From contig JAFZVH010000042.1 in NCBI GenBank assembly GCA_017617915.1, positions 1 through 45,348 on the forward strand: a DNA stretch of 45,348 bases. Reading direction: 5' to 3'. Position 1 is the stretch's first letter. Every line of letters begins with the position of its first letter. Below the pieces are notes generated by a model, which made no database searches, was not told the DNA's origin, and saw only the letters and a list, made by a program, of their open reading frames with translations. This DNA is from Alphaproteobacteria bacterium (GTDB lineage Bacteria > Pseudomonadota > Alphaproteobacteria > Rs-D84). The position numbers were made by a program, and so were the translations under genes. Below, one piece after another: positions 1 to 45,348 of the stretch.

Positions 1-45
1 CAAAATAAAACGACCACCATTTCGGTGGTCTTTTTATTTTGGCAG
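1..45. repeat. Exact 45-bp copy of the tRNA-Glu terminator plus the last 6 nt of the tRNA (matches 1099-1143); may extend left of the window
   Basis: caaaataaaacgaccaccatttcggtggtctttttattttggcag occurs at both 1-45 and 1099-1143. Confidence 0.95.
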
Positions 46-117
46 GGCCATCTGTGCAACTCACGAGCTGATGTTCTTCATGAAATTTTGTCGTTTGGAA
101 AAGAAATTAAGGCATTC

Positions 118-146
118 TTGAAAAATTGTTAGTCTTGTGCTACAAT
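118..146 (+). promoter_or_regulatory. sigma70 promoter for ORF 154-756; probably gives a leaderless mRNA
   Basis: TTGAAA-17 bp-TACAAT with extended TGn; ATG lies 7 nt after the -10 box; no SD. Confidence 0.6.
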
Positions 147-153
147 TTGTATC

Positions 154-756
154 ATGACAGATAAGGAAATTTTGGAATCTTTACAGAAAGTTCTCGATAA
201 AATACACAACCCAGATACAGGTGCTTTTCGTCATGCAAAAAAGTTTGCAAAAGGAATAACAACAACTCGTCTTGCAATTACAAAAGGTGTGTCTGTAAAA
301 GATGTTCGTTTTGATATATCGGGAAAAGAATTTTATGAACAAAGGCTGGGTGATTTGGCTTCTTGTACAGGTATGACAAAATTGTTTTTATATGCTGCGA
401 AAGATTCAGGACTGGACTTAAAAGCCGTTATAACAACAGAAATAGATTGTTTAAATGCTGGTAAAAGCAATATTGGTCATGTTGTGCCTGCTGTTAAAAT
501 GTCCGATGGACAATACCATGTTTTTGAACCGCGTTGTCGTAATGTGATGGGACAAGATTTTCAAAGAATGTTGAAACAACCTGTTGAAATAGGCAAACCT
601 GTTTTTCATATATTAAATGCAATCAAAGATAAACCTTATGAAGTAATAGATATTATTTCTGGTGAAGACTTAGAACAAATTAAAACAATGGATGGTATCA
701 TGAACAAAAGTCGTCGAAGAATTGCTACCCCTCAAAAAATTATGGAAAGAGATTAA
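154..756 (+). CDS. Hypothetical protein with a transglutaminase-like (Cys-His-acid) signature
   Basis: 200-aa AT-rich ORF; SCTGMTKLF...GHVVPAV...VFEP motif order resembles transglutaminase-like cysteine-protease folds. Confidence 0.6.
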   Translation: MTDKEILESLQKVLDKIHNPDTGAFRHAKKFAKGITTTRLAITKGVSVKDVRFDISGKEFYEQRLGDLASCTGMTKLFLYAAKDSGLDLKAVITTEIDCLNAGKSNIGHVVPAVKMSDGQYHVFEPRCRNVMGQDFQRMLKQPVEIGKPVFHILNAIKDKPYEVIDIISGEDLEQIKTMDGIMNKSRRRIATPQKIMERD

Positions 757-900
757 AAAGTTCAAACTCCCACAATAAATACGAACTAAGAAAAAGGTTA
801 TATTTCTAACCTTTTCTTTTTGAAAGTTCGTAAATTGGCAAAACGGGCTGTGTTTTTACTACCTAATTTACGAACTCGTGAAAGTGTTGGAAAATCAACA

Positions 901-926
901 AAAAACCGACCCAAAAGGTCGGTTTT
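901..926. terminator. Bidirectional intrinsic terminator next to the duplicated tRNA end
   Basis: aaaaaccgacc-caaaa-ggtcggtttt hairpin with A and T tails. Confidence 0.75.
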
Positions 927-930
927 AATC

Positions 931-956
931 TTTGGCAGCCCCACTCGGATTTGAAC
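931..956 (-). repeat. Direct repeat of the tRNA-Glu 3' end (att-like, 26 bp, matches 1136-1161)
   Basis: tttggcagccccactcggatttgaac is identical at 931-956 and 1136-1161; includes the T-loop half, acceptor strand and CCA. Confidence 0.92.
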
Positions 957-1071
957 TCGCCCCCTCGATACACAATAATAAAAATTAAAAAAATTTCGTA
1001 AACTTCAATTTTTTAAAATTTTTCTAATTGTGTATTCTCGTATTGGTGCTGCGTGCGTTGCACTCGCACCC

Positions 1072-1167
1072 ATCCCGGTTCAAACCCGGGGGCGCAAACA
1101 AAATAAAACGACCACCATTTCGGTGGTCTTTTTATTTTGGCAGCCCCACTCGGATTTGAACCGGGAT
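1072..1167. repeat. Long imperfect inverted repeat: inverted copy of the tRNA-Glu T-arm/3' end around the terminator
   Basis: atcccggttcaaa (1072-1084) is the reverse complement of tttgaaccgggat (1155-1167); pairing continues imperfectly to caaaataaaa/gaccacc around the loop atttc. Confidence 0.85.
1099..1137 (-). terminator. Intrinsic terminator of the tRNA-Asp/tRNA-Glu transcript
   Basis: gaccacc-atttc-ggtggtc stem with A/T-rich flanks directly after CCA. Confidence 0.8.
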
Positions 1168-1212
1168 TCTCGCCTTGAAAGGGCGGTGTCCTAACCATTA
1201 GACGATGGGGCC
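1138..1212 (-). tRNA. tRNA-Glu(TTC)
   Basis: GGCCCCA/TGGGGCT acceptor stem, anticodon loop CTTTCAA, GGTTCAAATCC T-arm, encoded CCA. Confidence 0.95.
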
Positions 1213-1231
1213 AGAACGGACACAAAAAAAC

Positions 1232-1308
1232 TGGCGGGATGTAAGGGGCTCGAACCCTCGACCTTCTGCGTGACAGGCAGACGCTCTAACCAGCTGAGCT
1301 AACACCCC
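1232..1308 (-). tRNA. tRNA-Asp(GTC)
   Basis: GGGGTGT/ACATCCC acceptor stem, anticodon loop CTGTCAC, GGTTCGAGCCC T-arm, CCA. Confidence 0.97.
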
Positions 1309-1322
1309 AAAGCCGTGCCGAT

Positions 1323-1351
1323 ATAATATACCGTCAAATAACAAAAATCAA
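1323..1351 (-). promoter_or_regulatory. sigma70 promoter of the tRNA-Asp/Glu pair
   Basis: TTGATT-17 bp-TATTAT on the minus strand just upstream of tRNA-Asp. Confidence 0.6.
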
Positions 1352-1386
1352 GTTTTTTTTACAAAAATTCACCAAAAACCGATAAA

Positions 1387-2190
1387 TTACGATTTTTTGC
1401 CGCGGCGCATCGCAAGCACTATTAACCCAACGCCGCAGAAAAACATAATGCCAGACAATAACTGGCCCATGGTCAGGCCCCAGCTGGTCAAGAAACCAAT
1501 CTGGGCATCTGGGGCGCGGAACTGTTCACAAAAAATTCTGAATATCGCGTACAGCATCGCCATAGTTCCCGCCAGTGCGCCCGCATACTTGCGCAGGTTT
1601 GTCCAGCGATACAAACAAAACATTATGACGGTCAACAATATGCCTTCGGTTGCGGCCTCGAACAATGGGCTGGGGTATCGTGGCACTTCGGAAATGCCGC
1701 GAAAAATCACACCCAACCAAGAATCTGTCGGGCGACCCATAACTTCCATATTTATAAAGTTCGCAATGCGACCAAAGAACAGCCCAATCGGCGCGACAAC
1801 CGCCAACATATCCAAGATATGCAACCCGCGCATCCAACGCCGCGCAAAACCAAATGTTGCAACTACCACACCAATCAGGCCGCCATGGAAACTCATCCCC
1901 CCATGCCACAGCATAAAAATTTCCAGTGGGTTTTCAATAAACACCGGCAGATTATAGAACAATACATACCCTAGCCGCCCCCCGATTATCACGCCAAGAA
2001 TCAGCCAAGTCAGCAAATCGTCCAATTCTTTCTTGGTCAGCTTCACCGCCGCACGTGGCGACCGCATCATATATTTTAGTGCAACATAACCAACAACAAA
2101 TGCGGCGATATACGCCAGCGCATACCACCGCACAGGAAAACCGAATACACTAAATGCAACCGGTGAAATTGGGTCAATTACAATTGCCAT
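1387..2190 (-). CDS. lgt: Prolipoprotein diacylglyceryl transferase
   Basis: RWYAL, GGRLGYVLFY, GGMSFHGG, GRIANFINME, PSPLFEA motifs; multi-TM protein. Confidence 0.96.
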   Translation of the reverse strand: MAIVIDPISPVAFSVFGFPVRWYALAYIAAFVVGYVALKYMMRSPRAAVKLTKKELDDLLTWLILGVIIGGRLGYVLFYNLPVFIENPLEIFMLWHGGMSFHGGLIGVVVATFGFARRWMRGLHILDMLAVVAPIGLFFGRIANFINMEVMGRPTDSWLGVIFRGISEVPRYPSPLFEAATEGILLTVIMFCLYRWTNLRKYAGALAGTMAMLYAIFRIFCEQFRAPDAQIGFLTSWGLTMGQLLSGIMFFCGVGLIVLAMRRGKKS

Positions 2191-2193
2191 AGG

Positions 2194-2439
2194 TTATAAG
2201 CTGTACCCTTCGCGGCGCAAAGTTTGCGTTAAATTTGAAACAATTTCTTGCAGACGCGCAACTTTTTTATCTTCGCGGTCCGCCTTTGGTTTGGCCATTT
2301 CTGTTTCTAATTTTTTCTTTTGTTCAAGATATTTCTTGATAAGCCCTTCGACAACCGTTGACCTTGCAGGTTTACGCACCAAATCTTCTTTAACCGTTTT
2401 GCGGTCTATCGGATTTTTTCTGGAACTTGCTCTTGGCAT
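2194..2439 (-). CDS. Small basic coiled-coil hypothetical protein
   Basis: 81 aa, SD AAGGAG upstream, ends 3 bp before the lgt start. Confidence 0.7.
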   Translation of the reverse strand: MPRASSRKNPIDRKTVKEDLVRKPARSTVVEGLIKKYLEQKKKLETEMAKPKADREDKKVARLQEIVSNLTQTLRREGYSL

Positions 2440-2524
2440 TATTAAATCTCCTTTTAAATTTTTATTCCTTGAAAAGATACCTTTATTATATTATATATTT
2501 TACGAACTAACAAGGAGAAAAATT

Positions 2525-3250
2525 ATGCAAACAGCACCTAAAACAGTTGCCGCGCGCGGAATACGGGCAAGAAAACTCGGCGGCTTTGATTTATATCTGC
2601 GTCGAATTTTTGGCCTGATGTTCGGTGCAGTTGCGGTAACGGCACTGACATCGTTTATCACAATTTATCTTGGCGGAATCAGATTGTTGGTATCGCCGGC
2701 GGGCATGACACCATTTTTCTATATCGTTATATTTGGCGGATTGGCGCTGTCCATTTGGGCACAGGTGCGCGCGTTTTCTATGAAACCAAATGTTGCGGCC
2801 GTATGGTTATTTGTTTATTCTGTCCTGATTGGATTGGGCATGACACCACTGATTTGGGGCGGATTGGCGGTTAATCCAGCATCTATCGTGTGGGCCTTTG
2901 TAATTGCGGCGGCAATGTTCGCATGTATGGCGGCGTTTGGGTACAAGACCGCAAAAGATTTGTCGTTTTTGGGCTTGTTCCTGATGATGGGTATGATAGG
3001 TCTGATTTTGGTCGGCGTTGTTTCGATGATATGGCCAATGGGCGGCACATTTTCAACAATAGTATGCGCAATTGGCGTGTTGGTATTCGCACTGTTCACC
3101 GCATACGATATGCAATCTCTGCGTCGTGCGTATGCCGTTATCGGCGATGAAACGCGCGCAGATCAGTTGGCAGTTTTGGGAGCATTGCACCTGTATATCT
3201 CGTTCATTGCGATGTTCCAATACTTGCTGGGGCTTTTGAACAGACGTTAA
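2525..3250 (+). CDS. yccA: Bax inhibitor-1/YccA family membrane protein (start moved to ATG 2525)
   Basis: SD AAGGAG before MQTAPK; about 7 TM segments; GYKTAKDLS, TAYDMQ, GALHLYISFIAMF motifs. Confidence 0.9.
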   Translation: MQTAPKTVAARGIRARKLGGFDLYLRRIFGLMFGAVAVTALTSFITIYLGGIRLLVSPAGMTPFFYIVIFGGLALSIWAQVRAFSMKPNVAAVWLFVYSVLIGLGMTPLIWGGLAVNPASIVWAFVIAAAMFACMAAFGYKTAKDLSFLGLFLMMGMIGLILVGVVSMIWPMGGTFSTIVCAIGVLVFALFTAYDMQSLRRAYAVIGDETRADQLAVLGALHLYISFIAMFQYLLGLLNRR

Positions 3251-3267
3251 ACAATATGGAGAAAAAA

Positions 3268-3444
3268 ATGGCATATAAAGTAGATCCAACTAAATGTATC
3301 GGCTGTCATTCTTGTATGACGGTCTGCCCTATGATGGCGATTTCTGCGGGCGCAGATGGCAAATGTGCGATTGACCCGTCCAAGTGTGTGTCTTGCGGAA
3401 CCTGTGCATCGGTTTGTCCGGTTGGTGCAATCGTTGCAGGATAA
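3268..3444 (+). CDS. 2[4Fe-4S] ferredoxin
   Basis: Two CxxCxxCxxxCP motifs; SD GGAG before MAYKVD. Confidence 0.95.
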   Translation: MAYKVDPTKCIGCHSCMTVCPMMAISAGADGKCAIDPSKCVSCGTCASVCPVGAIVAG

Positions 3445-3462
3445 AAAATTCATAAAAAATTT

Positions 3463-3487
3463 AATGGGGCTTTGCCCCATTTTTTTT
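3463..3487 (+). terminator. Intrinsic terminator
   Basis: aatggggc-ttt-gccccatt followed by a T run. Confidence 0.75.
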
Positions 3488-3560
3488 GTTAAAACGGTTG
3501 CAAAACCTGCAAGAAAATATAATACTTACAGGGACAATAAAAAACAAAAGGTGTAAAGAT

Positions 3561-4925
3561 ATGCCAGCAAAAAGTGTAAATGATATCGTTGCCTTGTGCA
3601 AAAGACGCGGATTTATATTCACAGGTTCTGAAATATACGGTGGTATGGGTGGAACATATGACTATGGCCCGTACGGTGTTGAACTGATGAAAAACATCCG
3701 GAACGCTTGGTGGAATTCAATGGTTTATTCGCGCAATGATATCGAAGGACTGGATGCATCACTGATTGGCAATCGTTTAATGTGGAAATATTCTGGACAT
3801 GAAGGCGGATTTTCAGACCCACTGGTTGAATGCAAAAAGTGTGGCGCACGTATGCGTCAAGACAAAATGCGCGACCAAACAAAGTGCGATAATTGCGGTT
3901 CAACCGATTTGATGCCGCCGCGCGAATATCAACTGATGATGGGGCTGTCTATTGGTGCGGTATCTGACGGCGAAATCAATGCATACCTGCGTCCAGAAAC
4001 TGCGACAACGACATATATCAACTTTAAAAATGTTTTGGATTCTACGCCACACAAGTTGCCTTTTGGTATCGCCCAGATTGGCAAAGCGTTTCGCAATGAA
4101 ATTTCTCCGCGCGGCTTTGTTTTCCGTATGCGCGAATTTGAACAGGCCGAAATGCAATACTTTGTGCGCCCAGGCGAAGATGAAAAATACTTTACCGCGT
4201 GGCGCGAAACGCGTATTGCGTGGTGGGTGAATGTTCTGGGAATACCTGCAAACAAATTGCGCTTTACACCGCACGAAAAACTTGCGCACTATGCCAAGGC
4301 GGCGGGCGACATCGAATACGAATTTCCTGATGGATTTGACGAGGTCGAAGGCGTTCACAATCGCCAAGACTTTGATTTGGGCTCGCATACTAAATCGCAG
4401 AACGAATTCAAAATTGCGGCACATGTTATGGAAAACACCGACAGCACAGTTAAATTGGCCTATTCTGACCCCCAGACAGGCGAAAGTTTCATCCCATACG
4501 TTATTGAAACCGCGATGGGTGTAAATCGTGCGATGATGGCACTGATGATAGAGGCATATACCGAAGAAGACCTTGGCGAAGGAAAAACACGCGTTGTTTT
4601 GAAACTGAAACCGCGTCTGGCACCGGTCAAGGCGGCGGTTATACCATTGGCGCGTAATGTTCCAGAATTGGTCGGCATCGCCGAAAACATTGAAAACGAT
4701 TTGCGCGCACTGGGCATCGGACGCATAGAATTGGAAAATTCCGGTAATATTGGCAAGAACTATCGCCGTCATGACGAAATTGGCACCCCAGTATGCATAA
4801 CGGTTGACCATCAAACACTGGAAGATAACACTGTTACACTGCGTCATCGCGATACAATGGAACAGACGCGTGTAAAGATTTCTGATATTACAAAGCGCGT
4901 AATGGCTATAATCAACGAGAAATAG
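3561..4925 (+). CDS. glyQS: Glycine--tRNA ligase, homodimeric alpha2 type
   Basis: LCKRRGF, EIYGG, YDYGP, YLRPETA, GKAFRNEISPR, REFEQAE, IGKNYRRHDEIGTP motifs. Confidence 0.96.
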   Translation: MPAKSVNDIVALCKRRGFIFTGSEIYGGMGGTYDYGPYGVELMKNIRNAWWNSMVYSRNDIEGLDASLIGNRLMWKYSGHEGGFSDPLVECKKCGARMRQDKMRDQTKCDNCGSTDLMPPREYQLMMGLSIGAVSDGEINAYLRPETATTTYINFKNVLDSTPHKLPFGIAQIGKAFRNEISPRGFVFRMREFEQAEMQYFVRPGEDEKYFTAWRETRIAWWVNVLGIPANKLRFTPHEKLAHYAKAAGDIEYEFPDGFDEVEGVHNRQDFDLGSHTKSQNEFKIAAHVMENTDSTVKLAYSDPQTGESFIPYVIETAMGVNRAMMALMIEAYTEEDLGEGKTRVVLKLKPRLAPVKAAVIPLARNVPELVGIAENIENDLRALGIGRIELENSGNIGKNYRRHDEIGTPVCITVDHQTLEDNTVTLRHRDTMEQTRVKISDITKRVMAIINEK

Positions 4926-4927
4926 TA

Positions 4928-5461
4928 ATGTACACTTTTTATTTCGATATGGACAACGTGTTAGCTGATTTCGAGTCGCGCATGCCTAAGTATGCAATTG
5001 ATACTAACCGCCCTTCTGACCAACTTGATGAAATTGCCAAAGAACAAAAACGGCGTATGTGGCACCAAATAGAACAAACACCAACTTTCTGGCGCAATTT
5101 ACCGATGATATACGGTGTCAAGAATATGCTGCATGTGGCCAAATCACATGGCAATATGTATGTGTTAAGTAAAGCCCCAAAGGCGAAAAATTTTGTTCGT
5201 GGCGCCAGTTATGTCAAATTTATTGCCGACGAAAAAACCGAATGGATTTTATGCAAACTTGGCGATTTTTTTGATAAACAGCATATTATTATTATTTGCG
5301 ACAGCAATAAAGAAAAACTAATACAACCAACAAAAAACGACATTTTGATTGATGATAGAATCGATAATGTTAATGCATGGTGTAAAAGTGGCGGACGCGG
5401 TCTGCACTTTATTGGTGTCCAAGATGCAATTATGCGACTAAAAAACGAAAAATTTATGTAA
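4928..5461 (+). CDS. HAD-superfamily 5'(3')-deoxyribonucleotidase-like (NT5C family)
   Basis: FDMDNVLADF (DxD motif I), LS motif II, ILIDDR motif IV. Confidence 0.8.
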   Translation: MYTFYFDMDNVLADFESRMPKYAIDTNRPSDQLDEIAKEQKRRMWHQIEQTPTFWRNLPMIYGVKNMLHVAKSHGNMYVLSKAPKAKNFVRGASYVKFIADEKTEWILCKLGDFFDKQHIIIICDSNKEKLIQPTKNDILIDDRIDNVNAWCKSGGRGLHFIGVQDAIMRLKNEKFM

Positions 5462-5490
5462 AAAATATCGGCATTTTTGCCGATGTTTTT
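5461..5490. terminator. Bidirectional terminator between convergent genes
   Basis: aaaaatatcggca-tttt-tgccgatgttttt. Confidence 0.75.
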
Positions 5491-7111
5491 ATTCATTCAT
5501 TGTTGGAATTATCGCTTCATCGTTATAGAAGCTAAGGAATTTACGTCCTGTGCCACAATAGAAATTTTCTAGCGATGCATTATATTCACGCATAGCCTGA
5601 ACGAAACGCTCTTCTATATCACTTTGAGCACCCTGATAGCCCGCAAAACCGCCGATTGCCGCACCTGCGCCCGCACCTTTCAGGGTTGAACCCAAACGCG
5701 CCTTGTTCGACAAATCTACCACAGCACCATCATCGGCATTTATTTGCAACGGAGTAAAGTTTTAAAGTGTGTACAAATCTGGTTTGTCTTCGTCACACAA
5801 CGGGGTACCCTTGCTATCACGACGACAAACTGTCGCATTATTACCGGCTGCCTTCCATTTACGCCAATCTGACATTTTTTTACCAAACGTACTGTCATGA
5901 AAATCAACAACAACCGCAGGCTGAGAATCTGTTACTTCTGCAACCGTTGCCTTGTAAATATTGCCGGCTGGAGACTCCTCTAATTTGTTGTTATCAATCA
6001 AATTATAACGTTTTACACTCGTCACGCGCTCCGGATCTTCTTGAAACTGATCCAGAGTTAAATTGTCAATATGTTTAACCACATAATTATAGCGTGCAAC
6101 ACAATCTTTTATATCACCACCATTGGTTTCGCAAGTGTAAATTGTTCTTTTATCTTTATTATAATACCCGTCCGCGTCGGCTTGTTTTAATGACGCCACA
6201 TTTCCCCACAAGCATGATGTTTGGCGACCTTGGTACGTGCATTTTTCTACGCGCAATACTGCGTCACCCGATGCCAGCATATTGCCAACAACACCGCCAG
6301 CCGCCGCGTTCACGCCCGCCTGCAAAATTGTGTCACCCGCAACTTTGCCAGAATAAGCGCTTGCCGCCATCAAACCGCCGCCCAGCAGCGCCCCGCCGGC
6401 GGTCGTTTTTAATTTATCTGAATTCGTACCGAACAAAGAATCACTGCCTGGCGCACTTTTGCCGACCATATTGCCGGCAATACCCGCCGCCAAGGCCGCC
6501 GCAACGATTTTCAGACCGGCTTTATTTTTCTGTTCTTCGTTCATCACTTGAATAACGTCTTCGCGTGTCGGTTTTTGGTCGGCAGGAAATTCCACTTGTG
6601 CCAAAGCCGGCAAATAACTGGACGCAGGGAAATTAGATATGTTACAGTTGATAAGATCACCAACCGCCAATTTTCCACGTGCAACCGTTGTATATTCCAA
6701 ACCACCACTGGAATCCAATTTGCGCATTTCAACGACCGCAACACAGGTCGGCGAACCGCCCGCACCACGCCCCAATGTTGGTCTGTCCCACATAAATTCG
6801 CCATCGGGATAAATCATCGCACATTTGTTCAGTGTGCTCATATCCGTTTCCGCATTTGTATCACCACGACGAACTTGTTCAGCAACCTCGGCATCCGCAA
6901 CACGCACAGGCAATTCTGCGGCAGCTGCAGCCGCGGCTTGTGCTTCGGCGGTTGAATTATAATATTGCTGTTGCATTGCAAGGGTATTTTTACTGCTGGA
7001 TGCATAGTTGCGCGACAAATTACCAACACGAATACCTGCATCGGCCGCATCAAATACGCCCGCCAAGAATGCCGGCAAAAAGCACCAAAAAGCATAACCA
7101 GTCTGTTTCAT
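5489..7111 (-). pseudogene. Secreted/membrane glycine-zipper protein of about 540 codons interrupted by one in-frame TAA (5762-5764)
   Basis: ORFs 5762-7126 and 5489-5749 share a frame (...DLYTL*NFTPLQINADDG...); signal peptide, Cys residues and GxxxG runs in both parts. Confidence 0.7.
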
Positions 7112-7133
7112 ATAACTTTCCACCAAATTCGCA

Positions 7134-8264
7134 CTAGAACTGCAATCTTAAACGAACGCCAACATCTATCAGACCAATGCGACCGCTTTCGTACCAATTT
7201 GTATAGTGATAAACGCTGTCATAGTCCGCCTGAACTTCGTTGCCCAGTCCATCAGCCAACCATTCTGTCTGGGATAATACAATACTGCCCGAAGTCTTTA
7301 CTTTACCTAAATTGGCATAGCGCGCAAAGAAATCAACCCTGATGCCTTCGCCCATATCGGTTGTAATACCGGCTTCGGCCATAAATGCCATCTGTTCAGT
7401 TGTGCCGCCGTTATGATATGCGTAAATATCCGACACGCCTGTCAAAACACCCGCCTGATTTATTGTAGTCCCCAAATCTTCTATGATTTTATAGTAAGAC
7501 CCATCGTAAACAACATAATCTGAAATCGTATTCAGCGACAACCCAACACCAACACCAATATATGGACGCAATGAACCACCCGCCAAATAACCAGTGTAAG
7601 AATCAAGGTTATAGTATATGTTCAACATAGTTGTATTCGCGGTAATCGCACCACCTTCGACCGCAGCAGTCACATCGGCAATATAACTGTCGTCAACAGC
7701 GGTCTGAACTTTATCTGGATAACTTAACCCAGAATAACGCGTGTAAGAAAAATCTACACGAAAATCGTTGTTCAGCGACGCACCAACAGAAACCTGCAAT
7801 GGAATTACTGTATCAGATTCAAAATCAGCCGTTGCAAAAGCACCGGGAACCGTAAAAGAATCTTTTTCGCCGATATAGTCTGCCTTCATACCACCCATAA
7901 TACTTGCAGCATACGAAACAGAAAGTCCGATATACAAACCACTGTCCGCCAAACGGTCATAATCTGTGGGTTGATAATACCGCCGCCCCGCCGCCGTTGC
8001 ATTTGAACCCAAACGCGGTAAAGAGCCCGTCACACGCGTTGGCGCCGCCGCAACCCCAGAATTTGCCGTCAATACAGAATTATTTGTCGCCGGCAACTGA
8101 ACCACATTGCGTGAATAGGTCGTATCAACCGCATATTGCTGCTGATATTGTACCGGTATTTGGTTCGCATATTGTGCCTGATAAACCGGATAAGCGGCAC
8201 CCGCCACACCAGTGGCGAACGCATAAAATACTGTCAAAGCGGCAGAAACACTAACTTTCCTCAT
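7134..8264 (-). CDS. Outer-membrane beta-barrel protein with a Q/Y-rich N-terminal extension
   Basis: Signal peptide; LRPYIGVGVGLS strand; C-terminal Bam-type signal VGVRLRLQF. Confidence 0.8.
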   Translation of the reverse strand: MRKVSVSAALTVFYAFATGVAGAAYPVYQAQYANQIPVQYQQQYAVDTTYSRNVVQLPATNNSVLTANSGVAAAPTRVTGSLPRLGSNATAAGRRYYQPTDYDRLADSGLYIGLSVSYAASIMGGMKADYIGEKDSFTVPGAFATADFESDTVIPLQVSVGASLNNDFRVDFSYTRYSGLSYPDKVQTAVDDSYIADVTAAVEGGAITANTTMLNIYYNLDSYTGYLAGGSLRPYIGVGVGLSLNTISDYVVYDGSYYKIIEDLGTTINQAGVLTGVSDIYAYHNGGTTEQMAFMAEAGITTDMGEGIRVDFFARYANLGKVKTSGSIVLSQTEWLADGLGNEVQADYDSVYHYTNWYESGRIGLIDVGVRLRLQF

Positions 8265-8336
8265 TCTCTTTGTACTACCTTTCTTGAGATATTATATCAT
8301 AAAAAAGGCATTAAAAAAAGCGTTTTAATAAAAAAC

Positions 8337-8367
8337 AAAAAACGGATCCAATTTGGACCCGTCTTTT
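8337..8367 (-). terminator. Intrinsic terminator after the porin-like gene
   Basis: acggatcca-att-tggacccgt stem with an A run on + (U tail on the minus transcript). Confidence 0.6.
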
Positions 8368-8387
8368 ATTGGTTTTCTGTTCAAACC

Positions 8388-9431
8388 TTAGAAACGAACA
8401 TTGGCACGAACACCAACTTCCGCTTTGACATCGGTACCATTTTGAGAATTCTTGTGAGAATCATCAAATGTGTATTCACCAAACAAAGCGATTTGAACAC
8501 TGTCTGAAATTTGGTTTGCAACCGACGCAGACAAAATGTATTCGTTCCAACCATCGTGCATATTTTTTGTTTCGCTAAGCAACTTGTCAACAACCGCCTG
8601 TTGATGCGCCGCTGTTGCAGGCGCCTGTGGTGCGTTCAATTTAGTATGAATAGATTTTACACCATTATCGGTATGTTCAACAAATCTGAAACCGCCACCA
8701 AACGACCAATTATCGTTTATCTGATAGAAAGCATTTGTTCCAACAGTAATTTCCTTAGTCGATTTCAAATCAACAGAAATTTCATCTGGGAAACCAACCA
8801 TTCCAAATGTCAAAGGTCCTGCGACAGCAGCACTTTGGTCAATTTTGATTTTGTTGTTATGATTGCCAAATGTTTGCAGGTATTCTGCGAACAAAGACGC
8901 GGTGAACTTCGACCAAGTTTTACCAACTTTGGTTCCTAATACTGCGCCCCAACGACCATTAGAAAAGTTGTCGTATTTAAAATCAACATTACCATTTGTT
9001 AATGTTACAGAACCTTTCATCGGTGAAACGCCAGACAAGTACGCTTCGCCATAAACATCCCATGCAATATTATCCAATGTTTCAATCGCACGATAGTTCA
9101 AGCCTAAACGGCCACGATGCATACCTTTGCGGTCAATGTCATCATTTTGTGTCCAACCCAACAATACATATGTGCTTAAACGGTCTGTGATACCATAACC
9201 AAAGTCTTCGGTAAAACGCCACACTGGGAATTCTTCCGCCCCATCGTGATCTTTGATTTTCAATGCGTCCGTATGGTCCGCCTTTTTGTACATCACACCT
9301 GCGCCAGTTTTTGAAGCAAATTCACCGGCCTTTGGAATGAACAGTGGATTTTCCATATTTGTTGTAACCGCCGCCATCGCAGATGTTGCCATTGTTGCGG
9401 ATGCAACCGCTATACCTAAAAGTTTTTTCAT
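8388..9431 (-). CDS. Porin-like outer-membrane protein
   Basis: Signal peptide ending AMA; amphipathic beta-strands; C-terminal VGVRANVRF; SD AAGGA. Confidence 0.8.
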   Translation of the reverse strand: MKKLLGIAVASATMATSAMAAVTTNMENPLFIPKAGEFASKTGAGVMYKKADHTDALKIKDHDGAEEFPVWRFTEDFGYGITDRLSTYVLLGWTQNDDIDRKGMHRGRLGLNYRAIETLDNIAWDVYGEAYLSGVSPMKGSVTLTNGNVDFKYDNFSNGRWGAVLGTKVGKTWSKFTASLFAEYLQTFGNHNNKIKIDQSAAVAGPLTFGMVGFPDEISVDLKSTKEITVGTNAFYQINDNWSFGGGFRFVEHTDNGVKSIHTKLNAPQAPATAAHQQAVVDKLLSETKNMHDGWNEYILSASVANQISDSVQIALFGEYTFDDSHKNSQNGTDVKAEVGVRANVRF

Positions 9432-9468
9432 TTTTTTTCCTTATATTTTTATTTGTTGATTACCAACC

Positions 9469-9533
9469 CCCATTATTGGCAAGATTGGTGCCACATTCCC
9501 GACACCGCCCATTATTGGCAACAGTGCCACATT
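9469..9533 (-). repeat. Tandem duplicated stem-loop motif in the porin 5' leader
   Basis: cccattattggcaa-(5 or 2 nt)-gtgccacatt at 9469-9497 and 9508-9533. Confidence 0.8.
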
Positions 9534-9638
9534 GGGAATATAACCCTAGTATGATTGCGCAATATTGAAATAAAGTCAAAAACTTTATTGTACCTTGACT
9601 TTTTTGTTGTTTGGTCTATATATGCAAATGTGGATACG

Positions 9639-10154
9639 ATGAAACAGGAATTTAAAGAACAACTTACGCGCGCATATATGAATTTATTTGATGCGTTGGT
9701 GGATGTGTATATGGCAAGTAATTTGTCAATGGGTCAGTCTTTGTATTTTGCAACCGGCATTATGCGTACCATATTGTCTGATTTGCCACGGTCGCCCGCA
9801 AGTGAATATTTGATTGCCCTGTTCAACACACATAAAACAACAGTTGCAAAAAAATCTATGCTGATGCCTGATGCGCCGACCACACTGGATGGAACGGTTG
9901 TTATGCCAAATAAAGTACGCAAAGTCGAAGCCACACTTAGCAATCTTGCGGCAGAAATAGACAAGCTCGATATGCTAATGTTGGTACAAAATTTCAAAAT
10001 GCCGGAACTGCCACCATTGCCAGAGATTGTTATTCAAAACGACATACGTAAAAGCAAACCAGTGTATCATCCACAAGTGAAACAAATTGTTACTGCGCCG
10101 GCCGCATTTATCAAAAACTATAACCTGCGCAATGCACGCCGCAGAAACAGATAA
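9639..10154 (+). CDS. Hypothetical protein
   Basis: Fills the gap divergent from the porin; ATG 9639 chosen; no recognisable motif; basic C-terminus. Confidence 0.6.
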   Translation: MKQEFKEQLTRAYMNLFDALVDVYMASNLSMGQSLYFATGIMRTILSDLPRSPASEYLIALFNTHKTTVAKKSMLMPDAPTTLDGTVVMPNKVRKVEATLSNLAAEIDKLDMLMLVQNFKMPELPPLPEIVIQNDIRKSKPVYHPQVKQIVTAPAAFIKNYNLRNARRRNR

Positions 10155-10173
10155 CAATTCGATATCAACCAGT

Positions 10174-12162
10174 TTACCACAAATGAACACGTTTTTCAGG
10201 CGCAACATACATTTTGTTGTCTGGCTTTACACCAAACGCATCGTACCATGCATCGATATGAGGCAAGATTCCATTTACACGATTGCGATTCAATGAATGC
10301 TCGTTCGTTTTTGTTTGTGTGATTTCTTGTTCGGGTCTGATATTACCCGCCCATGCGCCCGCATACGCCAAGAAAAACCGCATATCTGGCGTGAATCCGG
10401 CAACTGTATCTGATCCTTTGCCAAAATTTTTGTATGCTGTATATGATATTGTTACGCCGCCATAATCCGCTAAATTTTCGCCAAGTGTAAATGTACCATT
10501 TGCGTGAATTTCAGGTGCAATTAAAATCTTGTCGAAAAAGTTTTTCATAACATCTGCGCGCTTTTCAAATTCGGACGCATCCGATTTTGTCCACCAATCG
10601 CGCATATTTCCATCCTTGTCAAAATGCCGCCCAGAATCATCGAAACCATGCGTCATTTCGTGCCCAATAATCGCACCAATCGCGCCATAGTTAAACACAT
10701 CGTCGGCATCCATATCAAAGAACGGATATTGTAAAATGCCTGCGGGAAAGCAAATCTCGTTCGTCGATGGATCATAATACGCGTTGATTTCGTGCGCATT
10801 CATATACCACAGGCTAGAGTCTTTTTCTTTACCGATTTTGTTCAACCAAAATTCATCTTCGAACTTTGCAACGCTCAACATATTTTCAAACAAACTTTCG
10901 TTTGCATCGATTGTCAGTTTTGAATAGTCACGCCATTTATCGGGATAACCAATTTTCGCCTTGAACGCATTTAATTTTTCGATCGCCTGCGCGCGCGTTT
11001 CGTCCGACATCCAATCAAGTTTTTCAATACGCAATGCATACGCGCGTCGCAAGTTTTCAACCAATTCCTGCATACGCTTTTTAGCGGCCGCCGGAAAATA
11101 TTTTTTGACATACAGCCGTCCAATTTCTTCACCCAACGTGTTATCCAACATTCCAACCGCGCGTTTCCACCGCGGCTTTTGTTCTTTCTGACCGGACATA
11201 GTCCGATTGAAAAAGTTGAATGCCGTTTCATATGTCGCATCATCCAAAAAAGTTTGCGCGCCCAAAATCACACGATATTTCAGGTAAGATTTTAATAAAT
11301 CTAAATCTGTATCATTTATGATTTTGATGGATTCTGTAATCGCAGATGGTTGAGCAACATTCAGATATTCTGCGGCATTTGCACCGCGGGCATTCAAATA
11401 TTTTTTCCAATCAAAGCCTGCAAATTTGTTTGCAAAATCATCGCGCGACATTTTGTGATAATTCGCATGTGGATCACGCAACTGTTCTTTGGTAAAGAAA
11501 GATTTTGCCATTCTTTCCTCTAGTGCATAGATTTTTTTTGCATCCGCGTTCACACCAAAATTCTTTAATTGCGCCGCGATAAATTCTACATATTTTTTGC
11601 GAATTTCGCGTGTGTGCGTATCATTATCAACATAATAATCACGCGACAGGCCAATGCCACCTTGGGTTATATTATACAGGTAATGTTCGCTGTCTTGTTC
11701 ATCCAGCGCAACCGCGTCACCCCAAAAGGACGAGAAAAACGCGTGATTCCGCCCCAGATATTCGGGCAATTCAAATTTGTTTTGAATTGCATCTATTTCA
11801 TCAAAATATTTTTTGACAGGTTTGGTTTTGTCTGCATTTAATTTCTGGTCATCCATCGCAATTTTATACAGTGTGCCGATTTTACCAGTGTCTGATTCTG
11901 CAATTTCGCGGACGCGCGCAATATTCGTTTCGTTCAAAATTTCAAATGCACCATAGCGTGTATAATCGTCAGGAATCGGATGCGATTTGCGCCACCCCAG
12001 CGTTGCATAATCAAAAAAATCATCCGCCGGATTTACGGTCATATCCATATTTTCCTGTTTTATACCTGTGTGCATTGTTTTACTCCTTTTATAATTCGTG
12101 ACCAAAAGTATGGACACAACAACACAAATAATTCCCAAAACATTTAAAACAATATGCTTCAT
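10174..12162 (-). CDS. M13-family (neprilysin/PepO-like) zinc metallopeptidase
   Basis: PADDFF, KIGYPD, NAYY, HEMTHGFD, GENLAD motifs. Confidence 0.95.
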   Translation of the reverse strand: MKHIVLNVLGIICVVVSILLVTNYKRSKTMHTGIKQENMDMTVNPADDFFDYATLGWRKSHPIPDDYTRYGAFEILNETNIARVREIAESDTGKIGTLYKIAMDDQKLNADKTKPVKKYFDEIDAIQNKFELPEYLGRNHAFFSSFWGDAVALDEQDSEHYLYNITQGGIGLSRDYYVDNDTHTREIRKKYVEFIAAQLKNFGVNADAKKIYALEERMAKSFFTKEQLRDPHANYHKMSRDDFANKFAGFDWKKYLNARGANAAEYLNVAQPSAITESIKIINDTDLDLLKSYLKYRVILGAQTFLDDATYETAFNFFNRTMSGQKEQKPRWKRAVGMLDNTLGEEIGRLYVKKYFPAAAKKRMQELVENLRRAYALRIEKLDWMSDETRAQAIEKLNAFKAKIGYPDKWRDYSKLTIDANESLFENMLSVAKFEDEFWLNKIGKEKDSSLWYMNAHEINAYYDPSTNEICFPAGILQYPFFDMDADDVFNYGAIGAIIGHEMTHGFDDSGRHFDKDGNMRDWWTKSDASEFEKRADVMKNFFDKILIAPEIHANGTFTLGENLADYGGVTISYTAYKNFGKGSDTVAGFTPDMRFFLAYAGAWAGNIRPEQEITQTKTNEHSLNRNRVNGILPHIDAWYDAFGVKPDNKMYVAPEKRVHLW

Positions 12163-12163
12163 T

Positions 12164-13219
12164 TTACTTTACCAACTTTGTTATCAAATCGTCTAATACC
12201 AACATTCCTTTTGCCGTTGCCGCCAATCGGTCGCCGTTAAACGATAGCATATCTGGACAAGATTTTGCAAATTCTAAATTTATAATATTTTTAACATGTT
12301 CATCCAATTTCACCCCGCGCACAGTTCGCAGACCTGTTATAACGCGTTCAATCGCGCGGTCAGCATCTGACATAGGCTCAAACTGTTTATTGCCGCCAAG
12401 TTGTTCATACCAAACACCATTCAACAACACGCGCCCCGCCGCACCTGTACCGATGCCTATGTATGGTTCGCCGTCCCAAACATTTTGATTATGCCGGCAT
12501 TCTTGACCGGGCACGGCATAGTTTGAAACTTCGTACCGCGGCAAACACAAGTTGTCATTTATAGCATTATACATATCTGCCATAGTTTCATTATCCGGCA
12601 TTTCTGGATTGGATTGTCCAAGTGGTGTATTCGGTTCAATTGTCAATTCGTACATAGAACAGTGCGACAAACCAATAGAATTTATTTCTTGGCAAGTTTT
12701 AATTACCGCCGCAACTGTTTCATTTGGCAAACCATATATAAAATCTGCACTGACGCGCAAGCCATGCCGCAATGCGCCATCCAGTGTTCGCCGTGCATCA
12801 TCGGCGGAATGGATGCGTCCAAGAAATTTTAATTTTTCGTCATCGAATGATTGTACGCCAATGGAAATTCTGTTCATGCCGATTTTGGCAAATTCTGAAA
12901 TTTTATTATCGTCAATTGTTTTCGGATTTGCTTCGATAGTGATTTCGGCATCTGGCGCAAGATTTAAATTTTTTCTTATTTCAGTTAGAATCGAATCAAA
13001 AACTTTTGTGGGCATAAGTGACGGCGTTCCGCCACCAAAAAATATTGTAGGGACAGAAATTTTTCCAAGCTGACGGCTGAATAATCTAATTTCTTGGTTT
13101 ATGTTCGATACATATTGGTCCCAATCTGGCGCACTGCATGCGCGGGAAAAAAACGCGCAATACCGACACTTCGCGACACAGAAAGGAACATGAATGTAAA
13201 TATTATGTGCTTTGTTCAT
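12164..13219 (-). CDS. hemW: Radical SAM heme chaperone HemW (HemN-like)
   Basis: YIHVPFCxxxCxYC, GGGTPS, YEVSNY, HNxxxW motifs. Confidence 0.9.
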   Translation of the reverse strand: MNKAHNIYIHVPFCVAKCRYCAFFSRACSAPDWDQYVSNINQEIRLFSRQLGKISVPTIFFGGGTPSLMPTKVFDSILTEIRKNLNLAPDAEITIEANPKTIDDNKISEFAKIGMNRISIGVQSFDDEKLKFLGRIHSADDARRTLDGALRHGLRVSADFIYGLPNETVAAVIKTCQEINSIGLSHCSMYELTIEPNTPLGQSNPEMPDNETMADMYNAINDNLCLPRYEVSNYAVPGQECRHNQNVWDGEPYIGIGTGAAGRVLLNGVWYEQLGGNKQFEPMSDADRAIERVITGLRTVRGVKLDEHVKNIINLEFAKSCPDMLSFNGDRLAATAKGMLVLDDLITKLVK

Positions 13220-13312
13220 ATCGGATTCATATTACAACCTAAACAAAATCACGCAAGTTATAAATTGCTTTTTCTGGAACCAATTTTGTGATATAATATA
13301 ACAAGATAAGGA

Positions 13313-14824
13313 ATGAGAAAGGAACTAATTGCTTTTTTACCGGCGATGGTTTTGCCCTTTGCTGCGCTTGCTGCAAACGAAGGGGTGCCTGTGTATTATC
13401 AACAGACGGCACCCGCAAATGCTAACCAAGTTGGGTATGGTCAGTATGCAAATCAAGGTTATACCAAGTATGTTGGCACATCGGGCAGCAAACAAATTGT
13501 TGGTTCACGTGTGACCACGTATACAGTGGAACGCCCAAAAGTTCAAAATAATTACATATATAATAACTATGCGGCATCTTCGGGGATGACGGTAAACGGC
13601 GTCGCACTGACCCCAGATATGGATTATAAAACCAGTATGTATGCCGGCTATTCGCGCAGGTTTGCGAATTTCGACTTCAAGACAGGTGTGAATTCTATCT
13701 TGAAATGGGACGATATGATTTTTGACGAGATAAATGTTGGCGCACGTCATACTTTTTCGATGAAGAATCTTGATTTGTTCGCGTTTGGTGAATATACGTA
13801 TGGAAAAATGTCAAGTGGCGGTCTGTCAATGGACTATGATTTAGAGCCTTATGATTGGGCGGCGCCAGACCAAGGAATTTTCACAATATCTGTTGGTGAC
13901 CAAACTGGCAAGAGTCAACATTTGCGTCTTGGCATTGGTGCGCGCAACGTATGGGATATAGCGGGTTGGAAACTGTCGCCGGTTTTTGGTTATGAAATAT
14001 TCAAGCACGATTTAAAAATGTCTGATCACCTGTATCCGAACCAAGGCATATACTTGCCGTTGATGACGAATATGGGCGAATATGTCTATGGTGACGAGCA
14101 AGGATATTATTATTCTTTGCCAATTGACGCGGTTCCGCCAGATACTTGGTATCAAGTTTGTATGGGCCCCGAAGATATCAAGGTCGTCGTACAAAGTGGT
14201 TCAACCAGTGGTGCGGTAACGGCATTGGGGACTGCTTTGACAACAACCGATTACACATCTTCTATGGGTGATGTGCCATGGGGCGTGTACCAAGGCGAAT
14301 GCGTTATCATTGGTGGCGATGGCCCGATTAAGGTCGGCGGCGTGACGCATATATACAACACGACTTGGAGTGGTTTCTATATTGGATTAGAGGTTGAAAA
14401 GCAAATGACCTTGTCCGACAAATTGCGCTTTTATTTCCAGGTCAGTTTGCCGAAGTATTCATCCGAAGGCATTTGGCCGAACAGAACAGATTGGCAGCAA
14501 TCGCCAAGTTTCTTGGACGAGGGCAGCAATGGCGCCTATGCTTACGAGGCCGAAATGGAATACAATATGCGTTTGTCTGAGCGGCTGCAGCTGGCAATCA
14601 AAGTTGACACGAACAAATTCCATGTTGGCAATATTCCTGGAAAATTATATGTTGCGCAATATACAGAATTTGTTGTAGATGAAAACGGTCAGTATGTTTT
14701 AGATGACAACGGTTTACCATATCTTGAAACTGTGCCCGCACATACAGAACATATCAGCAATTCATTAAAGAATGCGAACTGGCAATCATTTGGTTTGCAT
14801 CTGGGGCTAAAGTTTGCTTTCTAA
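13313..14824 (+). CDS. Outer-membrane beta-barrel protein, possibly omptin-like fold, with a Q/Y/N-rich N-terminus
   Basis: Signal peptide; SILKWDD and SMDYD recall omptin SxLxW and DxD; C-terminal LGLKFAF. Confidence 0.7.
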   Translation: MRKELIAFLPAMVLPFAALAANEGVPVYYQQTAPANANQVGYGQYANQGYTKYVGTSGSKQIVGSRVTTYTVERPKVQNNYIYNNYAASSGMTVNGVALTPDMDYKTSMYAGYSRRFANFDFKTGVNSILKWDDMIFDEINVGARHTFSMKNLDLFAFGEYTYGKMSSGGLSMDYDLEPYDWAAPDQGIFTISVGDQTGKSQHLRLGIGARNVWDIAGWKLSPVFGYEIFKHDLKMSDHLYPNQGIYLPLMTNMGEYVYGDEQGYYYSLPIDAVPPDTWYQVCMGPEDIKVVVQSGSTSGAVTALGTALTTTDYTSSMGDVPWGVYQGECVIIGGDGPIKVGGVTHIYNTTWSGFYIGLEVEKQMTLSDKLRFYFQVSLPKYSSEGIWPNRTDWQQSPSFLDEGSNGAYAYEAEMEYNMRLSERLQLAIKVDTNKFHVGNIPGKLYVAQYTEFVVDENGQYVLDDNGLPYLETVPAHTEHISNSLKNANWQSFGLHLGLKFAF

Positions 14825-14842
14825 GTTTTTTTGGGGGACATT

Positions 14843-15880
14843 ATGCATAGTGCGGTAAAATTTTTTCCGCTTTTGACAGTATTGTTTTGTGGTACGGTGG
14901 TGGCCGATACAGGTGTGTTTGACACAGCGCGCTGGGATGCGATTGTGTCGGGTGTTCGGACGCGTGCGGCGACGGAAAAGGTGTCGGATGCAACGATTGA
15001 CGCGACGCTTCGTTCGCCTGCATTTGTACCGTCAATCGTAAAAAACGACAAAAACCAATCAGAATTCAAATTGACACTGGACGAATATTTGGCGCGGACG
15101 GTGAATGCAGACAGAATTGCAACCGGTCGCAAGATGCACGCAAAATACCCAACAATGTTGTCGCGGGTGGACGCGCGCTATGGTGTGCCGCCGCATGTGT
15201 TGCTTGCCTTTTGGGGGATGGAATCGAACTATGGTGCAACTAAATCGCGGCATCGTTTGGTGGATGCGTTCTTTACACTAATGTATGACGGACGGCGTGA
15301 AACCTTTTTTGTGAACCAGTTGATTGCCTTGATGAAAATTGCAGACAAAAACGGACTGGATATAAATAAAATCCGCGGCAGTTGGGCGGGTGCAATGGGA
15401 CACTTTCAGTTTATACCAACGACACTGGCGCAATACGGCGCAGACGGCAATGGTGACGGCCATATTGATATTATTACCAGTATTGGCGACGCAATGGCCA
15501 GTGCGGGAAATTACCTGAATAAATTGGGCTGGGACAAAACGCAAAGAATTGCGCGTCGCGTCGTTTTACCTGCGAATTTTGATTTGGGCTTGCTGGACGG
15601 CAAGACGAAAAAGCCTTTGACCGAATGGGCGGAAATGGGCGTGACAAACCCAGACGGTACACCGATTCCAACTGGAAATATGGTTGCAGGCTTGGTCGCA
15701 GATGTCGCGAATATTCCCGCGCCAACGGCGCCAGATGAACAAAACCCTGATGCCGATATTCCGCCAATGCCGGTGGTCAGCGCATATTTAACATATCCAA
15801 ATTTTTATAGAATAAAGCAGTGGAATAATTCCAACTGGTACGCGATAGCAATTTCCGAATTGGCCGATAAATTGAAATAA
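14843..15880 (+). CDS. Lytic murein transglycosylase, MltB/SLT_2 family
   Basis: WGMESNYG catalytic Glu, GSWAGAMGHFQFIPTT, DGNGDG loop, NFYRIKQWN. Confidence 0.93.
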   Translation: MHSAVKFFPLLTVLFCGTVVADTGVFDTARWDAIVSGVRTRAATEKVSDATIDATLRSPAFVPSIVKNDKNQSEFKLTLDEYLARTVNADRIATGRKMHAKYPTMLSRVDARYGVPPHVLLAFWGMESNYGATKSRHRLVDAFFTLMYDGRRETFFVNQLIALMKIADKNGLDINKIRGSWAGAMGHFQFIPTTLAQYGADGNGDGHIDIITSIGDAMASAGNYLNKLGWDKTQRIARRVVLPANFDLGLLDGKTKKPLTEWAEMGVTNPDGTPIPTGNMVAGLVADVANIPAPTAPDEQNPDADIPPMPVVSAYLTYPNFYRIKQWNNSNWYAIAISELADKLK

Positions 15881-15946
15881 TAAAAATATTGCACTGAACC
15901 GTTTTGTTTGGTACCATTTGGGGGTAAAAACCAAGGATTTTATATT

Positions 15947-16900
15947 ATGGCCATAAAAGTTCGTGATTATGAAGTGCGCTTGACGCGGAACAAAGATGAA
16001 CGCCGTATGGTGCGCCAGTTGCGCTATGAGGTGTTCGTTGAAGAAGAAGGCGCGTCCGCAACCGAAGAACAACGCGCGTTGCGTGAAGAATATGATGACT
16101 ATGACAAAAATGCCGAATATATGGCGGTGTTCCACAATGGGAAAATCGTTGGAACCTATCGTATTATCGACAAAAAGGCCGCAGAAAAAATGGGCGGCTT
16201 TTACACCGAAACAGAATTTAATATTTCCAAAATTAAAAAGGCTTCTGATAACATCGCAGAAATGTCGCGCGCGTGCGTCGCTGCGGAATATCGTGAAAAC
16301 GCGCTGGTTATGCGTATGTTGTGGGCGGGTTTAAGTGAATATATATTGCGCCGGCGTGTCGCGGTCATGTTTGGTGTCGCGTCTTTTGTTGGGCAAAAAC
16401 CTGTGGAATCGGCTCAGGCAATCTCTTATCTATATTATAATCATTTGTCGCCGATGCGTTTGCGCGCACGCGTGATACCGGAAAACTTTGCGGACGGCGC
16501 TGACCCGCGTATGTCTAAAATGAATATTTTGCCGCGTGCATTTGTCGATGAAGAAATGGCAAAAAAGCAAATGACGCCACTTATCAAAGGTTATCTGCGC
16601 ATGGGGGCAAGTTTTGGTCAAGGTGTGTTTATCGACAAGCCTTTTAATACGTACGATGTGTTCGTGATGATGCAATCGAAAAATATGGATGCTGCATATC
16701 AAAAGCATTTCTATGGTCGCGAAAACGCACTGGAACATTTGGATGTAAAGCCGCATCCGATTCAGACATTGGGCAAGATTATGCTGTTGCCTATTACTGG
16801 GCCATTGAATATGTTGGGTGCGTTTTTTGAATTCTTGTTGCGCGAAGACGCCGCCGATGCAGAATTTATCGATGAACCAGAAACGCAAGAGGAACAATAA
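15947..16900 (+). CDS. olsB: Ornithine N-acyltransferase (GNAT fold)
   Basis: LRYEVFVEE, DDYD, VGTYR, EMSRACV...YR, PLIKGYLRMGA motifs; directly upstream of an acyltransferase. Confidence 0.82.
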   Translation: MAIKVRDYEVRLTRNKDERRMVRQLRYEVFVEEEGASATEEQRALREEYDDYDKNAEYMAVFHNGKIVGTYRIIDKKAAEKMGGFYTETEFNISKIKKASDNIAEMSRACVAAEYRENALVMRMLWAGLSEYILRRRVAVMFGVASFVGQKPVESAQAISYLYYNHLSPMRLRARVIPENFADGADPRMSKMNILPRAFVDEEMAKKQMTPLIKGYLRMGASFGQGVFIDKPFNTYDVFVMMQSKNMDAAYQKHFYGRENALEHLDVKPHPIQTLGKIMLLPITGPLNMLGAFFEFLLREDAADAEFIDEPETQEEQ

Positions 16901-16903
16901 AAT

Positions 16904-17722
16904 ATGTCACGCGTTAGAAAGCAAAACGTTTTTAATACTATCACTGGTGCGCTGCGCTTTGCGGCGTTCTGGTTCATGGTTGTGGTTCAGTTGCCGATTT
17001 TGGTTTTGTTGCCGCGTGGAAAGTGGTCTGTTAAATATATGCATGTGTTTATGCAGATTTTGCTGTGGCTGTCCAGTATCAAAATTGTAAAGCATGGAAC
17101 CATATCAAAAAAACGGCCGCTGTTGGTCGCAGGTAATCATATATCTGTGTTTGAAATTGCGACTTTCCCAGTAATGTTCGGGGGCAGTTTTATTTCGAAA
17201 AATGATGTGCGCCGTTGGCCGATAGTTGGCTTTGTCGCGAACAAGTTTGGCGTGGTGTTTGTTGACCGCCGTCCTTCGCACGCGGCCGAGGCCTTGGCCG
17301 AAGTGCAAAAAGCAATTTCTACGATTTCATATCCGCTGTATATTTTCCCCGAAGGCACAACAACCAATGGCGCGTATGTAAAAGAATTTAAAAGCAGCCT
17401 GTTCAATGTCGCCGAAGGCACCGATGTCACTGTGCAACCGGTTGTGACACAGTATTGCTATCACGACGGCACACCGATAACCGAAGAAGACTTGGCGGAA
17501 CACTATGCGTATTTTGATAATGCAAAGCAGGACCAAGGTCCACGCTGTTCACGTGAACGCAGCGCGTTTGGCCAGATTTTCCATGTAATGGTTTTGGGCG
17601 GCTTTACTGTCAATGTTTATATGTTGCCACCACCGCCAACGGGCGGTATGGACAGAAAACAAATTGCACAAACAATGCATCAAATAATTTCAGATAAATA
17701 TATGGAACTTAAAAGGCAATAA
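16904..17722 (+). CDS. olsA: Lyso-ornithine-lipid / 1-acyl-glycerol-3-phosphate acyltransferase (PlsC family)
   Basis: NHIS, FVDR, FPEGTT, FKSSLF motifs; olsB-olsA gene order. Confidence 0.75.
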   Translation: MSRVRKQNVFNTITGALRFAAFWFMVVVQLPILVLLPRGKWSVKYMHVFMQILLWLSSIKIVKHGTISKKRPLLVAGNHISVFEIATFPVMFGGSFISKNDVRRWPIVGFVANKFGVVFVDRRPSHAAEALAEVQKAISTISYPLYIFPEGTTTNGAYVKEFKSSLFNVAEGTDVTVQPVVTQYCYHDGTPITEEDLAEHYAYFDNAKQDQGPRCSRERSAFGQIFHVMVLGGFTVNVYMLPPPPTGGMDRKQIAQTMHQIISDKYMELKRQ

Positions 17723-17725
17723 ACT

Positions 17726-19165
17726 ATGAAAACTGCAATAACCCCGACAAGGGCAGAAAATTTTAGTGAATGGTATCAAAATTTAATCGTGGCGGCAGAT
17801 TTGGCGGAAAACGCGCCTGTGCGTGGCTGTATGACGATAAAGCCGTACGGTTGGGCAATATGGGAACTGATGCGCGATGCGATGGACCGGCGTATCAAGG
17901 CGGCGGGCGTTCTGAACGCAAATTTCCCGTTGCTGATTCCAATTGAATATTTTAATAAAGAAGCGGAACATGTCGCTGGCTTTGCCAAGGAAGCGGCGGT
18001 TGTCACACATTATCGATTAAAAATGATAGATGGTAAATTGCAACCAGACCCAGAATCAAAACTGACGGAACCTTATATTATCCGCCCAACATCGGAAACT
18101 ATTATCGGCGAAGCAATGTCGCGCTGGGTACAATCTTATCGTGATTTGCCGTTAAAGTTAAATCAGTGGGTGAATGTTATGCGATGGGAAATGCGTCCGC
18201 GTATGTTCTTGCGCACTTCGGAATTTAACTGGCAAGAAGGCCACAATGTGTTTGCTACGCACGAAGAAGCAAACGAAGATGCGCGCAAAATGCATAGGGT
18301 TTATGGCGACTATATGCGCGATGTTTTGGCGATACCTTGCATTATGGGCGAAAAAACACCCGAAGAAAGATTTGCAGGTGCCGATCACACGTATACTGTT
18401 GAACAAATTATGCAGGACGGGAAAGCCTTGCAGGCCGGTACTTCGCACGATTTAGGCCAGCATTTTGCAAAATCTTTTGGCATTAAATACCTTGGAACCG
18501 ATGGCCAGTTGACCTATGCCTGGACTACATCTTGGGGAACATCAACGCGTATGATGGGTGGCCTGTTTATGACGCACAGTGATGATGATGGCCTGGTGTT
18601 GCCGCCGGCGATTGCCCCGCACCAAGTTGTGATAATTCCGATTACGCGTGGTGACGAAGATATGGATGCGATGAACGCATTTACCGCAAATCTGGAATCA
18701 CAATTAAATGACCGCGGTGTACGTGTGCTGACCGATAACAGCGATATGCGCGCCCCCGATAAAATGTGGAAATGGATTAAGCGCGGCGTGCCATTGCGTG
18801 TCGAAGTTGGTGCGCGTGAAATTGAAACAAGCACAGTCACCATTACGCGGCGCGATTTGGGCAAGGTTTCACGTGAAACAGTATCTGTTGCAGATTTGGG
18901 TGAAGCAGTTGTGGCAAAACTGGATGCGATGCAGCGCGATATGTTGGCCGCGGCGACCGAGCGCAATAAAAAAATGATTCATGATGTTGCGAATTTGGCG
19001 GAACTGGAATCTGCACTGGCGGACGGCAAAGTTGGATTTTTCCGTATCAAATACAACACGACACAATCGCCAGAATTTGATGCACTGATGGAAAAATACA
19101 AAATTACACGCAGATGTCTTGACGACGCAGACCCAGAATATGTATTTGTTGCAAAGTCGTATTAG
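17726..19165 (+). CDS. proS: Proline--tRNA ligase, archaeal/eukaryote-like type
   Basis: FSEWY, HVAGFAKE, IRPTSET, FLRTSEFNWQEGH, LQAGTSH, C-terminal AKSY; no INS editing domain. Confidence 0.96.
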   Translation: MKTAITPTRAENFSEWYQNLIVAADLAENAPVRGCMTIKPYGWAIWELMRDAMDRRIKAAGVLNANFPLLIPIEYFNKEAEHVAGFAKEAAVVTHYRLKMIDGKLQPDPESKLTEPYIIRPTSETIIGEAMSRWVQSYRDLPLKLNQWVNVMRWEMRPRMFLRTSEFNWQEGHNVFATHEEANEDARKMHRVYGDYMRDVLAIPCIMGEKTPEERFAGADHTYTVEQIMQDGKALQAGTSHDLGQHFAKSFGIKYLGTDGQLTYAWTTSWGTSTRMMGGLFMTHSDDDGLVLPPAIAPHQVVIIPITRGDEDMDAMNAFTANLESQLNDRGVRVLTDNSDMRAPDKMWKWIKRGVPLRVEVGAREIETSTVTITRRDLGKVSRETVSVADLGEAVVAKLDAMQRDMLAAATERNKKMIHDVANLAELESALADGKVGFFRIKYNTTQSPEFDALMEKYKITRRCLDDADPEYVFVAKSY

Positions 19166-19187
19166 TGTTTAGTGTAAGTAAGTTAGT

Positions 19188-19213
19188 GTGGGCGCGGTTG
19201 CGCCCACTTTTTT
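19188..19213 (+). terminator. Intrinsic terminator after proS
   Basis: gtgggcgc-ggtt-gcgcccac-tttttt. Confidence 0.8.
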
Positions 19214-19215
19214 AT

Positions 19216-19246
19216 AAAAATACACATCGGTGGTTGCCCACCGATG
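19216..19246 (-). terminator. Intrinsic terminator after the 19297-19632 gene
   Basis: catcggtgg-GCAA-ccaccgatg then a U-rich tail on the minus strand. Confidence 0.65.
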
Positions 19247-19296
19247 CGCTCTCCTTCCTTCCGGAAACCGGAAACTTTTTGCCCAAAGGGAAACTG

Positions 19297-19632
19297 TTAT
19301 GCCGCCATCGCCACAGAATCTTTGTCTGCGCCGGATTCTGCGTCCATAATGCGTTTTGCCTCTGCAAATACCATTTCTTTGACACGCAGTGCTAAATCAG
19401 CGGTTTCCAATGATTCAGCCGCAACATCAAAATTATCTGTGCGGATTTGCAGTGAAACATACGCACCAATCAGCGATGATCTGGATAAATCTTCAATAGA
19501 ACGAGGGGAATTATTATGCCCAATTTGCAATTCATCACTAAGCGAGATTATCTGACGGTCGGCATTGACCCAGACAGTTGTGCTTAAAACTTTGTGCAAA
19601 GCAATCATTATTTCTTTGATGTTTTTTGGCAT
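19297..19632 (-). CDS. Hypothetical protein ending in -AMAA
   Basis: 111 aa from ATG 19632 with SD AAGGAGG; monocistronic with its own terminator. Confidence 0.75.
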   Translation of the reverse strand: MPKNIKEIMIALHKVLSTTVWVNADRQIISLSDELQIGHNNSPRSIEDLSRSSLIGAYVSLQIRTDNFDVAAESLETADLALRVKEMVFAEAKRIMDAESGADKDSVAMAA

Positions 19633-19902
19633 ATATTCCCTCCTTTTATTGGGCATTGTTGATGAATTTTGATTTGGGTTTGTATTTACATGATGTATTT
19701 ACAAAAGCCCAAATCAAAAGTGTTTTGTTTTGTTTGTTTTCCCAGAAAACCGCTTTCCCTTTTGATTTCCTGGGGCTTTGTGTGTGCTCTCAATGTCTAT
19801 ACACGGATCATAGAACAAAAACGAATCGCGGGTCAAGAGAAAAATGCAAAAAAAATTAAAAAAAATGAAAAAATTTTTTATCTGATTCGCAAGTCACTGC
19901 AA

Positions 19903-21480
19903 TTAGACGAATTTTTCTGGAATAATTTTTGTAAAAAATTTAAATATACGTTTAAAAATCGTTGTATCAGGACAATGATGATATTTGCGCGGCACTTCTT
20001 CACCATATCTGTGCCCACACCAAGTGATTTTTCCATTCGTTTCCGTCACGCGCCAAGACAATTTTGTATCGTCTATAATCATATTGCGCAATTTTTGTGC
20101 GAACTCTGGACTTTCAAAGATTGCAACATTTTCGGTATTATAATAAGTACTACGCGGATCCAAATTAAAACTGCCTATCCACGATATTTTGTCATCAAAT
20201 ACAATCGTTTTGCTGTGCATAACAGAAAAACAAGAACGACGCTGTTCCCGCTTGCGCTTTTGGTTGCGCGGCTTTTCCGCAGACTGCATAAATTCATAGA
20301 TTTCAACGCCACCTCGCACCAGCGCATTGCGGTACTTTTCCCACTTGCCATACACAGTCGGTGCATTGGTCGAACCTAATGAATTTGTGACAATAGTGAC
20401 ATGAACACCCGACTTTTCTTCGGCCAATATTGTGTTGATTCCGCCACGACCTGGGACAAAATACGCTGCGGATACATACGCGCTTTTCTTTGCCTTGCGC
20501 CAAAGTCTGTTCAGTGCGATTATGATTTCCCCAGGTCTGCGTTCTTTACGCATCATCGACATTTCAACTTTTGCGGCTGGGTCCGCCAAAAACTGTCCCC
20601 GTCCCCAAGAAAAATCAAAGTTTTTATTTTTGTATTCATTCAACGCCATCAAAATAATTTTGTTATATTTTTCTGCACGACGCGCACTGGTTCGTTCAAG
20701 TTTTTTAAATTGTTGGTCCAATTTTTGCAATGCGCGCGCCGAACCTGCACGCGGTAAAACAGACGCAGGTATCGCAAGCGGATGATTCCAATAGTCATTA
20801 AAACTTTTCGTTGCGCTTTCTGTAATTTTGCCAAGGAACAAAACATCTGTGTCTGAAAAATTCATCGCAGTTTCAGGCATAAAATAATTGCTGCCTATAT
20901 TACGACCACCGGTAATAAGCGCGATGTTATCAACAATGAACAGTTTGTTATGCATACGCGAATTTAATCTGTTAAAATCCATCAGCATTTGTGGGTAGTA
21001 CAAAAAACGCAACCTGTTTTTCACAGCGTTGAAAATCTTGACTTCTATGTTTGGATGCTGGTTTAGTAAAATCACATCGGCGATATCAGAATTTGTGCCG
21101 TAATCATCGATAAGTATGCGCACTTTGACACCGCGATCGGCCGCATTTTTTAATTCGTTTATTAAAACATGCGCGGAAAAATCATTGCTGTAAATATAAG
21201 TTTGCAAATCTATGGTTTTTGTCGCCATACGCGCAAAAGTTGCACGAATAACAAACGCCGACAGACCGTCTTGGATAAGACTTGCACCACTGGCATCCGA
21301 TACGTGTGCAAGTTCATCTGAATAAACCTTTGCAATCGGCGTTTCAAGGTTATCATATGCAAAATCTTTGGATGTAATTTTTGGGGTGTATTTTGCAAGC
21401 CGTTTATCACGCATACTGGTTGGAATCTTGGTCCATCCAACCAAAGGTAAAGCCAATAAAAGCCAATAAAGTTTATCCAT
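19903..21480 (-). CDS. Phospholipase D family protein (ClsC/YmdC-like)
   Basis: Two HKD motifs (RMHNKLFIVD, MHSKTIVFD), GGRNIG, GSFNLDPRS. Confidence 0.9.
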   Translation of the reverse strand: MDKLYWLLLALPLVGWTKIPTSMRDKRLAKYTPKITSKDFAYDNLETPIAKVYSDELAHVSDASGASLIQDGLSAFVIRATFARMATKTIDLQTYIYSNDFSAHVLINELKNAADRGVKVRILIDDYGTNSDIADVILLNQHPNIEVKIFNAVKNRLRFLYYPQMLMDFNRLNSRMHNKLFIVDNIALITGGRNIGSNYFMPETAMNFSDTDVLFLGKITESATKSFNDYWNHPLAIPASVLPRAGSARALQKLDQQFKKLERTSARRAEKYNKIILMALNEYKNKNFDFSWGRGQFLADPAAKVEMSMMRKERRPGEIIIALNRLWRKAKKSAYVSAAYFVPGRGGINTILAEEKSGVHVTIVTNSLGSTNAPTVYGKWEKYRNALVRGGVEIYEFMQSAEKPRNQKRKREQRRSCFSVMHSKTIVFDDKISWIGSFNLDPRSTYYNTENVAIFESPEFAQKLRNMIIDDTKLSWRVTETNGKITWCGHRYGEEVPRKYHHCPDTTIFKRIFKFFTKIIPEKFV

Positions 21481-21645
21481 TTATTGAAAATTTCTCTGTG
21501 AATTTGATTATATCAGTGAATATTTTTTTGGCAAGGCAAAAGAAAAGATTCCAATGCATCAAATCATGCAAATTTTGATGTATTTTTTGTTTGCGTAAAT
21601 TGCTGTATAATGATAAAATATACAGAAAGAAAGGAAAGTATAAAA

Positions 21646-23766
21646 ATGAAAAGATTTGCCATATTTCTTGGAAGTTTATTGGTTATGCCCGCCTTTGCAG
21701 AGGTTGTGCCTGATTGGTATTTTGACGAAACTGTTGTCGAATACGAAGACGCACAGCACACAGATGACGCTAGCGAGGCAGAAACCAAAACCGATGTGAC
21801 AGCGGCAAAACCATCGCGCCAGATAAATTCTGGGCGCGTAACGACGGCAAATCGTTCAACAACTGCACGAACAGTACCGACAAATTCTGTTGGCACAACA
21901 ACACGTGCATCAAATTCTAATTCAAAACGCGTTGTGGCGGCACGTACGGGTACCACCCAACGGACGGCTGAACGCGGTGCAATTTCACGCGCGGCGGCAC
22001 GACCAATGGGGCGTGTGTCGGGAACACGTGCTTTGACTGCGCGTTCGGCAACACCGACAAGTGGCACAAATAATGTTGTTTCACGTGCGGCAACGACTAA
22101 ATATACCAGTATTCAAGGTTCTGGCACGACATTGTATAACCCAAATAATGTCAGTCGTCTGGGGGTTCGTTCAGACGCAAGTACTGCACGTTCGCCAATT
22201 ATACGCGTTGCGTCCAGTGGAACAACGGTGAACGATGCATCTGTATCCACCGCAAATATGGACGAACTTGCGGAACTGACCGACTATTGCAAGGCGCAAT
22301 ATGCGGCATGTATGGATGAATATTGCAATGTTTTGGATGGCGATCAAGGACGTTGTATTTGCAGTGCTAATTTAAAAAATTATTCAAAAACAGAAGAAGG
22401 TTTGAAAAAAGCGACCGAAGAATTACAAGAAGTTGCTCAAAAAATCAGATATATTGGCCTGTCCAATCGAGAAATAGATCAATTGTTCAGCCAGACCGAG
22501 GCAGAACTTGCTATGCAATCAAAATCTGATACAACACAGTTGAAAACCAGTTTGGATAAAATCAAGGGGTTGATTGTTAATGTCCAGGGTGGCACTTCAA
22601 CCAGTTCTGGCCTCGTCAATATGGATTTGTCAGGGCTGTTAGACTTCACAATCGACAGTTCTGGTTTTGATATTTCATCGTTTTTGGGTGTGTCTGACTC
22701 GTCAAATGTCAGTAATCAACGTGGTAAAGATTTATTCAATACGGCCAGTGCGCGGTGCAAGGCGAACGTGTTGAATGCTTGTGTTGCCCAAGGTGTTGAC
22801 GCGTCAATTATCACAAATTCGTATGATTTGGGCATTGACCAGGCTTGTATGGCGTATGAACGCAGTTTGACGGACTCTAATGACCAAATGGTTGCAACGA
22901 TTCGCAACGCGAAAACTGTTTTGCAACAAGCACGTTATTTGGTTGCAAAACAAAAGAACGAATACGATATGCGTCAATGCATAAACCAGTTAGATACCTG
23001 TATGCAAGATGATTTTGTTTGCGGGTCTGATTATGAAAACTGCCTTGACCCAACCGGCCAATACATTGTAAATGGCGCCGTTGTAGTGGGCAGCAAACCT
23101 GGTCTTGCCGGCAACAGCAGCAGTGATGTATATGCGACATGGAATTATGGCACCAATGATAATACAAATGCGTGGGGCGATGGTACATTGGCGGAATATA
23201 TCACAGCGACTGTGACTGATAATGCCGCCGTTTCGCCAAGCACCCAGATGTCTGAATATTTGCAAAATAAAATCGGATATATTGATGGTGAAAAAAGTTA
23301 TGGTATGTGCGTATCTGTATTAAAGAAATGCCAAGATTATAGTTATAGTGGCACAGGTTCAAATATCGCTTATGACAGGAAGAACAGTGTTATTAAACAA
23401 TACCTGAATCGTGTGCTGGTTCAAATAAAAGCGCGCCAGGATGAAGTGCTGGCGGAATATGCGGAAAAGTGCAGTACGGATGTCGCATCATGCTTGAATC
23501 AAAACGGTTATCCATCTGCGAAGCCGCATGCAACAAGCGGATGGTCAGATTCCAAGGAGCGTGTTGCAATAGCGGCATGTAATTCTGTGATTACTACATG
23601 CATGTCCGTCAATGGCGAAACAGATATGACGGGTAATAAACCGAAATGCTGGGCACGTAGCGTACAGTATTCAGACTATGACGCAAGCAATGATACAGAT
23701 TGTCCCGATAGCAGCAGTAGTGGCTCTGGCAACTTATCTGGTGGTACAACCGGAGAACGTGACTAG
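21646..23766 (+). CDS. Large secreted Cys-rich hypothetical protein
   Basis: Signal peptide (AFA), R/T/S/A-rich low-complexity linker, then many Cys in CxxxYxxC/CxxxC-type spacing; SD AAGGA. Confidence 0.85.
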   Translation: MKRFAIFLGSLLVMPAFAEVVPDWYFDETVVEYEDAQHTDDASEAETKTDVTAAKPSRQINSGRVTTANRSTTARTVPTNSVGTTTRASNSNSKRVVAARTGTTQRTAERGAISRAAARPMGRVSGTRALTARSATPTSGTNNVVSRAATTKYTSIQGSGTTLYNPNNVSRLGVRSDASTARSPIIRVASSGTTVNDASVSTANMDELAELTDYCKAQYAACMDEYCNVLDGDQGRCICSANLKNYSKTEEGLKKATEELQEVAQKIRYIGLSNREIDQLFSQTEAELAMQSKSDTTQLKTSLDKIKGLIVNVQGGTSTSSGLVNMDLSGLLDFTIDSSGFDISSFLGVSDSSNVSNQRGKDLFNTASARCKANVLNACVAQGVDASIITNSYDLGIDQACMAYERSLTDSNDQMVATIRNAKTVLQQARYLVAKQKNEYDMRQCINQLDTCMQDDFVCGSDYENCLDPTGQYIVNGAVVVGSKPGLAGNSSSDVYATWNYGTNDNTNAWGDGTLAEYITATVTDNAAVSPSTQMSEYLQNKIGYIDGEKSYGMCVSVLKKCQDYSYSGTGSNIAYDRKNSVIKQYLNRVLVQIKARQDEVLAEYAEKCSTDVASCLNQNGYPSAKPHATSGWSDSKERVAIAACNSVITTCMSVNGETDMTGNKPKCWARSVQYSDYDASNDTDCPDSSSSGSGNLSGGTTGERD

Positions 23767-24095
23767 TGATGCGTAATTAAATGCATAACAATTCCAGCAA
23801 TGGTAAATATTGTTATACAGATAAGAATTATGCGTTGCGTATGATGATGGTGCGTTGAATTGCAATGGTTACAGTTGCAATTACGATGCCCAAAGTACAC
23901 AATCCAAGACAGACACAACATTAAACCAGAAAAAATAAACACCCATTTTTCTGCGCTTTCAGGAATGATTTCATGGTCTGAAATCATATCGGGTGCAATC
24001 ATACCAACCAATCCCAAAACAACTGGCAACACACAACAAAACAGGTGCGGCAGAATACTGGCAATAATTCCAATTTTTACGGCGTGATTTTTCAT
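23763..24095 (-). CDS. Small 3-TM Cys/His-rich membrane protein, MerT/MerC-like metal-binding candidate
   Basis: HLFCCVLP in TM1; HRNCNCNHCNSTHHHH loop; start moved to ATG 24095 because the longer ORF overlaps tRNA-Arg. Confidence 0.65.
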   Translation of the reverse strand: MKNHAVKIGIIASILPHLFCCVLPVVLGLVGMIAPDMISDHEIIPESAEKWVFIFSGLMLCLSWIVYFGHRNCNCNHCNSTHHHHTQRIILICITIFTIAGIVMHLITHH

Positions 24096-24113
24096 TTTTT
24101 TTGCCTTTATTTG

Positions 24114-24189
24114 TGGTATCCCCAGTCGGAATTGAACCAACATCTAATTCTTAGGAGGAACTTGTTCTATCCAATTGAACTATGGGGAC
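24114..24189 (-). tRNA. tRNA-Arg(CCT)
   Basis: GTCCCCA/TGGGGAT acceptor stem, anticodon loop CTCCTAA, GGTTCAATTCC T-arm, CCA. Confidence 0.95.
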
Positions 24190-24278
24190 ACGCCGTGTTA
24201 TTTTAATCAAAGATTTTGATATTGCAAGTCATATTAAATTCTGTATAATATAGGTCGCTTTAGAAAGAGTTTAATTGA

Positions 24279-25217
24279 ATGGGAAACAGACTTATTGGTT
24301 ATGGATCTTATTTACCGACGCGTGTTATGACCAACGCGGATTTTGAACGCGTTATGGACACAACCGATGAATGGATTGTTGAACGCACCGGTATCCGCCA
24401 GCGTCATTTTGCAGCACCGGATGAAACGGTTGCAGACATGGCAACAAATGCGGCGCGCGCGGCGTTGGAAAATGCGACCCTTGCCATTGACGATATCGAT
24501 ATGATAATTGTTGCGACCACTACGCCTGAACTTGATTTCCCATCTGTTGCGGTCCAAGTTATGGGTCGCTTGAACCCAAAGGAAAACATACCTGCGTTTG
24601 ATGTTCGTGGTGCATGCACTGGGTTTATTTATGCTCTGCATGCGGCGCGTGGATTTTTTACCGCGGGTATGCATGAAAGAATTATGATTATCGGCGCAGA
24701 AAAAATGTCGCGCTTTGTTGATATGACCGATAGGTCAACGGCGGTTTTGTTCGGTGACGGCGCAGGCGCAATGATTTTCGAACGCTCTTCATCAAGTTAT
24801 TCTGGAATTATCGATACTGTGGTAATGTCTGATGGCAAAATGTTTGGTATGCTGCACGGTTCACCAGACCATAAAATCATTATGAACGGTCCCGAAACAT
24901 ACAAAATGGCGGTGTCGCTGATGCCGGATGCGGCGCGCTATATTATGGACCACGCGGGTATTACCCAAGATGATATCGATTGGATTGTTCCGCATCAGGC
25001 GAACATTCGCATTATTCAATCTTGTGCGGCGCGTTTGGGCTTTCCAATGGAAAAGATTTTAATAACGGTGGACAAACACGCGAATACCAGTGGCGCATCG
25101 GGCGCACTGGCGTTGGCGTATGCGTTCGATAACAAAATAATCAAACATGGGCAACTGGTTTTGTACCCTGCTTTTGGCAGTGGTCTGACCTGGGGTGCAA
25201 CTTTAATAAGGGTGTAA
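24279..25217 (+). CDS. fabH: Beta-ketoacyl-ACP synthase III
   Basis: WIVERTGI, ACTGF (Cys), LFGDGAGA, PHQAN (His), NTS (Asn), GLTWG. Confidence 0.96.
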   Translation: MGNRLIGYGSYLPTRVMTNADFERVMDTTDEWIVERTGIRQRHFAAPDETVADMATNAARAALENATLAIDDIDMIIVATTTPELDFPSVAVQVMGRLNPKENIPAFDVRGACTGFIYALHAARGFFTAGMHERIMIIGAEKMSRFVDMTDRSTAVLFGDGAGAMIFERSSSSYSGIIDTVVMSDGKMFGMLHGSPDHKIIMNGPETYKMAVSLMPDAARYIMDHAGITQDDIDWIVPHQANIRIIQSCAARLGFPMEKILITVDKHANTSGASGALALAYAFDNKIIKHGQLVLYPAFGSGLTWGATLIRV

Positions 25218-25220
25218 AAA

Positions 25221-25514
25221 ATGGCAACGATTACAAGAAATGATTTAGCAACAAAATTGCGTGAAAAATTTGGCTTTACGGCGGCGCAGTCGGGCAAGCT
25301 GGTCGATTTGATTTTTTCAGAAATCTGTGAATCATTGGTGAACGGCGAAGAAGTTAAATTTGCGGGTTTTGGTACATTTAAAATTCTGGATAAATCTGCG
25401 CGTGTTGCGCGCAATCCGAAAACCGGCGAAACCGCGATAGTATCTGCGCGTCGTGTTGCATCTTTCCGTCCGTCAAACGAATTTCGCAAACGCGTCAGCG
25501 CAAAAAATGAATAA
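25221..25514 (+). CDS. ihfA: Integration host factor alpha / HU family
   Basis: GFGTF, ARNPKTGE, FRPS; follows fabH as in other Alphaproteobacteria. Confidence 0.85.
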   Translation: MATITRNDLATKLREKFGFTAAQSGKLVDLIFSEICESLVNGEEVKFAGFGTFKILDKSARVARNPKTGETAIVSARRVASFRPSNEFRKRVSAKNE

Positions 25515-25541
25515 ATAGCTTATATTCTTGTACAACAAGCC

Positions 25542-25568
25542 AAGCGGGGCATACGCCCCGCTTTTTTT
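25542..25568 (+). terminator. Intrinsic terminator after ihfA
   Basis: aagcggggc-atac-gccccgctt followed by a T run. Confidence 0.85.
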
Positions 25569-25570
25569 GT

Positions 25571-25599
25571 TTGCGTTATATTACAACTTTTGATAGAAT
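25571..25599 (+). promoter_or_regulatory. sigma70 promoter of the structured RNA / small ORF
   Basis: TTGCGT-17 bp-TAGAAT. Confidence 0.7.
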
Positions 25600-25607
25600 T
25601 AAACCAA

Positions 25608-25788
25608 GAACCAGGCAAATTGTCCGGTTCGGGGCTGTCGAAAGCCCATATGAAGTCGACACACTGTGTCGTTAAATAAATACCCCGATATTGTCGGGGT
25701 GCCCGCGGTGAATATTTGAATACTGTGGGAGTCATTACTTCATATGATTTTCGAACACCCCGACCGTCAGTTTTGTTGACGGTTTTTT
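25608..25788 (+). ncRNA. Structured RNA with C4-antisense-like architecture (upstream target sites, cloverleaf core 25693-25764, terminator)
   Basis: gtcggggtg/caccccgac closing stem enclosing two hairpins; acttcatatg and tttcga are complementary to upstream catatgaagt and tcgaaa; accgtcag/ttgacggt-T terminator. Confidence 0.6.
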
Positions 25789-25808
25789 AATAAACAAAGG
25801 AGAAAACT

Positions 25809-25964
25809 ATGACAAACCCCCGCGTAAAACCCGATTCCAATAAAGAAGAACTGATTGCTGCTATTTTAGATTTCTATCGCAAACACCATGGATACAGGAT
25901 GACGCAAAGCGAGTTTGTTGGCGTGATTTGTGCAATAAGTCAACAAATGTTAAATGATATTTAA
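25809..25964 (+). CDS. Small orphan protein, 51 aa (not in the ORF track)
   Basis: AAAGGAG SD before ATG; MTNPRVKPDSNKEELIAAILDFYRKHHGYRMTQSEFVGVICAISQQMLNDI. Confidence 0.6.
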   Translation: MTNPRVKPDSNKEELIAAILDFYRKHHGYRMTQSEFVGVICAISQQMLNDI

Positions 25965-25970
25965 CCACGA

Positions 25971-25997
25971 CCACTAACCACTAACACTAACCACTAA
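25971..25997. repeat. (C)CACTAA short tandem repeat
   Basis: ccactaa-ccactaa-cactaa-ccactaa; 26 nt identical to the reverse complement of 38958-38983. Confidence 0.85.
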
Positions 25998-26032
25998 AAT
26001 ATGCTATAATAATTGCATTAGGAGAAAAAAAT

Positions 26033-26953
26033 ATGAAAGTTGCAATTATTGGCGTTGGGTCGGTCGGTTCTGCGGTTGCGACCGCGGTGAAAAATACTGG
26101 ACTGGTTCATGAAATAGTTTTGTTCGACCGTGACGGAATGCGTGCACGCGCCGCCGCCGAAGATTTGGGACACGCCGCAAGTTTTGGATTTGATGTAAAA
26201 ATTAGTGCTGTGAATAACTATCGTGGTATTCGTGGTGCCGACATTGTGATTATCGCGGCGGGTGCAAATCAAAAAATCGGCGAAACCCGCACAGATTTGT
26301 TGCAACATAATGCAGAAGTCATTCGCGATATTGTTCCGCGTGTTATGGCAAATGTAGATTCGCGAAATGTAATTTTGATTATTGTGACGAATCCACTGGA
26401 TGTTATGGTAATGCTTGCACGTGAATTGTCGCGTTTGCCGGCGGGGCGTGTAATTGGCACCGGCACAATGTTGGATTCTGGACGGCTGCGGACTATACTG
26501 GCACGCACACTTAGTGTTTCGCCACAATCGATACATTCCTTTGTATTGGGCGAACATGGCGACACCAGTGTTATTGACTGGTCTGGCATTACTGTCGGCG
26601 GATTGCCCTTGGACGATTTTTGCCGTCAAACAAAAACGCCTATTTCTGTTTCCGCGCGCAGGACAATAGAATATCGTGTTCACAATGCCGCGTACGAGAT
26701 TATTCATGGGCGCGGTGCGACTTGGGATGGTATCGGTGCCGCAGTTGCAGATTTGTTGCGCAGTATAATAAATGATGAACATAGAATTCTGACTGTGTCT
26801 ATTGTCGCCAAGGATGGTATTGCGATGTCTTTGCCACGTGTTGTTGGTGCATCAGGCGTAACGGTCAGTTTGATACCCAAGATGTCGGCGACGGAATCTG
26901 CAGAATTGCGGGCCAGTGCACGTGTTATAAAAAAGAATTTCGGATTGCTGTGA
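26033..26953 (+). CDS. ldh: L-lactate dehydrogenase
   Basis: GxGxVG Rossmann motif, AGANQKIGETR (Gln specificity residue), NPLD, LDSGR, GEHGD. Confidence 0.9.
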   Translation: MKVAIIGVGSVGSAVATAVKNTGLVHEIVLFDRDGMRARAAAEDLGHAASFGFDVKISAVNNYRGIRGADIVIIAAGANQKIGETRTDLLQHNAEVIRDIVPRVMANVDSRNVILIIVTNPLDVMVMLARELSRLPAGRVIGTGTMLDSGRLRTILARTLSVSPQSIHSFVLGEHGDTSVIDWSGITVGGLPLDDFCRQTKTPISVSARRTIEYRVHNAAYEIIHGRGATWDGIGAAVADLLRSIINDEHRILTVSIVAKDGIAMSLPRVVGASGVTVSLIPKMSATESAELRASARVIKKNFGLL

Positions 26954-27054
26954 TTCAATTGCGGAAAACATCCCCGCGTTTTGGCATTCATTCATATTAA
27001 ATTATGGCATTTTGTGTGCTAGGTTTTTTGTGCAAAGAAAATGTGTGGATACCA

Positions 27055-27351
27055 ATGGATATAGAATATACAGAACTTACAAATGGAAATGGTTTTTGTG
27101 CGCGCCTGAATGGGCGACAAATTGGCGAAATAGACATTATCGCCGTTGGCTCGGACAGGCTTGTTATCGAATCAACCCAGATTGAACCAGAATATGAAAA
27201 CAGTGACCTGTGTCGCAACCTTGTGCGATGTGTGGCAGAATTTGCGCGCGCCACCCACAGAAAAATTCTATCTATGTGTCCACGCGCGCAATCCATCTTT
27301 AATCGCTATGCGGAATTTGATGATGTGCGCCTAATCCGCGTTGCAGCCTAG
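27055..27351 (+). CDS. Small GNAT acetyltransferase (YjdJ-like)
   Basis: About 98 aa; IESTQIEPEY...KILSMCP resembles the H-T-x-V...KIxPxCP family pattern. Confidence 0.7.
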   Translation: MDIEYTELTNGNGFCARLNGRQIGEIDIIAVGSDRLVIESTQIEPEYENSDLCRNLVRCVAEFARATHRKILSMCPRAQSIFNRYAEFDDVRLIRVAA

Positions 27352-27938
27352 GCCACATTCATATTATCAACAACGAATTTCCAGTCTATTAGGTGATTCA
27401 GAAATACATCGACAAAATCCGCACGCCGGTTTTTATAGTCCAGATAGTATGCGTGTTCCCACAGGTCTAAAACCAATGCTGGCTTTTGCCCATGTGCAAT
27501 GGGAGTGTTCGCGTTTTTAGTTGCAACTATTTCGAATTTGTTTTCGTTCGTATGCAGCAACCACACCCATCCAGAACCAAACACATCTGCGGCAACCGCC
27601 TTGAATTGTTTCATAAATTTTTCTTTGCCACCAAAGGCATTTGCAATTATGTCAGGCGTTTCATTGTTTCCCCGCCCCAAACAGTTGAAAAAGAAAACGT
27701 GATTATATACCTGCGCCGCGTTATTAAAAATTGTTTGCGCACCCGCATCGTTCACAGTCGCCAATATAATTTCGCGCAGGTCCATATCTGCAAACTTTGT
27801 ATCTGCAATCAGGTTATTTAAATTCGCTATATATGTCGTCAAATGCCGTCCATAATGGGTGCGCACAGTTTCCGCCGACATAAATGGTTCTAAATCTGTT
27901 TCGCGGAAAGGTAATGGATAATCGATAATGTTAAACAT
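27348..27938 (-). CDS. sodB: Superoxide dismutase, Fe type
   Basis: HYGRH, NNAAQVYNH, FGSGW, DLWEHAYY; the AAQ/NANTP residues are Fe-SOD-like. Confidence 0.93.
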   Translation of the reverse strand: MFNIIDYPLPFRETDLEPFMSAETVRTHYGRHLTTYIANLNNLIADTKFADMDLREIILATVNDAGAQTIFNNAAQVYNHVFFFNCLGRGNNETPDIIANAFGGKEKFMKQFKAVAADVFGSGWVWLLHTNENKFEIVATKNANTPIAHGQKPALVLDLWEHAYYLDYKNRRADFVDVFLNHLIDWKFVVDNMNVA

Positions 27939-28080
27939 TTTATATTTCTCCTTTGAAATTCATTTTACACAGGTCGTACATTCATCGCCACAGGAAAAAT
28001 AGTTTATTTTTTGTTAAAAATGACTTGCGAAATCGCATCAGATATTTCTATAATATAAATCACATATAAAAGGAGAAATT

Positions 28081-28674
28081 ATGAAAAAATTATTGGGTTT
28101 GATTTGTGCATTGGTTTGTGGTTCGGCGTTTGCCGCGGATATCACTTTGTATTATTCGCCTACATGCCCGCATTGCCATCATGCGCGTGATTTTATTTCA
28201 AACACTTTGGTTTATGAATATCCAGAATTAAAGGTGACGGCAGTTGATGTTACCAAAGAAGCCAATCAACCAGAATTTTTTGATACTTTGCAAAAGTGCA
28301 AATATGAATCCGGTGGCGTACCGGTTTTGGTCATCGGCGAAAAATGTTTCCAAGGCTATGGTGATTCTATGGCGGATTCTGTTCGCGCGGCGGTTGCGGT
28401 TGATTTAACTGACGAGGCCAAGGCAACGGCGGCGGCAAACAAAACCGAAATGGCCAAAGATGCAGAAACTTTTCGTGCGGCGCACGCGGAACGCGCGGCC
28501 GTAATAGTTGAACGCGAACCAGTTGTCACAGAACCCGCAACAAATGAATCTGTGGCCAAACCTGTGCAAAAAAAAACTAACAAAACAGACGACACTTGGG
28601 TCTTTTATGTAATTTTGGTGGCATTTACCGCGGGACTGGGGGGTGTACTGTTGCGCAAAGGTAATAAAAAATAA
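28081..28674 (+). CDS. Exported thioredoxin/glutaredoxin-fold protein with a C-terminal membrane anchor
   Basis: Signal peptide (AFA), CPHC active site, GVP cis-Pro loop, C-terminal TM plus basic tail. Confidence 0.85.
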   Translation: MKKLLGLICALVCGSAFAADITLYYSPTCPHCHHARDFISNTLVYEYPELKVTAVDVTKEANQPEFFDTLQKCKYESGGVPVLVIGEKCFQGYGDSMADSVRAAVAVDLTDEAKATAAANKTEMAKDAETFRAAHAERAAVIVEREPVVTEPATNESVAKPVQKKTNKTDDTWVFYVILVAFTAGLGGVLLRKGNKK

Positions 28675-28686
28675 CGGATAAAAGAT

Positions 28687-29427
28687 ATGCTGGATCTAAC
28701 TTGGGTTGATTATGCGTATGTTGGCGTGTTGATTGCATCTACGGTATGGGCAACGATTCGTGGCGGTGTTTATGAGACTATTGCAACGCTGTCATGGGTT
28801 ATTGCGGCGGTTGCAGCGCGCTTTTTATCGCCGATGTTGGACAAGTTGTTGCAAGGTTGGTTCGGTGTTTCTGAATCAACGGTCGGTACTTTGGTTGCGT
28901 CATATTTCATTGTGTTCTTTGTGATTTTGCTGATTGTCGGCTTTTTCAATCAGAAATTGCGGGATATGATACACGCCAGTATGATGAGTGTAACGGATCA
29001 CACCTTGGGCGTAATTTTCGGCATAGTACGCGGCGTAGTGGTTATGGGCATATGCTATTGGGCGGCGCTGTGGTATTTTTCAGACAGTCCGATGGTACCA
29101 AAATGGTTGACCGAGGCGCGCACGCGTCCAATCATGCAAATGACAGCGGTAAAGTTAGACGAATGGTTTATCCCAGGCGAAGAGAATAAATTATTAAAAC
29201 ACGATTTAGAGGGCACGCGCGAGGCGCAAAAGATATTCGACAACCTGATAAATCCGCGTGTGGTGGACAAGGCTGCGACAGTAAAGGCTGAGACCGGAAA
29301 CGCGCAAAAGCCAGATGACGAAACGGGTTATAAAAATTCTGAACGCAATTCATTGGAAAATCAACTGTTGCAAATAGAAAGCGTCGCCAAAGCGGTGGAG
29401 CAGCACGAAAAAGCGCAAAAAGAATAA
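28687..29427 (+). CDS. cvpA: CvpA family membrane protein
   Basis: WVD...IRGGVYE, DHTLGVIFGIVRG; 4 TM segments. Confidence 0.88.
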   Translation: MLDLTWVDYAYVGVLIASTVWATIRGGVYETIATLSWVIAAVAARFLSPMLDKLLQGWFGVSESTVGTLVASYFIVFFVILLIVGFFNQKLRDMIHASMMSVTDHTLGVIFGIVRGVVVMGICYWAALWYFSDSPMVPKWLTEARTRPIMQMTAVKLDEWFIPGEENKLLKHDLEGTREAQKIFDNLINPRVVDKAATVKAETGNAQKPDDETGYKNSERNSLENQLLQIESVAKAVEQHEKAQKE

Positions 29428-29430
29428 ATT

Positions 29431-29468
29431 AAAAAAATACCCCGCATTTATAGCGGGGTAATTTTTTT
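29431..29468. terminator. Bidirectional terminator
   Basis: aaaaaaa-taccccgc-atttata-gcggggta-attttttt. Confidence 0.8.
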
Positions 29469-30277
29469 TATTCATTATAACTGTGCATAGATATTGTTTT
29501 ATATTTTTCTTTGTCAGTAATTTTGTCGTATTCCGTTGATTTAGTACTTTTGTTGTACCATTCGCGAATAAGCATTTGGTGTCTGTGGTTATAGTACATA
29601 TAATTCCCATATGTTTCGTATTCTGAAAATGACGATGTTTGATTAAAATCCAAATTATCTAAAATTGCTTGATACCATTTTTTGTGTGTATGTTCTTCTA
29701 TCTTTGTTTTCATTTCTTGCAAAAAAGTCTTTTTGAACAACATATGATGTGCAACAAACGACAATCCAAATCTGTTATTCAACCCAAGTAATTTTTTATA
29801 TGCGGTAAAATAAGGTGTGTGATATTCGTTAGAACAATCGAATACCATTTTATCACGCTTTATAAAAAATTGTTGACGTGTAAATACCGTATCTGAATCG
29901 ATAACCAAAATGTATTCGTTCTTGCAAAACTGGTCGCAGTTCAATTTCAGTAATTGTTGAAAAATCCAGCCAGAACGATCCATTCCACAAGGTTTGTAAT
30001 CTATATCATGAATAGTTAAATCTAAAACAGTGTTTTCATCTATGAATTTACAATTATATTTTGCACAAAAATCTTTAATAAACTCGGATACTGGCGCAAC
30101 AATATAAATATTATCTATATGATGTTGAATATTGACCAGCGACGGTATAACCAATGATAATTTTGCTAAATCTTTATCTGTGGTCGGCACAACCACATCA
30201 ATATGACCACGTCGTTTAGAAGCAAAACACTTATCATAGAAAAACAAACTTCTTGATTTAATATATTTATGTTTCAT
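29468..30277 (-). CDS. GT-A fold glycosyltransferase-like protein (DUF6492-like)
   Basis: IDVVVP..KD, GWIFQQLLKL, IDSD (DxD), SEYETYG; ATG 30277 begins 2 bp after the GT11 stop. Confidence 0.75.
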   Translation of the reverse strand: MKHKYIKSRSLFFYDKCFASKRRGHIDVVVPTTDKDLAKLSLVIPSLVNIQHHIDNIYIVAPVSEFIKDFCAKYNCKFIDENTVLDLTIHDIDYKPCGMDRSGWIFQQLLKLNCDQFCKNEYILVIDSDTVFTRQQFFIKRDKMVFDCSNEYHTPYFTAYKKLLGLNNRFGLSFVAHHMLFKKTFLQEMKTKIEEHTHKKWYQAILDNLDFNQTSSFSEYETYGNYMYYNHRHQMLIREWYNKSTKSTEYDKITDKEKYKTISMHSYNE

Positions 30278-30279
30278 AT

Positions 30280-31089
30280 CTATATCCTTTGCCATTCTTG
30301 TGGAACAATATCTGTGGCAGTACCATCTGCAAACCATCGCAGCGGTGCAATTACAATTTTAGCTGGATTTTGATTCAGCCACGCACCCCACCAAGAAAAA
30401 CTGCTGTTCGCGATAATGTTATGTTTGCATTGCATCATCAGGTACATATCCCACGCGCTGTCGCGCCCATGATTTATATCAACAACAGTATATGGAAAAT
30501 CTATTTTCAGGTTTTCAAGAACCCATTCTGTATCATCCGAAAAAATAAAAAAGTGCGGTTTTCGTATTTTATTTGCGATATATTCTATGCCACGTTTGTA
30601 ATAGTCTAAATCACACAGACCATGTACTTGCTGTAATTTAACATAATCGCCACGACGAATATGCAATGACACGCTATTTGTTGTATGAATCAGGTCTAAT
30701 ATTTTCTTGTTCGCCGCATTCGGGTTATTTCTCGGGGTAAAATCCTGTAATAATTGTGCGCGTACAGGTCCGTAATATTTCGCCACCTGAAAATAGCCCT
30801 GAATTACACCGCTTTTAATTTTTAATAATTCTGGGTTATAAATATTTGCTGGATGTTCAATAATTTTTTTGACTTTGATAAAACCCAAAATGCGTGTCTT
30901 GGGTTTGTTCGTTAACCTAGGGTTTATATTCCAAAAGTCTAATTCATATTCACGCGGTGTAATATTCTTGTTGTTCCGACATTTATCAAACCAAGATGTG
31001 TCATAGCATACATCCGCCCCCAGCAACACACCAAACGCATACTGGAACATCTGATTACCAAGTCCACCCATCAACCTGAGGGTTTTCAT
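30280..31089 (-). CDS. Alpha-1,2-fucosyltransferase (GT11)
   Basis: GGLGNQMFQYA, GYFQ, HIRRGDY, FSDD, NSSFSWW motifs. Confidence 0.93.
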   Translation of the reverse strand: MKTLRLMGGLGNQMFQYAFGVLLGADVCYDTSWFDKCRNNKNITPREYELDFWNINPRLTNKPKTRILGFIKVKKIIEHPANIYNPELLKIKSGVIQGYFQVAKYYGPVRAQLLQDFTPRNNPNAANKKILDLIHTTNSVSLHIRRGDYVKLQQVHGLCDLDYYKRGIEYIANKIRKPHFFIFSDDTEWVLENLKIDFPYTVVDINHGRDSAWDMYLMMQCKHNIIANSSFSWWGAWLNQNPAKIVIAPLRWFADGTATDIVPQEWQRI

Positions 31090-31093
31090 CTTT

Positions 31094-31930
31094 TTAACTC
31101 CTCACATATTTAGCGCGAAAATTGTGGCGCGCGTGACGGCTGAAAATAAACAAACAACACAGCCGCCCAAACCATTTTGGCAAAAAGATTCCTGAACCAG
31201 GCTTGTGCAAAATCATTTGTTGGATTGCATTGTCATCAGTCAATTTATTTAACACATTTTGTTGCACTTGCCTGGTCAGTTCTTGTTGACGATGTGCATG
31301 CTCGATAGAAATGTTGTTGCCATGCCATCTGTACTTTAACAGCACTTCTGGTAAATTATGAATTTCTGTCACAAACACCATACGCGACCACAATTCAAAG
31401 TCTTCGGCATACTTATATTTCTCATCATAATGAAATTTATATTTATCCACAACGGCGCGCTTTAACATAACAGTTGGATGACCAACATGTTGAACCTTTA
31501 CAATATTACAGATTTTGACGCATTCATGGTTACGAATAATTTTATCAGACTTGCCAAAACATTTAAACCAAGTTCCTAAAACGCCGCATTCAGGATGCGA
31601 TTCCATATATTGAATTTGCCGTTCAAAACGTGTCGGCAATGAAATATCATCACTGTCCATTCTTGCGATATATTCACCTTTGGCCAAATCCAGCCCTTGA
31701 TTCAGCACACTAACAATACCCCTGTTATCTTTGTTGTTAATAAATTTGATTCTTTTATCTTTATTTGCATATTGCAAAACAATTTTTGCAGTATCGTCCA
31801 TTGAACCATCATTTATGATAATAAATTCAAAATCAGTAAATGTCTGATTTAATATAGATTCAATCGCTTCGCCTATATACTTTTCAGAATTATATGCAGG
31901 CATTACAACAGATATGCGTGGCGTTTTCAT
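31094..31930 (-). CDS. Glycosyltransferase family 2
   Basis: SVVMPAYN, NDGSMD, ARMDSDD, HPTV, AEDFELW. Confidence 0.93.
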   Translation of the reverse strand: MKTPRISVVMPAYNSEKYIGEAIESILNQTFTDFEFIIINDGSMDDTAKIVLQYANKDKRIKFINNKDNRGIVSVLNQGLDLAKGEYIARMDSDDISLPTRFERQIQYMESHPECGVLGTWFKCFGKSDKIIRNHECVKICNIVKVQHVGHPTVMLKRAVVDKYKFHYDEKYKYAEDFELWSRMVFVTEIHNLPEVLLKYRWHGNNISIEHAHRQQELTRQVQQNVLNKLTDDNAIQQMILHKPGSGIFLPKWFGRLCCLFIFSRHARHNFRAKYVRS

Positions 31931-31951
31931 TGTTTTTCTCCATTCAGGGGT

Positions 31952-31980
31952 ATTTTACCCGTTCGACCTGTAAAGTGCAA
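31952..31980 (-). promoter_or_regulatory. sigma70 promoter of the glycosyltransferase cassette
   Basis: TTGCAC-17 bp-TAAAAT on the minus strand, followed by SD GGAG. Confidence 0.6.
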
Positions 31981-31983
31981 TAC

Positions 31984-32006
31984 AAAAAACCGCGGATGCC
32001 CGCGGT
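31984..32006 (-). terminator. Terminator of tRNA-Thr
   Basis: accgcgg-gcat-ccgcggt with a U tail on the minus strand. Confidence 0.75.
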
Positions 32007-32012
32007 AATTTC

Positions 32013-32088
32013 TGGTGCCAGTTGTCGGACTTGAACCAACGACCCTCTGATTACAAATCAGATGCTCTACCAACTGAGCTAAACTGGC
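32013..32088 (-). tRNA. tRNA-Thr(TGT)
   Basis: GCCAGTT/AACTGGC acceptor stem, anticodon loop TTTGTAA, GGTTCAAGTCC T-arm, CCA. Confidence 0.97.
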
Positions 32089-32193
32089 GACGCCCCACAA
32101 TTATACATATTCGCAAAGTCAAAGCAAGAAAAAAGTTTCAAATTTTAAAATAAATCTTGAATTTATCCGGTTCTGGTTTAGTATTAAACCGAA

Positions 32194-33438
32194 ATGATAA
32201 AATTACCTGAACTTTTGGCGCCAGCGGGGACTTTGGACGCGTTTAAAACCGCCATTCTTTATGGTGCAGATGCAATTTATGCTGGGCTGCCTGGGTTTTC
32301 TATGCGGGCGCGCGCTAAAATAACGCCAGATGAAGTAAAAACTGGCATAGACTTGGCACATGCCGCGGGCAAAAAAGTTTATCTGGCATTTAATCTGTTT
32401 GCGCATGACGGCGAATATGCAAATTTGCCACGCGTGTCAGAAATGATTCGATATTTGAATCCTGATGCGCTGATTGTATCTGACCCAGGCGTTTTGATGT
32501 GGGTACGCGAAAATCACCCCAACATACCTGTTCACATATCAACACAGGCAAATATATGTTCGGCGGCATCGGTCAAGTTCTGGCAAAACGCAGGGGCATC
32601 ACTGTGCGTGTTGGCGCGTGAAGTATCACATAATGAGTTTATTAGCATCCGCAAAAAATGCCCTGATATAAAACTTGAAATTTTTGTTCATGGCGCAATG
32701 TGTATGTCGTATTCTGGGCGTTGCTTGCTGTCGAACTTTATAACTGGGCGGCCTGCAAATCGCGGCGCATGTGCACAACTGTGTCGGTGGAAATACGATG
32801 TAATTTTGCGCGAATGTGAAACGGGTATCGAAATGCCGATATCCGAAGACAATCGTGGCGCATATATTATGAACAGCAAAGATTTGTGTCTGATGCCCCG
32901 GTTGGGCGAAGTTATTGCGGCCGGCCCTGATTCGCTGAAAATCGAGGGTCGCAACCGCAGTGAATATTATGTGGGCAGTGTTGTGCACGCATACAGATGC
33001 GCAATGGACGCATATGCGCGCGATCCCAAACGTTTTGACCCCGCGCCTTATATGGAAATGTTGAATGTATTAGAATCGCGCGGGTACACAACGGCGTTTT
33101 TTGATGGGCCCCTGCCCCCAGATGCGCACAATTACGATTCGGCGCGGTCAATTTCAGACTACCACGCTGCAGGTGTTATCACAAATGTTGCCGATGATGG
33201 TTTTATAATGGAACTGCGCAATGAAATAAAACCAGATACGGAAATTGTTTTTGTTTTACCAAATGTAATGAATAGTGCCCCAACAAAACTTGCACAAATT
33301 ATTGACGCTAAAACACGCGCTGTATTACCTAAAATGTCTGCGGGGCAAAACAATTCAATATTTATTCCACGTGCATGGGTTGCCCAAGAAATTGCGGACA
33401 AAATTGTGCCATTGGTATTGGCATACAAGCATAAATAA
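32194..33438 (+). CDS. U32 peptidase-family protein (TrhP/YegQ-like tRNA hydroxylation candidate)
   Basis: ELLAPAG, GADAIY, HISTQ, FVHGAMCMSYSGRC, NRGACAQLCR, SKDL, KIEGR. Confidence 0.9.
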   Translation: MIKLPELLAPAGTLDAFKTAILYGADAIYAGLPGFSMRARAKITPDEVKTGIDLAHAAGKKVYLAFNLFAHDGEYANLPRVSEMIRYLNPDALIVSDPGVLMWVRENHPNIPVHISTQANICSAASVKFWQNAGASLCVLAREVSHNEFISIRKKCPDIKLEIFVHGAMCMSYSGRCLLSNFITGRPANRGACAQLCRWKYDVILRECETGIEMPISEDNRGAYIMNSKDLCLMPRLGEVIAAGPDSLKIEGRNRSEYYVGSVVHAYRCAMDAYARDPKRFDPAPYMEMLNVLESRGYTTAFFDGPLPPDAHNYDSARSISDYHAAGVITNVADDGFIMELRNEIKPDTEIVFVLPNVMNSAPTKLAQIIDAKTRAVLPKMSAGQNNSIFIPRAWVAQEIADKIVPLVLAYKHK

Positions 33439-33448
33439 TGTCGAAAAA

Positions 33449-34504
33449 TTACTGTAATTCTGCGCGGATGTTTGCCAGCGTCGCCGCGCGTGCACGAATA
33501 ATATCGTTCAAATCATTTTTCGCCAAATCAGACGCATACTGTATCGCGTTCGCGAATGCCAGCGCATCCGAATTGCCATGCGTTTTTACCGCAAAACCTT
33601 TCAGCCCCAAAAATGTTGCGCCCGCATACGAACGCGGATCTATTTTGTGTTTCAGTCTTTTGAAAACATGAACCAAAAAGAACGCACCAATTATCGCCCA
33701 TACAGATTTCTTCATATTTTCGGTAATGACGCGTTTAATCAACTTTGCAGTGCCTTCGACCGTCTTTAATACAATATTGCCGGTAAAGCCGTCGGTTACA
33801 ACAACCTGAACGCGACCGGCACTGATATCATTTGCCTCGACAAAACCAAGATATTCATATGGCAACTGGTCGCGATGTGCGGTTAAAACCTTATTCAACT
33901 CTTGCAGTGTTTCATTGCCCTTGGTTTCTTCTTCGCCAATATTCAACACGCCAAGTTTAGGACGCGGCATTTTGCCAATTACTTCCGCATATACGCCGCC
34001 CAAAATTGCAAAGTCGAACAAATCACCCGCATCACATTTTACATTTGCACCTAAATCCAGTACCACCACGCGTGAATCACCCGCACCCGATGGCAACATA
34101 GTTGTTATCGCCGGACGCGAGATACCCTCAACCGTTTTTAATGCCAACTTGGACAGCGACATCAGAACGCCAGTGTTTCCCGCGCTGACCACCGCAGTAG
34201 AATTTCCTTCACGAACATCTTTTATCGCCATATACATCGAAGTATCCGTTGCATGGCGAATAACATCGCGAATCTTGTCTGTGCCACGAATGACATCAGG
34301 CGCATGAATCAACGTGCAATTACGCGCGACACGCGGATAGCGCGCCAACATTTTACGCAAAACCTTTTCATCGCCAAATATACGGAAAAAAGTATTTGAA
34401 TCTGCGTGTTGATACAAGAACTGGTTCACACCACCAAGAACCGCGGCCGGTCCTTTGTCGCCACCCATAGCATCTATTGCAATGATTCTTTTATCGTCTG
34501 ACAT
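33449..34504 (-). CDS. plsX: Phosphate acyltransferase PlsX
   Basis: IDAMGGD, SAGNTG, LDLGAN, NIGEEETKG, DGFTGN, KTHG. Confidence 0.96.
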   Translation of the reverse strand: MSDDKRIIAIDAMGGDKGPAAVLGGVNQFLYQHADSNTFFRIFGDEKVLRKMLARYPRVARNCTLIHAPDVIRGTDKIRDVIRHATDTSMYMAIKDVREGNSTAVVSAGNTGVLMSLSKLALKTVEGISRPAITTMLPSGAGDSRVVVLDLGANVKCDAGDLFDFAILGGVYAEVIGKMPRPKLGVLNIGEEETKGNETLQELNKVLTAHRDQLPYEYLGFVEANDISAGRVQVVVTDGFTGNIVLKTVEGTAKLIKRVITENMKKSVWAIIGAFFLVHVFKRLKHKIDPRSYAGATFLGLKGFAVKTHGNSDALAFANAIQYASDLAKNDLNDIIRARAATLANIRAELQ

Positions 34505-34576
34505 TGTGCACTAAAAATGCAGAAAGGCACAAATCAAATTTATTCGTGCCGTATCTGCCATATATCTACCATTTAA

Positions 34577-34726
34577 TTATTTTGCACCGCATGCAGGGCA
34601 AATATGATGTGGGCGTTTCTTTTCGCCACATGTTTTGCAAACGCCGCATGGCATAGCAGACAAAGCATCGTGTGAACGACGTTGTGCACTGCGTGCTTTA
34701 CTTGTTTTACTTCTTGGAACTGCCAT
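34577..34726 (-). CDS. rpmF: 50S ribosomal protein L32, Zn-binding C+ type, 49 aa (not in the ORF track)
   Basis: MAVPRSKTSKARSAQRRSHDAL...CKTCG...PHHICPACG; directly upstream of plsX. Confidence 0.95.
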   Translation of the reverse strand: MAVPRSKTSKARSAQRRSHDALSAMPCGVCKTCGEKKRPHHICPACGAK

Positions 34727-34789
34727 TTTTTATCCTTTTTATTTTATGCGTTATATTCTATTACAATCTTGGGCTTTTGCAAGGAAAAC

Positions 34790-34817
34790 TTGCGCCGACC
34801 GAAATATGTCGGCGCAA
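34790..34817 (-). terminator. Terminator after rpoC
   Basis: ttgcgccgac/gtcggcgcaa 10-bp stem, followed by GUUUU on the minus strand. Confidence 0.7.
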
Positions 34818-34824
34818 ATAAACT

Positions 34825-37800
34825 TTACAAATCCAGCAACTGTTGATGTTCGCCACCTTCGCGTGCCAATTTTTCCGCCTTTTCTTCGGCCTTGGCAATT
34901 TCGCGAACACGACGGACATATGCACCAGTACCAATTGGAATCAGTCGACCAACAATGACGTTTTCATTGATACCAACCAGTTTATCTGTTGCACCATTGA
35001 TTGCCGCATCTACCAACACCTTTGTTGTCTGTTGGAACGATGCGTTAGAAATGAACGAACGCGTTGTAAGTGATGCACGTGTAAGCCCAACCAAGACCTG
35101 GGAGGCAACCGCCGGACGGCCACCATCGTGCACGACACGCGCATTTTCTTCTTCAAAGTCAACGCGGTCAACAACATGGCCCATAAGGAAGCCTGTATCA
35201 CCTGGGTCTGTGATTTCAACGCGACGCGTCATTTCACGTATCAAAATCTCGATATGCTTGTCGTTGATGGACACACCCTGCAAGCGATAAACTTGTTGAA
35301 TCTGTTCCACCATAAAGGTTGCCAACGCTTTTTGACCCAAGATACGCAAGATATCTTGTGGTACTGGGTCACCATCGACCAACTTGTCTGCTTTCTTGAC
35401 AACATCACCGCTGCGCACCAACAGATTTGTTCCCTTTGGTACCGCATATTCAACTGGCGCGGTTCCGTCATCAGGTTCAATACGAACAATAATCTTGGTT
35501 TTCGCATCTTCCAGTTCAACCGTACCATCGATTTCGGCCAACAATGCAGGGTTCGCAGGACGGCGAACTTCCAACAATTCTTCAACGCGCGGCAAACCAC
35601 CGGTAATATCGCCTGTACGTTTTGCCTGAACAGGGATACGCGCCAAAACATCGCCTGCTGCAACTGTTGCACCATCGGAAACCATCAACAACGAATGTAT
35701 CGGCAACAAGTATTCTGCAATCTTTTTGCCACCCAATGATAACACATCGCCTTTTTCATTGACCAAGCGAATTGCAGGTTGCAAGGCTTTCTTTGTGTTG
35801 CTCTTCCAATTTATAACCTTGCGCGAAGCAATACCTGTCATAGAATCAACTTCTTCTTGGAAGGAAACATTTTCAATCAAGTCATTCAGACTGACTATAC
35901 CGTCTTTTTCTGCAATGATTGTATTGGAATATGGATCCCATTCTGCAACCTTAGCGCCCTTTTCAACTGTATCACCATCGTTGACAATAAGCATAGATGC
36001 ATATGGCAATCCGCAAGTGAATAATTCATCACCCTTGTCGGAAACCACAGAAATCTTGCCATTGCGCGACAGAACAACAATACGGCCTGCAGAATTCTTA
36101 ATCGTGTTCACGCCAACAAGTTTAATCTTACCCGCGACAGGAACTTCGATATAATGGCTTTCTGCACCGCCAGATGCAATACCACCAATATGGAAAGTAC
36201 GCAATGTCAACTGGGTTCCAGGTTCACCAATGGATTGACCCGCAACCAAACCAACCGCTTCGCCAACATGCACCAGTGCCTGACGCGACAAATCCATACC
36301 ATAGCACTTTGCGCACAGACCATCGCTGCAGCAAGTCAGCACACTGCGCACATCAACACTTGGCAAACCAGATTCATTGATTTTGCGCGCAGCAACTTTG
36401 GTAATCAGTTCGCCCGCTGGCACAATAACTTCTTTGGTAATCGGATGCACAACATCATGCGCCGCAGTACGACCCAAAACAACATCGCCCAGTGGAACAG
36501 ACAGTGTGCTGCCCTGATATACCGGCTTTGCGGTGATATATTCTGTTGTACCGCAATCGTGTTCAGTAATAACCGTATTCAACGCCAAATCGACCAAACG
36601 ACGTGTCAAATAACCCGCCTGAGCCGTCTTTAACGCGGTATCGGACAAACCTTTACGCGCACCATGGGTTGACGTAAAGTATTCCGCCATGGTCAGGCCT
36701 TCTTTAAAGTTCGAAATAATTGGAACTTCGATAATAGAACCGTCTGGTTTCTGCATCATACCACGCATACCCGCCAACTGTTGAATCTGGCCTTTGGAAC
36801 CACGAGCCTTGGAAACCGCCATCATGTGGATAGAGTTCCAATTATCACCCTTGGTCTTGCCCAAACCGCTAAACGCCAAATCCCCAAGTTTTTCGGTTGT
36901 TCTTTGCCACATATCAATCAATTTGTTATAACGTTCACCACCAGACAACAAACCGTTTTGATATTGTTCTTCGATTTCCTTGGCTGCCTTTTCTGCCGCC
37001 GCAATCATTTCAGCCTTTTCTTCTGGAATGACAACATCGTCAAACCCAATAGAAATACCACTGCGTGCCGCCTGTTCGAAACCAGTATTCTTTAATGCGT
37101 CCGCCAACAAAATCATCGCTTTGTCGCCACAACGTTCATAGGTCAAGGACAACAGAGATTCCAAATCACCACGACCCATAACCTTGTTCACCAAATCAAA
37201 TGGCATATTGTCAGACTTTGGCAACAACTGACCAATAATCATACGACCGGCCGTTGTCTTATAGTTCTTGCCATTTATGCGCGCGACAATTGGTGTATGC
37301 AATGTGATAGTTTTGTTTTCCAACGCCAATTCCACTTCGTCCATATTGGCAAAGCGCGGTGACTTTTCTGTGTGTTCGCCGTTTATCAGGGAAATATAGT
37401 AAATACCCAAAACCATGTCTTGTGATGGAACGGTCATAGGCTCACCATTGGCCGGCGACAAAATGTTGTTTGTGGATAACATCAAAGTACGCGCTTCCAA
37501 TTGCGCTTCCAATGAAATTGGAACGTGTACAGCCATCTGGTCACCGTCAAAGTCAGCGTTAAAGCCCTTGCAAACCAGTGGATGCAGACGAATTGCCTTG
37601 CCTTCAATCAAGATTGGTTCAAACGCCAACAAAGATAATCTGTGCAAAGTTGGGGCGCGGTTCAGCAATACAGGATGTTCGTGGATAACCTTTTCCAAGA
37701 TTTCCCAAACGATATCTTCACCGTTTTCAACCATCTTGCGAGCGGTCTTTAATGTATTAGCATAATCACCCGCCATCAAGCGCGCAAATACAAATGGCTT

Positions 37801-38934
37801 AAACAATTCCAATGCCATTGCCTTTGGCAACCCAACCTGATGCATTTTCAATGATGGTCCAGACACAATCACGCTGCGGCCAGAATAATCAACACGTTTA
37901 CCCAACATATACATACGGAAACGACCCGCCTTACCATGCAATGCCCCAGACAAAGACTTAAGTGGTCTGCGATTCTGGGAAACCATTGGGCGCGACTTGT
38001 GTTCATTATCGAACAAGGAATCGACCGCTTCTTGCAACATACGCTTTTCATTACGAATAATGATTTCTGGTGCATGCATTTCCATAAAGCGTTTCAGACG
38101 ATTGTTACGAATAATAACGCGGCGATACAAATCATTCAAATCAGATGCCGCAACATGCCCCGCATCCAATGTCACCAAAGGACGCATATCTGGTGGAATA
38201 ACCGGAATAATATCAGGCAACATCCACGCTGGTTCTGTTTTAGAATCCAAGAACGCTTCAACCAATTTTAATTGTTTGATGATAGATTTGCGTTTAGCTT
38301 CGGATTTTGTTTCCGCCAATTCTGCGCGCAGACGTGTTCTTTCATCGCCCATATCAAGGTTCGCAATAATTTCACGAACACCTTCGGCACCAATGCCAAC
38401 GCGGAAACTATCTGGACCAAATTCTTCAACCGCCGCACGATATTCATCTTCACTGATAACATCGTACTGTTTCAGATTTGTCAGCCCCGGTTCAATAACA
38501 ATATAAGCATCATAGGAAACAACCTGTTCTAACTTCTTTTGTGACAGATTGTTCAACAAAGTTGCAATTTTGCCCTCGCGCAGGAACCAAGTGTGCGCCA
38601 CAGGCATTGCCAATTTAATATGTCCCATACGTTCACGACGAACAGATGCAGAACCAACCTCGACCCCGCAACGTTCGCAGATAACACCGCGGAATTTGAT
38701 TCTTTTATACTTTCCGCATGCACATTCATAGTCTTTCACAGGACCAAAAATCTTTTGACAGAACAATCCATCCGGTTCTGGTTTCAACGAATGATAGTTG
38801 ATTGTTTCTGGTTTGGTCACTTCGCCATGGGACCAAGACAGAATTTCTTCTGGCGATGCAATTGTAATGCGCAGCGCATCAAACTGTTCTCTGGTTTCAA
38901 TTTGTCCAAATATCTTTTGCAACATATTTGCCAT
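34825..38934 (-). CDS. rpoC: RNA polymerase beta' subunit
   Basis: N-terminal Zn finger, NADFDGD, bridge helix, GEPGTQLT, DITGGLPR. Confidence 0.99.
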   Translation of the reverse strand: MANMLQKIFGQIETREQFDALRITIASPEEILSWSHGEVTKPETINYHSLKPEPDGLFCQKIFGPVKDYECACGKYKRIKFRGVICERCGVEVGSASVRRERMGHIKLAMPVAHTWFLREGKIATLLNNLSQKKLEQVVSYDAYIVIEPGLTNLKQYDVISEDEYRAAVEEFGPDSFRVGIGAEGVREIIANLDMGDERTRLRAELAETKSEAKRKSIIKQLKLVEAFLDSKTEPAWMLPDIIPVIPPDMRPLVTLDAGHVAASDLNDLYRRVIIRNNRLKRFMEMHAPEIIIRNEKRMLQEAVDSLFDNEHKSRPMVSQNRRPLKSLSGALHGKAGRFRMYMLGKRVDYSGRSVIVSGPSLKMHQVGLPKAMALELFKPFVFARLMAGDYANTLKTARKMVENGEDIVWEILEKVIHEHPVLLNRAPTLHRLSLLAFEPILIEGKAIRLHPLVCKGFNADFDGDQMAVHVPISLEAQLEARTLMLSTNNILSPANGEPMTVPSQDMVLGIYYISLINGEHTEKSPRFANMDEVELALENKTITLHTPIVARINGKNYKTTAGRMIIGQLLPKSDNMPFDLVNKVMGRGDLESLLSLTYERCGDKAMILLADALKNTGFEQAARSGISIGFDDVVIPEEKAEMIAAAEKAAKEIEEQYQNGLLSGGERYNKLIDMWQRTTEKLGDLAFSGLGKTKGDNWNSIHMMAVSKARGSKGQIQQLAGMRGMMQKPDGSIIEVPIISNFKEGLTMAEYFTSTHGARKGLSDTALKTAQAGYLTRRLVDLALNTVITEHDCGTTEYITAKPVYQGSTLSVPLGDVVLGRTAAHDVVHPITKEVIVPAGELITKVAARKINESGLPSVDVRSVLTCCSDGLCAKCYGMDLSRQALVHVGEAVGLVAGQSIGEPGTQLTLRTFHIGGIASGGAESHYIEVPVAGKIKLVGVNTIKNSAGRIVVLSRNGKISVVSDKGDELFTCGLPYASMLIVNDGDTVEKGAKVAEWDPYSNTIIAEKDGIVSLNDLIENVSFQEEVDSMTGIASRKVINWKSNTKKALQPAIRLVNEKGDVLSLGGKKIAEYLLPIHSLLMVSDGATVAAGDVLARIPVQAKRTGDITGGLPRVEELLEVRRPANPALLAEIDGTVELEDAKTKIIVRIEPDDGTAPVEYAVPKGTNLLVRSGDVVKKADKLVDGDPVPQDILRILGQKALATFMVEQIQQVYRLQGVSINDKHIEILIREMTRRVEITDPGDTGFLMGHVVDRVDFEEENARVVHDGGRPAVASQVLVGLTRASLTTRSFISNASFQQTTKVLVDAAINGATDKLVGINENVIVGRLIPIGTGAYVRRVREIAKAEEKAEKLAREGGEHQQLLDL

Positions 38935-38951
38935 TTTTCTAAGCTCCTTAC

Positions 38952-38983
38952 TTAGTGTTAGTGGTTAGTGTTAGTGGTTAGTG
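38952..38983. repeat. TTAGTG(G) short tandem repeat in the rpoB-rpoC spacer
   Basis: ttagtg-ttagtgg-ttagtg-ttagtgg-ttagtg, next to a gccagtgg/ccactggc hairpin. Confidence 0.85.
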
Positions 38984-39022
38984 CCAGTGGCGCTTTACAC
39001 CACTGGCGGCTAATACTTTCCA

Positions 39023-43159
<4,137 letters not shown>

Positions 43160-43323
43160 GGGTTTCAATCCTTTTTTTATGTGCGTTTTGCAAACGAAAC
43201 TGTTTTTATCTCTTTTTCCGCCCGCGACCCGCCACAGAAATTTATCCTATGACGGGCGTCGGACGCATCACGAAAGTCGTGACAACTATTTTTTTGAACC
43301 ACTTGGGTTCGGGATAGAACTGA

Positions 43324-43692
43324 TTATTTCAATTCTACTTTTGCGCCAGCGGCTTCGATAGAAGCTTTCATTTTTTCTGCTTCATCTTTCGCAACGGCTT
43401 CTTTCACTGTCTTTGGTGCAGATTCAACCAATGCTTTGGCTTCACTCAGACCCAAACCTGTGATTTCTTTCACAGCCTTGATAACGGCCAATTTGTTTGC
43501 ACCAACATCTGTCAGAACAACATCAAATTCTGACTTTTCTTCAGCAGCGGCACCCGCAGCTGGACCAGCAGCAACAGCTACTGCCGCAGCGGCGCTAACG
43601 CCCCATGTTTCTTCCAACGCTTTGGACAGTTCAACTGCTTCCAAAACGGTCAATTTAGACAATTCTTCAACCAATTTTTGAATGTCTGCCAT
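43324..43692 (-). CDS. rplL: 50S ribosomal protein L7/L12
   Basis: [28 protein letters not shown]. Confidence 0.98.
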
Positions 43693-43737
43693 TTTTTGCT
43701 CCTATTTGTGATTATTGGAAACAAATTCCCAATAATT

Positions 43738-44217
43738 TTATTGATTCTTTTTTCCATACTCTGCGGTAACACGTGCGATACGGGATCCTGGTTCGACCAA
43801 GATACGCGCGATTTTGCCACGAATTTCCAACAGTGAAGGAAGCTTGGATAATTGCACAATGTCATCCACACCCAAGACACCCGCGTCCATTTTACCACCA
43901 ACGATGGTTAAATTTGGATGTTCTTCGGCGAATTTGACCAAGACCTTGGTGACGGCCAGACCGTCAGTTGCAACCGCAACCGCAGTTGGGCGTTTCATAA
44001 GGTCAGATACGGCCACGAAATCGGTATCTTGCAACGCCAATTTCATCAAACGGTTTTTGACAACTTTGAAAACAGAAACCAATGGGCGCAATTCATTGCG
44101 CAGGCCTTCCATTTCTTTAACTGTCAAACCATGGTTTTCAACAACGAAAACACCGTTTGCTTCTTTCAAGGATGACTGCAACGCTGAAATCAAGTTTGAT
44201 TTTTCTTCGCGTTTCAT
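43738..44217 (-). CDS. rplJ: 50S ribosomal protein L10
   Basis: MKREEK, GLTV, VVKNRL, LSKLPS; lies between rplA and rplL. Confidence 0.96.
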   Translation of the reverse strand: MKREEKSNLISALQSSLKEANGVFVVENHGLTVKEMEGLRNELRPLVSVFKVVKNRLMKLALQDTDFVAVSDLMKRPTAVAVATDGLAVTKVLVKFAEEHPNLTIVGGKMDAGVLGVDDIVQLSKLPSLLEIRGKIARILVEPGSRIARVTAEYGKKNQ

Positions 44218-44323
44218 CTTTTTACCCTTACTTCTGGTTCGGGTGGCGAACCACACAAACCAACTTTTGTTAAACTTTCCATCCGATTTTCATCGGGATG
44301 GGACCTTTTCCTGTCCCAAAGAA

Positions 44324-44378
44324 TTGTCTTTGTCTATGATGGAAATTAAGCGTTTCCGCACCATCAGTCACGGACAGA
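44324..44378 (-). promoter_or_regulatory. L10 leader (autoregulatory RNA)
   Basis: Minus strand gtccgtgac-tgatgg...ttaat..ccatca-tagac fits the L10-leader layout; upstream of rplJ. Confidence 0.7.
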
Positions 44379-44420
44379 AATCTTGTTTGTGGCTTGGGGC
44401 GCACCCCAAACCACATTTTA

Positions 44421-45095
44421 TTATTTTACATCGATATGCAGGCCTGGACCTTGGGTTGTTGCAATTGCTGCACCCACGATATATTGACCTTTGACCGACG
44501 CAGGTTTAACCTTTTTCAATTGTTCGATTAACGCATTTGCATTTTCGACCAATTTATCGGTTGCGAAAGACATTTTACCAATGCCCGCGTGAATGATACC
44601 ATTCTTTTCTGCACGATATTCAATTTGACCCGCCTTGGCACTTGCCACCGCCGCCGCGACATCATTTGTAACCGTACCCAATTTTGGATTCGGCATCAGG
44701 CCCTTTGGACCCAAGACGCGTGCAACTTTGGACATCTTTGGCATCATTTCAGGTGTTGCAATAACACGATCAAAGTCAATCTGACCCGCCGCAACTTTTT
44801 CGATTAAATCTTCGCCGCCAACAACATCAGCGCCCGCCTTTTTGGCATCTTCTTGTTTGTCATTGGTAAATACAGCGACACGAACTTTTTTGCCTGTGCC
44901 ATTTGGCAAAGACAACATTCCGCGAATATTTTGATCCGCCTTGGTCACATCGATATCCAAGCGAACTGCGATTTCCAAACTTTCATCGAACTTTTTGGAC
45001 GCAAATGGGCGCAACGCTTCAATCGCATCTGCAACCGCATAGACTTTGCTTTTGTCCAATTCAGCCCATGTTTTTTGTCTTTTTGTCAGTTTCAT
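44421..45095 (-). CDS. rplA: 50S ribosomal protein L1
   Basis: KFDES, LPNGTGK, LGPKGLMPNPKLGTVT. Confidence 0.98.
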   Translation of the reverse strand: MKLTKRQKTWAELDKSKVYAVADAIEALRPFASKKFDESLEIAVRLDIDVTKADQNIRGMLSLPNGTGKKVRVAVFTNDKQEDAKKAGADVVGGEDLIEKVAAGQIDFDRVIATPEMMPKMSKVARVLGPKGLMPNPKLGTVTNDVAAAVASAKAGQIEYRAEKNGIIHAGIGKMSFATDKLVENANALIEQLKKVKPASVKGQYIVGAAIATTQGPGLHIDVK

Positions 45096-45098
45096 AGC

Positions 45099-45348
45099 TT
45101 ATTCCTCCACCTTTACGCCCATTGAACGGCATTGACCCGCAACGATATTCATCGCAGATTCAACGGTAGAGCAATTCAAGTCCGGCATTTTGTTTTCTGC
45201 AATTTCTTTGATTTGCGCTTTGGTAATAGTGCCAACGAAATCACGACCTGGCTTATGAGAACCAATCTTTAATTTCAACGCCTTTTTGATATAGTAAGAA
45301 ACCGGCGGCAATTTCATAATAAATTCGAAACTGCGATCCGTATAGACG
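45099..45348 (-). CDS. rplK: 50S ribosomal protein L11 (5'-truncated by the window edge)
   Basis: [15 protein letters not shown]...KMPDLN...GQCRSMGV; frame stays open to the window end. Confidence 0.96.

Follow-up and report, generated by a model that had tools for sequence, protein, structure and literature searches.

Short folded units behind tRNA genes of gut Alphaproteobacteria: putative non-autonomous tRNA-tail modules with an RtT-like layout

Directly behind the tRNA-Glu(UUC) gene of the window (i.e. the whole stretch of DNA that was analysed, 45,348 nucleotides long and one whole contig, C17, of a 726 kb genome in 58 contigs that is 88% complete) lies an insert of 205 bases, placed between the tRNA gene and its original terminator. 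It belongs to a recurring type of unit, and it seems somewhat more probable than any single other outcome (at roughly 55%) that these units are non-autonomous, horizontally moving and structure-dependent tRNA-tail modules, which would enter by recombination within the last bases of a tRNA gene. Judged by its sequence, the unit would best be read as RtT-like in kind but distinct, having the layout of the RtT repeats of E. coli around another core.

The tRNA-Glu gene (1138-1212, minus strand) is intact, with an Rfam tRNA score of 55.1 bits, and has a tRNA-Asp gene next to it on the same strand (1232-1308; both located with ARAGORN and Rfam). With increasing distance from tRNA-Glu come a two-way terminator, an inverted arm, a GC stem-loop, an AT-rich hairpin, a 26-nt copy of the tRNA end and a second, different terminator. 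The first of these terminators (1099-1139) is brought by the unit and has its stem at 1110-1128 and T-runs on both strands, so that it is terminator-like both ways. The inverted arm (1072-1098, plus strand), found by inverted-repeat search, is a sense copy of the tRNA-Glu T-arm with a degenerate acceptor end, lying on the strand opposite that of the tRNA gene. Over 17 nt (1072-1088 versus 1151-1167) it is 94% complementary to the tRNA (16/17), and it extends more loosely into an imperfect palindrome centred on the terminator (1082-1116 versus 1122-1156; 35 nt, 74%). The GC stem-loop (1045-1070) consists of an outer GGTGC/GCACC and an inner GTGC/GCAC helix, and is joined through an unpaired conserved linker, TCTCGTATT (1036-1044), to the long AT-rich hairpin (968-1035). 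The latter contains an outer helix, ATACACAAT/ATTGTGTAT, and two A/T helices, its arms (968-996 and 1007-1035, 29 nt each) being 83% complementary in the inverted-repeat search. The core opens with a conserved CCTCGAT motif in the junction at 957-967. In the unit alignment (columns numbered by position in its first sequence), columns C21, C22, T23 and G25 of this junction and columns C97, G98, T99, A100, T101 and T102 of the linker are invariant.

The distal arm (931-956, minus strand) is a duplicate of the last 24 nt of tRNA-Glu plus two trailing bases, and thereby takes in CCA, the discriminator, the acceptor 3' strand, the T-stem 3' strand and the T-loop. The repeat search showed it to be identical to 1136-1161 in 26 of 26 positions, so that the direct repeat called in the first-pass annotation is exact; the AT-rich hairpin, GC motif, inverted T-arm copy and terminator of that annotation were likewise all found at the locus. 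Behind the duplicate, at 902-926 on the minus strand, lies the displaced original tRNA-Glu terminator, a terminator-like hairpin that resembles the tRNA-proximal terminator of an empty site in a related genome (G019, locus L086). The only open frames across the 205 bp also extend into the tRNA gene, and they are taken to be non-coding. A second exact copy of the new terminator together with TTGGCAG (1-45, equal to 1099-1143) had been overlooked earlier; it lies outside the unit, at the contig edge, where it adjoins the end of another insert that bears ORFs. Comparable stub-to-insert junctions were found in other genomes and in a contig of run X3.

The duplication itself could be suspected to be an assembly artefact, since the window is a whole contig whose first 45 nt repeat 1099-1143, leading to a tangled assembly graph at this place. 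However, both junctions are bridged by unitigs: in run X1 (which may be the source sample) two overlapping unitigs, 876-992 and 963-1150, match with 0 differences, the former bridging the duplicate. Moreover, a single 723-nt contig from run X3, which belongs to another study, spans 762-1301 with 34 differences, and orthologous copies are present in G012, G020 and others. An artefact, one of two outcomes that would have spoken against the earlier interpretation, is thus practically out of the question. The other outcome, a one-off without homologues, is not the case either, because units occur at other tRNAs in the same genome as well as in relatives.

When the 400 nt downstream of each tRNA gene were searched across the whole genome, a direct copy of at least 11 nt of the tRNA's own last 30 nt was found behind 10 of the 42 tRNAs (95-187 nt downstream), and an inverted copy of at least 10 nt behind 8 of the 42, six of these being 44-57 nt downstream. 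The same measures applied to the 400 nt upstream gave 0/42 for direct and 0/42 for inverted copies. The bodies between these arms belong to several unrelated core families, and tandem pairs of units exist at two loci (on contigs C45 and C40). The core of the window unit has four copies in its own genome, the others lying at tRNA-Gln, at tRNA-Arg and (truncated) at tRNA-Ser, and it is present in 16 of the 24 same-genus genomes searched, with up to 10 matches per genome, many at contig ends. A 20-nt motif of the core occurs at no fewer than 120 loci among one-genome-per-species contigs; among the 80 matches listed, all but one (Bacteroidales) are titled Alphaproteobacteria, proteobacterium or Candidatus Enterousia MAGs from animal guts. 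This 20-mer gave 0 matches in viral contigs, and a viral origin was rejected on this basis. Altogether, 124 distinct core copies were collected from gut Alphaproteobacteria MAGs, which bears out the initial description as a non-coding, recurring unit; in 79 of these 124 modules, a tRNA of one of 11 isoacceptor types lies on the opposite strand no more than 420 nt away.

For these 79 units, each arm was compared with the 3'-terminal 24 nt of the cognate tRNA and of other tRNA types, the longest exact match being taken as the score. The inverted arm matches its cognate tRNA over a median of 11 nt, versus a non-cognate mean of 5.7, and beats every non-cognate type in 56/79 units; for the duplicate these values are 13 nt, 5.1 and 68/79. 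The misses are mostly array units, units with another right-hand module, and Glu units that match the T-arm outside the scored 24 nt. The first-pass annotation had asked whether the inverted arm always matches the adjacent tRNA, and the cognate type is the best match in 56 of the 79. At one locus (L106) the two arms are perfectly complementary to each other over 15 nt while matching no tRNA of that genome, which means that the duplicate is not always a local, displaced tRNA end. In G009 the inverted arm is chimeric, combining an Arg-type T-stem segment with a Glu acceptor. Usually, the inverted arm spans the last two T-loop bases, the T-stem and the acceptor 3' strands, with NCCA omitted or garbled, and it passes without a break into the A/T-rich sequence that flanks the terminator. 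Because of this continuity, the arm makes up a single long, imperfect palindrome with the terminator and the tRNA end, from which NCCA bulges out, as in the window unit (terminator 1099-1139). The order of scaffold, variable target-matched segment and terminator is constant across units.

In the predicted fold, both strands of the window unit form a three-way junction in which duplicate and inverted copy make up the closing helix (z = -7.1 and -6.5, the latter for the minus strand; 0 of 200 shuffles as good). Covariation was assessed for four named helices in the 36 simple units among the 79 (i.e. units whose core lies no more than 101 nt from the tRNA). Paired cells amount to 96.9%, versus 86.8% in shuffles, and 12 pairs change on both sides, a number reached by only 1 of 500 shuffles. 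The covariation score is 0.246, versus 0.094 in shuffles (0/500 as high) and at most 0.046 in slid controls. Since the aligned units are related, these figures overstate independence, yet the same changes are found beside different tRNAs. Helices 1 and 2, in the AT-rich hairpin, are 96% paired and contain compensatory changes, whereas 8 of the 9 pairs in the two GC helices (3 and 4) change on both sides in a compensatory manner (e.g. GGTGC/GCACC, GGTCA/TGACC and CGCCA/TGGCG). The internal helices are maintained by compensatory changes, and the structure is under selection. The closing helix is also kept, as the two arms share an exact complement of at least 7 nt in 25/36 units, versus 80/1064 mismatched pairings. 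With 8 G.T versus 7 A.C, the wobble cells of all helices together are not decisive for the strand. Helix 1, in 114 modules, has 37 G.T versus 5 A.C on the strand opposite the tRNA, although this is essentially one variant and a weak indication.

The first-pass annotation had called for empty-site alleles, and a comparison of 11 tRNA-Glu loci of the genus supplied them: three (in G001, G019 and G013) are empty, the tRNA being followed by a terminator and then by a conserved flank that corresponds to 780-900 of the window. The other eight are occupied, six of them by the same core (in the genome under study, G000, and in G012, G002, G009, G014 and G020, with an array of three in G014) and those of G003 and G004 by other cores. 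The empty G001 site has a tRNA-proximal terminator whose stem-loop is found again, in G009, in the terminator that follows the duplicate; duplicate and distal terminator therefore represent the original tRNA end, with the unit and its own terminator lying in between. For the window, the sequence of the duplicate at 931-956 allows the same reading, namely that of an original end of the tRNA that has been displaced. When genomes are compared, units keep their proximal terminator but have different distal ones; the same proximal terminator accompanies, for example, Gln units in different genomes.

The core of G012 is 99% identical to that of the window over 136 nt, whereas the adjoining lgt segment is just 73% identical. 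In addition, the AT hairpin is found at 98% identity in G002 and G018, where it is joined to other right-hand modules beside tRNA-His. The contrast between core and lgt, together with these swaps of the AT hairpin, argues for recent horizontal movement and modular reshuffling, even though high identity between species could also stem from homologous replacement of the whole tRNA locus.

Mobilisation in trans had been proposed at the outset, as had an RNA that refolds the pre-tRNA, and neither found support. No linked recombinase or guide-RNA partner was found for the units in their own genome or in the same-genus genomes examined, and no such enzyme co-occurs with them. The genome encodes only two XerC/XerD-like tyrosine recombinases (PF00589) and one resolvase-type recombinase (the only PF00239 match). 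This serine recombinase, which lies beside the truncated tRNA-Ser unit on C34, was rejected as helper: a tRNA is found within 1.5 kb at just 2 of the 30 loci of its homologues, none of the 12 inspected homologue loci other than C34 has a GC module downstream, and the repeats upstream of the homologues look like invertase sites. A duplicate of the tRNA-Ser end is absent throughout C34. The sole reverse transcriptase (PF00078, on C52) was set aside as a diversity-generating retroelement by its layout, while IS110 (PF01548) and TnpB (PF07282) gave 0 matches and a Y1 transposase no match in the genome (88% complete). Extra tyrosine integrases were set aside as well, since six of the 16 core-bearing same-genus genomes (G010, G012, G015, G018, G020 and G023) have just 2-3 PF00589 matches, like the 2 of the genome under study.

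True integrative elements do use the site. In G006, a 3-kb island is found at the same tRNA-Glu end, atop an array of three units, and it carries a 195-aa tyrosine recombinase, a DUF2779/Cas4-like protein and its own terminator, which means that the site serves elements with an integrase of their own. At its distal side the island has a 22-nt fragment of the other tRNA-Glu allele, which may be read as marking a crossover within the first 11 nt. As a general helper this recombinase was dismissed, being found in only 7 of 151 genus genomes. An island adjoining the tRNA-Glu unit of G002 encodes an adhesin, an invertase-like recombinase, a lysozyme and an ABC ATPase; no integrase was found in it.

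With regard to mechanism, the module would enter by recombination inside a short stretch that is common to module and tRNA gene (CCA, discriminator and acceptor strand). Since the tRNA stays intact and keeps a terminator, such an insert would probably do little harm. The tRNA-end copy, terminator and inverted arm could then fold as a long hairpin or palindrome, and this palindrome, together with the conserved hairpins, may be the form in which a single strand (of DNA or RNA) is recognised by machinery that the module does not encode, which would make the module non-autonomous. The description of a non-autonomous, tRNA-linked element that carries a copy of its own target fits the 11 tRNA types, the matching of the arms and the empty sites at 3 of 11 loci. 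Arguing against a mobile module are that no enzyme is linked to the units, that the contigs showed no circular or excised form and that RtT, the closest analogue, is reportedly a processed RNA, which would point to a role as RNA rather than to mobility of DNA.

A serious rival, albeit on the unlikely side, is that the units are chiefly RNA genes of the RtT type, which would be compatible with mobility. Transcription from the tRNA promoter would read through the new terminator, after which the antisense arm would pair with the tRNA-end copy to give an acceptor/T-stem-like helix ending in NCCA, and enzymes of tRNA processing would liberate a stable ~170-nt RNA resembling the neighbouring tRNA at its acceptor end. 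The E. coli RtT has the same layout and its Rfam consensus pairs the arms, the minus strand here folds into the required shape (with the z-score given above), and the helices covary. Contigs of an RNA library carry copies of the AT-hairpin module, and one contig of 599 nt joins a related unit to tRNAs, but contigs, the form in which the RNA-library runs X15 and X17 were examined, show neither strand, ends nor transcription, and stretches that they leave uncovered carry no information. Furthermore, the unit is boxed by two strong two-way terminators, promoter consensus matches number 7 versus 3.5 expected with none found to be conserved across unit copies, the RtT covariance model (RF00391) does not match, and the (weak) G.T variant of helix 1 favours the strand opposite the tRNA. 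That same variant, persistently tolerated on the opposite strand, together with the constant order of scaffold, matched segment and terminator and with a terminator that works in this direction too, would suit a small RNA transcribed opposite to the tRNA. Such an RNA might direct an RNA-guided recombinase or nuclease, or else sense the tRNA or regulate it in antisense. It is nevertheless improbable, as there is no conserved upstream promoter (the sole match in the window, at 951-979, would start inside the hairpin, in a part that is absent from most copies), no IS110- or TnpB-type partner in the genome, and the matched segment runs into the terminator palindrome instead of forming a discrete spacer.

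The units could also be inert scars, i.e. the worn attL/attR remains of large integrated elements that have been mostly deleted. Integration usually leaves direct repeats of tRNA 3' ends behind, according to the available text of two studies (PMC9897764; 10.1101/2020.12.28.424599), and a true integrase-bearing island does occupy the same site in G006. However, scars at 11 tRNA types would not have in common a core of at least 110 nt that has undergone compensatory changes (in 36 units), nor would they keep a uniform size of 140-205 nt or carry an inverted arm that tracks each tRNA. A scar is therefore largely refuted and very improbable, and the mobile tRNA-tail module, as put forward at the start, is the preferred reading.

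A wider and rather doubtful idea is that the tail modules form an unnamed class of non-autonomous mobile elements whose choice of target is written in nucleic acid, both arms being rewritten to the 3' end of the occupied tRNA. The folded single strand might then be recognised by a universal host enzyme or an unknown helper, and the E. coli RtT could belong to this class as a member that became domesticated or was left stranded. Two observations point towards such a nucleic-acid-based choice of target: the chimeric arm in G009 and the self-complementary arms at L106 that match no tRNA. Were the arms a programmable address, this would be a new way for selfish DNA to pick a safe landing site in very small genomes. 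For annotation, the units matter because tRNA fragments behind tRNA genes are usually taken for scars of large islands, which these are not. The RtT repeats of E. coli are, to our knowledge, still unexplained decades after their description, and their layout is met here in a far richer setting, involving several core families and, in a genome of 0.7 Mb, roughly one tRNA gene in four. With more than 100 copies of one core, arms that follow the tRNA, covarying helices, empty sites and transfer between species, a comparative approach to the units' requirements and to what mobilises them becomes feasible.

When compared with known systems, the units resemble tRNA-targeting elements, tycheposons included, in that tRNA 3'-end repeats flank the insert, the tRNA is restored, inserts stack and empty sites exist (PMC9897764; 10.1101/2020.12.28.424599, as far as the available text of both goes). 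The elements described in that text are kb-sized and bear integrases, and an inverted, target-matched arm is not described in it, the word 'inverted' being absent from that of PMC9897764 (0 occurrences) and used once in that of the tycheposon preprint. Flanking tRNA-end repeats and empty sites are thus shared, but an integrase of its own is absent from the present unit, which is, unlike tycheposons and other tRNA islands, 205 bp long and gene-less, with a covarying folded core and an inverted arm matched to its target. A literature search returned no description of such units, which is no proof of absence. An RtT match listed for PMC10542128 is missing from the current version of that article.

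The palindrome of tRNA end, terminator and inverted arm, as well as the cassette-like stacking of units, is reminiscent of folded single-strand recombination sites. Of these, integron attC and the attP hairpin of CTX phage are bulged imperfect palindromes in which one arm is recombined and the other is its inverted copy, with a variable apex. The likeness lies in sequence features, and unlike in attC, the arm sequence differs here per target tRNA; no integron integrase was found, the PF00589 matches of the genome being XerC/XerD-like only. MITE, REP and RPE repeats are short, gene-less and hairpin-rich, with many copies and inverted ends, all of which also applies to the present units. A MITE identity was nonetheless rejected, since there are no constant terminal inverted repeats and the arms differ between copies with the adjacent tRNA; in contrast to MITEs, the ends copy the neighbouring tRNA, and the units are inserted at tRNA 3' ends only, always in the same orientation. 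Neither a parent transposon nor a transposase family was found in the genome. The bridge RNA of IS110 and the omega RNA of TnpB consist of a scaffold and, after it, a segment that matches the target of the element itself, an order that recurs here, but in this genome without a match to the partner proteins, without a conserved promoter and with a matched segment that is part of a palindrome.

The closest counterpart is RtT (RF00391, gene rttR), the 178-bp repeats behind tyrT and tyrV of E. coli, so that the initial statement that no described family could be named needs correcting. Both RtT and the present unit lie directly behind a tRNA gene in tRNA orientation. In each of them an arm antisense to the T-stem/acceptor 3' strand is followed by a structured core, and the tRNA 3' end is repeated exactly, CCA included. 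In E. coli, the unit consists of GGGGAAGGAT (reverse-complementary to part of the 3' end of tRNA-Tyr), the core and a 19-nt tRNA end, and the Rfam consensus pairs the same arms (GgGaaGG with CCuuCcC); here, likewise, the unit ends in a tRNA 3'-end copy including CCA, and the antisense arm closes the structure. Tandem arrangements occur in both (1 + 3 units in E. coli, two each at C45 and C40). Another core family of the genome shares the motif GGATGAGAACC..GGTTCGAC with RtT, which hints at a possible distant link.

Membership in the Rfam family itself is excluded by its covariance model: whereas the four E. coli units, as positive control, score 132.9-137.5 bits (gathering score 45), RF00391 has no match in 1-2500 of the window at E up to 10, nor at E up to 1 in eight other unit loci of the genome and three loci of relatives, and in 1-2500 of the window Rfam reports nothing but tRNAs at gathering score. 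The core of the present unit (AT hairpin and GC stem) is unrelated to that of RtT. In addition, the present units each come with a two-way terminator, which makes up a long palindrome together with the tRNA end, while the E. coli spacer has no obvious palindrome by eye. Unlike RtT, the units described here are found at many tRNA types, are present in some genomes and absent from others, and are nearly identical across species.

At the very start of the contig (window 1-75), an exact copy of the terminator at 1099-1139, which belongs to the tail unit (i.e. the folded, gene-less insert behind tRNA-Glu), is found together with TTGGCAG, and directly joined to this stretch is GGCCATCTGTGCAACTCACGAGC, the end of another, low-GC insert. 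A comparable junction, in which a tRNA stub of 6-9 nt is fused to ..ATCTGTGCAATTC[AG]CGA.., follows the units in loci L110, L119, L125, L161, L166 and L168, and is also present in one contig of a run from another study (X3). This kind of junction is read as the landing of an ORF-carrying element at the extreme 3' end of a tRNA, with a very short repeat. The 200-aa ORF on the + strand (154-756), for which a Pfam search returned no family at E up to 0.01, lies in a region of 29-37% GC, versus 42-54% at 1300-2300, and is probably the cargo of the low-GC insert ending at the window start.

The conserved flank at 780-900 contains an inverted repeat (AGTTCGTAAATT at 825-836 and AATTTACGAACT at 865-876) and has look-alikes behind tRNA-Gln (C21) and tRNA-Pro (C40) of the same genome, as well as behind tRNA-Glu in relatives, including at empty sites (i.e. 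tRNA-Glu loci lacking the unit). It may be a repeated element in its own right; alternatively, the ORF-carrying insert may have its near end here.

The T-stem of tRNA-Glu(UUC) itself (1138-1212) (CCCGG / CCGAG) has a C.A mismatch, and the gene with this mismatch is identical in six tRNA-Glu loci among those compared, the empty site of genome G001 included. In Glu units, the inverted arm carries the version that pairs perfectly, CCCGG / CCGGG. In another genome, G041, one unit (L106 / L233, C8:45121-45269) carries two arms that are perfectly complementary over 15 nt (CCA included) and that matched none of the tRNAs of G041; the 15-mer occurs nowhere but in those two arms.

On contig C34 of the window's own genome (30203-30943; L007, L043), where tRNA-Ser(UGA) is adjoined by a truncated GC-stem copy and a degenerate arm, 34 nt separate this copy from the end of a 205-aa resolvase-type serine recombinase. 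In genome G006, a 3-kb island at tRNA-Glu (1517-4515 of L247, C1:86500-97500) sits over a stack of three tail units. The island carries a terminator of its own and, distally, a fragment of 22 nt that derives from the other allele of tRNA-Glu; it encodes a DUF2779/Cas4-like protein and a 195-aa tyrosine recombinase (catalytic domain only), the latter being present in 7 of 151 genus genomes. The window's own genome also holds a diversity-generating retroelement (C52:1-1900), in which a 361-aa reverse transcriptase is accompanied by an accessory ORF (108 aa) and an AAC-type repeat rich in adenine.

In relatives, paired palindromic sites lie upstream of the homologues of the C34 recombinase; these sites flank a promoter-like TTGAC box, an arrangement that resembles invertible switches. 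A second core family, found behind tRNA-Lys, Met, Gly and Glu (L230 on C49 and L224 on C45 of the window's own genome, L084 and L090), gave no match to RF00391 at E up to 1; the family does share the motif GGATGAGAACC..GGTTCGAC with the consensus of the E. coli RtT repeats.
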